In this document: piece by piece, positions 1 through 64,000 of the stretch
How positions within the stretch are numbered: position 1 is the first letter of the stretch
How the letters are laid out: the number at the start of each line of letters is the position of its first letter
Origin: Phyllosticta citribraziliensis
Taxonomy: Eukaryota
Direction of reading: 5' to 3'
Length of the DNA stretch: 64,000 nt
NCBI RefSeq assembly: GCF_038025025.1
Contig: NW_027117349.1
Coordinates: forward strand, 992,001 to 1,056,000
Notes under the pieces: model-generated
What the model was told of the DNA's origin: nothing
Databases searched by the model: none
Seen by the model: the letters and a program-made list of their open reading frames with translations, nothing else
Program-made: the position numbers and the translations under genes

Positions 1-2066
1 CTCTTGGCGCTGAGAATCCAGCTGGTTGTCCAGTTGTCGTAAACGGAAATCTCTTCACCGGTGGTGTAGTCGTAGACGCGGATCGACTGGTCGTAGCTGC
101 CCGAGAGGACACGCGAGTTGGGAGTGTCGAGGAAGAGGGAGCGCACCAGGCCGGTGTGCCCCACGAATTTCCTGACCACTTCTCCGGTTGCAACGTCAAA
201 CTTGTACACTGTCTGGTCGTTGCCACCGGCGAGGACGTACTTGGCATCGTCGCTAAATTCAACGGCTGCCAAGCCACGGTCACCGCTCCTCAGCTCCTTG
301 ACAAGGGCCCTGGTCTTGAGGTTCCAGAGCATGGCAGCACCATCGCCGCTTGCCGACACCAAAAGGTCGCCGCGCATTTGAACAGCATTGACCGGCCCGC
401 GGTGGCCATGGAGCTTCTTGATCAATTCACCCGTGTTGCGGTCCCAGATGCAAATGTGGTTGTCCTTGCTGCACGACACAATGTAGCGCGAGTCGAAGCA
501 AACGTCGAGGACACCAGCGTCGTGCGCCCTCAATTGCCATTTGGGCTCCCAAGTCTTGATGTCCCAAACAATGCAGCTGCTATCCGAAGAGCCAGTGACT
601 ACAATCTCGTCGTCGAATTGAAGGCAGAGAATGCTAGCCTCGTGGTAGAACTTGGGCTGGTGGAAGATGGCCTGACCCTCAGGCGTGCCATTGACCGACG
701 GCTGATTGTGCTGGGTGTAGGCGCGCTTGACCTCGAGCGGCTGCGGCGTGTTAGGCTGAGGCTTCGAGTCGGGTCCTCCTATGACCTTGAGACACTTGTA
801 CGTCTTCAGGTCCCACACGCGAATGGTGCGGTCGCGAGAACCGGTAATGATCTTGTCTTCGTCGAATTGGCAGCAGTAGACGCTGTCGGTGTGGCCGTTG
901 AAGTAGACGGCGGCCGGGTGGGAGCTCGTCCAGCGCCTCTCAATCGTCTTCCTGATGCGGTACATTTTCTTCCAATCCTGGTTTGGGCGTACCGAGCCGG
1001 CGCCAACACCGCCCATCTGAAGCGGAGGTGGGTCCACGTGGATCCTCTGGCCGTACCGACGCGAAAAGACCGTGCGCCAGACGTGCCTGGACGATGCGTG
1101 AACGGACCACGACCTGCTGACCCGCTCACAGGTTGTAAGGGATGCGGCGTCGAGGAAGGAAAAGACCTGCTCCGCGATTTCGCGGGGGAACAGGGCGACA
1201 AAGTCTGTGCTGGTGTCAATGGAGCGGTTCAGGACGGCGGCCGGCGAGGACGTACCCATCTTGGGGGGCAGCGGGGCGACGAGCTGACACTGGTCATCCC
1301 CTATGACGCTGTCAGTCTCGGAGGGCTGGGCGCCGGGCGAGGACAGCTTGGAGTAGCTCCTCGAGAAGATGTTCATGTTGGCGGCGTTCAGTTGGTTGGC
1401 AGACTCGCGAGCGGCATTGCCAGCGGTGAAATTGATATAGGGCGGACCGACGAGAGAGGGCGGCGGCACGGGGTTCCATCGGTCGTTGGCAGGGCCGGAG
1501 ACGGCAGGGCGTCGGAACTTCTTGAGGCTCCTGCGTGCACTTGCCCAGCGCTTAGGCATGATGGACGAGTGCGAGATTGACGACGACACGTTGGCGAGGC
1601 CATTGGAGAGGGAGGAGGAAGAGGGCTGGTCGTCGTCGTCGGCGACGACGTCGACGTCGGGGGAAGGAGCATAGGCGGGCGTGGGGACGGCTACCTCCTG
1701 ACGGCGGGACGGGCCAGATGATGAGCCGGCCATGGTGACTGCACCGTCGCGGGAGCGGTGCGAGGCGCTCTTGACCATTTGCTTGACCTGCTCCAAGGCA
1801 ATCTCGAGGCCCTGTATGGTGGACTGGCGGCGGGAGTGGGACGACGTGGTCGTGTTCATGCTGAGCGAGGCCTTGTGCTTGGCGTGTGGAGCATGGTGGT
1901 GGTGGTGAGCGTGGTCAGGCTGGTCAAAGACCTGGCTCTGGGTGCGCTTTGGGGGGCGTGGCGACGACGTGGTGGCAGACGAAGAAGACGAGTCGGCCGC
2001 GGAGGGCGGGGCAAGATGGGCTGTTTTGGGGCGGAAGGACAGGGTTGAGCGGCGGCGCTGGACCAT
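1..2066 (-). CDS. F-box/WD40-repeat protein, beta-TrCP/FWD-1/Pof11-like SCF substrate receptor (3' end runs off the window)
   Basis: Not in the ORF track because it has no stop inside the window. The minus-strand frame is open from ATG 2066 (alternative ATG 1733) to base 1. It encodes an F-box (DFVALFPREIAEQVFSFLDAASLTTCERVSRSW) and then WD repeats (GHTDSVYCCQFDEDKIITGSRDRTIRVWD; HEASILCLQFDDEIVVTGSSDSSCIVWD; GHRGPVNAVQMRGDLLVSASGD; GHTGLVRSLFLD). Confidence 0.93.
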   Translation of the reverse strand, partial: MVQRRRSTLSFRPKTAHLAPPSAADSSSSSATTSSPRPPKRTQSQVFDQPDHAHHHHHAPHAKHKASLSMNTTTSSHSRRQSTIQGLEIALEQVKQMVKSASHRSRDGAVTMAGSSSGPSRRQEVAVPTPAYAPSPDVDVVADDDDQPSSSSLSNGLANVSSSISHSSIMPKRWASARRSLKKFRRPAVSGPANDRWNPVPPPSLVGPPYINFTAGNAARESANQLNAANMNIFSRSYSKLSSPGAQPSETDSVIGDDQCQLVAPLPPKMGTSSPAAVLNRSIDTSTDFVALFPREIAEQVFSFLDAASLTTCERVSRSWSVHASSRHVWRTVFSRRYGQRIHVDPPPLQMGGVGAGSVRPNQDWKKMYRIRKTIERRWTSSHPAAVYFNGHTDSVYCCQFDEDKIITGSRDRTIRVWDLKTYKCLKVIGGPDSKPQPNTPQPLEVKRAYTQHNQPSVNGTPEGQAIFHQPKFYHEASILCLQFDDEIVVTGSSDSSCIVWDIKTWEPKWQLRAHDAGVLDVCFDSRYIVSCSKDNHICIWDRNTGELIKKLHGHRGPVNAVQMRGDLLVSASGDGAAMLWNLKTRALVKELRSGDRGLAAVEFSDDAKYVLAGGNDQTVYKFDVATGEVVRKFVGHTGLVRSLFLDTPNSRVLSGSYDQSIRVYDYTTGEEISVYDNWTTSWILSAK

Positions 2067-2499
2067 GGTAAGGAGTCAGAGTGGAGTGGCACAGACGGAC
2101 GATGTTTATACGGCGTCAGTCTGGTCGTGGGCCTAGGAGAGTAGCAATGAAGAAGGGTGCGAAGGAGTGGAGTCGATGACGGAATGGGGCAGCGCAGCGC
2201 GAGACGAGACGAGAGCACTGGCGAGGCGCGGCGAGGTCAGAGGGTCGGGGTCGGGCTTGGGCGGCGGGGCGGCCAAACGATGGGATGTCGAGGGAGAGAG
2301 GTTGAGTGGGACCGGGACCGGGACCGGGACGAAGAGCGAGAGGAGAGGAGAATTGAAGGGGTGAGTAAGACGGGGCGGCGAGCGAGCGAACGTGGAGAAT
2401 TTGAAGAAGGATAGGGTGGCAAGGGAGGGCGGCGGAGAAGAGGCGAAGAAGTGGTGAGAGACGGACGAGAGACGAGAGAGAAAAGAGGAAGAGGCGACG

Positions 2500-2614
2500 C
2501 GACGACGAGAGACGACGACGACGACGACGACGATGGATGACAAGTTGCTGGTCGCTGGGTCCGTCAGTAGCGCTGAAGTGAACCTGAACCTGAACCTGGG
2601 GGCGGGCTCGGGGC

Positions 2615-2649
<35 letters not shown>

Positions 2650-2650
2650 A
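2500..2650. repeat. Trinucleotide microsatellites (GAC)n at ~2500-2533 and (GGC)n at ~2615-2649
   Basis: Tandem runs read directly in the intergenic region between two divergent genes. Confidence 0.9.
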
Positions 2651-2972
2651 GACAAGCACAGGCACTCCTCTGGCGCCCTGCAATGCCATGGACACCGTCG
2701 CCATGCCGCTTTCAGACGTTTATTCTGCATCTTCTTCAGCTCTTCTCTGTCGTGAGTTTATGCGTCGCCCATGCACTGCCCACGGCATCGTCAGAATAGA
2801 CCCTCCCCTGTCATGTCCAGGGCCTCCAGCCCCATCGCCCACCTCTCTCACCACTCCCTCCCCTCCGCCCTTCTCTCCGAACACCACCTCAAAAAAATTT
2901 CATCGCCCCAGCTGCAGCTGCCCAACCTCCGCTCTTGCCTTGGCTGGTCCATCCGATTGCATCATCATTATC

Positions 2973-3407
2973 ATGGCAATCCCCGCCCTCTACCGCCTCT
3001 TCTTCCTCTACGTCGAGCCCTTGAGCACCCTCGTCGGCGCCATCTACGCGCATTTCTACCCGGCTACATACCTCGACCTGACCCATTTGCCCTCGGCTCC
3101 TCCCCCGGGCCTGGTCCCCGTGGGAACTCGCATCGTCTTGTCCCAGCTGGCCAACATGTACCTCGCCTTTGCCCTATCCGAAGCCCTCGTCCTGCGCTCC
3201 ACCGCCGACCTGCGCGTCTGGAAGCCCTTTTTGCTAGTCCTCCTCGTCGCCGACCTGGGCCACCTGTACTCGGTCAAGGCCCTGGGCCTGACTGTCTACT
3301 GGTCGCCGCACCTCTGGAATGCCATCGATTGGGGTAACCTGGGCTTTGTTTACCTCGGTGCCACAATGCGCACCGCCTTCCTGACTGGCCTCGGCCTGTC
3401 GCACTAG
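2973..3407 (+). CDS. Small conserved fungal integral membrane protein (144 aa, about 4 hydrophobic segments), function unknown
   Basis: ATG 2973 within ORF 2688..3407: MAIPALYRLFFLYVEPLSTLVGA...LLVADLGHL...WNAIDWGNLGFVYLGATMRTAFL. Codons become strongly C-ending from this ATG. Confidence 0.85.
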   Translation: MAIPALYRLFFLYVEPLSTLVGAIYAHFYPATYLDLTHLPSAPPPGLVPVGTRIVLSQLANMYLAFALSEALVLRSTADLRVWKPFLLVLLVADLGHLYSVKALGLTVYWSPHLWNAIDWGNLGFVYLGATMRTAFLTGLGLSH

Positions 3408-6400
3408 ATTCTATATCTGCCGCATCCCTCGACTCCCCCTCGGCATATGCCATGATGCCATCATGGTCATAGGCCCGTGACCCTTCTAAAGAACCATGGC
3501 GTTCCACTGTTGATTCCACGACTGTTTGGCGACTTGATCAAGCCATCAAGAGAAGCGGAATTGGCGTCGTTCAATACGCCAACACGTCGGAATTCGATAA
3601 AGAGCGCCAGTGATGAGCGAGGCTTTGTCCTCTTCCCTCGGTGCCTCCATTGCATTGTTTCCAGGAACGAAAGCAGTCTCTAGCGCCTTGTTGATGAGAG
3701 GCGTCGTTCCGCAATTGCGCCACAGCCATGCCATGCTCCCGTCGATGCACAGGAAAGAAGCGACCAGACCTTCCCTCATGCACTGCAAACGGAGACGCCT
3801 TGCCTCTGGCCCTGGCCCAACCCTTGCTCTTTGCACCCCAGGAGTAGCGTAGACCAGACCAAGCAAAGAAGCAAAATTCAATAGTGTTTGGACTGCACCT
3901 CATCTTGTCGTCCCGCGCTCCCGTCCGTCCGTCCGTCCGTCCGTCCCTTGGCGCTTGTTGGGTGCTTGCGCCAGGCCACTGTTTCAGGGCAAAGGACCTT
4001 TCCAAACCTGCCACGCAAAACCAATCCATCCCCCGCCACAAACAGCGCCAGAACAACGTGAACTCTGGCGCGTCGTTCCAGTGTCACGCCATATGGCGTT
4101 CTTCCAAGCTGGGAGCGGCAGCAATAGATTCATCCACTACACCCCCACCACACCCTCGCCCTGAGAGTTGACTTTGCCCAACGCAAGCCTGTCCGTCGAA
4201 ACCTAAACGCAGGCCGGCCTTGGCTCTGAGGTGGTCAGGTCCCTCGGACGGACTGCTGCGTCACTGCGTCATCGCGTCACTGCGGCGCTACGCACGGCAA
4301 GGCAGGTACCTAACCCACTTACCTCACTCTCTCCTCGTCGGGCGGTCTCTCTCTTCTCACCGCCGGTCGCACCAGGCAGCCTGCTCCTAGGTACATACTA
4401 CTGTCGTTGTTCCCCACCATCTCCGGACGCGGGTCTGCCCTTAGTCGCCGCGTCTGCACCTACGCACCCGTCACCGGCCGTCATGTACATGTGTACGCAC
4501 GACGCGTTGTTCTCTAATTCTCCATCTAATCAAGAATATTCCAAAAATTAAGGTCGCTGCCAAGGTCGGTGGTTGCGGGCAGACTGACGACTGCGCCTTG
4601 GGCAGGCAAGCAGGCATGGCAGGCAAGCAGCCAGTCGGCTCTTCCCGGCTCTCCGCGCTCGCCTCGTCCACCCCCTCCACTATCCACCTCTCCAACCCCA
4701 ACCCACCATTTGTTTCCTCCGCCGCCGCATCTTGCTGTTCGCTCGCCCTCTGCATCCGATACGTCTATATTTAGCCCACGCGCCGCCGTCTCGTTGCACA
4801 CCGTTTCGCGTGGCCAGGGCAGAGATTCAGGGTGGACAGCAGTTACTTAGTTGCACGACATGCGTTTCACCTCTTGCCCTCTCTCTCTCGCCATTGTTCA
4901 CCGCGGAAGGTGAAACTGAGAGACTACTCTTTTTGGGGTGGGGGCTTGCGATGATGGCGCAATTCGCAATTCGCAATTCAATTCGCAACGAGACACAAAG
5001 TTACACTGTAGCCACCCGACGGATGGATGGGCGGCAGATGACGAACAAGGCGACACGTGGGCGCCACGAAAAGGGTCTCTCTGTCTCTCTCGTTATCTTC
5101 CGCTTGCTTTGCTCATTTGTTGCTGCTGTGTGGCACACTGGCTGGTGGGCGGTGGGCGGATGCTAAGCTGCTCACCTCATCATCCCATCCCGTCTCATCG
5201 TGGCGCTGTGCCGTGCGCGTTGTGACTGACCGACTGCGTACGCAGCGCAGCAGCGCCCATCATGACGAGTGACGGATGACGGCAGCCAAGCAATCGGAAG
5301 CACTTTAGGTTGTTGACCGGACGGCCCCCAACTGCACTGGCTAGGTGTCGGTGTGCCGTTGTCTGCATACGTCACACATCGTGACTTTCCTTCTTTCTTT
5401 TCCTTCATTCCGCATCATCCAGTCGAAGCCGCGTAGGTCCAACGATTCAAACTCACACTCACCGCTGACTCACCGCTGACGCGACAGGTAGATGGGTGCG
5501 CGCGCCAGCCATCTGTCTTCTTCTTCTACCTACCTCCAACCAACCCATGATCCAGCCAGCGAGCGCGCCTCCCGCCACCGCGCACTGCATCTTTTCACCA
5601 CAAATATCCTAGTACCCTGTCCCGAGCATCCATGCTGGCCAGCGCCCGGCCAAGGTACTGCGATCATCCCTGCTCTTTGCCGTTGTGGGGGTAAATATAG
5701 CCTGCCTCTGTCTTTTTTCTCTGTGTGATTGGGCACAGTGTTTATCTACCAAGGCAGCCCGATTGTGCTATCTTTACCAAGTGGGCGAGAGGGCTGGCTG
5801 GTTGGTTGGTTGGTCGAAGGTCTGTCTGCCGATGTACAGCCATTCTAATTCCATCGTATTCCAGCTGCTCTTTTTCCTCTCCTTTCCTCTTCTCTTCTCT
5901 ACATAGTTGTAACACGCCCTTCAGTGTTTACTCGTAAGAGGCGGAGGGGCGGTAGAGAGGTAACACCATCCACCAATCTACCAACCCACCTGCCCATCCA
6001 TCACACGCACAGAATCCATTCAAACGAGAAACGCGAAACGATAAAAGTTACAGCGGGTAAAAGCCACAGCAAGAAAGAAAGTGACGCAGAAATGACGTGC
6101 GCTGCGCCACACCTCCCGCCATCGCTTCTCTGGCAGGCAGGCAGCTTGAGATTTAGAGTTGTGGTAGAGTTAAGGTTCAGCGGAGCCACACACTCGGACC
6201 GAGATGGAGAGGCTTGGTGAGGGTTGGCGAGGTGTGTGAGTCAGTGTGTGATTGATGTGACGTGACGGGTTTGTGGACAGTGACGGGATGTTTGTTAGAC
6301 GCACACATTGTAGAGGAGGAGGAGGAGGAGGAGCGGCGGGATAGACGCTTGAGAGACAGCAAGGCGCGCACCGACCTGACTACCTTATCTACAGAGAGAC

Positions 6401-6833
6401 GAAATATATGCGTAGCAGTAGCAGTGTGTGAGCAGGCCTGTCAGTGAAGTACATGTAGTTGAATCGAAAGGCGTGCACGTCTCGTCTCAGCCAAGCAGCC
6501 GGCTTGCAGCAGAGACATGACTGCCGCCAAGGCGTGCGTGCGTGGGGCAGACAGACACACAGTCCGCGTGGATACCACGTTGGGTGGCTGCCATGTCTCG
6601 GGTTGCGGGAAAAGACTGAGCGAGCAAAATCCTAGACAACGACTCCCGGCGGGCGCGCACGTTCTCCATCAGAGACAAGCAGAGACAAGTCGCAGACGGG
6701 AAGCAAGTGGTCGATTGATTGATTCGGTGCCAGACGTACGCCGAGGACGCCACGACACCCAGCCGGTGCAAGCAAGCCAGCAAACAGAAACTCTACCCCT
6801 GACATACCAGCCCCCCTTGGCGCACCCCCTCCT

Positions 6834-8572
6834 CTACGCCCTGTCCCCCTCCACGGCGCCCCAAAAATCACCTACGCCCTTGCGCAGCCCCTGCTCAAAC
6901 TCCCACACATACTCGCCGCCCATGCCGCTCTCGACGACGCGCTTGCGCACCCACGTCTCGACGCTGCCGATCCTGTCGGCGCCGTCCGCGCCCTGCTGCT
7001 CGCCCCTGTGCCGCCAAAAGGCCGCCGCGTCGTCGAAGCCCGTCTCCCAACCCTTCTCGTAGCGCCAGTGCTCGAACGGCGTGCCGGGCGACGCGCCGTC
7101 CCAGTAGTTGGCGTGCGCCGAGACGGAGCCGTGGCGCAGGTCGTCGCGGCGGTTGAGCGCCGCTTGCAGGCGCGATTGGACGGTTGAGTGCGAGAGGGTG
7201 AGGTAGGAGGGAGGGGGGTGCGCGCCGCGCGGGACGACGGATTGCAGGCCCCATTCGCCGCCGGGTGCCCATTGCTGGTGAGGTCAGTCATCTGCTTCGA
7301 AGGGTTCATCAGAGGAAGGAGACTTACCATCTTGTACGTCCAGAAAAACGCGCCCATGGCCTTCTCCTGATGCGCCTGGCACTGCGCTGTCCCGAATTCC
7401 TTGACCAGCTCGTCCCGCGACTTGCGGCTCCGCTTCCAGCTTTCTTCGCCCAACACGCAGCTCCACTCGCCGACGACGACGGCGACGGCGCCCTTCTTCA
7501 GCACGTTGCCGCCGCGCTGCGGCACGCCGTCCAGCTTGCGCCGCGCCTCGCCGGCAATCTGTTCCGGCGCCTTGAGCTTGTTCTGGTCGCCAAAGCACCA
7601 GTAGTGGTGCGTGTCGACGACGACGGGCGCCGGCCGCGAGCGCACGTTGACGGCGTTGACGCGCTGCGCGTAGCTGACGCCCTTGTCCAGGTTCCACGCG
7701 TCCGAGATGTAGACGGGCAGCGTCGGGTCGATGGCCTGCACCGCGTCGACGACGCTATCATACCACTCCCACAGCCCGCGCGCCTCCCACTCGGCCTCGT
7801 TGCACACCTGCAGGCCGACCACGCCGTCGCCAAAGCCCGCCGCGTTTGCCGCGATCTCGCGCGCAATGTGCTCCAGACACTGCCTGCTCTTTGCCCGCAG
7901 GTGCCCGCACCCGCGGCCCCAGTGCTCCGCCTTGCCGCAGTTCGTCCCGCTGTGCTCGCTGCCGTTGGCGCCGCCGGGGATGCCGTGCAGGTCAATCAGC
8001 ACGCCGACGCCCCGGCTCTTTGCGCGCAGCGTCAGGTCCCGGACCGCCGCCCACGCGTTGGCGTACACGTCGCCGACGTTGGCAAACGGCGTGCCGTCGC
8101 AGAAAGCTGGGCCCAGCGTCCAGTGGCCGATGGGCAGGCGGATGGCATTGACTTTGGCGACGTTGACCAGCCAGTCCAGGTCCCTGTCTGTCAGCGCGTT
8201 GGCCCAGTGCTCCTCGAGCTTCTTGCGTGCGCCGTCGACGCCGAAGAGCTTGACGAGGTGCTGCGCGCAGGCGAGCTCGGATGACTGCTTCTCTGGGAGT
8301 CCGGTGAAGAGGTGCGGATATAGCCAGCGCTCAAGGCAGAAGATGGTGCCGAGATTTGTACCGTGCTGATAGCGGTAGCGCAAGACGTCGGTAGCGGTTG
8401 CGGGATGCAGGTTGTCCTGGCGGTCAGGCGAAGACGTCAAGGGCTTTGGAGGGATGGGAGGAGGGCCATTGGATTTAGCGGGTGTCGAAGATGAGTTATC
8501 TTGGTGGGAGAGGGACAGATCTTGGAGTTTGGATTCGAGCTTCGATTTGGCGCGGTTGAGATATTTTTCCAT
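6834..8572 (-). CDS. Glycoside hydrolase family 5, exo-1,3-beta-glucanase-like, no signal peptide; one intron at 7275..7327
   Basis: GH5 motifs GTNLGTIFCLERWL, AIRLPIGHW, LIDLHGIPGGANG, acid/base LQVCNEA, DTHHY and nucleophile VVGEWS. Splicing GTAAGT(7327)...CAG(7275) restores FFWTYKM-QWAPGGEWG and gives a TAG stop at 6834-6836. Confidence 0.92.
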
Positions 8573-9052
8573 GATGGTGACAAACGGGTGAGTGGAGTAG
8601 AGGTAGGTGGGTGGGTGAGGACGCGTCGTAGGTTAAATAAGGCAGACGAGTGACGTTGCGGAAACCTGATGAGCTGGACGTGTATGCAGGTACACGAATC
8701 CAGTCACGGCGGCCTTGATTGTGCGGACTACAAGGCCGACGATGGGGGAGTCAGGTCGGATTGGATGTCGCAATGACGTACCGTGATACCGAGTTGCAGG
8801 GTTCAGGGTTCGTTATCCAGGGCAGGCTGACTGATTGGCTGGCGGCGCTGGAAGGTGCTGGCGAGCTACAACCATCGAGTTGCAAAACAACAAACTGCAA
8901 GACTAAGACTATAGAAATGCATACGTTTTATCCCATCCTTGTCAAAACAACCTAGCAGCGCCAACGATGCTCGGCCAAACCGTAACTCCGCGCTCGAAAA
9001 AGATTCATCAACTCGTTGTGATATACGCAGTTTCCGAACCAGCGTGATGCTT

Positions 9053-11452
9053 TCATTGCAGCTCAACCTCCATCGGGTGCGTCCTCGACTTGTTTGCGCT
9101 TGGACTGGGGCTTCTGTGCCCCGTTGCGAGAGCTGCAAATCCAGCCACCAGCCCGGGCTCTCCATTGAAACTGCTCTCGTTTGTGTGGATCTCCCTTTCT
9201 TTTGTCTCCCCCGTCGCCGGATTACCACTCTCGACCTTGTAGAGAACAGGTCCCGCCGCTTCTGCAGCTTCTGGATGAGGCCGCTGCCTTTGAGTGTTGG
9301 GAAATAATGCAGGGCCATTGAGTTCCTCGTCCTTGCGACCAAAAACCTCGGCCCACCACCGGACTCTGGCCATGTCGGGCACAAAGATGCGCTCCTTCCC
9401 GCGAACGCGGTCGTCGACCGTGGCATCATATCGCTCATTCATAAACATTGCCTTGCGGGCCAAGAAAAAGTCCCACACGCTTTGCGTCCTGTCGTGGGCC
9501 TTGTATTCAGCCCGTTCCTTTTCATTGTCGAACAAAAAGGTTCCATATTGGCACGAGTAGAGATGGTAGAGCAGTCGTTTGAGGAAGCGGTCGTTGAATT
9601 CGAAGCGCGTGGGATGTTGGCAGAGAAGTTGATATACCGCATCCAGGAATTGGTGAAAGACTGGACTGACTTCGTCGAGTTTGGTAGAGTTGCCCTTTTC
9701 AGGTGTATGCGGAGTGCCATTGGACCGAGCGTTGGGAGACTCGTAGCCCGACTTCATTTCTGTCTCGGGTTCCACCAAGGACTCTCTGCTGTCGTTTCTC
9801 TTGTTTCCAAAGAAGCCTTTGGCGCTGAGCAACGCATTCTCAAATGCATTACCGCTACCAGCTGGACCATTGTTGGCGCCTTCGCCCCCACCGATACGCT
9901 CATTTTCAATCTCAAACCACTTTTCACTGTTCAAGAGCCCAGAACGTTGTCGAAATTGGTGGCCAAACGAAAGCCAGTCTTTTTCCACAAGAACAATGAA
10001 TCCCTCCATCGTCCGGTAATACGGGTCGAGGCAAATCTGAGCCAGGGCGCTCAACTGGCTTGTCCGGTCCCATCCGTCGGAGCAGTGAATCAAGACGTGC
10101 GAGTGCTCAATTGCGATTGCCCGGACAATGATGCGGGCTCCGTCAAGAATCAGCGATATGTGTTCTAGCCACCCACTCTTGGCAAGCTGATCTCTACTCG
10201 GAGGCAAGTCTGCCATGTCAGTGTGCTTCAAGGCGTCGACAACCTTGTTCAAAGAGTTGCGCATCACGTGGATATTGGCAATGCCGAGATATGCCTTGGC
10301 TGCAGCACCGTAGTGAGCCATGTCCTCGGAACCTTTTCCTATGGCCGAGTTGACCGTGGCATTCAGCCTCGGTCGAGCATCGACGATGAGATTCTTTTGT
10401 TGTGCGCCGTACATGCGGCCTCGAGGGTTGGTCGCCGAAGCGAGGGCATGGTCCTCGGCAGCAGTGTCAGCCACGACAAAAGAGCTCTCACCGCTGACAG
10501 GAGGCAGTTGCTCTGTGCTCTGACTTGGGCTGTCTACGTGACTTGGGGACGACGAAGGTGAAGGTTGTAAAGAGTCGGGCATGAACGCTTCGCCATTTGG
10601 CCGAGACGTGGCAAAGATCGCCGCAATGAGCTTTTCGTCCTGCGGATTTCTCTTTCTTTGAAGTCCCGGGAGAGGTTGAGAGCTCCTCGTTATGGAGCAA
10701 TTGTTGATAGGGTGGAGGTAAACGAGGGCCGGTATTCTCGCTCTGGAGCGAAAGTCTCTAGCATACTTGAGTGTCATGTCGGAAATCACGGAGGGTACTG
10801 CGAGAAGCGATGGATAGGTGGGCGAGTACTGAGATTGTCAGCTTGACCTCGACGATCTTCGAGCGTATTCACCTGATAGTCATGGTTGATTGCTGATATC
10901 CTCCAACCTTTGTCCGTGTCCTTGGCACTGATTCCCATGCGCTTAAACTCTCGCCTCGGGTCGTACAAGTTCCAGCCTGATATGGCCTTTTCGGGATCCG
11001 GCGACTTGTAGCTAAAGGCATACAGCCTCTCTACGCTTCCAACCTTGCAAGTCAGGCAGCGTATGGTGTCGTAGGCCTCGCGCGCTTCCGTGTCTTTGGC
11101 AAAATGCAGTGCGAAAAAGGTAAAGTCGCGGCACTGGAATCGCATGATGGGCGACGAGTGTTGGACCGAAAAGGACGGCCTGTAGGTGCATCGTGATATC
11201 ATGGGATAGGCTACCCACATCTCCCGCAGGCGAGGGGCCGGAGGTTTGTCTTGGGCCGTGTGCGGCTGCGGTTGAGCGGGATCATAGTATCTGAAGATCA
11301 AGTGGTGCAGTTGCAGATGCAGCGTGCCGTCGACCTTCCGTCCGGTCCGCCAGAGGGTGACATTGTCGACCTAGGTCGCGGTGAGCGGAGCGTTCGTGCA
11401 GACGAGCTGTGGGTTGCCGACGTACCTTTGAAACCTTGATTCTGTTGTCCAT
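9053..11452 (-). CDS. YMR1: Myotubularin-family phosphatidylinositol 3-phosphate phosphatase; introns at 11371..11425 and 10829..10872
   Basis: Catalytic signature VLIHCSDGWDRTSQL, plus VEKDWLSFGH and FEFNDRFL. N-terminal exons splice to MDNRIKVSK-VDNVTL... and ...INHDYQ-YSPTYPSLLAVP. Confidence 0.96.
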
Positions 11453-11881
11453 GGTGGAAGGCAGAGAGCCCCGCGACGGGAACGAGCGAGGAAGAGACGG
11501 CGTCAGCAGGGCTCAGGGAGTCGGGGGGTTGAGGTCAGCTGTCGCGACAGAGGGTTGGGAAGCGCATACGGCTGGAAGGAAGTTGACGGCTTGGGCGAAA
11601 TGACATCGCTGGTCCGCTAGCTCATCAGCGCCGACCTGACGGAATTGCCCTGGCTCAACTGGCTGGCGTCCGAGGACTGACCCGGAGATCTGTCGGTGCG
11701 GTCGCGATTAGATAATCTGGCCAGGCGGAGGAAGGAACTTCTTGGTCCGTGTCCTAAGCGCTCGCCCACACAATTTTGACCGCCGCCTTGATCCAACCAC
11801 CCAACGACGACAACCCGACCACCGCGAGACCTCTGATTCTACCCGCCGCGTAGAATCATCCTCAGTCAACCAACAGTCAAC

Positions 11882-12935
11882 ATGGCCGCCGCCGCTCACG
11901 CCGCTATGTACGTCCACCTCGCAAAATCCGTCGCCCACCGTCCGTTTCGCTAACAATTCCCTGCAGCTCCAAGAGGAGAAAGTTCGTCGCCGGTACGGTC
12001 TACCCTTTCACCGTCGCATTGCAATTTTGGTGGCTTGGTGGAGAAGTGGGAACTGGATAAGAAGCCGCAAGATTGGGCCAGAGATGGATCTGCGGGGATG
12101 CACCAGCGAGCAGCAACTGACGTACCGCCTCAGATGGTGTCTTCTACGCCGAGCTGAACGAGTTCTTCCAGCGCGAGCTCGCTGAGGAGGGATACTCCGG
12201 TGTCGAGGTCCGCGTCACGCCCACCGTTACCGACATCATCATCCGCGCCACCCACACCCAAGAGGTTCTCGGCGAGCAGGGCCGCCGCATCCGCGAGCTC
12301 ACCTCGCTCATCCAGAAGCGCTTCAAGTTCCCCGAGAACTCGGTTTCCCTCTACGCCGCCAAGGTCTCGAACCGTGGTCTGTCCGCCGTCGCTCAGTGCG
12401 AGTCGCTCCGCTACAAGCTCCTCAACGGTCTTGCCGTCAGGAGGGCATGCTACGGTGTCCTGCGCTTCATCATGGAGTCGGGCGCCAAGGGTTGCGAGGT
12501 CGTCGTCTCCGGAAAGCTGAGGGCCGCTCGTGCCAAGTCCATGAAGTTCACTGTATGTGAAGGCGCCAGTCTAGCAAACGACCACTTTCTAACTCGACTT
12601 AGGACGGCTTCATGATCCACTCCGGTCAGCCCGCCCAGGACTTCATCGACACCGCCACTCGCCACGTCCTCCTCCGCCAGGGTGTCCTCGGTATCAAGGT
12701 CAAGATCATGCGCGGCTCCGACCCCGAGGGCAAGGCCGGCCCCCAGAAGTCGCTCCCCGACTCCGTCACCATCATCGAGCCCAAGGAGGAGCAGCCCATC
12801 GTCCAGCCCATGTCCCAGGACTACGGCGCCAAGGCCATCGCCGCCCAGCAGGCCGCTGAGCAGCAGAGGCTGGCCGAGGAGGCCGAGGCTCAGGGTGAGC
12901 AGGCTCCCGCCGAGACTTTTGCTGAGCAGCAGTAA
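11882..12935 (+). CDS. RPS3: 40S ribosomal protein S3 (uS3); three introns
   Basis: Spliced product [47 protein letters not shown]...[31 protein letters not shown]...[14 protein letters not shown]. Extreme codon bias. Confidence 0.99.
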
Positions 12936-13811
12936 GCGGTGGATCGACGGGGCCGGGTGGTCGCGTAGGATGAGCAGCTGTTGAATTGTGGGGAGGTTCG
13001 GGTTCCTTTATCTGCGTTTCAAAATTCACGACGTTCTGGTCACGGAGTCAAAAGTGAGTGATATCTGTGAGGCCGAAAATCAATGGCTTTCAATTCAAGG
13101 ATCGGCCATGGTGAATGAAGATTTGAAGAAACAGATGCACTACGATACCTTCACGGTGATGAGTGTCCCGACCTGACGTGAAGTGAGGCGATGGACGTTT
13201 TCATTTTCTTCAATCACTGCCAGAATTGACTGCAGGTGTTCCACATGACGGATCTACAACTTGCTCCTCCGTCAGAGGGCCTTTCGACTACAGCTCTTGC
13301 TTCTCAAACTCCAGTACTCGCTTGCTCAATATGACCGCCACAGACGACGCCCTTTGTTCAACACATCAATCCTCAAACAGAACTCGCAGCTCCACTGTCC
13401 TTCCGCTGCACGTCATAACACACTCTATTAGACTGCCCGCCAGCCCATCCCGAGAAGATGACATGAAGAACGGCCGTCGCTCGCAGCATCTGGCAAAGAT
13501 GACCATCGCATAAATGGACAACACGTGGAGCCTAGCTAAAGAATTCCAATCGCAGACATTTCTGCATCAATCATGACAAACTCGACCTGTTTTAGCAGCA
13601 ACAAGTGATGAGCTACTTGTCTGGAGGCTTGCTGCACTTCAAACTTTGCTTGGTGATCACGGATTGGTTGGCCCTCGAAGCGCCTCCTTGGTACCAGACC
13701 TCCTCTTTCCGTGACTTTTCACCCTGATGTGGCTCAGATGTTGACGAATACATGACTGCGACCCACGGAATGACCATGGGTGTCGTAGGAAATCACCGTC
13801 CCTTGTGTACG

Positions 13812-13905
13812 GAACTGCGGTGGCGGATGACTGCTCCCGCGCGCGGTTGTGGTGGTGGATCTGATCCCACGCGCAACAGGTGGCAGACGACTGCTCCTTC
13901 GCCGC
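13812..13905. repeat. Degenerate ~30-bp tandem repeat (3 units) with GACTGCTCC core
   Basis: ggtggcggatGACTGCTCC (core at 13829), ggtggtggATCTGATCC (13859) and ggtggcagacGACTGCTCC (13889). Confidence 0.7.
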
Positions 13906-15529
13906 GTAAAAAGTGATGAAAGGATGACCTCCGCTTGTAGCTGCAGTGCCAGGAGGTCCCGTTTCTTGAAACACCAATTGAGGCAACGCAATCAATGCCA
14001 AAATCGGCGCTACAGCGCGTGGACTTTGCCAGCAGTAGCCAAATTTTATCAACCACACAGAAACGCGAAGAACGCCATCATCAATCACGCCAGGGACAAG
14101 AAGAGAGCAGAAGCAACTGCGAAGGGCCCTGCTACTCATATTCCTGGATCAGTCTGGCGGATGAGCTACCTACTCATCGTCGCTCCACCAACATTGTCGA
14201 CTCGACGTGCTCAGGTCATCCCCAGCACAACACCACCGTCCTCTACCGTCGGCGTCGTCTTCGTCTGTACTTTGCTCTGATCCAGCTGGGGTGAACACTG
14301 TCGTCGACTGGACTGACTTGACGGATTCACCACCAAAAAGACGTCGCCCAGGAATTGCCTAGGCACTACCGCACCAATCAATATTCGGCCACGGAGTACA
14401 CCAAGTCCTGATAGAGCAAAAAAGATACTTTGCAGCTTCCTCATTCTCAGTCTTCAGCAATGGGGCTTCTCATTTAGCTCCGCGACGCATTTAAAGATCC
14501 AAACCAGACCGTCTGGTACAAATGTCCCCAAGTGAGATCACGACAAAGCTAATGGCTTCCGGGCTTTTCAGCGCACATACACCCATCCGTGATATAGGTG
14601 GCGGAAGAACTTGGTCTGCAGCGCCGTCCAATTTGATCAGTCGGTGAGTAGTCGTATGCTTCGACGGGGGATTGGTAGGGAGGATCCGAGCACTCGAGCC
14701 TCATTCAACAGAACTGTCCACGATTTTTACTGCCAAGCCTCGAACCCGAATCAGACCGCCTGGGTGGTCAATGGAGAGGGCCATCATTCACCAGCGAACG
14801 CTGCATTTGCGCCAGTGCCCTGCAGTCTTATGCCAGACCCACTATCTCAGCGCATCCTTCAAACCAAGTCCACTCACTCCACAGCGGCAAGAGCTGAGAT
14901 AAAGGCGTCTTCCATGCGACGGGATCTCGTAGTATGGCGACATGACAGGATGAAAGGGGCTTCCAAACTCTTGACTCTTCCCTCTTCCTGTGAGGTTTCT
15001 ATGAGCAGACTCGGTTAACTCTTCCATGCATTAGACGCAGACTGGGTGCTGAGCCCAACGCGAGAAGATATGAAGTGGTAGCAGCGGGTAGCAGGCAATG
15101 GAGCTCTACGACGCAGCACCTAACAACTTCCACACGAAGACAGGACTGGCCAACCCCGACAGACCTACCTTTAGCAAAACCCTCCTGCCGCTCTGCCGCC
15201 GCAGTGCTTGACACAGCCGCTCGCGACAACGCGTATCTTCACGTCGCCATCAACAGCACATGCATACATGCCCAAACAGCATCCTCACTTGACTTACCTG
15301 CCCCACCTCTCTCTCTCTCTCTCTCCTCCTTGCTCACGAGCGCTGCATTCTGCGCCTGCGAAACCAGAACCAGAGTCCGTCTTCTTCGCAGTGTCAGCCC
15401 ACGCACATGCGCACGCGGCGCTGCAAGGGCGGCAGACAGACAAACCGACAAACAACCCGACAAATGTCAGACACAAAGACGAAAGGACAAACGTCAGAGA
15501 AACACACACCTCTCTCTCTCCCTGCATCA

Positions 15530-15570
15530 ATGCATGCATGCATGCATGCATGCATACGTACATACATGCA
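15530..15570. repeat. (ATGC)n self-complementary microsatellite inside a 41-bp alternating purine-pyrimidine tract
   Basis: atgcatgcatgcatgcatgcatgcatacgtacatacatgca read directly. Confidence 0.9.
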
Positions 15571-18240
15571 GGCACGCAGCCGTCTCATGTGGGGAGCACA
15601 CAAACGCGAGCGGTGGCACGGCACAGCGCGGCACGAGGAGGGCAACTCAAGTCGCGCACGCTTGGCTGCCTTCCTTGCGTTGGCGCGGGTTCGGGGTGGG
15701 CGTTGACTGTGGTTTGTTATGGGGTTGGCCAAGAGACTTTTTGGTGGATGATGAGAAGGTGTGGAGGGAGGGGAAGGAATTGTTCTTGCGTTCGTGTGGT
15801 GTGTGGTGTGGGACGACAGACAAACAGACAGGCCAGCTCAGTCGGCGCGTTTGATTTTCTTTCTCTGTCCAGCGTTTCTGTCGTCTGAACCACTGCGCAG
15901 CCGCAAGATCGGATTGAAGAAGTGGTAGGGGAGATGTGACCGATGCACGTCAAATCCAGCATTCCGCCGGTAGGGCTGTCCAGACAGCCTAAGCCGAGCA
16001 CCGCACGCAAAGCCCTGCCGCTGGCGCCAGCTTCAATATTCACGCGGGCGTATCGTTAGCTAGCCCAATTGAGCAGAGACTTTACCAACCCGTCGGCCAT
16101 GCCGCCCGCCGGTCAAGAGGCAGAGAGGGAGCACAGCTCGCTCAGACGCAGGCGCCCACTGCAACCAATGAGAAAGGGGGGAGCCAGTAGCCGCCTGGCC
16201 TCAGCACACAGCGACGCAGCAGCAAAGCGCGCCGCTGAGCTGGGCTGCATTCGCGCAGCGCGACTCCAACAGACTGTGCTGCGGCTTCACCGGCAACCGG
16301 ATCGGCCGCTCTCGTGAAGCGGACATTGTCATGGACGCATGTAGGTAGGGCTGTGGACACAAGCGTCATCGTCGGGGGCAGAGGCAGCGAGACGACACGA
16401 GGTGTATTGATACGTTCCCGTATCTGTACGAGCTGTCCCTGCAGGGGCAAGGGCGCTACTGCAAGGTGGGGTTGCGGCGAGATTGACGTCGATGGGCGAG
16501 ACATCCAGGGGGACGGACTCGAGGGCCTCTTCCAGTAGCAGCAAGGAAGCGGTGGATTTTCAACGGCAAGCAAGAGCAACGAGGCGATTCAGAGCTTTCC
16601 AGCCGTGCTGGTTTGCATCTCTGCCGCATGGTGTGGCTGAAAGGCGGAAATAGGAAGCGGGATTATGGGACCTTTTGGTAATGACACCAGAAAGGCGTCA
16701 ATGCGAGAGGAGGCATGGGCAGGCTATTTTTGAGCAGCCGACGTTCTTCTTGCCAAGCCGGAAGACGTTGGGCGGATGGATGGAGCTCGTCGAGTGAGTG
16801 TCGGGTCGTCGACGAACGGACACGGGCGTCCCTGACCCCCGTGACCCCGACTCCCCCAGAAATGCCGGCGGTCAAGCTTTCATTTCGCCTCTCGGCAATG
16901 GAGGATGCTTGGAGATAAGCTTGAATTGCGAGGTGCGGGCGAGCGGGGCGGGTGAGCTTTGGAACGGATTAGTGTGGCCGCGGGAAGCTGGCCGTGGCTG
17001 GTGGCTGTCGGTGGTAGACGGTACGAGGACCGTATCGAGGGCCGCAGGCAGGACAAGGTCAACGGGCATGCCAGCTTTGGAAGGCGACGAGAGAGGGCAG
17101 ACGGTCGTGGAGCTGGAGGGTGCTGGAACGGAGCCTGGGAGAGCGGCATAAGGTTGGCGCCAACTGGGGCCGCAGGGTGGTGGTTGCGGAATGATAGGTC
17201 TGGATCATCAGGGCTGAGTGAAATGAGACGCAGAGATCAAGCCGGACATTTCCTAGAAATATTTGGAGAGTGGCAAGAACAGGATGGAGATGATGGATCG
17301 AGAGAGGCAAAATGAGGTGAGGGCAAAAATGGAATGCAAATTGTTTCTTGATCATGAGAGGACTGAGAAGGACGGTCGGGTCAGGAGAAGCGAGTGCCCA
17401 AACAGGCAAAAGCAGGCTTGGCTTGGCGGGACCTGCGCCGCATCAGTTCAGGTCTGGCGGTGAGGATATCGATACCTCCCCGCGTGGCTGAGGGATGCAG
17501 CAAGAGCAGAGGGAATGAAATGAGGGCGGCGGAGAGAATAGAAACAGCTGAGTGGTGGTGACGTTGGATCGGGACAGTGAGGTGGAGGCGCAGGACAGCG
17601 TTTGCGGCATCGGCGAAGGCGGTTGGATGATGGGCGAGTCGTGTAATATGACGATCTCCACGATGAAACGCCGTGTGGGAGAAGAGCAGTGGTTGGAACA
17701 AGCAATGGGCGAGGTCAGGACATCCCGACTGGACCACCGCAGCCATGCAGGAACCCGGTGCGACCCTACGCTCCGCCCTGCCGCCGGCACAACGGCTGGC
17801 GCCAACACCTCAAGCCTATCACCACCACCCATGGCTGCCGCCGTCACCTCGCCTCGCCGTGTCGCTATGGTCATGACCATGGCCATGGCCATGGCCCTCC
17901 CACCGCAGCCCTGCGAGGGCCTCACCAGGCGCACCGCCGCATGCAGGTACTCGTCCACGCTCACGGTCCACCGCAACACGAGCTTTGTCCCGGACCAGCT
18001 GCCAAACCCAGCATCGCGCCAGGGGAACCACCACTCCCTCATCTCCCGCGCCCACATATACAATCCCCCCCATCCTGCCCACCCCAGTCTCTCTCTTCTT
18101 CTTCACGCTCCAAAGCTTCCACTCCAACCACACTCACCATCTTGACTCCGGTCGTCCATTCTTTCGAGAACCCACGCTCTCTAAAGCTTTCAGCGCCAAC
18201 CACCACATCTTCCACCCTCCGGAAACCCACTCCAGTCAAA

Positions 18241-18954
18241 ATGAAGTACTCGTACGCTTTTGCCGCCTTCGCCGCCGTCGCTCTGGCCGCCCCCAACCCG
18301 GACAAGACCGTGTACCAGACGGACGAGGTCACCATCACCTCGTGCGGTCCCGAGGTCACCAACTGCCCGGCCCGTTCCCACTCGGCCACGCCCACCCCCG
18401 AGGTCTCTACCTCCGTCGACGTCCCCGAGACCACCACCTCTGCTGTTGACGGCGGCTCTGCTCCCCCGGCCTCCAGCACTCCCGTTGCCTCTGTCGACGT
18501 CCCCTCGTACACCCCGGCCGTCTCTTCCTCGGCCTCCGCTTCCGTCGACATTCCCTCGTACACCCCGACCCCCAAGGTCTCGGTCGACGTCCCCTCCTAC
18601 ACCCCGGTCCCCTCCGCCTCGGTCGACGTTCCTGCCACTAGCCCCGCTGTTGGTGGAGGTTCGTCTTGCGTTCCCATCTACAGGACCAGCACCGTTTACG
18701 TGACCCCAGGTGTCCCCGTCGGCACCCCCTACGTCGGCACCCCCTACGGCACCCCTGGGTAAGTTCTGATTCGTCCCCCGCAAACATCAGATCACTAACA
18801 TCTGCCCAGCGTTCCCGTCGGCACCCCCACCACCCCTGGTGCTGGCACTCCTGGCGTTGCTACTCCTACCCCCAACTACACCGGCGCTGCCAACGCTGTC
18901 AACGCCGCCGGTGCCGTTGCCGGTATGGGCGCTCTCGCCGCCTTCTTCTTGTAA
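18241..18954 (+). CDS. GPI-anchored Ser/Thr/Pro-rich cell-wall protein with internal SVD(V/I)P repeats; intron at 18759..18809
   Basis: Signal peptide MKYSYAFAAFAAVALA, Cys pair TITSCGPEVTNCPA, repeats SVD(V/I)P(SYTP), and a spliced C-terminus YTGAANAVNAAGAVAGMGALAAFFL* typical of a GPI signal. Strong codon bias. Confidence 0.93.
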
Positions 18955-21551
18955 ATCTAGAGTCATCTCTCTCTTAATTTAGCAGTAGCTCTTTTCCTCC
19001 TCTCGAGGTGATTGGCTGCTGCTGCCATGGCTTCTTTTTTACACCCCAACGCGAAATACCCATACCTCAACGAGACGGGAGGAGAGGAGTATCAGGAGGA
19101 CGGAATGATTGGAAACTGGGAAGTGGGAGGAGTGTGCTGTGGTGTGTGTGTGTTCCAGCAAAGGCGCGTGAGGCGCGCGCAAAGGCAAACCCCTTGATAC
19201 AGGCAACATCAATTCTTCTGGATTAGGTTTCCTGCTTCCGGACCACGCATCGTCTGTTTTTGTTTCTCTTCGACTGCCAAACCTTTTTGATGTCATTGTA
19301 CAGAGCATCCGCACCTTTTTGTATAATGTTTTTTTTTTCATCTCCTGTTTTTGACGGCATTTTGGAGAGCGAGCGAGATGATCGGTACATGCATGCTCGA
19401 TACCCCCAAGCAGTTGACGTCTTCGTTGTGAATATTATTGCTGTTTTATTTGATGTTGCTTGCTTGCTTGCTTGCGTTGTGCTTGTCGTTCTGTTGCTGT
19501 CTGTCTCGAGAAGCAAACGCGCGTCTCCACGTCAAACTGTCTCACTCTCAGCGCACGCAATCCGCCTCTCCCCTGACGCCGCTGCGATCGCCGCCAGCCG
19601 GCCAGCCCCCTCCCCGTCTCCCTCACCACTGTATTCGTATTCAAGCTGACACATGCCAACCAGACCAAAAAAAAAAAAACGCCATCCATCCACCATACCG
19701 CCAGCTCCGTTCAACTCAAATTCCAACCCACCGCCCTCTCCTCTCCCAAAAACCCAAGAAACCAACCGAAACGCACTGCAGACGCCTGCCCTCAGTTCAG
19801 TTCAGCTCGGTTCGCTTCGGCGTATTCGGACTTGCCCCTACCTATTGCCCCGACCGAGGGGCGCTTGGGAGGTGGCTATCGCGTCCATCTCAATTTCCTG
19901 CCAGCCCACGCCAAGACCAAGACGAGCGAAGTGATCGACAGGCACCGCACCCACCGCTGCGCGGGGCAGTGGCGCTTGGGTACGTGTTGTGTGGAGACTG
20001 CTGAGGGCTGAGCTGAGGGGAGAGGGGCGTGTTTGGTGTGAACTGTGAACTGAGGTGTCTGGTGGGCTGGGTGTGTGGGAGCTGACGCTTGCTTTGCTCT
20101 TTGCTGGCTTGGTTGAGGGTGGATGCGCGGCAGACGTTGCTACTTGCTGGCCAGCGGGCCACTCACTGGACTCTGTTGCACACTGGCAAATGATCGGGGC
20201 TGGTCTGCCTACCTACATTGAGCCCTGAACATCACACCCAGGTAGGCAAGCTAGCAAGCAAGCAAGTTAGATAGGTATGCAGGTAGGTGATAGGTAGGTA
20301 AGCAGGCTCTGGCACCAACCACCGTGCATGTTTACAGGTAAGTTAACAGGCAGGTACAAATGTAGAGCTAGCCATCAGTTCCATAGGATACAAAAAAGCG
20401 AGAGTTTTTGTCACATATATTTCTTCTTGTGGTGACGTACTGTACAGGAGGATAGGAAGTCACTGCAACATAATTGCATACCGATATGCGTGCATACCTC
20501 TCTCAAAATACCGACATGGTGCAGGGAATCGCACAAAACACGAAGCTGCGCCCTCACCGTCGGCGCCCGCGCGCTAGGCCAAGCCATCTTCGTCATTGGC
20601 AAAGTGTGAACGGACTTCAATGGTACATACTGACTTGGGTGTAAGAGAGGTGTCTTGCTACATACCTAGGTACCTAGCTATTCAGACTACCTATGTACGT
20701 GGATCATGTACGCGTCGTGGTCAGTGGGCGCCCTCGCCCATGATCCTGCTGTCCATATGTATCCATGCCATACATAGCACGAGGTGTCCAGATCCGCTGC
20801 CGTGCCATGGCCATCCCGCCTCCTCCTCGTTCTCCTCCTCGTCCTCGCCCTCCTCCTCCACGGGCGACGGAGTGCGGGCGCCGGCGGCGCAGGCCCCCTC
20901 GCATCGCCAGCCCAGCACCAACCGATGGTGGTGTCCAAGGAATGGTGGTGGAGGACGGCGGGTGGGTGTCGCGAGTAACGAGACCTCCTGATGCTGTGGT
21001 GGCGAGGTGGGCAGCATTCATCGGCCACCACAGTCACACGGGAGGAGCAGCTCGTCTGCAACCACAGGAGACAAAGCTGCACTGCATCGACTCAGCGGGA
21101 GGTAAAGTGGTATCAGTCTACCGTCTACGAGCGAGAACGGTTCGGAGGCAGTGAGTGAGTGGAGCAAGAAATAAGCGTGACATGAGAGGCGCTTGATCGG
21201 TGTGGGAGCATCAGGGGGGCACATATTCTCGACACTTGCTGCGAATGCCAGGTGGCTGTTATGAGGTGCTTAGGGGGGGATTAGGTGACGAGTGATCTTT
21301 GTCTGACTGACCGGCGTGGGTTGCGGTGATTTGGATGACCCGGACATGGAATCCAGGGAAGCAGGACAAGATGTGTTCCGTACGCGGTCAACCTGAACAT
21401 GCACCCAAGACCGGGCGGAGCGGTGAGCATACCAGCTGGCTGTCAATATATACAAGAGACGGCGGCGAGTGACCGTTCGATCAAATCAACACAAAAAACG
21501 CCACCATTCCCAATGTTTTTGCAGGAGCCCCTTAAGCCGTCAGTCGACAAC

Positions 21552-22832
21552 TCAAGCAACACGCGTCTCAACCGTTCCAATCGGCCGCTCCACCAGCTCC
21601 AAACATCCGTCGACGACGCTCTTCCTGGCGCCCTCGCTGCTCACGTTCTTGCCACCGAGGTACAGGAGCCACAACAGCCGGCTGATGCGCTCGTCCTGCA
21701 CGCGGCCGCAGTTCTCGAGCGGGCCCAGCTCGCCCTCCTTCTTGCCCGTGGCTTGGAAGAACATGTCGACGGCGCCGTGGTCGCCGCGGCGCAGCACGAG
21801 GATGTCGCCCTTGGCCGCCTTGCCGCGCGCGTCGAACAGCGCCTTGAACTCCTTGGTCGCGGCGCCGAACGCCTCGTCGCCGAACTCGGACGGCGTCTGG
21901 TTCTTGCGTGCTTCCAGGTCCGCTTCTTGCATGCGCTTCGTGATGCCGCGGAACAGCCCGTCGCGCAGGTGCGCGAAGTTGGTGTCGCGGGTTGGCACGA
22001 TGCGGATGGCCATGTTGGATTTGAGGGATGGGTCCCGCAGCAGCGACTCCCAGATCAGATTCGATTGCTCCGGGTCCAGCAGCTTGCGGCGCAGCTCGTC
22101 CTTCTCTCCGGGAATCAGCGCAGATGCAGTTTCGTTGATGCGGTGGACCAGGGCTGCTTGGAGTCGTCCCAGGGCTGTCGTCTCAACGTACAGTCCTACG
22201 ACGTAGACCTGGATGGACAGGAACGACACCGTCCGGATGCCCAGCCCAAGCAGCGTGTATTCGGTCTGCGCGTTTCCCGTCGCCGCTCCTGCGTCGGCTG
22301 CATCGCTCGGCAGCTTGATGGTCTTGGGAAAGACTGGCACACTGCTTGTACCCGTCTCGATGAGCTCAATCGTCGCCCCGCCCTCTCCCACCGCCTGCAG
22401 CTTCTCCCCGCCCGGCGCGACGACGACCTTGCGGCCCTGAAACTCCTTGGTCACGTCGCTCGGCGCGTCCGTCCTGTCCGCCTTTGATTTCGCCAGCTCT
22501 TCAATGTCGAACAGGTTGATGATGAGGACGGGCGCCGCCATGCTGAGCACAGCGCCCAGCACCAGAAATTTCCGCCGCCGCGCCCAATCTTGCCGCCGGT
22601 GGATCTCTGAGCGGTGTTTCGAAATGTCGTCGTATGGATTGCTGAAGCCGGCGTCGGCACGCGCCTTTTTGAGCTCTTGCGACGGCGTCCGCTCGCTGTA
22701 GCGGGATGCATGGCGGACGGGTTGGCGGTGCAGCGGCGCTGCGGAGCGGACGGTTGGCGACGGTCTGATTTGGGGGAGGCATCGGACAGGTCGGAGGCGT
22801 GAGAGCATGCGGGCGGTCGGATTGGACGCCAT
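21552..22832 (-). CDS. AIM18: Mitochondrial chalcone-isomerase-fold protein Aim18/Aim46-like
   Basis: Arg-rich presequence, then YTLLGLGIRTVSFLSIQVYVVGLY, IRIVPTRDTNFAHLRDG and LWLLYLGGKNVSSEGARKS. Confidence 0.88.
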   Translation of the reverse strand: MASNPTARMLSRLRPVRCLPQIRPSPTVRSAAPLHRQPVRHASRYSERTPSQELKKARADAGFSNPYDDISKHRSEIHRRQDWARRRKFLVLGAVLSMAAPVLIINLFDIEELAKSKADRTDAPSDVTKEFQGRKVVVAPGGEKLQAVGEGGATIELIETGTSSVPVFPKTIKLPSDAADAGAATGNAQTEYTLLGLGIRTVSFLSIQVYVVGLYVETTALGRLQAALVHRINETASALIPGEKDELRRKLLDPEQSNLIWESLLRDPSLKSNMAIRIVPTRDTNFAHLRDGLFRGITKRMQEADLEARKNQTPSEFGDEAFGAATKEFKALFDARGKAAKGDILVLRRGDHGAVDMFFQATGKKEGELGPLENCGRVQDERISRLLWLLYLGGKNVSSEGARKSVVDGCLELVERPIGTVETRVA

Positions 22833-23064
22833 TGTGAGGAGAGCCTGGCTGTAGACGTTGAATTGAGGATGGAAAACGTCACTGGGTGAGCTCGACTGTC
22901 AGGCTGGAAGCTGTCCGGGTTGCAGATCCGCGGAGGCGGAGTTGAGGCGCGGCCGAGGGCCCGATGACCGCCCCGCAATGGCCTAGTCGCGATTGGGCGG
23001 CGCGTCGCGCGTCCTCTCGTTTCCGTCAATTGCAACTAGCACCACCATTCAACGCCTCGCAATC

Positions 23065-24094
23065 ATGCCTCTTGTGAGAAGACGAGCTCGTGCTGTAAGT
23101 CACTTCGATCCTCTCACTCATTCTATACTAATATACCCAGGCCGAAGAGTCGGATGCTGAGAGCCCAACGACTCAGCGCAGGCGCGTCTCGCCCAGCTCA
23201 GATGCCGAGGACGAAGATGTGGATGCTACGCAAGGCGAGAACAATCAGACCAGCCAAATGGCCAACAAGCTGGTCCGTCTGGCATTCTCCAACGAGCATT
23301 CGCGAACGCCCACGCGACGGACAGACATAAGTGCCAAAGTGCTCGGGTCGCAGGGACGACAATTCAAGGCCGTCTTCAGCCAAGCCCAGGAGCTGCTGCG
23401 ATCCAAGTATGCCGTCGAATTGACACCGCTGCCGTCCAAGGAAAAGGTCACCCTGCGTGATCGGCGAGGTAAGACTCTGGCCCACTGCAAAAGAATGTTG
23501 CTAATCCTCGCAGCGGCTGCAAAGGCGGAAAAGACAAACGCGCCCACCAACGCCTGGGTCCTCACGACTTGCCTGCCCGAAAAGTACCGCAAGCCCGATA
23601 TCATCGGTCCTGCAAAAGCCCCAACGTTTGAACAGGAAGCCTCGTACACTGGTCTCTACAGCTTCGTCATCACCTGCATAATCCTCAACGGCGGATCCAT
23701 CTCGGAATCGAAACTGGACCGCTACCTCAAGCGCATGAACATTGACATTTCAACCCCAGTCGGACCCACGGACAAAGTCTTGAGCCAAATGATCAAGCAC
23801 TCGTACATTGTGCGCACCACCGACACCTCCGGCGGCGAAGAAAACATTGACTACACTGTCGGTCCTCGTGGAAAGGTGGAAGTTGGCGAGCAGGGTGCGG
23901 CTGGCTTGGTTCGCACTGTATACGGAGAAGATGCGCCAGACGACTTGGACCGCAAATTGGACCGCAGTCTCCGACTCGCGCACTCTCGCATCAGGACCCA
24001 ACAGCAGTCGCAGGACGAGGCGACAGCACAAAATGGGACGGGCAGAGGATGGGGGCGTCCCAGGAGGCATGGCCAAGACGGCGAGTCGGAGTAG
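23065..24094 (+). CDS. NSE3: MAGE-domain protein, Smc5/6 complex subunit Nse3; introns at 23095..23140 and 23469..23513
   Basis: KLVRLAFSNEHSRTPTRRTDISAKVL and IDYTVGPRGKVEV are MAGE-like motifs. Canonical GTAAG...CTAAT...CAG introns. Confidence 0.88.
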
Positions 24095-24739
24095 AGTGAT
24101 TCACGCACACGCCCAAATATTCAGGGCGGAGACATGATTGTAGCCGGGCAGGCGTATGGCGTTATGGCGGACGGCTTGGCAAGTGGACTATACCCAGGCT
24201 GTTTGAATACTTATTCTGCAAAAATTTGCCAGTTTCCTTGACTTGTGTTGTTTAGATGAACAGGCTAAGGAGTGAGACCATTCTAGCGTCATTCTAGGGA
24301 GCGAGGCATCCACCTGGCTCACGGCACTTGAGCCTACAGCCGGACCATCGTGACCCTAGAAGTACAAAAACCAAAAGTGGAGTTGTTATTTCTGGTCAGC
24401 CGCATTTCAGCTGGGGAAAGCAATAGCGAAAGAGCCAGCTGAAGGCGAGCTGCGATTACATCTGTACGCGGTGTACCTGGCTATGACCATTGGGGCAAGG
24501 TTGCCAAGATCGACCTCTTACGGGCTCCCCTAGGCGGGGATCGTCGCCCCGGACTCTGATCTCCGCCGCGGCAGCGCGTTCCACACCTCTCACCCATCTC
24601 GTCCCCATCACCAACGCGACACTCTCCACGACTCGTCGCTACTGGTTCCCTTCGCCATGATCTCCCTCCGTCACGAGTAGCCCTCCGAACCATACAATTG
24701 CACCAAAAACACCCGCGTCGAGCCATCGCAATCGCCAGC

Positions 24740-27472
24740 ATGAGCTTTAAACTCTCCTCGTTATTGAATCCGGCCTCTGAGCCCAACAGCCCCAAGGGGA
24801 CCAACAGCAAACCGTCTCAATTGCCTCCTGTTCAGGATGTACCAACACATGAGGCCCCCGAGCCACAACGGGAGATCTTTCAGGACGATCAGTCCAACAG
24901 GCCTACCAGCGCCTGGGCTGGCTATGCTCGGAGTGATTCACCCAAAGACAGTTTCTCTAACGAACGGGCCTCCCCATCCGCGACGAGGAATGACCAATAC
25001 GGACAACTACCGCCGTATCCCCAAGCGCGCCGGACGAGCAGCTACGGCTCGCCGACAGGCCCTGTTGAGCCTTATTCCTTTGAGGCGCCACAGATGCCAG
25101 TTCGCTCGCCGTCGCTGGAACAATACCATCACAGGGCACGATCTCCCGAAGAGCAAAGAAGGCTGTCGTACATGTCAATGTCATCAAATCCTCCAGTCCT
25201 CCCTCCCATACAATCCTTTGGCGACGTGTTGGAACGGCGGCTCAGTGACCAAGGGCAATCCATTGCGCAGCCGCAGTTCGAAAGTGCTTTTGCCTATGGA
25301 CAAGACGCGTCACAGGTGATTGCGCCGCCGTCAACTACTGCACATTCAGCCGATGAGCCCCAGTCCCCAAACTCCATCGCACAGAATCGCGAACCCGACT
25401 ATGTGCGCAATGAGCCTGTGACGGCACAAATTCGTGGACCTTCTCCGCCTCCCTCTACAGATACAACCAGCACTCCAGCTCCCACTCACACAACTCCGCA
25501 AGTCAAGCTCGAGCCAACGGCGCCATCTCGGGAGCCCACACCTGTCCAAGCACAAGCCATGTCCAAAACAGCCGGAGAGCAGGTCGAGACGCCGTCTCTC
25601 GACACTGATACTCTCAAAGCCCTCGCCGAGGCAACGAACGAACACGGCCTGCGCAACGTCAGTCGCGAAGCCAAACCCGCTGTCGCCGCGCCGGTTCCCA
25701 GTGCTCCAGCCATGTCGGATACCTCAAGCTCGCCAACCGCCCCGCGTAAACGCAAACCTGTGGACAGCAAGGTCAAGAAGGGCGGCCCAAAGAAGCCGTC
25801 TCAGGGCAGGAAACGCAAGGTCGATGACTCTGGTGAGGGGCAACCGTCTCGTACACCCTCTACGAAAGCTTCGGGTCCCAGGAGCAGAGGAAAGAAGTCG
25901 TCTGACGGCACCCCAATGACAGGCAGCTCCCCCGCACCGGTACCTTCTTCCCCCGCCACACATGCCGACGATGCCGAAGACGACGAGTCTGGGAGTGATG
26001 ACGGGATATACTGCATTTGTCGCAAGGGAGACAACCACACATGGATGATTGCGTGCGACGGCAGTTGCGAGGACTGGTACCATGGCAAGTGTGTCGACGT
26101 CAGAGAGGCGGATGGAGATCTCATTGAGCAATATTTTTGTCCAAGCTGCACGACAGCTGGCGAGGGCCGTACCACATGGAAACGCATGTGCCGCAGACCA
26201 GGATGCCGGAGACCAGCGCGAAGAAATCAGCAAAGCAAATACTGCTGCGACGAGTGTGGGATCCTCTTTATGCAAGAGGCTTTTGGCCACTTGCCTGGTG
26301 GTGAAAACAGATTGGGACAAACAGACAAGCGGAGGAGGGACCGTCGCAGGACAAATCTGACGGACAGTACTGGCAACGAGACTGAAGCGTCGGAAGAAGA
26401 TGGGCTCTCTGGACCTCGTGGCGGCGTCATGTCCGTTCGCGACTTGAAGGCCATGGCCGCGGCTGCGCGAGACGTGGAACACTTCAAATCGCTTGGAAAT
26501 AGCCTTTTGAGTCCTCCAGCAACAGCCTCGCCGTCGTCGCCAACTTTCGAGCGAGATCTCAAAGATGACGCAGCGCTGTCTCCACCAGATGCGGCCCGCA
26601 TTGCTGCAATTCAAACCGAAGTTGCCGATCTCAAGAAGCGTTTCGAGTTGCTGAAAGAACGAGAGCGTTTTGTGGCCATGACCAAAGAGCAAGCCACTCA
26701 CTTTGCTGAAAAGGAAGGCGTCAAGGTCAAAGACATTTGCGCGTACGACCCACGACTAGCCTGGAGCGAAGCCGAGTTTGCGCTATGGAGAGACAGCGCC
26801 AAAGGAAAAGCCTGTTTTGCCCAAGGCACGCTGAATGCAGAACCCACGAGCGCCGATGGCGACGTTGAAATGACGGACGGCGGAGACGTAGCCCACGTCA
26901 ACGGCACCGCTCCAGTCGAGAGCACCACCAACGGCCCAAGCGGCGTCAAAAAAGAAGACACGACCGATACCGACACGGTCCTCGACTCAGACGGCGACGT
27001 CGACCTCATCAAACACCCGACCTACCAACCCAACGGCGTCACGAGAGACGGATCGCACCCGTACCCCTCGCCCACCGACCTTCTGTCCTCTACCACCGAG
27101 CCCAAACCACCAACATCGACACAACCCGCCAGCTCAGCGCCCAACCGCGCCGCCCTCCTCCGCACCCTCCTCGCCCCGCCTGAGCTGTGCCCCCGCAAGC
27201 GCTGCACCCGCCACACGCAGTGGGCCAAGGTCGCCCACTGGGACGTCCAGTTCGAGCTGGCGCTGTGCCGCCAGCAAATGGGTGAGCTGAGCGCCGAGGA
27301 GCGCGAGATTCGCGAGCGCGCTGCCGTTGGCTGGCGCAAGGAGATCAAGCGTGCCGCTTCTGCTGCCGCTGCTGCTGTGCCGGGAAATGATGCTGCGCCG
27401 CTGGTCAACGGGACCGGCGTCAAGGAGGAGAGAGCTCCTGATGAAGAGGGCTGGGTTGAGGTGTTGGGATAG
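24740..27472 (+). CDS. SPP1: PHD-finger protein, COMPASS/Set1C subunit Spp1-like
   Basis: PHD finger YCICRKGDNHTWMIACDGSCEDWYHGKCV...YFCPSC followed by WKRMCRRPGCRRPAR...SKYCCDECG, and C-terminal CPRKRCTRHTQW. First ATG at 24740. Confidence 0.9.
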   Translation: MSFKLSSLLNPASEPNSPKGTNSKPSQLPPVQDVPTHEAPEPQREIFQDDQSNRPTSAWAGYARSDSPKDSFSNERASPSATRNDQYGQLPPYPQARRTSSYGSPTGPVEPYSFEAPQMPVRSPSLEQYHHRARSPEEQRRLSYMSMSSNPPVLPPIQSFGDVLERRLSDQGQSIAQPQFESAFAYGQDASQVIAPPSTTAHSADEPQSPNSIAQNREPDYVRNEPVTAQIRGPSPPPSTDTTSTPAPTHTTPQVKLEPTAPSREPTPVQAQAMSKTAGEQVETPSLDTDTLKALAEATNEHGLRNVSREAKPAVAAPVPSAPAMSDTSSSPTAPRKRKPVDSKVKKGGPKKPSQGRKRKVDDSGEGQPSRTPSTKASGPRSRGKKSSDGTPMTGSSPAPVPSSPATHADDAEDDESGSDDGIYCICRKGDNHTWMIACDGSCEDWYHGKCVDVREADGDLIEQYFCPSCTTAGEGRTTWKRMCRRPGCRRPARRNQQSKYCCDECGILFMQEAFGHLPGGENRLGQTDKRRRDRRRTNLTDSTGNETEASEEDGLSGPRGGVMSVRDLKAMAAAARDVEHFKSLGNSLLSPPATASPSSPTFERDLKDDAALSPPDAARIAAIQTEVADLKKRFELLKERERFVAMTKEQATHFAEKEGVKVKDICAYDPRLAWSEAEFALWRDSAKGKACFAQGTLNAEPTSADGDVEMTDGGDVAHVNGTAPVESTTNGPSGVKKEDTTDTDTVLDSDGDVDLIKHPTYQPNGVTRDGSHPYPSPTDLLSSTTEPKPPTSTQPASSAPNRAALLRTLLAPPELCPRKRCTRHTQWAKVAHWDVQFELALCRQQMGELSAEEREIRERAAVGWRKEIKRAASAAAAAVPGNDAAPLVNGTGVKEERAPDEEGWVEVLG

Positions 27473-28155
27473 CGAGGCGGAGTTAGCGTGGGCTTTCTCC
27501 TCGCGCGTTGAGTCCTTTGCCTCTTTCCTCTTCTGCATACTTTCCGTTCTTCTCTCTTTGGCTTTGGCGTGCGGCGTGTTGCTTTCTCTTAGGGTCATCG
27601 ATCTGGAAAAGGATCACATCGGATCAAATCCTAGCAGTGCGTCTCTGGTGTTTTTGGGCGACAACAGGCAGGACAATGGACTGGAGCTGGCAGGCCACGG
27701 ACGGACGGACGGGCAGGGCAAAAATGGCGCTTTACACGGGTCTTTTGGGCGGCAGCATAATTTGGCATCCACGGTTGAGCAATGGGTGGATATCACGTCT
27801 TAGCATAATGAAGGCACGGCAGCTGGATGGAGGCTGTCTGGCTTTTCTATTCGCATTTCGCGGCTGTTGGTGCGCGCTGTCTATCTGCATTTACGGTGTA
27901 TTTGTCTGGCTGGCGAGGTGAGGTAGCAAGGTATGCGGCCAAGGTAGCGACTGGCATATTCTTCACACTCGACAAAATTTACATGTTTGTTGACACAGAT
28001 CAACCACATTCTCGATGCAAAATCTCTTTTATTCTTTTTTGATTGCCCCTCTATCTATCACACCATCAAGGCACACACAATTGAATGCACCAGATGCCGC
28101 TGATCCAACTCACGAAATGCTGCCATTTTCACTCCACATTCTCAGCTCCAACGCC

Positions 28156-30353
28156 TCAAAGGAAAACCTCGAGGTTGAGCTCCAGCGCCGTCGTCGGGAA
28201 CGGCAGCTCGTAGTTCTTGAGCACCGTGGGGTGCAGGACGCCGAAGACGCCGATGGTGTGCGTCGACAGCTTGCCCGTGGCCTCGTCGGCGAGGCGCAGC
28301 TTGATGGCCGCGGCGTGGCCGGAGAAGAAGGTTGGCTCTGTTGCGCAAGTTAGCGGAGTTTTAGTTTCGTTTGGTTTGGCATGTTTGCAAGGTTTGTTTA
28401 GTTTGTGCGGGTGGACAGGGGGGCGGGCAGCAAGGGGCTCGCAGAAACGCACCGTCGACTTCCTCAATCCAGTAGCCGCCCAGCTTGTCGTTCTTGAGCG
28501 CCTCCTCACGCGTGATGAAGGCGCTCCTGAGCATTTGCATGATGCGGTCGAGCAGGCCGTGGACGACCTCGAAGCCGCTCGTCTTGCCGTACCAAGCGGC
28601 GGCAAAATGGCGCTCATTCCTGCTCTTGCGCTCCTGCGTCAAGTCCTTGAACGCGACGTCGCTAACCTCGAAGATCTTGATGGGCACGCTGTGGTGCTTG
28701 TTCTCGCGGATCGTCTTGAGCAGGCCCGGCAGCAGCGACGTGCGCACAATCTGGTATTCGAGCGTCTTGGGGTTTTGTAGCCGCACCGCCGTCGTGCCGT
28801 CGTCTTTGCGGTTTAGCCAGGCAAAGTTTTCGTCGTGGCTGCACAGGATGAGCGGCATCACTTCGCTCCACCCTGCCATGGCCGCTTCCAGGCGCACAAT
28901 ATCGGCCAGCTTGTTGATCTTGAGGGGAGCAGCAACGGCAGCGCTGCGGTTGGGGTACTCGCGCGGAAGCTTGTTGAAGCCGTACCCAATGGCCAGGTCC
29001 TCCATAATGTCGCATTGGTGCAGGACGTCGGCGCGGGTAATGGGAACGGACACGTCGAGATGCTTGGGCGATGACTTGGAAGGTGTGGCTTGCAAGGACA
29101 TGCGTTGAAGGAGCTTGCACTGCTCTTCGGGCGAAAGCTCAAGACCGCAGACTTGGTTGAGGTATTCGATCTCGGCTTGCATTTGGCGAGGAGTCAGGTC
29201 TGGCGATTGACGAGTCTCCTTGTTGTGCTCCGACACAACCTTGACAGGCTCCACGGTAAAGGGCTCTTCGCAGTACATGCTGAACATGGCGCAAATGATG
29301 TGGTTAACAATCTCAACCTTGGTCTTATCGAGGGCGGTGATTTCGATCAAGACGTTCTTGGTCTCAAGGTTGATCTTGGAGTGGTCGCCGTTGATGATGG
29401 GAGGAAGAGAGAGGACGGTACGGTTGGCATCGTAGATGACGGGGTATACGGGCGAGTCGCGGATAATGTGCAGGTAACGGCCGAGGTGCTTGTCCTTTTC
29501 GTAAAAGTTCATCATCTCTGCCGCACTCATCTCCTTGTCCTGGTTGAGAGGAATAAACTTGATGTCTTCCGGCGCGTGCGCCTCGTAGCTAAAGGGTCCC
29601 TTGATGGTGTCCAGGTCGTGGGTACCAATGGAAACTAGCGTCCGTTGCCTGGCAAGGTTTTGGTGAAGCTTGTCCTGCAGAGCAATGAAGGATTCGTAGC
29701 GGTCCTTTGTGAATTTGACATTGCGCAGGATGGCGCAAGAAACAAGCGGTCTTATCCGTGCAGTCTGTCATCCGTCAGCGGGCCGCTTGCTTCGTCTATT
29801 CTGTCTCTGCTAACCTCCTTGTCGACATTCATCACTTGGAGCTCGCCGCCGGCGGGAGCCACCAGTCTAAAGTTTGGGATGGATGCCCTCCCGAGGAAGA
29901 TGTTGAGGTTGAGGGCAATGCCCTCGAAGCAAAGCATGTCATAGCGATTGGCCGGAATCTCAATCTTGAGCTGCGGGGGCTCCTCGACGCCGTCTACAAT
30001 GGGGCGCTTCGAATTGGTCGTCTGGAGGGTCTCAGCGGGAGCGCAATGCCTGGCGTCTGGAACATCTTACGTCTTCGTCGAGCTCAATTCCTGGGATTGT
30101 TAGCTTGACCAAAGTCCCAGTACTCTGAAAAAGTGTGCCTACCAAACTCGAAGCACAACTCGTCGAATTCCTCGGTGGTGTACCTATGCCAAATCAGCAA
30201 TGTCCCAAGATTTCCGCCGTGCCCTCCCAAATGAATTATTCCACGCTCTTCTCTTGCAGCGCTTGGCTTTCAATCCGATGACGGGGACGGTGAGACTGAC
30301 TCCTTGCCGAGGGCCCTGAAGAGCTCAGCCTTGTCCACGGAAATGGTAGGCAT
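28156..30353 (-). CDS. FRS1: Cytoplasmic phenylalanyl-tRNA synthetase beta subunit (multi-exon)
   Basis: [99 protein letters not shown]-terminus [10 protein letters not shown]. Confidence 0.97.
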
Positions 30354-30920
30354 GGTTTAAGAGGTTGGCGGCGCGGTCGTGGTGGAGCGGTAGCAAATCG
30401 GACGGGACGCGGAGGCGGAGGACAATGGCGCGGAAGCAGCGTCCAAGAGCTGAGTGGAAGGACGGAGCGGAAGCGTGTCTTGGTCGTCAGTGTCGAGGGC
30501 GTCGGCGCGGGCTCTGCGCGGTGTTGTCGACGGTGGTTGGAGTCATCTCGTTGGCGATTTTAGTTGCGCGACAGCTTCCGCCCCGCCAGGCCATGTCCGT
30601 GCGCTTGTGCGTTCAGGAATCGCCTTGTCTGTCCAACGACCAACACTCGACCAGAGACACCCGGCCGCAAACATATCACCCTTCTTCCCACCACCCCCCG
30701 ACCGTCCTCAACTCTCTTCTCAGCTTTGACCAGGCCCGGTGCTCACGCTGGGTCGCATCGCATCGACCTTCGGATACCGTCGCCATCCTCAGCAACCCCA
30801 CGACCTACCCTGTTTCCCGCCCTACGCAGCGCACCTCTGCAGACGTCACCCCGTCCACGCGTATCATCTCGCCCTGAGACACGTTCCTTTCTTCGAGCCT
30901 CTCTCTAGCGCTGATACACC

Positions 30921-33189
30921 ATGGACGCTCCGAACTCGCACGACGAGCTATACCCCATCGCCGTGCTCATTGACGAGCTGAAGGTACGGGCGCAGGCGCC
31001 TGCACCCATGTGTTGTTACGTCCACACCGGCTGATGCCTTTTTAGCACGACGACGTCCTCCTCCGCCTAAATGCCATTCGTCGCCTGTCAACCATTGCCC
31101 TGGCCCTGGGAGCCGAGAGGACGAGGGACGAGCTTATACCCTTCCTCGACGGTTGGTCGCGCCCGTCCCGTTCTGCAAGGAGATGATGGTCCCGAGCGCT
31201 AATGCCCCTCCAGAGTCTGTTGAAGATGAAGACGAGGTCTTGACTGCCCTGAGCGAGGAGCTTGGGAACTTTGTGGAATATGTGGGAGGTCCGGAGTACG
31301 GCCACGTGCTAATCTCCCCTTTGGAGAACTTGGCTGGCATCGAGGAGCCTTTGGTTCGGGAGAAGGTGGGTGCTACAAGCCAAATGTTTGGGGCGTTCCT
31401 TGCGCTGACACTCTACAGGCGGTGGAGTCCTTGAACAAGGTCTGCCAGGAGCTCAGCCCGCAGCAAGTCGAGGAGTACTTTGTCCCTCTCACGATTCGCC
31501 TCTCGATCGCAGATTGGTTTACATCCAAGATTTCCGCCACCGGGCTCTTCGTCGAGCCTTACCCCCGAGTATCGGCCCAAGCCCAGGAATCCCTCAGGAC
31601 TCATTTCACCAAGCTTGTCCACGATGAGACCCCCATGGTCCGGAGACAGGCCGCGAACAACCTGGCGAAGTTCGTAAAGGCCGGCATGCCCCCTCAGACC
31701 GTCATCGAGGACATGATTCCGCTTTTCCAGCGCTTGACGACCGACGACCAGGACAGCGTGAGGCTGCTGACCGTGGACGTCTTGATTGCGATTGCGGAAG
31801 TTGTTCCCAAGGAGGAGCAGACTAGCCACGGCGTTTTGCTCACAGCGTTGAGGCATTTGTTCGAGGACAAGAGCTGGAGGGTGAGGTACATGGTCGCCGA
31901 CCGCTTTGAAAAGGTAAACATTCGCAACCAATCTCAAGGAGAGTCGTTAATTAGGCCCAGATTGCGAAGGCTGTCGAAGACGAGCTCATCACGAGAGACC
32001 TTGTTCCTGCTTTCATCAAGCTCATCAAGGACACTGAGGCTGAAGTCCGCAGCGCCATTGCGGGGCAGATCCCTGGTATGACATCAGACGACAAGCGTCA
32101 AAAATCATGCTAACAAAATCTAGGGTTCTGTAGGCTGCTTCCGAAAGAGACTTTGATCCAGGAGGTAATGCCGAACATTGAAGAGCTTGTTTCAGACCAA
32201 TCTCAACACGTCCGGGCCGCACTTGGCAGTCAGATTAGTGGTCTGGCGCCAATCCTCGGAAAGGACGAGTAAGCATTCTCCTCTTGCCCTGGTTTTCGAA
32301 TACTAAGCCATTACAGGACCATCACCCACCTTCTTCCCATGTTTCTGCAGATGCTGAAGGATGAGTTCCCTGATGTTCGCCTTAACATCATCTCCAAGCT
32401 CGAGCAGGTCAACGACGGTAAATTCAAGAATTCCCTCTTCATAATCCCATCTAACTTTGCTCAGTCATTGGAATCGAGCTTCTCTCGCAGTCTCTTCTTC
32501 CGGCGATTGTTCAGCTCGCTGAAGATAAGCAGTGGCGCGTTCGTCTCGCTATCATCGAATACGTCCCACTTCTTGGCAGCCAGCTTGGTCGGACTTTCTT
32601 CGATGAGAAGCTGAGCAATCTCTGCATGAGCTGGCTTGGCGACACTGTGTTTTCGATCCGTGAAGCTTCGACTCAAAACCTGAAAAAGCTCACCGAGGTA
32701 TTTGGTGTCGACTGGGCCAACGACAAGATTGTGCCCAAGGTCATGGCCATGGGAGCCCACCCCAACTACCTCTACCGCATGACCACTTGCTTTGCCATTT
32801 CGGTGGGTAGACTTCCTCAATACTGGTATCCAAACTAATTCTGTGGTCAGACCCTCGCCCCCGCATTATCCCTCAACGTCATCGAGGCCTCTATCCTCCC
32901 CATGATGGAGAAGCTGGTTGATGACCGCATCCCCAACATCCGCTTCAACGTCGCCAAGTCCTATGAGGTTCTCATTGGCGTGTTGAAGCGCCTGCCCGAG
33001 CAAGGTACCATTGTCGAGCTCGAAAAGGCCAGCCAGAACCCCGCGGGCTGCCAACGTGGTCTCAACCTCATCCAAAACAACATTCTTCCCAACCTAGAAA
33101 AGCTGCAGCAGGACGATGATGTCGATGTCAGGTACTTTGCCACGACTGCTGCCAACAGCTTCACGGACGCCATGCACACCGAGCCATAG
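30921..33189 (+). CDS. TPD3: Protein phosphatase 2A scaffold (A) subunit, HEAT repeats (multi-exon)
   Basis: [85 protein letters not shown]. Confidence 0.98.
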
Positions 33190-33786
33190 AGCCAAGATGC
33201 GTCGGCGCCGTTCGGGAGGACTGATACCACGGATGACGAGGGCTACATGTTTGCATCCCGCCGCGGGATCTTGAGCGGCCAAAGAGGAGAAATTAATGGC
33301 TGGGGTACCTTTTCAAGAGGTTCGGCTGGCGAAAACGAATAGATGGATACTGCGGTTGGAGGAGTGAATGGGTTTTGAGCGGTGTGGTCTTGTTTTGCGC
33401 GGGCCCTCCTCGTGTGCAGTGCATGAAATATGCGTAGTCAGCCGCCCTCCAAACCTAAGGCAAAGGGAACCATTGTGCATTTGAGCATTGAATATCCACA
33501 TCAATTTTGAAAGTGTGCGGAATTATGGTGAAAGACTTGAAATTTTTTGCCGCCCACGCCTGATATCAATCTGAAAAAGACCCTGTCCCCGGAATCTGGT
33601 AGTCTCTGAGCAGCAATCTTTCTCCGCGCCATGAACGCCTTTGTTTCCATCGCCCGCGCCTGAGAATGCTGCGCTGGCGATACGAGCTCAAGCCCTGTTT
33701 TTCAAGCGCCTCGTAGAAGCATCGCCCAACGCAATCCATCACCCAAGAAACTGCGCCATTCAATCTCCAGCACATCAGCCATCTCT

Positions 33787-34596
33787 TCAACCATCGACAT
33801 CCATATCCTCGACGCCCTTGCCAACCACCAACCTCTGCTTCCTCTTGGCCTTCGGCACCTTGACCTTCATCTTGGGCAGCTCCTGGTCCTCCATGTCGAC
33901 CTCCTCGTCCTCGAGGTCCTGCTCCCTCTCGACATCCATGCGCTCGAGCTTGGCGCGGACGTGCTCGGGCACCTCGTCGCGCTCCTCGGGCGGCAGCAGG
34001 TGCTGGTTCTCGGCGACCAGCTTGCGGTCGCGCTCCAGGTCGCGCGCCTTGTTGCCGCGCATGCGGTCCTTGTAGAACGACCGCTCCCGCTTCGTCCGGA
34101 TGTCTTCGACCCGCTGCATCGCTTGCAGCGTCTTGGCCACGAGGTCGCGGTTGTAGCGCACCGGCACGTTGCGGCGTGCGGCGAAGGCGAGCGTCGAGTC
34201 GACGACCACTGCTGTTGTTAGTGCGGGCACTGCGGTGTGGGGTGGATTCGCCGTACTCTCTTTGCCGTGCGCCTTGCGGTACGCCTTGGTCCAGCCGAGC
34301 TTTCTGGGGTTACGCTTCATCTTGAAGTTTTTGTGGCATTTTGATCGCTGTGACGTGTATGAGTTGGCTGTCGCGGATTTGAAGTTGGCATAGTACATAC
34401 GCAGAAGCGGAATTGTTTGGCACTGGGACATGTTAGCAGCTGGTTTTTTTGCTGGTAGTTTGGTGGAAGACTTACTCGTTGCGGCAGAAAGTGATACCCT
34501 TGGAAGGGTCTGAAGAGTCAGTACGATAGTCGTCCCCGGAGAGCCACGGAACTCACACACTGGCCTGCTGCAAAAGTGGCAGGTCTCGACGCGCAT
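33787..34596 (-). CDS. RLP24: Ribosome biogenesis protein Rlp24; introns at 34510..34556, 34423..34475, 34348..34400 and 34209..34256
   Basis: Spliced product [69 protein letters not shown]...[12 protein letters not shown]. Confidence 0.97.
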
Positions 34597-34963
34597 TGTT
34601 GCTTTTCAAGCGCGTTGATCGGCGTCGAAGAAGAAGTGAGCCTCCGGTGGCCGAGGAGTGGAAAATAGGCCGCGATGATAGCCCAGAGAATGCGGCGTGG
34701 GCGGGGCAGAAAGAACGTTGGTAGTGTGGCGGCCGTTGGGGATGTGTCTTTGGTGTTGAACCTGCAAGCCTACTTTTCTGACAGGGTAAGCACGGGTCGC
34801 CAGAGGCGCCGTGCGCGATTTTCGAGCCCGGCGAATTCGCCTCTCCGCCGACGTCCTCGTCGTGCTCTTTGCGTCTACGACCTACATACACACCTTACGT
34901 TCTGCGGATTTACACTTCTCTCGAACTCCTGCATCTCCTTACTCGCTTTCCTACTCTCTCATT

Positions 34964-35427
34964 ATGGTCGGCACGATAGTGATGGGTCTCGGCGTGGCTG
35001 CCGCCGCCTTTTTCGTACGTCATTTCTAAACCTTTCGAACCGCGGTCTTGGACATTGCTGACTATCTCCGCAGGGCAGAGCAGGCTACGTCGCACTCCAA
35101 CGGTCGCGTGGAGGCTCGGCTGGGATGCTGGGCAAGGCCTTCTACAAGGGCGGTTTCGAGCCCAAGATGAACCGCCGCGAAGCTTCGCTCATCCTCGAGC
35201 TCCCGTAAGTCGTCACCGGGCCAAACCAACGGAATACACGGATATTCGCATGGGAAAGAAGCTGACGCAAGACGTGGTCTCGTAGGGAAAGAGGCTTGAG
35301 CAAAGAACTCATCCGCAAGAAGCACAGGCAGCTTATGCTGCTGAACCACCCCGACCGCGGCGGAAGCCCGTACCTCGCGTCCAAAGTCAACGAGGCCAAG
35401 GAGTTTTTGGAGAAGGGAGCACAATAG
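34964..35427 (+). CDS. PAM18: Mitochondrial import motor J-protein Pam18/Tim14; two introns
   Basis: [25 protein letters not shown]...[21 protein letters not shown]...[31 protein letters not shown]. Confidence 0.97.
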
Positions 35428-36080
35428 ACTTGAGGGATCGGTGTGCTGTATGATGTGCGATGGGAGCAGATGGGATACAGCGCGGCGTTCGGAATCTACC
35501 ATTGCATGGATGGCGTTTGGGGTATCACCGCTCGAATCCGGTATGCATAGACGGGCTTCTTTTATGCCAGTCAAAATGCATATTTTTCCATTCTTTGAAC
35601 GCTCTGGGATCAGTCGCCCGCTCTGTGGCATCAGGCCATTGCGTTGGGGCTACTTACCTGGAGGCCGCCAGTGACTGTTTGGCTGGACCATGAGAGCCGT
35701 GGTTCACTTCTGACTGTTCCCACGGCAAAGGGAAGAGTGTTGAGGTTTTGCCCGCTGCTTTTTTTCCGCCCAACTACTTCTACCCTCCACGCCCACTTTT
35801 TCTTTTGGCATTCGACTCGTCCAAGAACTCCTGGCTTCGACGTCCTCTCTCTCACCCAGTAGACATCCACGCTCCGATTGAAAAGCCCTCCGACAGCTCA
35901 ACACCAGGTGTGTTTGCCGATCTTCTTAGACTGCGGTCGCTAATCTGCACAAGCTCTCCAACACCGCAACCTCGTCCTTGCCAGCTCCGGGTTTCTCATT
36001 CCCTGTTCGGTCTGAGCTCTTCGCCAATCCCGCCCCTTGAAACCTCGCTCATCGGACACAAAACAAACCGAGCTGTAGCT

Positions 36081-37799
36081 ATGGGCCAACCGTCGACTTC
36101 ACGCCGCGATGCGACGGCAACTCCATTATTTCCGACGACAGCAGCAACGAATAATACCTTGGAACCCCCCAGCCCAGCGCTCCATAAGGCGCAAAAAGTG
36201 TTTCCGCTACTTGACCTTCCGGTTGAGCTGATCCAAAATATTACCCAGCACTTGGCTGGTCCCCAGCTGTCTGACTCCTCTGGTCAACCACACTGGAACA
36301 GGAGTCGTTATGACCCCTTCCGCAAGGACTCGCCTCTCGCCGACGATTTCCTTACTTTCCGCCTCACCTGCAGCTGGATAAATGACGCTACTTTTGTATT
36401 CTTTCGACGAAAATATTTTACATCAAGGAAGGTCATTATGGAATTTGCGAGCCTCCAAGACTTGCTCACCTTGGCCCATCACCCCAAACTGGGAAGACAG
36501 ATCCAAAGCTTGAGGATCCTCCCTTTTTTCCAAGACACCGGACAATTCTTTGAGTTTGAATCGATAGAGGCAAAATACTGTAGCAACCGAATGACGAAGA
36601 GATCAAACTACGATCAAAAGCAGTGGAGCCACATTATGGAGTCTTTCGACAAACTTAGGAAAAAAATCAGGACCACCCACAACATCAATTACAACATGCG
36701 AGAGTCAGAACTAGCTCAGATTCTGCTTCAACGTGCGTTGTCAACATTCGGCGGGCTCCGCAATATTGACTTCGGATACAGTATCGACAAGGATTGGAAG
36801 ATGGCCGAGCTGTGGGAAGCTGCCAAGATGCAGGAGATAGTGCCCATGGCGAAACACTCCTCCGTTTTCGCTCACATTAATGGCGGATATCCGGAAATAT
36901 GGTTGGCTCATCAATCTGATGCTTTGGATATCGTCATCGACGCCATCACCAAGAGCGAGGTTTCTTTATCATCACTGCGACTCCAAGATGGATCACTCCA
37001 GCTTGGGTCAGTTATGATGCGAACTCCGTCAGAAGCCCCAACCCTTCAAGAGTGCCTTCAGAGACTGAGCTCCCTGCATTTGTCGTTCGGAACCAACTTT
37101 CACCACCATTTACAGAGGCTAAGTATCAAATATGTCTTGGAGCTCCTATCTGCTGCCCCTCGAACCCTGGAAGAATTGGGAATCAACTACGAAATGAATC
37201 CTCAGTACCTGTTTCATTGGCATAAAACCACCGAAATGATTGTCGCTGTCGCTCCTCTTTGCAATGAGCTATTCTCAAAGATCAGGTTTCCGCAGCTCGA
37301 AAGGTTAAGCATCAGGTGCACTTCGGAGACAATAACCGGAGTTGCGCAGCTCATCAGCCGACACGCTGGAAGTTTGAAAGCGGTGGAATTCGATCAAACT
37401 GTGCCCAGAAAAGGACACCCGAACTATGAGATCTGGACATCGAAATTGTCTGAATCCGACTTGGAAGTTGTACATGCGGAGTGGTCAAAAATTCTTGAGG
37501 CATGTCTACAGTGCGACAACCTCGTGAATGTTGACATCTACACTCAGAGCGACATCTACCCAGAGACTAAACACGAAGGCACGGAAGTGACTGATATAGT
37601 GTCCTCTCATCGCTTGTCCGGACAGCACATGCACTCAGAGGGGGTTAAAAGCCATGGGCACCTCTCATACCGTCGCAAAGAAGACTACCACAAGCTTTCG
37701 GGTGGAGGAGATCTCGAGCCTCGAGCCAAGTATTTAAAGAGGATGTTGGAGCAGCATTTTTGGGAGTGGAAAGCAGCAGAACTGGTGCATGGGGTGTGA
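36081..37799 (+). CDS. F-box domain protein, array paralog 1 (572 aa)
   Basis: LLDLPVELIQNITQHL...DFLTFRLTCSWINDATF F-box-like motif with an insertion, and C-terminal LxxLxL (LRR/RNI-like) segments. ATG 36081 within ORF 35748..37799. Confidence 0.88.
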   Translation: MGQPSTSRRDATATPLFPTTAATNNTLEPPSPALHKAQKVFPLLDLPVELIQNITQHLAGPQLSDSSGQPHWNRSRYDPFRKDSPLADDFLTFRLTCSWINDATFVFFRRKYFTSRKVIMEFASLQDLLTLAHHPKLGRQIQSLRILPFFQDTGQFFEFESIEAKYCSNRMTKRSNYDQKQWSHIMESFDKLRKKIRTTHNINYNMRESELAQILLQRALSTFGGLRNIDFGYSIDKDWKMAELWEAAKMQEIVPMAKHSSVFAHINGGYPEIWLAHQSDALDIVIDAITKSEVSLSSLRLQDGSLQLGSVMMRTPSEAPTLQECLQRLSSLHLSFGTNFHHHLQRLSIKYVLELLSAAPRTLEELGINYEMNPQYLFHWHKTTEMIVAVAPLCNELFSKIRFPQLERLSIRCTSETITGVAQLISRHAGSLKAVEFDQTVPRKGHPNYEIWTSKLSESDLEVVHAEWSKILEACLQCDNLVNVDIYTQSDIYPETKHEGTEVTDIVSSHRLSGQHMHSEGVKSHGHLSYRRKEDYHKLSGGGDLEPRAKYLKRMLEQHFWEWKAAELVHGV

Positions 37800-38112
37800 G
37801 CCAGCACATGGCATCATCAAGTGGAAACGGCTGGGACACCACATGGATTGGGAAGAAGCGGAATGAGTTCACAAGGTATGGTAGCACGTTGAAAGAGTCC
37901 AGAGTTGAAAGAATAGAGAGATACACATGCTGTTGCACCTGCAGTCTCTTGAGGTCTGAGACTGCTGTGCATAGCAAGCAGCTAAGTTCACGGAATTTCC
38001 TTGCCTTTTTCACAATCTGTTGTTCATATCGTCGCCGTCTTGAGCGATGGACCGAGTAGTTGTCGTAGCACCTGCGTTGCCCATCCAATGGCGATTTCTA
38101 GGACTTGGGTTT

Positions 38113-38360
38113 GACGAAGGAGCAGTCATTCACCGCATCACCTTAGATGAATCTTGGGAGCAGCCGTTCAACTTTACAGCCACGCCGAGGAAGCGGTCCT
38201 CCAGCACCACCTCGACGTCCAGGGAGCACTCTTCCGGCATTGTAGTGACGCCTTGGGAGCATTCTTCGGCCACCACAGCGGCGCTCAGGAAGTGGTTGTC
38301 GACCACCACCACAGCTACGCATGAGGAGTCTCTACCACCACCACCACCCAAAGAGCATCC
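38113..38360. repeat. Degenerate ~33-bp-period repeat array with GGAGCA(K/Y)TC core
   Basis: Cores at 38119 (ggagcagtc), 38157 (ggagcagcc), 38190 (gaagcggtc), 38223 (ggagcactc), 38256 (ggagcattc), 38289 (gaagtggtt), 38325 (ggagtctct) and 38352 (agagcatcc). Four consecutive spacings are exactly 33. Confidence 0.7.
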
Positions 38361-38616
38361 TGCACCACCAAAACGACGGGCCGGAGGCAATCGCTCGCGA
38401 CTGCAGCAACACACTGAGCGCTGCCTTGCAGCTTTACACCTGCGCTCGGTAGTCCGACGTCGTTGCTTCCAGGCGGGCGTTGGTCGTGTGCCGGCCGCTC
38501 TTTCCTCTCGATACCCATCTGCCGACCTCCACACCCCATCAACCTCCCACCACACTCTTTCAACATCAGACACTCAGCTTCAGGTCGCACACCTTTTTGC
38601 ATTCAGGTCCTCCGCC

Positions 38617-40248
38617 ATGGCCACGGCTGACCCGACGCCCCAGACCAAGTGCGGCCCAAGTGGTCTGCTCAAGCTACCTCCGGAGCTCGTCGAGAAAATC
38701 GCATCTCACCTCTCTCCTACAACAAACGGCGTTGAGAACCCCTGGAAAAGTGCTTCGGGATGGTACTCTGTCGACTTTGTCACTCGAGATGACTTCCTCA
38801 CCCTTCGCCACACATGCAGGCAGATGAACGACACGACGTTCAGCTTTTTTCGACGACAATACTTCACCGAACGAGTTGTCAAGCTGCAGACGAAGTCGCT
38901 TCAAGAATTGAGTCAGATTTCTGCCCATCCTACACTTAGAAGGCAGGTCCAGAAGCTGAAGATCTCGCCTCAATTTCATGATCAGTACGAGCGGGGCACA
39001 TTCGGGCATCTTGAGACAAAATACATGGAGAAGTCGAAACACGTACATTTTGCAGAGGGGTCGTGGACTGCGATATTGCAGTCATTCCAAAGTCTTCGCT
39101 CATCAATCACCAAGTCAGTCCAGGAGGATCACCAGCTCTGGAGATCTGGGGTCATCCCTGCGTTACTTGCTCGTATCATGGCGAGCCTCCAAGGACTTCA
39201 TGCTGTTTCATATGGCAATCACAATGTGTCCAACCCCAAGCTACAACGGTTCGACAAACAGACCGCAAAGCTTTGGGTAGCCGCCAGGATCCAAGAAATT
39301 GAAGGAACATCGATTGAGGAGTTCCATAAGAATTTGGCGTTCGACCGGTGGTCATTTCATCGACACAAAGGTTTCCAGATGGTCAAGGCCGCCCTTATCG
39401 CCTGCGGAAAAACATTCTCGTCCCTGCGCTTTGAACACGGCTCCTTTTTGCTGAGAGAAACAATGAGAGAGTCGAAAACAGTCCCATCGTCCCTACTCGA
39501 GCAGTGCTTTAAAGGGCTCAAAGCTCTTCACGTTTCATTCACCCCCATTGTGCCCGAGTACGTTTCGGATACAGCAGTGGATGATGACCTTGAAGAAATC
39601 GTTTGCAACCGGGCTCTTGAAGAACCTGGGTCCGAAGACGCCTTTTTCTTTCTTGCGGCGGTACCTGGAAGCATCGAAGAGCTCGAACTTGGACTAAACA
39701 TTGATCCCGACGAGATGAATTCCTCAGCAGAAGAGAAAGTCTTTGCCGCAACTCCCGTTTTCGACCAGGTGTTCACGATGATCGAGTTCCCTAGACTACG
39801 CAAATTGTCAATCAAAAACACCTTCCACGTGGTGGAATCCATGGCTCAATTGATCAGCAAGCACAAAACAAGCCTCAGGGTTGTCCAAATCAGTCCATCT
39901 GTCCCACAGTCTAGGGATCCTGAATTCGTGTCTTACGTTGCCGAGTGTGGACATGAGCCCGGATTTGATTTTGACAACGCGAAATGGTCGGCTGTTCTAA
40001 AAGCTCTTCTGGAATGCGAAAACCTAGTTGACCTGCGACTGCGAACTCAAAGCAGCATCTACATCGGCGGTGGGAACATTCTCGCCAACCGAAAATCGCG
40101 CAAGTGGCGTGGTCGTCTTTGGTACGCGTGGGGAGAGTCTTACGACGCTGCTCCGTGGGTCATAGAGCCTCGCGCCAAGTTCCTCAGAGAGCGATTTGAG
40201 CAACATCTCGAGGAGTGGAAAAAGGCGGAGCGGGTTCACAAAGTGTGA
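38617..40248 (+). CDS. F-box domain protein, array paralog 2 (543 aa)
   Basis: LLKLPPELVEKIASHL...DDFLTLRHTCRQMNDTTFSFFRRQYFTERVVKLQ. ATG in GCCATGG context at 38617. Confidence 0.88.
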   Translation: MATADPTPQTKCGPSGLLKLPPELVEKIASHLSPTTNGVENPWKSASGWYSVDFVTRDDFLTLRHTCRQMNDTTFSFFRRQYFTERVVKLQTKSLQELSQISAHPTLRRQVQKLKISPQFHDQYERGTFGHLETKYMEKSKHVHFAEGSWTAILQSFQSLRSSITKSVQEDHQLWRSGVIPALLARIMASLQGLHAVSYGNHNVSNPKLQRFDKQTAKLWVAARIQEIEGTSIEEFHKNLAFDRWSFHRHKGFQMVKAALIACGKTFSSLRFEHGSFLLRETMRESKTVPSSLLEQCFKGLKALHVSFTPIVPEYVSDTAVDDDLEEIVCNRALEEPGSEDAFFFLAAVPGSIEELELGLNIDPDEMNSSAEEKVFAATPVFDQVFTMIEFPRLRKLSIKNTFHVVESMAQLISKHKTSLRVVQISPSVPQSRDPEFVSYVAECGHEPGFDFDNAKWSAVLKALLECENLVDLRLRTQSSIYIGGGNILANRKSRKWRGRLWYAWGESYDAAPWVIEPRAKFLRERFEQHLEEWKKAERVHKV

Positions 40249-41302
40249 TGGATTGACCCAGGGAGCCGTCAACGAAAGTGTCGTCATGGGTGAATGTAGG
40301 GAGTGGCTGTTCAACATTACGGATCACACCCTGGGAGCTGCCATACCCTTCCACACCTGCGGAGAAGATGGACAGGACTGAAGAATTTGCTGAAGGGAAT
40401 TTGCTTAAGAGGTTCGGGACTGCGGGATAATCAACGAAAAGCGCTGGCTCTCATGGATTTCGAGGGCTCAATCTCGAACAGAGGATGCAGAGCGTAGCAT
40501 AATCAATTGAGCGGGAATGGCGTGCTCTGACGGCAGAGCAGACCAATGGATTGTGAGGCCTGGTAGCAAGATTCATAGTGCAAACAAAATTGAGATTCTA
40601 TAGCTAGGCGACTTGAACTCTCTGCATTGATATCTTGTGTAGAATCTGAATGTTCTTGAATGTCTCCGAGTACTCTTGTCCATAGTAGCTTGGATGCTTG
40701 CTGTTTTTTGTGTATCAGAGCGCACGAATTCTCCGTATCTGAACCTGTCTGACTAAGTGACACAACTGAGCCTCCATATTCTTCCGTATCGAACCTTCTT
40801 TGGAAAAATTGGTCGCAGTCGTGGATTGTTCAATCAACAGAACAGTGGGTTGGTAGTCATGGATTCCCATTCGGGCAAGCGCGACGGGCGTCCGGACCAT
40901 TTGCCAATTGGTCAACGCGCCGGCGGGAGGCGGCACAGCGCACCGACTCGCGCTCAACATCAGCGCCTCGCGCGACGTTGATTCTTCTACACATCGAACT
41001 TCTTTTCCTCTCTGCAGTTTTCTGCTACGGCAATCATCTGCGGGCTGTCTTGTTGATCAACTTGCACGTCACCTTCATTTTTCGGCGTCACTCTCGCCCG
41101 GTATCCGGGCCACAGCACTTCCGCGCTGCTTCTGTCATCGATCCATCATCTTCATTGACCGCGAATAGCTTCGGCCTTTTGATGCCAACAAGTCTGAAAC
41201 GAGGCTTTTCAGTTCTCGGTATCGCAAAGGTTCGAGAATTTGCCAAAGACGGCCCTGAGCTCTTCACCCCACCGCCGAGGAAATAAACAGAAGCTGTCGA
41301 CC

Positions 41303-43189
41303 ATGGCGTCGCAACAAGATTCTCCGTCACCCGAAAGAATCTCAAGCCGTCCCTCTCTCAGTGGAACACGAAAAGTCTCAACTGCAGATCCGGGTCCTAA
41401 GAAGAACCGGGGCCGCAAGTCTGGGGCTTCCAAGCTTCCAACGGCACGGGCTGCTTCCAAGGCGACGCTCGCTCGGAACAGCAGTCACGGTAACACCAAC
41501 ATCTCGGGCATTCTCAAGCTCCCAATGGAATTGATTGAGAGGATTGCTTCTTTCTTGCAATATCATGACGGATACATGGTTCATTATAAGATCTGTTGTC
41601 CGAAGAACTACCCAGCACTGGGTGGCTGTTTCTATTATCGGCAGGACTACCCAGAACTGGGTGGCTGTTATGACTGGTTCGGTAACTTCAGACTTGTCAG
41701 CCGGCAAATACATGACATGACGTTCGGGACTTTTCGCCGCCGCTACTTTACACGCCGCATGGTGAAGATCCAGCAAAAAAGTCTTGAGAATTTGGTCAGC
41801 ATGTCTGCGCACCCGTTGCTATCGAAGCAAATCCAAGAGCTCATCATCACTCCCCAATGCCACAACAATCAAGATCTCGGCTTTGCAAACGAAATGAGGA
41901 GCATTTTGGATCCTGAAGAGGCTTCGCTTGAGATTGACCCAAGGGCAGTTCGACATGCCGATAGGTGCTTCCAGAAATTTCGACAAAGGTGAGAAATGGA
42001 AAAAGCGTAGGATCGAAAGAGGCATTGACCGCGATACTGCAGACTTCTGGCCTCAATTCAGAGGGATGAAAATCTTCGGACTTCCGGACACGCAACTGAG
42101 CTTCTGTCTCAAGCTCTGAAGGGCTTAAGAAGCGTTGAATCTATTGTCTACGGAACCTATGAAGAGTTTTATCCCACCAGTCATCTTGGGGAGCGAGGCA
42201 CGGAGCTTTGGAAGAGCTTTGTCGATGAAGCAGACGATCACTTTCCAAAGTCACAAGTCGTCTTCCCGCTTTTCAACAGGTATTCCTTCAAAAGGTTCTC
42301 CAAATGTGGCCATAGCGACGTGGACATTGTCATCTCTGCACTTGGAGAATGTGCAACGAACCAGTCCTTCACGAAACTGCGCTTTGAGGACGGATCACTG
42401 ATGTTGCAGGGCACAGAAGCTCCGTCTAGCGCAGCAAGGACCAGTCTTGAAGAATGCTTCAACAGGCTGCAACATCTCCACCTCTCCTTCGCGGCAACAA
42501 ATAAAGCGCGTGTGGACGAAGCACACCGCTTTATCAACGCTGCTCCTGTCGATCTCAAAGAGCTTGAGATCGACTTTACGTGGGAGGAAGGCAACGACAA
42601 GGTCACAGGACCCCTTTATGAAGAATTACTTGAGAACCTCAGTCTACCGCACTTGTGTCATCTAAGTATTCAGGGCATCAAGGGACCATTGACTTTGAAC
42701 GGAGTACCAGCGGCTCTTTGGAACCACCGCCAAAGTCTCATGTCCGTGGAGGTCGAACACTATGCGGGACGCGAAGCCTTCAATGATCATGAAGCCAAGT
42801 GGTCGCGTGTCGCAATAGCTTGCATGTCAGTCGACAAATTGGTGGAGCTGAGAATCGCAAACTACAGCACGATGCACGGATATGACCCGGAATGGGAGGG
42901 TAGTGACGACAGCTTCGATCCCTGGAAATGTTTGTTTGTCGTCTTTCTTGGAAGCGATTACAAGAAAATTCCCGCGTGGCAAATCGAATCTAGCGCGGGA
43001 GAGCTCAAGGACATGTTGGAGGCTTTGTGGTTGTGGGAGTGGAAGGATAATGAAGAACGCGTAGAACGCGAGAGACGAGGAATACTCGAAGAAATGTCAT
43101 CTGCTCAGTCAACGAGCGGCTCAGAGGAGGATTCAGACGCCTCGTCTACTTCGTACATGAGCGGGCCCGAGGACGAAGCAGAGGATTAA
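41303..43189 (+). CDS. F-box domain protein, array paralog 3; one intron at 41989..42042; acidic C-terminal tail
   Basis: ILKLPMELIERIASFL...NFRLVSRQIHDMTFGTFRRRYFTRRMVKIQ. Removing GTGAGA...TTGAC...TGCAG joins ORFs 41240..41992 and 42320..43189 as FRQR-LLASIQRDENLRTSGHATELLSQALKGL, collinear with the paralogs. Confidence 0.85.
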
Positions 43190-44483
43190 ACTTCGGCGCA
43201 TTGGACAGATTCGACGACTATCCATTGCTTCGACACCGTGCTCTTCTGTCCAACACGACAACACGAATCCACCACGGGTCATCATCGAGATTACAAGGAA
43301 GGATCTTTTCTGAACACCAGGATCAGCAGACTTGTGTCAAGTACGTCTAGATCGATGGCTAGATCTAGCTTCAATGGATGCTGTCGTCGCTGCCTCGGGT
43401 CGGGTCGTTTTCTTCAGCGTGAAAGAGATGGTACATTTGCGCGTTTTTCTCACGTTGAATGGTGCATGCATGCACTTGCTTGAAGGCGTCGTCCGGTCAC
43501 TGTGTAAGCGACCAGAAGGCGCTGGAGCCTTGTCAATGCCGGCCCGGACGTCTGCCTTGGAAATGTGCAGCGTTTCTGTGTCTTCGGTGCTGTAGTCTGC
43601 CTTGCCGAGCAAGCAATTGGTGCATGTCTCTGTCGAGCGGAATTGAAAAGGGAGGCCGCCGAGTTGGGTGCCTTGAGTGCTGTGAAGTCAGTAGAGAAGG
43701 ATCAGTCAAGCTGCCTTGAGCTGGGGTAGTTTGGATGAGTCAAGCGGATCTTGGGAATTTGTGCGCCCTGAAGGTGATTGACGGAAAGCTTCCACGCCCT
43801 GCCCGTGGTGCGGTGCGTACCTTGGAGACCAGCTGATGCATCTGCCGCGGCTTGTGCCACAAAGCTTCTTGCTGTTCCCAAAGATGGGTTGTGGCTAGTG
43901 CCTTCCGCAACGTCCCGCGCCGTCAAATAACAAGGAGCTTCCATCTTTCTCAACGCACCACACTCCTCTCCAACCACAACAATTCAATTTCCTTCAACAC
44001 GGCTGTCGTCCTCTGCTGCTCAGAACTCGAGCTTGCATCCCTTCCATCATCGCGCCGCTCGACACTATCACCTCTTTCGCCGGCGCTCTTCGCGCTCGGT
44101 TTGGCTGTCCAGTGACGCAACGAGGCTGGTAACGCGTCTTGCACGTGTCCAGGCGTTTCGACCGCCCTCTCACCTCGACGCTTTCCACGACAGCGCTGTC
44201 TCCCTCTGCTGTTGAGGATACAGGCTCCGACATCTACAGCGACTCCGACAATCAATATTCTCACCTCTCTTAAACACCAAAGCGTCTTGCGCACCGATTG
44301 GCTGCCCGCTAACACAGCTGTTGCACGACGCGCACCCATCTTGCACTAACCTTCAGCCCAATCAGAGCTCACCACAAGAAACCGGCTTCCGCAGGCACAT
44401 GGGATACTCTTTCACTTTCTCTGCGTAGGCTTGGTGCTTTCACCAACACACGGCGCTCCTTCGACGCGTCTGCCCCGATCAAC

Positions 44484-45968
44484 ATGGACATCCAACCTTG
44501 CACGCCCTCTCCAAGCGAGCCGCCTGACCTCACTGATATGGCCACTCAACCCAACGCGCCGCGCCACGAGAAGTGTGTCTCCTCTCCGGGATTCCTCAAG
44601 ATGCCCATGGAGATGGTCGAAAGAATCGTGCGTTATCTGCCATATACATCCTTGCTCAAGCTTCGTCTCGTCAACCGCCAACTCCACGACATGAGCTTCG
44701 ACACATTCAAGAAAAGATTTCCTGGGCGTCTGTCAGTCAGAATGAATCTCAGAGATCTTCGACGGCTGGTTGACCTCGCGTCGCATCCTTTTCTGAGCCA
44801 AAAAGTTAAGGAGGTGCAAATTCGTTCGGCCTACGAGGACAATCTCTTAGCAATCTTCGACGAGTTGGCTCCCAAATGGAAAAACATCCCGAAAGACAGC
44901 CAAGACCAACTGGATGAAATGCCGATGCATTGGATCAGGTTTCGCAAAAGACTTGTGGATCATACTGAGGGTGAAAGACACTTCAGGGATTCGGGGATGG
45001 CTTCTTCATTGCTAGCCCGTGCAATAAAAATGCTGAACAAGCTCGAAACAATCACTCAGGTCCGGGCTCTGAATTATGAGCAAGAATGGGGATGGATAGA
45101 GCTATGGCTTGACAAACAACTCCCGCCGTGCGACCGCGAAGGTGAACTGGATCGAGAAGTCGAAAAGCGAATTGCTCGTGATGACCGCAGAATCATTCGA
45201 GACTTTCGAAGCGATGTTGACAACTTGGAGTTCTACGATTTTCCAGCCCACCATTTTACCTGCGATCCCCGCGACCTGGATGTCATCATTTCCGCGATGG
45301 CTGCTAGCGGTTTCACTCAGACTATGTTGAATCTCCGCGAGGAAAACTTCATCGTCAAAGAACATACCCCGATTGCAGATGACCCACAGAAGAAGCTTCT
45401 CCAACGCAGCCTAAAGAAACTAAGGTCTCTCGAAATATCTCTCGTCTTGAAACAAGGCTCGGACGCAGGATATGTACCGTGGTTTTTGGATGCTGTCTCA
45501 GACACGCTCGAAGAGTTGACCATTGACGTTCCCGTCCGTTTCCTTCCCCCTAGAGAGTCGGCCGGAAGCATTTTCCGTGTGTTCGAGGAGATATTTCGGA
45601 GATGCAGATTCCAAAACCTCAAGCAATTGAATTCAAGGTTTACCCCAAACGCTGCGACAAACCTGGAGCAATTCATTCTCGAGCACAAGAGTACTCTGAG
45701 GCGTATCACCCTGTCGAGCATGGAAGGTTGCCGTGCGATACCTCAAACAGAAACAGCAAGGTACTCCGAGGTGTTGAGGGCGTGTCTGGAAGTTCCCAAT
45801 CTTGAGTACTTCGAACTCGTGCATAACTCAGACGTACATGCGAGCAGGGACGGCAAGCGCTCCATTTGGGTAAAGGACTTGACAATGTCCCCGAACAACC
45901 CTGGAAGAACAAGATTGGAGACAAGCCTGAGAAGGTGGGAGAGGCGCGAGGTAGCTGCAGGACTGTAA
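44484..45968 (+). CDS. F-box domain protein, array paralog 4 (494 aa)
   Basis: Canonical F-box FLKMPMEMVERIVRYLPYTSLLKLRLVNRQLHDMSF, with downstream motifs shared with its neighbours. Confidence 0.9.
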   Translation: MDIQPCTPSPSEPPDLTDMATQPNAPRHEKCVSSPGFLKMPMEMVERIVRYLPYTSLLKLRLVNRQLHDMSFDTFKKRFPGRLSVRMNLRDLRRLVDLASHPFLSQKVKEVQIRSAYEDNLLAIFDELAPKWKNIPKDSQDQLDEMPMHWIRFRKRLVDHTEGERHFRDSGMASSLLARAIKMLNKLETITQVRALNYEQEWGWIELWLDKQLPPCDREGELDREVEKRIARDDRRIIRDFRSDVDNLEFYDFPAHHFTCDPRDLDVIISAMAASGFTQTMLNLREENFIVKEHTPIADDPQKKLLQRSLKKLRSLEISLVLKQGSDAGYVPWFLDAVSDTLEELTIDVPVRFLPPRESAGSIFRVFEEIFRRCRFQNLKQLNSRFTPNAATNLEQFILEHKSTLRRITLSSMEGCRAIPQTETARYSEVLRACLEVPNLEYFELVHNSDVHASRDGKRSIWVKDLTMSPNNPGRTRLETSLRRWERREVAAGL

Positions 45969-46316
45969 TCGTCTTTTTTACAGGACATGCGCAGATTTAC
46001 AGGGTGCAGGCCATGATTCGATGTCCCTGCTGATCTGCGTTTTTCTTCTTTTCAAGAGAATGCTTCCTTCGGATGGCTAACTTCGGATTTATGCCTTCGG
46101 TCTAAGCCCCAAATAGGCCGGAGCTTCCGTGGGATCCACATAGTTCGGGCACCACAATTTTGCGTACAAAATAATAGAACTCCACTCGCTTCATCCTCCC
46201 CTTGCAACGTACTTCACGCTACTGCTCCGCAAGCCTCCTACATGTGCCCTATTTGACAACGTTGCTCTAGTACAACGCCCACAAGTTCGCGTGTGCCTTT
46301 CTTCTTGAGACGACAA

Positions 46317-47630
46317 ATGGATACCCGATCCGAGCCTCCGGCGGATCAAGCAGCTCTTCTCAAGCTTCCCGTCGGACTGATCGAAAGCATCGTGGAGTAC
46401 TTGCGAACCTGGCCGGCAAAGCAGGACTTCTTGAACTTTCGGCTTACCCACCGCATCCTACATGAGAAGTCTTTCCGGCTCTTCGGCAAATTGTACTTTG
46501 AGCATGTCAAGACTGAACTGACGCTGAAAAAGCTTCAAAGATTAATCGACATTGCCGCTCATCCCCCAGTGGCAAAATATGTGAAGACGCTGGAAATCAT
46601 TGCCCAGGATTTCGATAACAGTGATCTTGCCTACGTTCAGTTATACGCAGACAATTGGCTGGAAGGCATCTCCCGCAGAGACAACACAAGGTTCAAAGGT
46701 GCGCGAGACATCTACGACCAGTTCCGTGCGGACTTCGTGGACCGAATCGAAAGCGACAAAAGGATCCGCGAATCTGGGCTTGCGCACTCGTTGCTCACGC
46801 GCGCGATGAGTGGCTTGAAGAACCTCGAAGCCCTCTCTTGCGACTACAACTACAGAAGTCAGAGGAGACGGTTGGAAAAGCTGTGGGACGATCTTCTTTC
46901 CCCAAGCGAATTCGATGACGACCTTCGAGCCCTTGACTTTGACTGGGATGTACGTGCCAGGAGGGAAAGACGCCGCTGCAACATGGATATCATCCTGTCT
47001 GCAGTGATCGCCAGCGGTGTCGCCCCTTCAAAGCTGGAGTTCAGTGGCGGATTATTCGTCGCTAAAAAGGAGACTCCGGGGTCGGGTCTCCCAGAGACGC
47101 TGCTCTACGAGAGGCTCTTCAGAAACAGTTTCAGGAACCTCAAGGTCTTGGAAATTGTTCTCTCAGCAGACGCCGAATCCGACGTCAAGTACATGCCGTG
47201 GTTCCTGGGAGCCGCCTGCGCAAACCTGCAAGAGTTGGCCATCGTCTGCCATTTGGATTCGCAGGAACAAGACGCACTAATTCCCATTTTCGACGCCATT
47301 CTTGCGACCTGCGAATTTGAGTCCCTGCAAGTACTGGGTCTCAGCATCCCTGCAAATGCTACTACGCACCTCAGCCAGTTCATTCGCAGGAACGGCAAGA
47401 CTTTGCGAGAAATCGATATTCAAATTTCTCCAAGCAAAAGTGCGAAGTGGTCGGAGGTCTTGAGAGCGTGCCTTGAAGCGGGACGCCTGGAAAGCCTCGA
47501 CTTGAGCACGTATGCGGACTGTTATGGGTCGCTTCACAGCGTCACCTTCTCGCCGGAGCATCCTCCTTCCTCAAGGCCGGAAGAGGTGCTGGAAAAGTGG
47601 GAGGCGGTAGAGCGCGCTGCTGAACTGTAG
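46317..47630 (+). CDS. F-box domain protein, array paralog 5 (437 aa)
   Basis: LLKLPVGLIESIVEYLRTWPAKQDFLNFRLTHRILHEKSF, SGLAHSLLTRAM, KWSEVLRACLE. Confidence 0.9.
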   Translation: MDTRSEPPADQAALLKLPVGLIESIVEYLRTWPAKQDFLNFRLTHRILHEKSFRLFGKLYFEHVKTELTLKKLQRLIDIAAHPPVAKYVKTLEIIAQDFDNSDLAYVQLYADNWLEGISRRDNTRFKGARDIYDQFRADFVDRIESDKRIRESGLAHSLLTRAMSGLKNLEALSCDYNYRSQRRRLEKLWDDLLSPSEFDDDLRALDFDWDVRARRERRRCNMDIILSAVIASGVAPSKLEFSGGLFVAKKETPGSGLPETLLYERLFRNSFRNLKVLEIVLSADAESDVKYMPWFLGAACANLQELAIVCHLDSQEQDALIPIFDAILATCEFESLQVLGLSIPANATTHLSQFIRRNGKTLREIDIQISPSKSAKWSEVLRACLEAGRLESLDLSTYADCYGSLHSVTFSPEHPPSSRPEEVLEKWEAVERAAEL

Positions 47631-48319
47631 CTGCTCTGCTTGCTGGCGAGGCGATGCTGCTTGGAACGAAGATATGGAGCGATCGCTTGGTTTTTGCCAC
47701 CGGATTCCAAAATTGGGGACTGGGTCACACGAGGATGGTCGGACCATTGACCGAATGCTCCTTGTCACATTCCCTTGCGGAAGTCTCAATCTAAGGTCGC
47801 TTGAAAGCTTCCTGGTAACACACTTCTAACCGTACGAATGCTCCCTACGATTCCTTCCTGTTCAATTTCTCGTTGTTTTTCGCAGCCTTTCCCACTGGGC
47901 CTTGAAATTACGGATGAGTCGATAAGTGAAGTCAGAAAGCTATCAATGTGACGAAATACTGTCACTGACAAAGGAAGAGAAGCTGCTTCACGCAAAACGG
48001 ACTCGAGAGGGGGTGGCATAGGTTGACGAGTTTTATTCGAACGCCTGGTCCTCCAATCAAGAATCGCTTCCAGCCGCGCAAGGTCGCCACAACTCACCCT
48101 GAGACTGCTATTTGTGCTGTCCAGTCGTTGAGAGGCTATTTACATCGGACTTGCGTCTCAAAACGGACAGAATAGCCGCGCGCCAGGCACCCGTCGTAAC
48201 TCCGCGCCGCTCCAACATGCTTATTTATATTCCTGCATCCACTCACAGAACGAGTCTCTGCCTTCACCTTTTTGTTTATTCCCTGCAGACTCATTGCGCG
48301 ACTCATCCATTCCGAGAAA

Positions 48320-49699
48320 ATGGGAACCAAGGATATCACTTTCGTGGATTGCAGTGGTGATCTACTTGAGCTTCCAATGGAGTTGACTGAACTAATTGCG
48401 GACTACTTGTCGACCGAAGACTTTTTCAGTCTTCGTCTCACAAACCGGATGCTGCATGATAAGACCTCCGATCTGTTCGCCAAGCGTTACTTTACGCGGC
48501 GAGTCGTCAAACTCCAATTGTACAGCCTACGGAACCTGGTCAACATTTCCAAGCATCCGACGTTGGCAAAGCGAGTCAAAGTCCTTGAAATCACGCCTAC
48601 GATCCAAGATACATTTGATCGATCTCTCATGAAACGGCTTGTACATGGATGGGCTGGTTGGTCGTCAAAGCACTTCAAGGGGCACACTAAGAAGGAGAAC
48701 ATGCACATTTACGAGTCTCTCCAGAAAATCCGCTCCCGATTCTCCAAAATTATCGACCGCAATCTTTCCGTCAGGCCGTCGGGGCTTGTCACCGCAGTGC
48801 TGACTCAAGCCTTCATGGGCTTCGAGAGTCTTGAAAGCCTCCGGTACGGTCTATTCGAGACGGAATCGAGATATTGGGACGATCAAATGGCGGATTACTG
48901 GAACGATGCTGGACTTCAACAAAGCACCGGCGTCGCTTTAGCAGACTACGACTGGGGCAGACGGGGGCCGAACTGGAGATATCATGGCCACTGTTACTTG
49001 GCCCATGTCCTGTCGGCTATGATGGTCAGCCGCATCAAAGTTTCGCGCTTGAACCTTGAGGCAGGAGCGTACCACGCCCTAGAAATTCCGAGCCTAGACG
49101 CCCCCAAAGCGCTGGTACTTCAAGACTGCTTCAGCAGATTGAAGTGTCTCCAGTTTTCACTTTCCACGGAATACTACAAGACGGCTGGTGTCGAAGATAT
49201 TGCCAGCCTTTTCAGAAACATGCCCCAATCAATTGAAGAGTTGGAATTATTCACGCAGAATGCAGAGCACGGTGAAGAGAGAGGAACTTGGCAGTTGGAA
49301 GCGGCCAAGGCCATATGGTGCGTTGTACTCGAAGAGTCCAACTTCCCACGCTTGCATAGCCTGAACCTTGCTCTTGCGTGTGCGAGCTTGGCTCCTTGTC
49401 TGTACCAATTCATCGGCGGCCACTGCAACTCTCTGCGGACCATTCGGGTCAGCCCTTGTGGCGCCGCGCGGTGGGACAACCAGATGAACAAAGTCAAATG
49501 GTCTGCCTTTCTGGATCTCTTTCTGTCAGCTCCGAATCTGGATGAAATCTTCTTCCAAACGCCTTGCTCCATCTACGACGGGCTTGACAATGATACTTGT
49601 CACGAGAATCTTGGTCTTCAAGCAGGTAGAGCCAGTGTGCAGGGGAAGATGAAGATCTGGAAGCAAGCGGAAGATGATTTAGGTCTTTCATCGGATTAG
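48320..49699 (+). CDS. F-box domain protein, array paralog 6 (459 aa)
   Basis: LLELPMELTELIADYLSTEDFFSLRLTNRMLHDKTSDLFAKRYFTRRVVKLQLYSLRNLVNISKHPTL. Confidence 0.9.
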   Translation: MGTKDITFVDCSGDLLELPMELTELIADYLSTEDFFSLRLTNRMLHDKTSDLFAKRYFTRRVVKLQLYSLRNLVNISKHPTLAKRVKVLEITPTIQDTFDRSLMKRLVHGWAGWSSKHFKGHTKKENMHIYESLQKIRSRFSKIIDRNLSVRPSGLVTAVLTQAFMGFESLESLRYGLFETESRYWDDQMADYWNDAGLQQSTGVALADYDWGRRGPNWRYHGHCYLAHVLSAMMVSRIKVSRLNLEAGAYHALEIPSLDAPKALVLQDCFSRLKCLQFSLSTEYYKTAGVEDIASLFRNMPQSIEELELFTQNAEHGEERGTWQLEAAKAIWCVVLEESNFPRLHSLNLALACASLAPCLYQFIGGHCNSLRTIRVSPCGAARWDNQMNKVKWSAFLDLFLSAPNLDEIFFQTPCSIYDGLDNDTCHENLGLQAGRASVQGKMKIWKQAEDDLGLSSD

Positions 49700-49969
49700 C
49701 CGCAAACATGATATTGGACCCTCAGGGGCCAGTCGCGCGCTTGTCGATCATGCAAGCTGTTACTGGTCGGGGACTAAGTATGGAACTGCTGCATCACACC
49801 TCCCGCATGTCTTTGGTTTGCGCCAGTGGGACGTCGCCTCGGCGAGCCTTTATATATGCGCGCGCTTCGACAGCAAAATTGGAGTCCGCCATCTTCCCGA
49901 GTCTTTTACTCAGGAACTACGTGTCCTTTTTTGATGCAACCCAAAAAAACAAGAGGGAAAAGGTGATCA

Positions 49970-50791
49970 ATGGAGGGAAGCACCGCAGGTCCGGATCCAG
50001 TCACCAAAGCGAGCGAAAACAAGGCCCCAGAACGCAAAGGATGGGAACAGAGAGAGCTGGTAACGGTGGGAATATCTGCCATGATCTACCGAATCAGCGA
50101 AGACCGCATCATCAAGATCCCAAAAGTCCGCACCAAAGACGAGGACTGCTTTGAGTATTGGAACGAAATGTGTCGCGATGAGCTCCAGAGAGAGAAGGCT
50201 GCGGTTGAGCGACTCGCCAGTCATCCACACATCATCCAGTGTTTTGGAATCTCTGACCCCGTCGACGGCATCAAGCTGGAATATGCATTTGCAAACCAAG
50301 GAAGCGCCGGTGAGATGATCCGCCAGAAAAAGCCGCCTCCACCCCTGGATCTGAGAAAGGAGTGGTTCTGGTCGCTCGCCGACGCCCTCAACCACGTTCA
50401 CTCGCGCAGAGTGTTCCATGGTGACGTCCACTTGCTCAACGTTCTGATGCACAACGACGCGGTCATGCTATGCGATTTTGGACAATCGGACCTCTTGCCA
50501 TTGGACACCGACATGGCGAGTTGGAAAAGCGAGGGCGATGAGACGGTGCAAGTGGAGATGCTACTCCTTGGCTACGTTTTCTATTCCATCATGGTCTGGA
50601 AGGAAACCAGGTACGACTGGTGGGATACCAAGACTTTTCCAGAGGCGGGAGATCGGCCGATTTTGAATGGCGTCCCTTACGCGGCTGTTATTCACAAGTG
50701 CTGGACGGGTGGATGTCGTTCGATGGATGATTTGAGGAGCGAGGTCTTCAAGACTGGGGACGATGAGTTGCTTTGTACTCCAGGGTCTTGA
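49970..50791 (+). CDS. Stand-alone protein kinase domain protein, atypical non-RD type (273 aa, intronless)
   Basis: IIKIP (beta3 Lys), ELQREK (alphaC Glu), HPHIIQC, catalytic loop HGDVHLLN, CDFG. No APE motif is visible. Confidence 0.9.
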   Translation: MEGSTAGPDPVTKASENKAPERKGWEQRELVTVGISAMIYRISEDRIIKIPKVRTKDEDCFEYWNEMCRDELQREKAAVERLASHPHIIQCFGISDPVDGIKLEYAFANQGSAGEMIRQKKPPPPLDLRKEWFWSLADALNHVHSRRVFHGDVHLLNVLMHNDAVMLCDFGQSDLLPLDTDMASWKSEGDETVQVEMLLLGYVFYSIMVWKETRYDWWDTKTFPEAGDRPILNGVPYAAVIHKCWTGGCRSMDDLRSEVFKTGDDELLCTPGS

Positions 50792-51816
50792 GAGGGGACC
50801 TCTTCACTGCGATTGGTCACTGCGAATCGAGTTACTCTTGCGGCGATCACTTCTCTCTCTATCCGCGAAAATCAGCAACACCGCTCACCTTCTTCTCGAA
50901 CTTTGCTCCTGGGATAACTCACCTTATCATCGCGTGTTTGGATGTCGCTTTCCAACTTCACGCGGAAGTTTGTAGCACTCACTGCTAGCAGGTCCAGCAT
51001 TGGGTAAACGGAAAATTTCCGCGCTCTGTTGGTAATTGTTGATGTGAAAACAGAATGAAGGTGGTAATCTCCTGCCTCCGGTCCAAGGAACGGAGTTAGC
51101 CTTTCCAACTCCCAACCCGGCGGTAATCATGGCGATGAAGTGACCTGGCAAGCCTGGTGCGAGTCAGGCTGGGATTCAGGTACCACGTCGCAATCTCGCC
51201 GACACATTTTCCTCTCTGCATACCGGTGCAGCGCGACGGTTCCGAAGGCTTTTACAACTCCAGGCGATGAATATTGGCCGAATGAAGTCTTCGTGGCGGT
51301 CAAACTCTGCGAATTCGCAACTTGTCGCTCATGTGCGCTGTGCCATGGGGTCGAAAAAGGCTCGTAAAGCACGAGCCCGGGCCCCCACCTCTTTCCATCG
51401 CTACCCCAGAACAGCACTTCATTTGTTGAAGTGAAGAACTTGGGGCTCCAGAGGAAAAAGGAGACATCGCTTGTCCAAAAGTAGCCGGACGAGCACTGAT
51501 CGGGCCGGTCAGGCGGCAAAGGCTTCTTCCTCGTCATCTCGGATAGCAAACGGGAGCGCCTTCGGATTCGCCATCGGCTGCAACGACGTCGACACCGCCT
51601 AGGGCGGCGCACCATCACATCAGCAACTGTGCTGTGTCCTGCTGCAGGTGTTGACCACCGGCGCTTTTCCGCGCGCAAAGGCCCCCCTGAGGACAAATAC
51701 AAAAGCTGACCAATATCCACCTACGCGACTCAGGCATAGGAAGGCACCCGATTGCATATATCTACCAGGCTGATTCTTCACAAGGATGGTGTTCACCGTA
51801 CTCAAACGTCGACAAC

Positions 51817-52956
51817 ATGGTTTCCTCCAAGCTGCTCTTTGTGCTGGCGAGCGCCGCCGTCTCTTCGGCATTTGATCCGCAACTGGGCTACAACAGCTTC
51901 GTCGATGTCGAGAACCGCACCATCGATGAGATTTACCAAGCAGCCCTGAAGGAGGGCGGAACAGTCACCCTGTGGCACGGCGGAGATGAGAAGAATCAGC
52001 AGAACTCGCTCAAGCAGGCGTTTGAGGAGCGCTTCCCTGGCATGACGCTGAACGTCACTGTTGACTTGTCCAAGTACCATGATGTCAACGTAAGTAGTTG
52101 AGCATCACTCCCTCTCAAGCAGTTTTGACTGAGTGGGCAGATCGACCGTCAAATCGCTACTGGCGATGTCTACGTTGACAGCGTTGCGCTGCAGACGCTG
52201 CACGACTACCCGAGATGGAAGTCGCAGGGCGCGCTGCTGCCGTACAAGCCCCTCGGCTGGGATGCCCTCTACAAGGACTTCCGCGACGCCGACGGCTACT
52301 ACAACGGCTTCTACGTCTTGAACTGGGCGAACAGATGGAATACCGACTACGTCAAGGAGCCAATCAAGGAGTTTGACGACTTTCTGCGGCCCGAGTTCAA
52401 GAACAAGCTCATCCTGACGTACCCCAACGACGACGACGCCGTTCTCTTCGCCTTCGACCTCATCATGAAGCAGCAGGGAGGCTACGAGTGGTTCGAGAAG
52501 CTGCTGGCCCAGAAGCCGCGCTGGGTCCGCGGCTCCGCCACGCCCAACACCCTCATCAGCAACTCTAACGGCACCTACACGGCATCCTTCACCGGTTCAA
52601 TTGGCCTGACTCCCTCCGCACCCTTCAACGTCTCGCTGCCAACTGCGCCCAACAGCTTCGTCTCGTGGCCGCAGACCGGCGCCATTCTCAAGGATGCGCC
52701 GCACCCCGAGGGCGCCAAGCTGCTCCACTCGTACATCTTGTCGGAGGAGTTCCAGGCAGCGAGGGGCGGCTGGTCCGTTCGCAGCGACATTGATGGTCCC
52801 GCGGGATACCCCAAGATCTTTGACGTACCCGGAACTGATGTCACCAAGTTTTCTGAGTTCATGGCCGACCGTGCTGCTGTTGAGAGGCTGCGCTTTTATT
52901 TTGAGGACAAGATTGGCTCGGCTCAGGGGCTGAGCCCGTTGGAGGACAACCTTTGA
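51817..52956 (+). CDS. Secreted periplasmic-binding-protein type II fold protein (ABC-type Fe3+/thiamine-binding-like); intron at 52090..52140
   Basis: Signal peptide MVSSKLLFVLASAAVSSA, IYQAALKEGGTVTLWHGGD, FEERFPGMTLNVTVDLSKYHD, LILTYPNDDDAVLF, AILKDAPHPEGAKLL. Confidence 0.88.
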
Positions 52957-53320
52957 GAGGGGATGTGTTTCTGAAATCTGATTGACATGGCAGTTGGTCT
53001 TGGTTTGGAGCTTTACTTCATGTATTTGTATCTACATTGTGTGCGATGTCGGCATGTTTGGAGGATGGACGTACTGAAACGCTTGAAGATGACAAGCTAA
53101 TCCCAGTAACATTTGGCGAGTTTCATCGGGAGGTTCAGTATGGCTGGCGGTAGCACGACAGAATCGACGCTGCGCTGAAAGCCGTTCCAGCGCAATCAAC
53201 CACAACTGGTCCGATTTTTACCTCGAGGGAAAGGTGCCAGAATTCTGTTTAAGAGTACCATCAGCAGGTAACGTGTCGTTGAACTTTCAAGGACCACTTT
53301 AGATGACGGTACCACCGTAT

Positions 53321-54875
53321 TCATACTGTTGCATTCCTCGTGAGCAGTATTCGTGACTCGGAATCGGCGGCATCAACACTGACGCGGCTTGTAGGAGTAG
53401 GAGAGGGTATCGTAAGATTTGACACAGCGTCCTCATGCGAACTTTCCGCCTCATGGTGGATAGTCCTCAAAGACATGTTATCAGTCGACGAGGCCTGGGT
53501 GGATTGGTTGCCATCCAGCAAATTCGGGTGCTCCTCCAATGTCTCTGAGACAACGCGTCAGCTTTTGGACGCAGTATCTCTCTGAATCAAGAGAGAAAAC
53601 TCACCAGTGAAACCTCCCACCCCAGCAAAGACCAACTGTCCCAGCAGAATCAACGGCAGAAACTGGCCAAAATTCCAGGTATTCGCGTCCAGGTCATTGA
53701 GGCCACACAACCAATCTTCCGAGGGCTCCGCAACCTTTTGCGCGAGTGTGTATGTAAGAGAGATGCTCATTAACAACAGTTGCGAATAGAACAGTAGCGT
53801 GGGCGTTCCGAAAGTCAGTTTGCGGCGAGTTGACTTGACTTTGCGTGGAGTGGCTCGGACGAAGCGAGACCATGGACCGGAGCCTTCACATCTCTCCAGG
53901 CTTTCCGAAAGACGGCGCAGCCATGCTTTGGGAGAAAGCATTCTTGCAGGTTTCCATTGAATTGCGAAGTGCCTTTTGAAGAAAGCTCTAAAGCGAGCTT
54001 GTGGAGTTCCGGGTTCGGCTCTGCACGTAAGCGAGGGAGAGATCTGATGAGCGGCGATCCAGAAGGGTGAAATGATTGCGAAGTAGAAGATTATGAAAAC
54101 GATGAGGTATCGGAGGATTGCGAAGAAAGTTGAGTTGTCGTTGCAGGTGCTACTCGCGTTCTTCATCATGCATCTGTCTTCCGGACGACCCCAGTTTATA
54201 GGAGACTCTAGAGCTCCCACATGGAGCATTGAGAACGGCTGGGCGTAAGTGATGGAAATTGCGAGCAGCACTGCGAAAGTGTAGATGAGCCACACGCGAA
54301 TGGTTCGTGCCAAGCGATGAGCTGCAAAATACTGCTGTAAGGTGATAATCGAGGCCAAGTGTGAGCTGCTGGAGAGACAGCTGAGGTACAGGATTAAATG
54401 GAAATGCGGCTCCCGGATTCGGTACTCGAACTTCAGATCAGTGTTGACCAGTGTCGACTTGGTTGCTCTAAAGTAGCCAGCAATTATTATTGCAGAACCT
54501 GTGAGGAGTTGCTGGTCTGCGAGAGCGAGCATGAGCCTCTCGAGAACCTTCCTCCAGAATTTGCCCCTCTCCTCATCTTCAATGAGTCTGTCCAAAAGGG
54601 GCCGGCTTAAATCGTGGAGTATCTTGGGTGGCATCGCCTTTTCTGGGCTGATGTATCCATCCAGTAGGGCAGCGCAGATCGATATCAACGTTGTAAAGAC
54701 GGCCGCTGCGGTGAATGATGCAACTACCTATACAAGTTAGTAAACGCAAGACTTGTGTTTGAATCTATGGACTTACCCCAATTCCTGCAACATCCGGGTC
54801 AGGTCTGCAATGTGTCCCATTATCGTAAGGGTAAAACCAGTCAGGGGCAAAAAGGATGAACTTGTCGATTGGCAT
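53321..54875 (-). CDS. Multi-pass fungal membrane protein of unknown function; introns at 54728..54776 and 53545..53604
   Basis: Spliced MPIDKFILF...DPDVAGIG-VVASFTAAAVFTTLISI..., LALADQQLLTGSAIIIAG, HFHLILYLSCLSSSSHLA, NTWNFGQFLPLILL. Several hydrophobic helices. Confidence 0.85.
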
Positions 54876-56021
54876 GGTTCGAGGAGCCAGTGTCAAAGGT
54901 GCCTGTCTGTCATGAATCCTCGCTGGAAGAGTCTTTATCCTTGGGAAGCTTTCAGCCTCATCAATGTTTCAATCGGGTTACTCGGCAAAATGGGGGCGAG
55001 CTGACGGTCAAGCTGTAGTATCTTTAGGTGACGTCAAAGCCCGAGCAAAAGCAGTGTGCCCACCACAGAGTGAACCGGTGGTTGGGAAGTGGTTTCTGAA
55101 GAATATGTGGCTTGAATAAGTCGGCTGAATGTGACAGAACGAAGATGATCCTGGATGGCAATGATGACATGGTCCACCGAAGGCTGGGTTGGCATGTTGG
55201 CTTTCCAAAATCTCAGCCTTGTGCGTGGTCGCACAGCGCGGGCGAAAGTGGTTTCGCACGACTTCATCGGGCCAGCGCCGGGGCACAGAGTCATCAATGC
55301 TGCAGAATGCTCTGAGATTCTCTCCATGAGCAGTTCATCAGAGACAGTCGCGCAGGTGGAGAGGATTGGAGTGCCAGTCGCAGTCGTTGTCGAAATCGAT
55401 GGAGAGGAGACGCGCGTAGACGTCAGCGACGGACGCGCAGAGCACGATGAGGATTGTCGTAACTGACTGACCATGATGGACTCACTCGGAGAAGGAGAGG
55501 CAGCCGTAAAGACTTCAGAGACCTGAGAAGAAACTGTGGTTGAGTTGTTGTCAGGTGGTGTTTTTCGGGCAGCGAAGCGCGTGGACGCGACGACCGTGGT
55601 GTACTCCCATGACATCACACCAGCGGCACTCACCTCAGGCCAAACAAGATGCGCAAACGGCCGTCTTGTTGGGTGCAGAACGCGTTGTTTACCATTCGCA
55701 TTGTCGCGTCTAGCGTGTCGCGTCTGTCACGTCTCATACGTAACAGCTAGGGGGCCGGTCCTTGACGCGTCTCAAGCGTGCGTGAGACTAGGAGACGCGC
55801 AGCTTCAAATAGTCCCAGGGTGATGTTCAAAGGTAAGTTGCGACTAGAGTAGCAAATATGTCCGAAAGATGAGTATTTTCTGGCCTTCCTGCGCACTTCA
55901 GTCATGCGAAAACACATACCCCTGAACGAAGTTTTTGGTCAGCGACGACAAACCAACAGTACCACGCACCACTTCTCTCCCCTTCTCTCCCATCCCCGTC
56001 TCTACGCATTGTCCAACTCCA

Positions 56022-57658
56022 TCACTGCCTCAGCTTCACAACAAAGCCACCCCTCTCAATCGTATTCACAAAAACGAAACCACTCTTAAACCCAGCGTAG
56101 CTACTCCAACTCCCGACAAAGTCAATGACACCGCCTTCCGCGTCATCCTCGGGATAAATATCGAACCAGCCGACCTCAGACACGCCCGCACCAGTGGGGT
56201 CGGACGGGATGCTGCCAATGTCGAGCACCGCCAGCCCGCTACCGTAGTTGGATTGGTACGTGTAGTTGCCCCACACGTACTGGTTGTGGTCGACGCTGTG
56301 GTGCGAGGACTTGAAGAGGCCGGTCTGCTTGGGCGAGGCGAGGGACGAGATGTCCCTGGAATGAATGCGTCAGCGCCGTGGAGGCGAGTGGGGATGGGAC
56401 AGGTCATCTTACCAGATGTACGTGACGTGGAAGCCGTCGGCCGCCGGCTCCACCTGGTCGTATTCGTCGTACTCGTCGTCCAGGAGCAGGTACTCTTGCC
56501 AGTTGGTGTCGAGGACCCAGCCTTGGTGCGTGTAGGCGGCGCCTTGGTACGAGGTGCGCGAGATGACGGTCGAGTTGGGCTTGTTGGTCACGTCGTAGCT
56601 GGAAGTGTGTCAGTGGGCAAGCAAGCTTCCCAGCACTCGTGATTCTAGGGAAGAGGCTTCTCACATGGTAAGCGTGTCCTCGTTGTAGCCGTAGCAGATT
56701 TCATGTCCTACGTATGCCTTGTCTGGCCCGTTGTAGATGAGGCACTGGGCATCGTGCACGTAGCCGTCTTGCGAATCGCAGCCAGGACTCGTCGGGTTGG
56801 ATGGGTCGCTGAGGTCAATGAAAATCAAACCTGCAGCGCACGAGGAGTTGCGCGGCTGGGCGCCGACGGCGTAGCCCCAGTTCGTCTGCTCGTTGATGAC
56901 GACGTTGTGCGTTCGGCCAATGGGAAGGCCCTTGAAAAGACCGGTGAGATCTTCGTCGTTGCTGAAAGTGACTGGGCTGGCGGGGTCGATTTCCAGGAGC
57001 TGTTTTGCACTCATCAGTATGCTGGATATGGAATCAATATTGCGACATTTACCTTGGTCATGTCGAAAATCTGAATGTTGTGGCCTTCGGCTTCGCTGCC
57101 AACGACCATGTAGTTCTTGTAGCCGCGAATTTCGCGCCAGATGCTGGGAATGGAGTACTGAGGCAGACGACCAAGATACGAGAGCTTGCCCTCTTTGGTG
57201 ATTTCAGCAAAGGCGGCACCATCTGACTGGCCAATGGCGAGAAACTCGCGGCCGCCAGGGGAAGTCCATCCCCATGACGAAGAGCCCTCGCCGCCGTTGC
57301 TTCCCAGGGCTTCGTGGCTCAGGAAGTGGTAAAGGTCAACATTGTTGCATTGGAACGTGTTGTTGGCATCTCCCGATATTGCCACAGCTTTTCCATTCAC
57401 ACACTCTGTGTAACCCAGTTCCGGGTACTGCGACGAATCGAATGCTCCAGCAGCGCGTTGGCGGTCCCACGTGGCCTTCAGATCGTCAGTTTGCTCTGCG
57501 TAGAATATGAGCAGACTTCTTACGTGTTTGTTGGACATGATTCGATTGTGAATGACACCAGTCTTGTAAAGCGTTGCGGCCTTGACCTGATCCTGAGCCA
57601 TCTCCTTGCTCAAGGCCAGGCCTATCAGCATGGTAAAGACAGTGCTTTTGATCAACAT
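56022..57658 (-). CDS. Secreted LVIVD-repeat / choice-of-anchor-B-like beta-propeller protein (four introns)
   Basis: Signal peptide, GSSSWGWTSPGGREF, YLGRLP, WREIRGY, THNVVINE, GYVHDAQC, YTHQGW, LLLDDEYDE, YQSNYGSGLAVLD, GSWSSY. Exons are joined by canonical introns. Confidence 0.87.
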
Positions 57659-60598
57659 GATGGAGGATAGTTGGGATTTGAACGAGCAGATGAGAGAGAC
57701 AGATCGAAGCTAGCGGGGTTGATGGACGGGCAAAGTCGTGTTAAAGACTCTTTTTGAGGATACCTCCACCGTCACGTGGCGGGCGTTTTGTTGTTGGAAT
57801 TCAGCATGTGCCACTCTCCAATTGTTCTCCATGTCTCAAGTACCCGAGACAACCAAGATGGAAATGGGAGAACAAATGGAAACAACGCCGACCAGAGCGC
57901 GTTCGATCGCCGCGGTGTAGCCCAAAGATGGCCCCCAGGACGCTCATCCGCGGCTGTGGCTCACGGCCTTCCGCTTCTAGATGTTTTCCACCTCCGTATA
58001 TTTGCATGGCGCTGCAGCAAAAGAAGAATGTAACCTCAGATGCTGATAAGCAATTCGAACATACCGCCCGTAATCGCGTTTGCGCGGTAAAATGCAAAGG
58101 ACCGACATGCTCGTGGATCTGACGACTGCGGGCCTATTGGTAGACCACCGTAGGTATCGTTTGGAGCAAGCAGAAATAGGCAGGCGGATGCTGACAGGGT
58201 CCTTGGCAGATCTTGGCTGTAATGGCGACATGGTGGATTTTGCAAAATGCCGAGCATCAAATACGACTAGCGTTTAAGCATACATTAACGTTGGACCGCC
58301 GACTCCTTGGCGCCAATGCGGGCTGACCCTTATCGTTGGCCAAGCTAGTAGGGAAGAGCGATTGCGAAGTCTCGTCGGTCATGAGCGAAGAGAGAACTGC
58401 AATCATTGGTGAGTGGACATCATGTGGCCTGCTCTTATCGAACCATCTCTAGACGCAGCCGGTGAATAGCTCGAGAGAAAGGCGTAGACCGAGAGAGCGA
58501 CGGAAGAGGAAAGGAAAAAGTAGATGGTCGTCTTGGCACCGACGCCACCACAGGAACCGACGACTGCTAACTGGCTGAGATGGTCGCACAGCTGTTTGAG
58601 ATCAGCCAGAATCTACGCCCGGTCCTTTGAGTACACCAGGCAATTGTCAAGTATTGTCTACGGGCTGACGAACTGTCCGCGGGTGCAACTGTCTGGTCAG
58701 CGTAGCTTTGAGTGTCTGAAACGTGAGACACAGAACCCGGACCATGACATCGCGACGCCAACATGTGGATGTCGCAGCCAGAAGCGATAGCCACAGTCAG
58801 GAAAGCAAAACGGACTGGGTGGACCGGAAGAACGCGGATGTTTCAAAGTGCGGACCGACCGACAGCATTTGAAGTCGCCGTCTCGAGAGAAAGACAGGGA
58901 AAAAGAGACGAGACAAGGGACTTTCGAGCTTCCTTGAGAAATTGAGGTGTAAAGCTTCGTTCACCTACCAACTCGCAATCTGTTCCGGGAGTCAGTGTGA
59001 AGGGACGGCACACAATAGAAGGAAAACAAAGTGGACTAAGGGTCAGTATCTATCGTGGACGACGAAGTCGGAAGTGTAATGGAGGACTCAGTCCCATGTC
59101 CACCGGTCGAGCACTGCTGCGTCTCACATCCTTTTTTTTCGAGTCTATTTTGGCTCAGCGTCTCCAAGACAGAGGGAGATCGAACAGAGCCACCAGACTG
59201 TCGCCGCTCTGACCAAGGATCTGGGAAAGCGGGGAAAGGACAATGGCAAGAGCCACGACATGCATACTTATTGCAGTGGTCTGAGAGACGGGTCGCTTCT
59301 GCAGGTGGTGACGGCAACCTGCACCTGGGGAAGATCGTGTCCGTGTGGAGATCCAACGGGCACCACACAGCTGATCTAGTCCAAGCTCTTTTTAATGGAG
59401 TTCTCTCCCACCAAGCTGGGGTTGCGGCGTAGCTCGCGAATTTAAGACTGGAGGATCAGCACTCTTTACCCGCACACCGGACGACGTGGAGGAACGAGAA
59501 GCATCGGTAGGAATCTTCCCACCGCCGGTTCATATTCCCGGTACAACGCCATCAAGAACAAACAAACGCGGGACGCAGTGCCACCCGGGCACCGACGTCG
59601 TCTGGACAGCAAGCTGAGAGCAAGCCGGTTTCTGCCGAAGACGGGTGATCCAACATCAGACTTGCGTATTCAGCACATGGTCCATGACAGGAGAGTGACA
59701 TGTCAAAAGAAGAAAAGGCATCCCTTGCCAGCCAGCACACGGTGAGTGGATGTCGACTGCAGCCCGACTGTTTGCAGATGGATGCACTAGAGCTGTTGGT
59801 GCAATCCGGCAAGGAGACCACACGGGCCGAGCCGAGACTGGATAGGATGGCTGGATTTGGGATGGTGATAGGAAAACGACGGGACTGGGTGAGGGACGAG
59901 TCGGAGAGGGAGGCCATGGCGGGAGATTTCGAATAATGCCCGATGATGAGGATGGCCGACCAGGGACTGAGACGGGAACCAGGACCGCACGCACAGCCCT
60001 GAAAATAGCAAGATGTTGATGAAAAAAGATGATGAAAGAGGAGGCAGGACGACGGACAAGCACGCGAGTGGCCGGCCGCGTCAACGCAAGGACCGCCTGC
60101 ATGGCAACAGGGCAGCAGTAGACGTTGCCGACGTTTCAAGCTGCGGATTGCGTGTCTCGGCGGCCATGAGTTCTGGCGACGAAAACCAGCCGGGACGGCA
60201 GACGGGGCGACTCGGCTGACATCACCCGATACGCTCACTCCGGTCTCGCGACCTTTCTCTCTTTGCGCAACCCGGCCCAAACCATGCTCCAGAGTTTTCA
60301 GACTTTGCCATTCTGGCCCTGTGGCCCCTTCGCTGCCACCGGCACTCTGTGCGAGCCCCTTCACCATGCCAGATATAAGAGCCCCGAGCTCCTCAGTACC
60401 AAATTCGCCTCCATCAGACTTCAATTCACACATACAACTCTACTTCTCCTCCTACCATCGGCCCTGAGCTGCTGCACGCCACACATATAAACCAGCCAAT
60501 CACCTCTCTTCCGCCATGGATTCCAACTGCATGCACACCTTCCTCGACATCCAGCGCGAGCGCGACCAGAACCGCGCGAATCCGCTCGGCCTGGCCTC

Positions 60599-61729
60599 AT
60601 GGTTCCAACTGACGGCGCCGATCATCGGCAGCCCGAGCCCGGCTCCATCCTCATCATCGGCGTACGTTCCCCACTACTCTGCCAATCCCCCGCATTCTCA
60701 TCGCCGGCGACACACCACCACACCACCCTCTCGCTTCAATGCCCGTGCTGACTCTCGTGGAAACAGTCTCAAGCAAGAAACCCCCTCGCTCCCCAGCTCC
60801 ACCAATTCTTCCTCAACCTCGACCCCCCGCGCCCCGTCACCAGCGTAAACAACTCGCCGCCATCCCTCCTCGCCAACGCCCTGTCCGTCCACGCTCCCGA
60901 CCTCGTCATCTCTTCGATTGGTGCTCCGCATCCAAGTGCTCAGGACGACGCTGCCGCTGACCAGATTGCGCTCATCGACGCGTGTCTCGCGGCAGGCGTA
61001 CCGCGCTTGCTGCTCGTTCCGTTGCGCGCGGCTTCCGAGTCTGAGTTTGAGGATGTGGACGCTGGTGAAACTGATGGACGCGGTTGGGACGGCGTGACGG
61101 CGGGGGAAGCCCAGGCGCGCGTGTTACGGCACCTGCGCTCAGTGGCGAGGGGGAGTGGTGGGGACAAGGGGGAGAAAGAGCCAGGAGAGGGGGCATCGCG
61201 GACGTTGGAGTGGGTGGGCGTGGCGTGCGGGACAATTCTCGACGCCGCGCTCGTGAACGGGCAATTCGGCGTCGACATGAAGTGGGCGAGCGCCGAAGTG
61301 ATAGGTGACGGGGCGCGCGAGTTTGGCGCCAGCAGCACGCTGTGGGTCTGCCGCGCGGTCGCCGCCGTGGTCGAGCACTGGGACCGCATACCGCGGAACC
61401 AGCTCCTCCACGTCGCCGGCTGCGTGACTACGCCCAACGACGTACTGCGGTGTCTGGAGGCCGTCACGGAGCAGTCGTACCTCGTCAGCTTCGTGGCGGT
61501 CGAGGACGCGGCACACGAGGCGCGGAAGCGCATCGAGCGAGGCTTCGTGGACAAGGGCGCGGAGATGTTGGAGCGCTGCAATCTTTTGGCGTTGGGTGCG
61601 GACGAGGCTTTCAAGGATCGGTCCGCGAACGGCTTGCTTGGGTTAGGCCGGGAATCGGTCAGGGATATCGTGGGCGTTGCGGTTCACACTTTTCGACACA
61701 TGGATACCGTTGGCTGCGGCTGCGGGTAG
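60599..61729 (+). CDS. NmrA/isoflavone-reductase-like Rossmann-fold protein; intron at 60662..60766
   Basis: ATG 60599 MVPTDG...GSILIIG, a phase-0 intron GTACGT...CTGAC...CAG, then DLVISSIG, DQIALIDACLAAGVPRLL, LEWVGVACG, and VTTPNDVLRCLEAVT. Ends GCGCG*. Confidence 0.75.
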
Positions 61730-62077
61730 GGCGTCTCTATTTTGGAAATCCCATCTCTTCATTACTTCTCCCTTTGTGCACTACCGCGTGTTCTTCGAGG
61801 CTTTGACTTTGTTTCGCTGACCACAGGCCTACGGGAGGACTTCTGTTCCATCTTCAGCTTCTTCGCCCGGCACTTCCCTCAGATCAGGGGTAGGGCAGTG
61901 GATGTTTGTCGATATGGTCTTGGGTCTGGATCGTGAAGGTGGTGGGCTCAAGGAAAGCGGGATATTTTCTTGAGGGACGTGGCATTGTTTGCGTGCGCCG
62001 TATCGGGCACATGGCTGTGATCTGGCAAGAGCGCCGTCCTATTCACATGGTCAGTTGAGGGTGCGGTAGTTCTAGGT

Positions 62078-62291
62078 CTTGAATGCTCCTCAAGCGCGTA
62101 GTGTTCAGGGCACTGAATGCTTCTTGTTTCCACTTTTTGCGCGCTTGAATGCTCCCTACACCTTCCGGGTTGAGAAGTTGAATGCTCCTTGACTGCGTCA
62201 TGAAGAGGAGCTTGAATGCTCCTTATTTGCGTAATGGCAAGGGTATTGAATGCTCCCTGGCCGTGTTTCTTTCGACGCACGAATGCTCCTC
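62078..62291. repeat. Seven-unit repeat-spacer array: conserved (TT)GAATGCTCC(T/C) core every 32-34 bp with divergent ~20-22-nt spacers
   Basis: GAATGCT starts at 62081, 62115, 62147, 62180, 62214, 62248 and 62281 (spacings 34, 32, 33, 34, 34, 33). Six of the seven are perfect GAATGCTCC. Confidence 0.93.
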
Positions 62292-62834
62292 AGGTGCTGG
62301 CCCAATTCGTGGTGGAGAGGTAGGTGCTTTTGCCCTTTTTACTGTTGGACATCTTTCTCTGACTTGAAGGCCGAACTCTGCCCCGCGGCCAGCAGCGGGC
62401 ACAGTACTTGAGCTCGCCAGCTTGGGAAGTCGCAACGCTTGTGCTGGTTGGCAACAAACACTCTCCGCCGCCCTCTCCCCTTCTTCCATTTCTCTGCATC
62501 CCATCTCCTGACAACTATGGCCCATTGACCGTTTCCCTTAAACCTGGGTCGACCTCTGCAACCGCCGCGTACCGCCGCTCAGCAACCGCCTACGTCAACC
62601 CAAGCTGACCTCACATTCGTGGGTCCAAGGTACGCTTTCATCTGTGTAATTCCATCGCGATTGCAGGTCAACTAACAGCAATGGCGCAGAAGAAGCTGCC
62701 GATACCCAGTCACCGATTCTGCGGAGTTAGATACAGTACTAGGCCAAAAGTATTTACTTAATTAGCCAATAACGCAGAACACAAAATCGCGCACTTACAT
62801 CCCCCCCCTTTACTTTACTACCACTATAGCTCCA

Positions 62835-64000
62835 TATACTCTATTAGTATAAGTCTTTAGTACTTAAGAGTATTATAAGGAGCTTACTCTAGTTTAAAGA
62901 GCTCTTATTATTTTATCCTACTATTCTAGTAAGAAAGTCTTAATAATTACTTCTAAGCTTTCTATACTACTATTAATAGTTAAATATACCTTATAAAACT
63001 CTATACCTAACTATAGTAGTATATCTAAAGTATATACTAGTTAGCTAAGGGCTATATTAGATTAAGATAAATAGGTTATTATCTAGGAAGTATAAAAAAA
63101 TCTAAAAGTAATATATACCTAGCTCTATAATTTATATAGACTAATAATATTATCTAAAACCTATTACTATATTCTTAAGTAGTATAATATTACTAATTAG
63201 AAGGTAGCTAAGTAGCCCTTCCTTATAATTATATATATAGCTATTTAACTTACTTAGGCTAAGGTATAGTATAACTAGACTATAATAGATTAGGCTAAAC
63301 TTATCTAGTCTAATAAGTACTCTATAAAGTATAGTAAGGGTAAATAATATAAATAGATCTTCTATATACTAGACTAGAAGTAGGAGTAGGAAATAATTAA
63401 AATATATAAGAAAGGAAAAAATATATTAGTTATAGTCTAAATAATATTTTCTAGTACTCTTAAAAGGAGTAATCTCTTTATAATAATAAGAGATCTAGAG
63501 GTAAAGAGGAAGAGCTACTCTACTAACTTCTATCTTTAAGTTTTAGATAAAATAATTCCTACTTTATAGGAACCTAGTATAACCTTTATATAGAATAATA
63601 CCCCTATCTATAAGTTAAAGAAGATTATAAAATAGTTTAAAACTATAGCTATACCCCTTATTAATTAGCCCCCCTATTTACTAGTATAGGTAGGACTAGC
63701 TACTTACTAATATACTTACTTAGCTAGCTAAAATACTAGTACTAGAAGAGGTATAAGAGATAGTAACTAGTAGTAAATAAGTAGGCTCTATAGAATAGGA
63801 ATAAAATAACTACTAAACTAACTAAAATAAGCTACTATCTAGCTATTATTTTACTATCTAAGTAGTATAAGACTTAAGTATAAATAAATAAATAACTAAG
63901 TATTTAGTAGATAGTAGTTTAACTAAGTATAAAAGACTTTATTTATATAAGTAGTACCTCTTAATAAGTAGCTATAAAAGGGAGTATATAACTAGCTAAT
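62835..64000. mobile_element. AT-rich, RIP-degenerated repeat (probable transposon relic; family unrecognisable), continues beyond the window
   Basis: Abrupt AT enrichment with TpA everywhere. By eye there is no CpA, TpG or CpG after ~62835, and the track lists no ORFs here. Confidence 0.88.

Follow-up and report, generated by a model that had tools for sequence, protein, structure and literature searches.

Six co-oriented genes in the window, the 64,000-nt stretch of DNA analyzed here from the citrus-associated fungus Phyllosticta citribraziliensis, are read with moderate confidence as FBXL-type SCF substrate receptors that arose as old tandem duplicates in a Phyllosticta ancestor and have since undergone birth-and-death evolution. 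The N-terminal F-box would dock on Skp1, and an LRR solenoid of nine strands, carrying two helical inserts, would bind the substrate, leading to its ubiquitylation and proteasomal degradation. Skp1 binding and E3 function of the array proteins are putative. The paralogs may have diverged to different, non-essential substrates; each gene would then be individually dispensable, so that copies could be gained, lost and broken.

The six genes (G1 to G6) were confirmed on the + strand at the coordinates given in the earlier note, with products of 437-610 aa and spacers of 348-1294 nt (Table 1). The array begins directly after a housekeeping block, as that note had described, comprising PheRS-beta, HEAT-repeat and L24e-like genes and finally a J-domain gene with Pam16/DnaJ matches, which we take to be Pam18-like by similarity and which ends 653 nt before G1. 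On the right, the kinase-like gene is co-oriented and lies 270 nt past G6, with no sign of array membership. A probable remnant of a lost copy starts 25 nt past the G1 stop on the same strand. It aligned exactly with the C-terminal 19 residues, with a tblastn E of 0.36 and a local score of 63, which was equalled by one of 40 shuffle maxima.

Table 1. Features of the F-box/LRR array and its flanks (window positions)
Feature	Position	Strand	Description
Left flank J-domain gene	34964..35427	+	three exons, two spliced introns; outside array
Intron upstream of G1, probably 5' UTR	35908..35953	+	46 nt, GT-AG, spliced in RNA-like contig
G1	36081..37799	+	572 aa; F-box with ~30-residue insert, no Pfam match; LRR solenoid
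Probable remnant of lost G2-like copy	37825..37878	+	last ~19 codons, in-frame stop
G2	38617..40248	+	543 aa; F-box (sub-cut-off Pfam matches) and LRR solenoid
G2 insert after second LRR strand	38971..39147	+	residues 119-177, two helices
G3	41303..43189 (41303-41988 + 42043-43189)	+	610 aa; F-box with ~35-residue insert; LRR solenoid, acidic tail
G3 intron	41989-42042	+	54 nt, GT-AG
G4	44484..45968	+	494 aa; canonical F-box and LRR
G5	46317..47630	+	437 aa; degenerate F-box (no Pfam match) and LRR; G4-like subclade
G6	48320..49699	+	459 aa; F-box (sub-cut-off) and LRR solenoid
Right flank degenerate protein-kinase-like gene	49970..50791	+	PF00069 E 1.4e-14

The array genes are open and transcribed. 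The joint of the G3 intron was seen spliced in RNA-like contigs of run X1, which was judged to be RNA from its spliced joints, none of the listed runs being registered as RNA, and in which contig depth gives no ranking of the genes. One of the six genes has an upstream TATA motif. RIP was rejected as the cause of divergence, the indices of the six genes being in line with those of control genes. The last 1.2 kb of the window were RIP-like.

The earlier note's description of deeply diverged paralogs held up. All 15 protein pairs aligned over most of their length with 21-31% identity (BLASTP E 1e-17 to 1e-77, computed within the six-protein set), and no DNA similarity among the genes was detected when the window was compared with itself by blastn. 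This pairwise comparison rejected artefact or chance as the source of the array. The ordered motif series proposed in the note is real, but the motifs as written were approximate: two had a spacer one residue short and matched none of the six proteins. Once the spacing was corrected or relaxed, five of six proteins matched the F-box start motif, four of six YF..R.V...SL..L.....HP, and all six L..L.....HP and the terminal W[KE]..E. Five protein queries matched only the six genes in the genome, except for two weak F-box-only matches (E 0.002 and 0.05), both from one query.

The F-box/LRR architecture that the note had suggested was supported by predicted models and fold searches. The AF2 models of G6 and G2 had pLDDT values of 86.9 and 84.9 (pTM 0.87), and in both an F-box is followed by a solenoid of nine beta-strand/helix repeats with helical inserts. 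The G6 model (residues 12-445) matched Skp2 (1fqv_A) with Z 13.5 and rmsd 5.1 over 263 aligned residues, covering F-box and solenoid, next to TIR1 (Z 13.6) and FBXL17 (Z 12.9), and G2 returned the same order (Z 11.4, 11.1 and 10.7); Z values of 11-14 lie near the range in which the search tool advises caution for repeat proteins. Both models superposed on the Skp2 F-box region. The top 50 matches of both searches were LRR proteins, and RanGAP, an LRR protein without an F-box, was level with the F-box/LRR receptors in the G6 search (Z 13.4). Foldseek TM-scores reached only 0.2-0.4. The modest Z values, the RanGAP tie and these TM-scores weigh against the main reading. A PDB sequence search gave nothing relevant among its three matches (E 0.02-2.4, the best at 0.02 unrelated), the six proteins had no Pfam LRR match, and 9 of 108 family members matched PF24758.

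F-box membership is clear for G4 and is assigned to the other five by homology and model. In the Pfam scan, G4 was the one array member of six to pass the PF00646 cut-off (25.2 bits against 20.5). G2 and G6 gave sub-cut-off matches (E 0.005-0.002; 0.0017 for G6), as did G3 (E 0.14), and no Pfam F-box match was found in G1 or G5. Across the family, 68 of 108 members matched F-box-like models at E<=0.01, and one P. capitalensis member also exceeded the Pfam cut-off. A single Skp1 gene was found in the genome, in keeping with the main reading; another fungal Skp1 has a C-terminal half identical to it. Five F-boxes under the cut-off and the 25-35-residue F-box inserts of G1-G3 were counted against the main reading. 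They could mean that these insert-bearing proteins have given up Skp1 and work outside the SCF complex, as binders or decoys, an idea favored by the poor Pfam results of G1-G3, by the splitting of the F-box motif and by the long stem branch of G1 (0.52). We consider this quite improbable. The ~25-residue G2 insert was modelled as a low-confidence loop (residues 36-55) between F-box helices that kept high confidence, and the G2 F-box region was identical to its ortholog at 48 of 58 positions, above the protein mean. The hallmark positions (L-P-E and R-L) aligned in all six.

In the tree, 20 Phyllosticta rows lay on one side of a branch and eight outgroup rows on the other with 100/99 support; this tree excluded the seven rows from the genome itself, 16 of the 24 distant rows and a single fragment, and another family tree left out five fragments. 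Family scores fell from E<1e-29 to >1e-23 outside the Phyllosticta subclade, within a wider ascomycete family of 2,882 representatives. The earlier note's term lineage-specific thus applies at genus level, where the expansion is confined to the Phyllosticta clade, but not to the family, which is widespread in ascomycetes. G1 grouped with P. citrichinaensis P0168 (77%) and P. capitalensis P0003/P0006, G3 with P. capitalensis P0023, G6 with P. capitalensis P0019, and G4 with the intact P. citricarpa/paracitricarpa gene. The cross-species pairs of G1, G3 and G6 predate the P. capitalensis split, and by these tree placements the array duplications do so too and are old within the genus. In the genome, F-box-like matches at E<=1 numbered 81, about 40 of which passed the cut-off, and besides the array there are at least four further clusters of F-box genes. 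A JGI metagenome scan for related loci returned 41 pattern matches and no relatives. The open-licence literature yielded no paper on this array, and "F-box" does not occur in the main text of PMC9073689.

The public protein records showed copy gain and loss and null alleles. P. capitalensis carries a nearly collinear six-gene set with consecutive accession series in all six records. It has extra G4-like copies, and G2 was not found in its protein records. Frameshifted or split records were found for three of six genes, in each case from at least two sources, and G1 is split in a further record from that species cluster; some of these protein records may reflect sequencing or gene-model errors. 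The citrus-pathogenic clade (P. citricarpa) yielded one intact gene and fragments. We note this apparent array loss beside the pathogen lifestyle and claim no link, as it concerns one clade and protein records only. Instead of the uniform one-to-one orthologs without polymorphism that would have spoken against the earlier note, copies were gained, lost and broken.

These records bear on two further explanations. Allorecognition was raised as a possibility in the earlier note; a locus of the het/vic or S-locus type would have alleles or haplotypes discriminating self from non-self. SLF clusters consist of clustered, diverged F-box paralogs, which the array layout resembles, and the unequal divergence of the genes in run X4 is a weak hint in the same direction. 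The allele data speak against it. In P. capitalensis, the species to which the allele comparison was confined, 35 of 36 strain-by-gene slots fell into a single 90% cluster for each gene, and alleles of full length differed by 1-7 residues, with no deeply diverged allele classes; the comparison covered six strain records and further assemblies, and six strains may under-sample diversity. The two P. citrichinaensis G2 records differed by four residues, and ten scanned window proteins gave no HET or NLR family match. P. capitalensis is homothallic (PMC9073689). Near-identical alleles and broken records suit dispensable SCF receptors that evolve by birth and death and argue against an allorecognition allele series; we regard the latter as extremely improbable. 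Alternatively, redundant old duplicates may be decaying under weak selection, in nearly neutral drift and with no specific role. The null alleles in several genes, the remnant after G1 and the predominance of fragments in one clade would suit such decay, as would G3 pN/pS, which, calculated from 24 of the >1,200 differences listed, does not fall significantly below the neutral value (p 0.058), although at about 0.46 it also counts in favor of the main reading. We consider decay very improbable, since six reading frames that are intact over 437-610 codons while sharing 21-31% identity, with intact orthologs in distant species, imply long-term purifying selection; no DNA similarity is left among the six, and two P. 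capitalensis genes were invariably full length in all records.

The insert after LRR2, the least conserved large region, raises another explanation, in which the array is a conflict-driven surveillance battery of SCF receptors that recognise foreign proteins from mycoviruses, transposons, drive elements or competitors, the insert being their diversifying surface. Between G2 and its ortholog in the sister species P. citrichinaensis, the insert was identical at 16 of 59 positions (27%) against 353 of 469 elsewhere (75%). It was less conserved than the rest in nine of nine ortholog/paralog pairs (p<0.05 in five), although its boundaries were set after viewing the G2 pair and the nine pairs are not independent. 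Copy turnover and null alleles, as seen in the array, are typical of immune genes (for nematode F-box genes, see PMC12951971). The insert was modelled as ordered helices at the sequence position of the pocket-forming loop-2 of TIR1 (PMC4030839), and may form part of the substrate site. One relative (run X4), among the pieces listed, differed by 1% at G2 and by 9% near G4. On the other hand, surface-exposed helices diverge more quickly than the core of a solenoid even when positive selection is absent. In favor of the main reading, strand residues were near-identical in sister-species orthologs and differed between paralogs. The P. citrichinaensis G2 branch showed no significant burst of change in a relative-rate test of the insert (16 vs 9, p 0.23), and the few polymorphic sites in P. 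capitalensis were not concentrated there. Similar old arrays of many unrelated families in this genome point to a genome-wide duplication tendency. We judge this explanation unlikely, and distinctly unlikely in the form of a battery against foreign proteins that endophytic Phyllosticta have kept and the citrus-pathogenic clade has for the most part lost. A defence role, as raised in the earlier note, is possible but unsupported; if true, the battery would offer an experimentally tractable fungal parallel to the F-box-based immunity proposed for nematodes.

Read as SCF receptors under birth-and-death evolution, the array would be a well-defined case of an ordinary process and not a new system. 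For the majority of fungal F-box genes, neither a C-terminal domain nor a function has been assigned, and the array indicates that one large ascomycete F-box family has a predicted FBXL-type solenoid whose helical islands vary. Six compact, collinear genes, for which an endophyte carries natural null alleles, also offer a test bed for substrate divergence and for "F-box immunity".

Among known systems, plant SLF/SFB genes encode clustered, turning-over substrate receptors of Cullin-1 ligases, and they and nematode FBXA/fbxn carry FBA/FTH or other C-terminal domains. The nematode genes likewise encode clustered, turning-over Cullin-1 ligase receptors (PMC12951971), as proposed for the array. 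Both groups are young and highly polymorphic within species, whereas array alleles are near-identical and the copies old. The array resembles FBXL-type receptors (Skp2 1FQV, FBXL17 6W66, FBXL2 6O60; TIR1 2P1M, COI1 and D3/MAX2) in its N-terminal F-box and beta-alpha LRR solenoid, and its insert after LRR2 lies within a repeat and is reminiscent of TIR1 loop-2 (PMC4030839). It differs in its 10-15% identity to them, about nine repeats, a ~60-residue two-helix insert plus a second insert, and the split F-box of three members. Expanded fungal F-box families share its tandem origin, fast divergence and unassigned C-terminal domains. In Agaricomycetes the expansion is ascribed mainly to recent tandem duplications and to development (bioRxiv 10.1101/349894), whereas the array arose by old duplications in a dothideomycete. 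The number of F-box-like matches in this genome fits the usual range of filamentous fungi (60-90 genes), and the accessible part of PMC7991009 reports no F-box cluster in the related Macrophomina phaseolina. The array also resembles a widespread uncharacterised ascomycete F-box and LRR-like family (Elasticomyces, Coniochaeta and many metagenomic proteins), which has the same F-box and C-terminal solenoid and shares the F..R...L...SL..L..IS.HP.L...V..L.I block, and of which the array forms a separate Phyllosticta subclade.

Six paralogous genes (G1 to G6) occupied 36081-49699, all on the plus strand, which bears out the earlier note: each of the 15 protein pairs aligned nearly end to end, with BLAST identities of 21-31%. 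At the DNA level the genes no longer showed any similarity. The motif series proposed as common to them was real, although it held only approximately in the form first written, and the housekeeping block on the left flank was confirmed. A RIP signature was sought in the six genes and not found. Their GC3 was 0.55-0.64, versus 0.60-0.85 in eight control frames. Some 13 kb to the right, at 62800-64000, the composition switched abruptly to AT-rich (GC about 0.24, TpA/ApT 1.96, (CpA+TpG)/(ApC+GpT) 0.02), as is typical of a RIP-mutated transposon in base composition.

Array genes, adjoining kinase-like gene and further F-box groups (window positions in the first seven rows; C, contigs and L, loci of the same genome)
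Feature	Location	Strand	Remarks
G1	36081-37799	+	
G2	38617-40248	+	
G3	41303-43189	+	one intron, 41989-42042
G4	44484-45968	+	
G5	46317-47630	+	
G6	48320-49699	+	
Degenerate protein-kinase-like gene	49970-50791	+	co-oriented with the array, directly behind G6 on the right flank
L016-L021	C10:1694904-1738280	both	eight diverged F-box frames in 44 kb, 7/8 mutually similar
L030, L031	C19:4688-14051		four small F-box + cysteine-rich (zinc-ribbon-like) genes; 35-kb contig
Small F-box group	C7:1687494-1691585		three genes of the same F-box + cysteine-rich (zinc-ribbon-like) type
Small F-box group	C9:665517-668833		pair of the same F-box + cysteine-rich (zinc-ribbon-like) type

In contigs of run X1 the G3 intron was missing, as were one intron upstream of G1 and those of flanking genes. 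This marks the run as RNA-like and shows that G1 and G3, at least, are transcribed and spliced. Other long contigs of the run covered G2, G4 and G6, with thin cover at G5. One RNA-like contig (34853-40577) joined a J-domain gene, G1 and G2, and another (about 41000-46185) joined G3 and G4, both with the spacers included; such contigs do not prove a single transcript, and read-through or overlapping UTRs are possible. A phospho-degron link between the kinase-like gene and the F-box genes is conceivable. Just past the stop of this gene, a minus-strand intron (50859-50922, CT..AC on the plus strand) was spliced in two runs, which suggests antisense or convergent transcription. The gene at 51733-52956 looked secreted and matched extracellular solute-binding domains of bacterial type (SBP_bac_6, E 1.2e-8). 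Where the 90% clusters of the proteins have named members, these are Phyllosticta citribraziliensis, which a passage of PMC9073689 describes as a citrus endophyte.

The F-box/LRR identity proposed earlier was supported by modelled fold, and by Pfam in part. The Pfam scan placed an F-box above cut-off in G4 only; G2, G6 and G3 had weaker matches, G1 and G5 lacked any, and none of the six matched a Pfam LRR family. AlphaFold models of G6 and G2, built on alignments of 115 and 108 sequences, had pLDDT values of 86.9 and 84.9 and a pTM of 0.87. Both ran from three F-box helices through nine parallel strand-helix repeats to a capping helix ending in W[KE]..E, and two helical inserts broke the solenoid, the first consisting of two long helices (about 60 residues) directly after strand 2. 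In a wide structural search, G6 matched TIR1 (Z 13.6, rmsd 3.6, 226 aligned) and Skp2 (Z 13.5, rmsd 5.1, 263 aligned, model 12-445), then RanGAP (13.4), FBXL17 (12.9) and FBXL2 (12.7), values that are modest for repeat proteins. A common fold is no proof of function. TIR1, Skp2 and RanGAP also ranked first for G2. The F-box/LRR matches spanned both domains. The likeliest reading, though well short of certain, is that the six are substrate receptors of SCF ligases, of the FBXL type, whose substrates have diverged and are not essential; they would bind Skp1 and have E3 activity. Loss of Skp1 binding in G1-G3, whose F-box is split by a 25-35-residue insert, seems improbable; in the G2 model this insert formed a low-confidence outward loop and the F-box helices stayed intact.

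A profile from five of the six proteins matched 2,882 representatives at E<=0.001 and 15 at E<=1e-30. All 13 named clusters among the top matches looked up were from Phyllosticta, two of ten distant relatives looked up carried a name (Elasticomyces, Coniochaeta), and Atlas neighbours were ascomycete F-box or hypothetical clusters. The Phyllosticta rows fell on one side of a branch (SH-aLRT 97 against 31 other rows; 100/99 against 8 outgroup rows). In the tree, G1, G3 and G6 each paired with one P. capitalensis gene, so the duplications are older than the split from that species. The array is therefore lineage-specific, as had been suggested, only in that the Phyllosticta rows form one clade, since its relatives extend across ascomycetes. 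In all six P. capitalensis records, five members were consecutively numbered (in the order G1-like, G3-like, G4/5-like, G6-like, G4/5-like), with the sixth four accession numbers further on in 5/6; we infer their adjacency from this numbering. Protein records of P. capitalensis yielded no ortholog of G2. From the pathogenic clade came a single intact gene, an ortholog of G4 (P. citricarpa, P. paracitricarpa). P. citriasiana had a truncated version of it (216 aa) beside a 323-aa G1-like fragment, and P. citricarpa a G2 fragment of 135 aa. As these are protein records from one clade, we claim no link to lifestyle.

Within P. capitalensis, each gene formed a single 90% cluster in 35/36 strain-by-gene slots, and 1-7 residues separated the full-length alleles of five genes. 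Frameshifted or split records affected three of the six genes, each from more than one data source, including 3/6 sequences of the G1-like gene; two genes were full length throughout. G1 was split at residue 515 in a further record from the species cluster to which the window belongs. Downstream of G1 lie 19 codons that are probably left over from a G2-like end. Annotation artefacts may account for some of the broken records. Public gene models cut G3 to 311 aa (P0027) and, in another record, G4 to 368 aa (P0015); the window frames are full. The pattern is that of dispensable copies undergoing birth and death. It is not the allele series of an allorecognition locus, a role the earlier note had raised and which these near-identical alleles make very hard to credit. 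Near-neutral decay would leave broken copies as well, and we regard it as a slim prospect. Run X4 contained at least two relatives (36954-38532, 43707-45149), one about 98-99% alike at G1/G2 and 91% near G4, the other with a G1-like copy about 85% alike and indel lengths unlike the P. citrichinaensis protein.

That the genes act in defence, with the helical island after strand 2 as recognition surface, is rather unlikely, if less so than decay or allorecognition. Strand residues were nearly unchanged in sister-species orthologs and different between paralogs. In 9/9 pairs the island was less conserved than the remainder, at p<0.05 in five of them, and the contrast was sharpest in G2 (16/59 versus 353/469 elsewhere), a pair seen before the insert boundaries were set. 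Exposed helices drift faster anyway. A relative-rate test on the insert gave no significant result (p 0.23), nor were P. capitalensis polymorphisms clustered there. Among the best-supported of more than 1,200 differences between X4 and the stretch, 24 listed substitutions in G3 comprised 15 non-synonymous and 9 synonymous ones (pN/pS about 0.46, p 0.058 against neutrality). Positive selection in the array is therefore a lead and not a result. Judged from sequence position, the insert sits where TIR1 loop-2 would, which, according to a section of PMC4030839, builds the substrate pocket.

The genome held 81 F-box-like matches at E<=1, inside the 60-90 F-box genes that a passage of bioRxiv 10.1101/349894 quotes for filamentous fungi. 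Sixteen stretches chosen around clustered matches contained at least four further groups in which neighbouring F-box frames resemble one another, of which that on C10 is a family separate from G1-G6; F-box pairs also lay on C2 and C11. Arrays of old tandem duplicates thus seem to be common in this genome as a whole and do not single out this locus. Our search of open-licence literature found no publication describing the array. For the related Macrophomina phaseolina, on the other hand, the relevant part of PMC7991009 reports no F-box cluster. The array is a further example of an already known kind of system.

Follow-up and report, generated by a model that had tools for sequence, protein, structure and literature searches.

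Regularly spaced copies of a nine-base-pair core, common to two families of miniature transposons and to long arrays without terminal repeats in Phyllosticta citribraziliensis, as a candidate protein-binding site

The window, meaning the whole stretch of 64,000 nucleotides that was analysed, contains near its right end an array of seven short cores whose neighbours are fungal genes with introns (Table 1). The stop codon of the upstream gene lies 352 bp before core 1. This gene has four homologues, every one from Phyllosticta and the best of them 92% identical, and a match below the Pfam cut-off gives a faint hint that the product may be NmrA-like. On the other side of the array a downstream transcript has a spliced intron, with the next exon at about 62690-62725. 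Because a spliced exon lies between the array and a block of RIP-altered DNA, the array is placed between two tandem genes and not at the end of a RIP element. The last core is 444 bp from the start of the RIP-altered element (about 62733); the distance of about 550 bp given in an earlier sequence-only reading of the window holds for the start of the strongly AT-rich part. The insertion starts TA-CAGT, in the manner of Tc1-type ends, and the partner of this end was not found. A second RIP-altered insertion, at about 65690-67150 in window numbering, also interrupts the downstream transcript, which is present as a spliced contig in run X1 despite the two insertions.

Table 1. Features of the array, its neighbourhood and the MITE remnants, in window coordinates
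Feature	Position	Strand	Remarks
Upstream gene, 341 aa	60599..61729	+	intron about 60662-60766
Whole array, 7 units, core GAATGCTCC	62077..62291	+	no terminal inverted repeats, single copy
Core 1, exact	62081..62089	+	
Core 2, one mismatch (GAATGCTTC)	62115..62123	+	
Core 3, exact	62147..62155	+	
Core 4, exact	62180..62188	+	
Core 5, exact	62214..62222	+	
Core 6, exact	62248..62256	+	
Core 7, exact	62281..62289	+	
GT..AG intron of downstream transcript, spliced	62630..62689	+	run X1 contig joint
RIP-altered AT-rich insertion, about 1.95 kb	62733..64000, continues past window end (to about 64690)	.	without array
Old family A MITE remnant, decayed cores	13777..13975	+	
Family B left-end remnant	14635..14743	-	
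Family A-like remnant(s), one exact and several degenerate cores	38117..38332	-	
Two exact cores 83 bp apart, degenerate core between	47753..47844	+	weak family B match

The cores follow one another at 34, 32, 33, 34, 34 and 33 bp, and the seven-fold recurrence with differing spacers described in the sequence-only reading is real. Six of the seven cores are exact copies of GAATGCTCC and core 2 differs at one position, so that 62 of 63 core positions are intact. The flanks show a weak preference for a pyrimidine on either side of the core, Y(-1) and Y(+1), and no eighth unit was seen beyond either side of the array. Identity is 0.97 among the cores as against 0.46 among the spacers with their flanks trimmed, the shuffled value being 0.44. 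Tandem Repeats Finder at score 30 did not report the array because the spacers are nearly unrelated. A residual likeness of spacers 1, 4 and 5 had been claimed; with the conserved flanks included and 21 pairs tested, pairs 1-5 and 4-5 were above 500 of 500 shuffles and pair 1-4 gave p=0.016, a likeness that is weak in view of the trimmed mean. Two of the six spacings, those of 33 bp, are multiples of three, contrary to what had been stated. The spacings of 34 and 32 bp break any frame all the same, and a coding repeat is rejected, as had been concluded before. An open frame of 113 residues through the array had no match among 1.84 billion representatives.

The core is greatly over-represented in the genome (31.35 Mb). 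GAATGCTCC occurs 1,743 times in exact form as against 99 times for the reversed control, while Markov models (orders 3-5) trained on 260 kb predict a count of 258-384. A genome scan for spaced clusters against a background, as the sequence-only reading had suggested, found 125 pairs at 30-36 bp where the reversed control had none, together with 71 triples (control 0). At 9-29 bp there were 4 pairs (control 1). Lone cores are near background, with 2 in 200 kb of random DNA, and the excess therefore sits in arrays and repeats. The word is enriched genome-wide almost exclusively in arrays and in MITEs, at a preferred spacing of 33-34 bp and with spacings below 30 bp nearly absent.

Two MITE families, designated A and B, were found from the terminal inverted repeats flanking the first core pairs. 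The 22-bp terminal repeat of family A (CACAGTG) has 258 matches in the genome and that of family B 76, both with none for the control. Of thirty family A loci fetched, four lacked a partner end and one duplicated another. The remaining 25 elements, all distinct, measure 119-248 bp and start CACAGTG, which is also the sequence of the RAG recombination heptamer, and 16 of the 25 are flanked by a 4-bp target duplication, which is GC-rich. Thirty loci were likewise sampled for family B. Five had no partner end and five were dropped before alignment (L066, L068, L071, L076 and L078: a duplicate, doubtful pairings and mis-oriented rows, L076 being coreless), leaving 20. The ends are C[A/G]AGG, and a 3-bp target duplication was found in 11 of the 15 rows with both ends placeable, two of these rows being one element. 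All 25 family A and all 20 retained family B elements contain one to four cores in a single orientation. Further remnants of A or B in the window, weak to clear, are at 20962-21061 and 40555-40744, and the weak family B match of Table 1 extends over 47753-47853. The transposon connection that had been considered for the cores is in this way borne out by two families elsewhere in the genome, and not by the neighbouring RIP block.

The elements of both families were selected on their ends alone, and the cores within them were therefore sampled without bias. In family A 8.4% of the cells in core columns differ from the consensus, compared with 22.8% in other internal columns, and in family B the values are 11.0% and 25.9%. 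On these figures the two families, which differ in termini and target duplications, have retained the core through their subfamily history, as they have the terminal repeats. Private substitutions are equally common in the cores and elsewhere (2.3% vs 2.2% in family A; 3.0% vs 4.1%, not significant, in family B), so that ordinary MITE copies show no mark of selection by the host. The core pattern in the MITEs is that of a site needed for multiplication of the lineage and not selected after insertion. In older copies the cores erode, with a mixed direction relative to the conserved inner positions: 0.864 vs 0.818 in family A (24 of 31 loci usable), 0.725 vs 0.805 in family B (9 of 20 usable, the alignment being noisy) and, for five incidental old family A copies, 0.74 vs 0.76.

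No autonomous or long partner element was found among the terminal-repeat matches examined. The transposase profiles PF02992 and PF20231 were blank in the genome and equally blank in the control genomes, and an open frame through one family A copy had no match among 46 candidates. An apparent 1.5-kb element on contig C7 proved to be two separate short copies. A RIP-type pattern of the terminal repeat gave 56 matches, nearly all of them ordinary MITE ends and one in a coreless AT-rich block. The MITE and array loci are themselves without RIP alteration.

The array in the window belongs to a further class, that of arrays without terminal repeats. Sixteen such arrays, comprising 119 units, were analysed; ten have 6-14 units each, and in none of the 16 did a flanking inverted repeat exceed the best of 30 shuffles. 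Within an array the cores are 0.84-1.00 alike and the spacers 0.46-0.88, the best degenerate core having been taken wherever there was a gap, and because intact cores were used to find the arrays and units were called at no more than one mismatch, core identity is inflated. The sets of spacers are specific to each array, whereas all 16 conserve one and the same 9-mer, and over the 119 units the information is limited to nine positions with weak flanks. The period is most often 33-34 bp, and some loci have 37-38 or 49 bp instead. In most of the other arrays the spacers are visible tandem duplicates (for example 0.83 vs 0.54, 0.73 vs 0.56 and 0.65 vs 0.52). As these likenesses show, long arrays that lack terminal repeats are built by tandem duplication at the locus itself. 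One of them, at L007:190-510, is the interior of a family A element expanded to about nine units with both terminal repeats lost; it matches the family A profile with its cores masked and is a direct example of a MITE becoming a long array.

The arrays lie just past stop codons, before genes, between convergent genes and in an intron, and in both orientations, according to crude gene calls. This is as expected of a site that acts at the level of DNA. One of the genes preceded by a long array presumably encodes a Brr2-like helicase. At L171:4267-4634 (C8, about 2,054 kb) an array of 11 units occupies a whole intron, which interrupts a histidine-phosphatase domain.

Intact cores, random spacers and the lack of ends are together best explained by selection in place on a putative protein-binding site. 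We favour, with moderate confidence, the reading that the array is a homotypic cluster of a candidate site in double-stranded DNA (YGAATGCTCCY), recognised by a sequence-specific protein and retained at this place by selection. The protein would cover roughly 30 bp and bind the cores side by side, tandem duplication having copied the site at a distance that leaves room for this. MITE lineages may keep the sites since binding helps movement or escape from silencing. The locus in the window probably goes back to a unit of an element of this kind that was expanded long ago, or else the site was captured here independently. Its spacers have drifted to random while the cores stayed intact. Once the cores are masked the array has no similarity to A or B, and its transposon origin is therefore one that we infer. 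Selection may have kept it as a chromatin or promoter-side element between the two tandem genes, where it could open chromatin, insulate or act as a roadblock.

The candidate binder may be encoded by the host or, like TnpA or VANC, be an accessory protein of a transposon, and the occurrence of one core in two dissimilar families slightly favours a host factor. Searches of the genome did not find a binding protein for the core, and known sites of fungal factors, such as those of TEA/AbaA and HSF, do not appear to fit it. Besides the failure to find a binder, the favoured reading of a protein-bound cluster has against it the lack of host selection in ordinary MITE copies, the mixed result for older copies and the discovery of the arrays by way of their intact cores. 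Lone cores also stay near background, unlike those of a general transcription-factor site, and the period is variable and not a multiple of 10.5 bp. The sequence-only reading had proposed selection on the core, to which the identity of 0.97 against spacers at shuffle level lends support, and a phased array at about three helical turns; of the latter the putative binding array stands as the best reading, and the three turns describe the period only loosely, its mode being 33-34 bp with values of 37-38 and 49 bp as well.

The main rival, in our estimate a real if rather unlikely possibility, is that the array is a fairly young and now functionless insertion of a third non-autonomous family, its ends being of an unrecognised type or deleted and its cores having been selected only while the element lineage was mobile. 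The constraint in families A and B is at the level of the transposon and not of the host, as this would require, and L007 is a long array without terminal repeats that is clearly an expanded family A interior. Spacer 6, behind core 6, has 11 nt in common with the family A terminal repeat, a word that occurs in none of 920 random tiles; noticed post hoc, it is only a hint of a link to family A. A young copy should, however, retain its ends, and no flanking inverted repeat above shuffles was found at the array. Helitron-type ends were not seen in an inspection by eye, and the best match to the 22-nt family A terminal repeat has nine mismatches, which is equalled by 200 of the 920 random tiles. 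A young copy should also have sisters, whereas a first-look search of the genome, of limited sensitivity, returned the self match alone, and none of the six spacers had relatives among 253 other spacers (control spacers 4 of 5). The family A and family B profiles did not match the core-masked array. At least eight other long arrays would moreover each require a lost family of their own.

We hold as similarly tentative the reading that a so far undescribed, sequence-specific chromatin factor of the host acts only on regularly spaced GAATGCTCC arrays, the site having been captured by two independent transposon lineages. The arrays would then have an insulator, nucleosome-positioning, roadblock or origin-like role. 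With the captured site the transposons would have been able to spread in gene-rich DNA, while long single-locus arrays, including those in the intron and in gaps between housekeeping genes, would be kept by the host.

It is improbable that the array is a neutrally decayed minisatellite or MITE interior whose conserved-looking cores reflect a bias of noticing. Intact cores were indeed the basis on which the arrays were ascertained, and hundreds of MITE remnants with eroding cores could supply the raw material. Divergence along the unit is, however, not uniform as in a neutral minisatellite, with the spacers at shuffle level and the cores nearly identical, and the same 9-mer is conserved in all 16 arrays with differing spacers. 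In a retention model, the probability of no more than one mismatch in 63 core sites is 4e-4 at a retention of 0.85, the level of older family A copies, and 5e-9 at a per-site retention of 0.7. The contrast between cores and spacers already largely refutes neutral decay. Neither of the outcomes that the sequence-only reading had named as damaging here, a neutral minisatellite and a lack of other arrays, was found, given this contrast and the 16 arrays of the further class.

It is quite improbable that the cores act at the RNA level, either as sites of binding or cleavage from which spacer RNAs of about 24 nt are set free or as regulators of a read-through transcript. One contig of run X1 spans the array with zero differences and its spliced intron looks like RNA, a second X1 contig holds a two-core array from another locus, and stable hairpins are possible in two units of the window array. 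The X1 contigs, however, give no strand, level or ends, and DNA may be in the run. No RNA run was listed for the locus. Four of 23 sequencing runs were examined, and three of the four covered the upstream gene alone and stopped at or before position 61756; this missing coverage says nothing either way. Rfam gave no match for the window array, and its folding is not unusual (z -1.84 and -1.09). A conserved unit hairpin is rejected, with hairpins stabler than shuffles in 7 of the 16 arrays (p=0.5). The arrays lie both sense and antisense to the adjoining genes and one of them is intronic, and the release of spacer RNAs proposed in the sequence-only reading is on these counts not supported.

Very improbable is a CRISPR-like or integron-like system that adds foreign spacers and duplicates the 9-bp core with each insertion. 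CRISPR direct repeats are about 23-50 bp long. The window array has the repeat-spacer look, the near-constant spacer length and the unrelated spacers of such a system, but its repeat is 9 bp, outside that range, and not palindromic, and the host is a fungus. The spacers of most sister arrays come from tandem duplication, and the search of the genome with the spacers, which had been recommended, gave the self match only and neither a source nor a protospacer. With the information confined to nine positions, the earlier conclusion that this is no true CRISPR holds.

Nor did scans of viral and metagenome contigs yield anything of the fungal type. Viral contigs gave 14 stretches with the pattern, mostly coding Asn-Ala-Pro repeats, and metagenomes, searched at 34-bp spacing only and silent on fungi not included there, gave 18; the matches from both sources are mostly coding repeats or perfect tandem repeats. 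The 11-residue Asn-Ala-Pro repeats of the viral contigs L099 and L100 mimic the 33-bp period and are a class of false positives for wider scans. On metagenome contig L194 the core recurs every 17 bp in an intergenic array of bacterial appearance, which is probably unrelated.

The least credible proposal, that the array belongs to the neighbouring RIP-altered transposon as its boundary element or a subterminal repeat, has the short distance to the RIP block in its favour and fails on the spliced host exon between them, on the absence of RIP-type core pairs from the whole genome, where RIP-altered autonomous copies with arrays were sought, and on the eight other long arrays, none with an AT-rich block within about 4 kb and all with a GC content of at least 43% in every 500-bp bin.

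By analogy, the array in the window would work most like the factor sites amplified by plant MITEs, the VANC motifs and the CACTA subterminal repeats, and by the tests applied it is a member of none of these. The primary paper on MITE-amplified E2F sites is reportedly Henaff et al. 2014. As described in parts of a paper on E2F sites in Brassica MITEs (PMC5950925), MITEs have amplified transcription-factor sites in plants, several families spreading one short word and with it much of the genome's stock. That is also the case here, but the host is a fungus, there is no known factor and lone sites are near background, and the Phyllosticta cores further differ in their strict minimum spacing and in the long single-copy arrays outside recognisable MITEs. 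The VANC targets of Arabidopsis VANDAL transposons are, in the passages concerned of PMC5735166, a 9-base motif that accumulated through formation of tandem repeats in non-coding DNA, and one VANC motif is also present in an unrelated element. Multiplication of a short motif by tandem duplication in transposon non-coding DNA is found here as well, whereas no VANC-like gene or autonomous element was found, the carriers being MITEs of 120-250 bp.

The subterminal repeats of CACTA/En-Spm elements, bound by TnpA (PMC2613891, in part), are like the cores a short reiterated motif that the element lineage keeps as a cis-determinant. CACTA elements have direct and inverted sets at both ends, whereas the cores lie mid-element in one orientation (45 of 45 elements) and are common to families with different ends, and the window array has no ends. 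Under the CMCT rule, as given in portions of PMC12730594, termini are CA..TG with target duplications of 2-5 bp, and the partner transposase carries C(2)C and H(3-4)H motifs. Family A fits the rule with its CAC..GTG ends and its 4-bp duplication, and family B fits partly, with CA/CG..TG/CG ends and a 3-bp duplication. Within the sections concerned, a survey of fungal DNA transposons has Transib absent from fungi and CMC present (PMC5751038), and Neurospora Sly1-1 indicates that CMC elements occur in ascomycetes (PMC4592977). The array in the window has no terminal repeats and no internal homology to family A beyond the cores, and the C[A/G]AGG ends, 3-bp duplication and internal homology of family B are all lacking.

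The core and its spacing rule make up a concrete and testable DNA word for a filamentous fungus. To our knowledge few such cis-elements have been defined in filamentous fungi. No literature title was found on a motif of the core word or its reverse complement, subscription journals and supplements lying outside the scope of the search. Families A and B were not found described, judged by title, in the literature on Phyllosticta repeats, fungal MITEs or subterminal repeats; Repbase or supplements may hold them. A term search in the main text of a Phyllosticta genome paper (PMC9073689) gave nothing for transposons or motifs. One site in two MITE families with different ends points to a candidate factor that miniature transposons may need for spreading where RIP is active, and the long single-copy arrays may be sites of transposon origin that the host has retained. 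If the chromatin-factor reading were true, such arrays would amount to a chromatin element of a filamentous fungus that is defined by its sequence and dependent on spacing. Should no protein bind the cores and should related species be without the arrays, two MITE families and an odd remnant remain, which would be of modest interest.

A few individual arrays differ from the general pattern. The 11-core array at L168:4212-4647 (C8, about 337 kb) has two 71-bp units that hold an inverted core mid-unit, and it is the only clear case of mixed orientation inside one array. The arrays at L125:3960-4066 (C1, about 910.8 kb) and L215:1796-1956 (C16, about 289 kb) look young, with exact cores, periods of 49 bp and 38 bp, respectively, and spacers that are 79-83% alike; the latter begins just behind a stop codon. 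Two related short arrays, L001 and L002, lie 2.6 kb apart on C1 (about 499 and 501.6 kb), fit A and B poorly and are possibly a third family.
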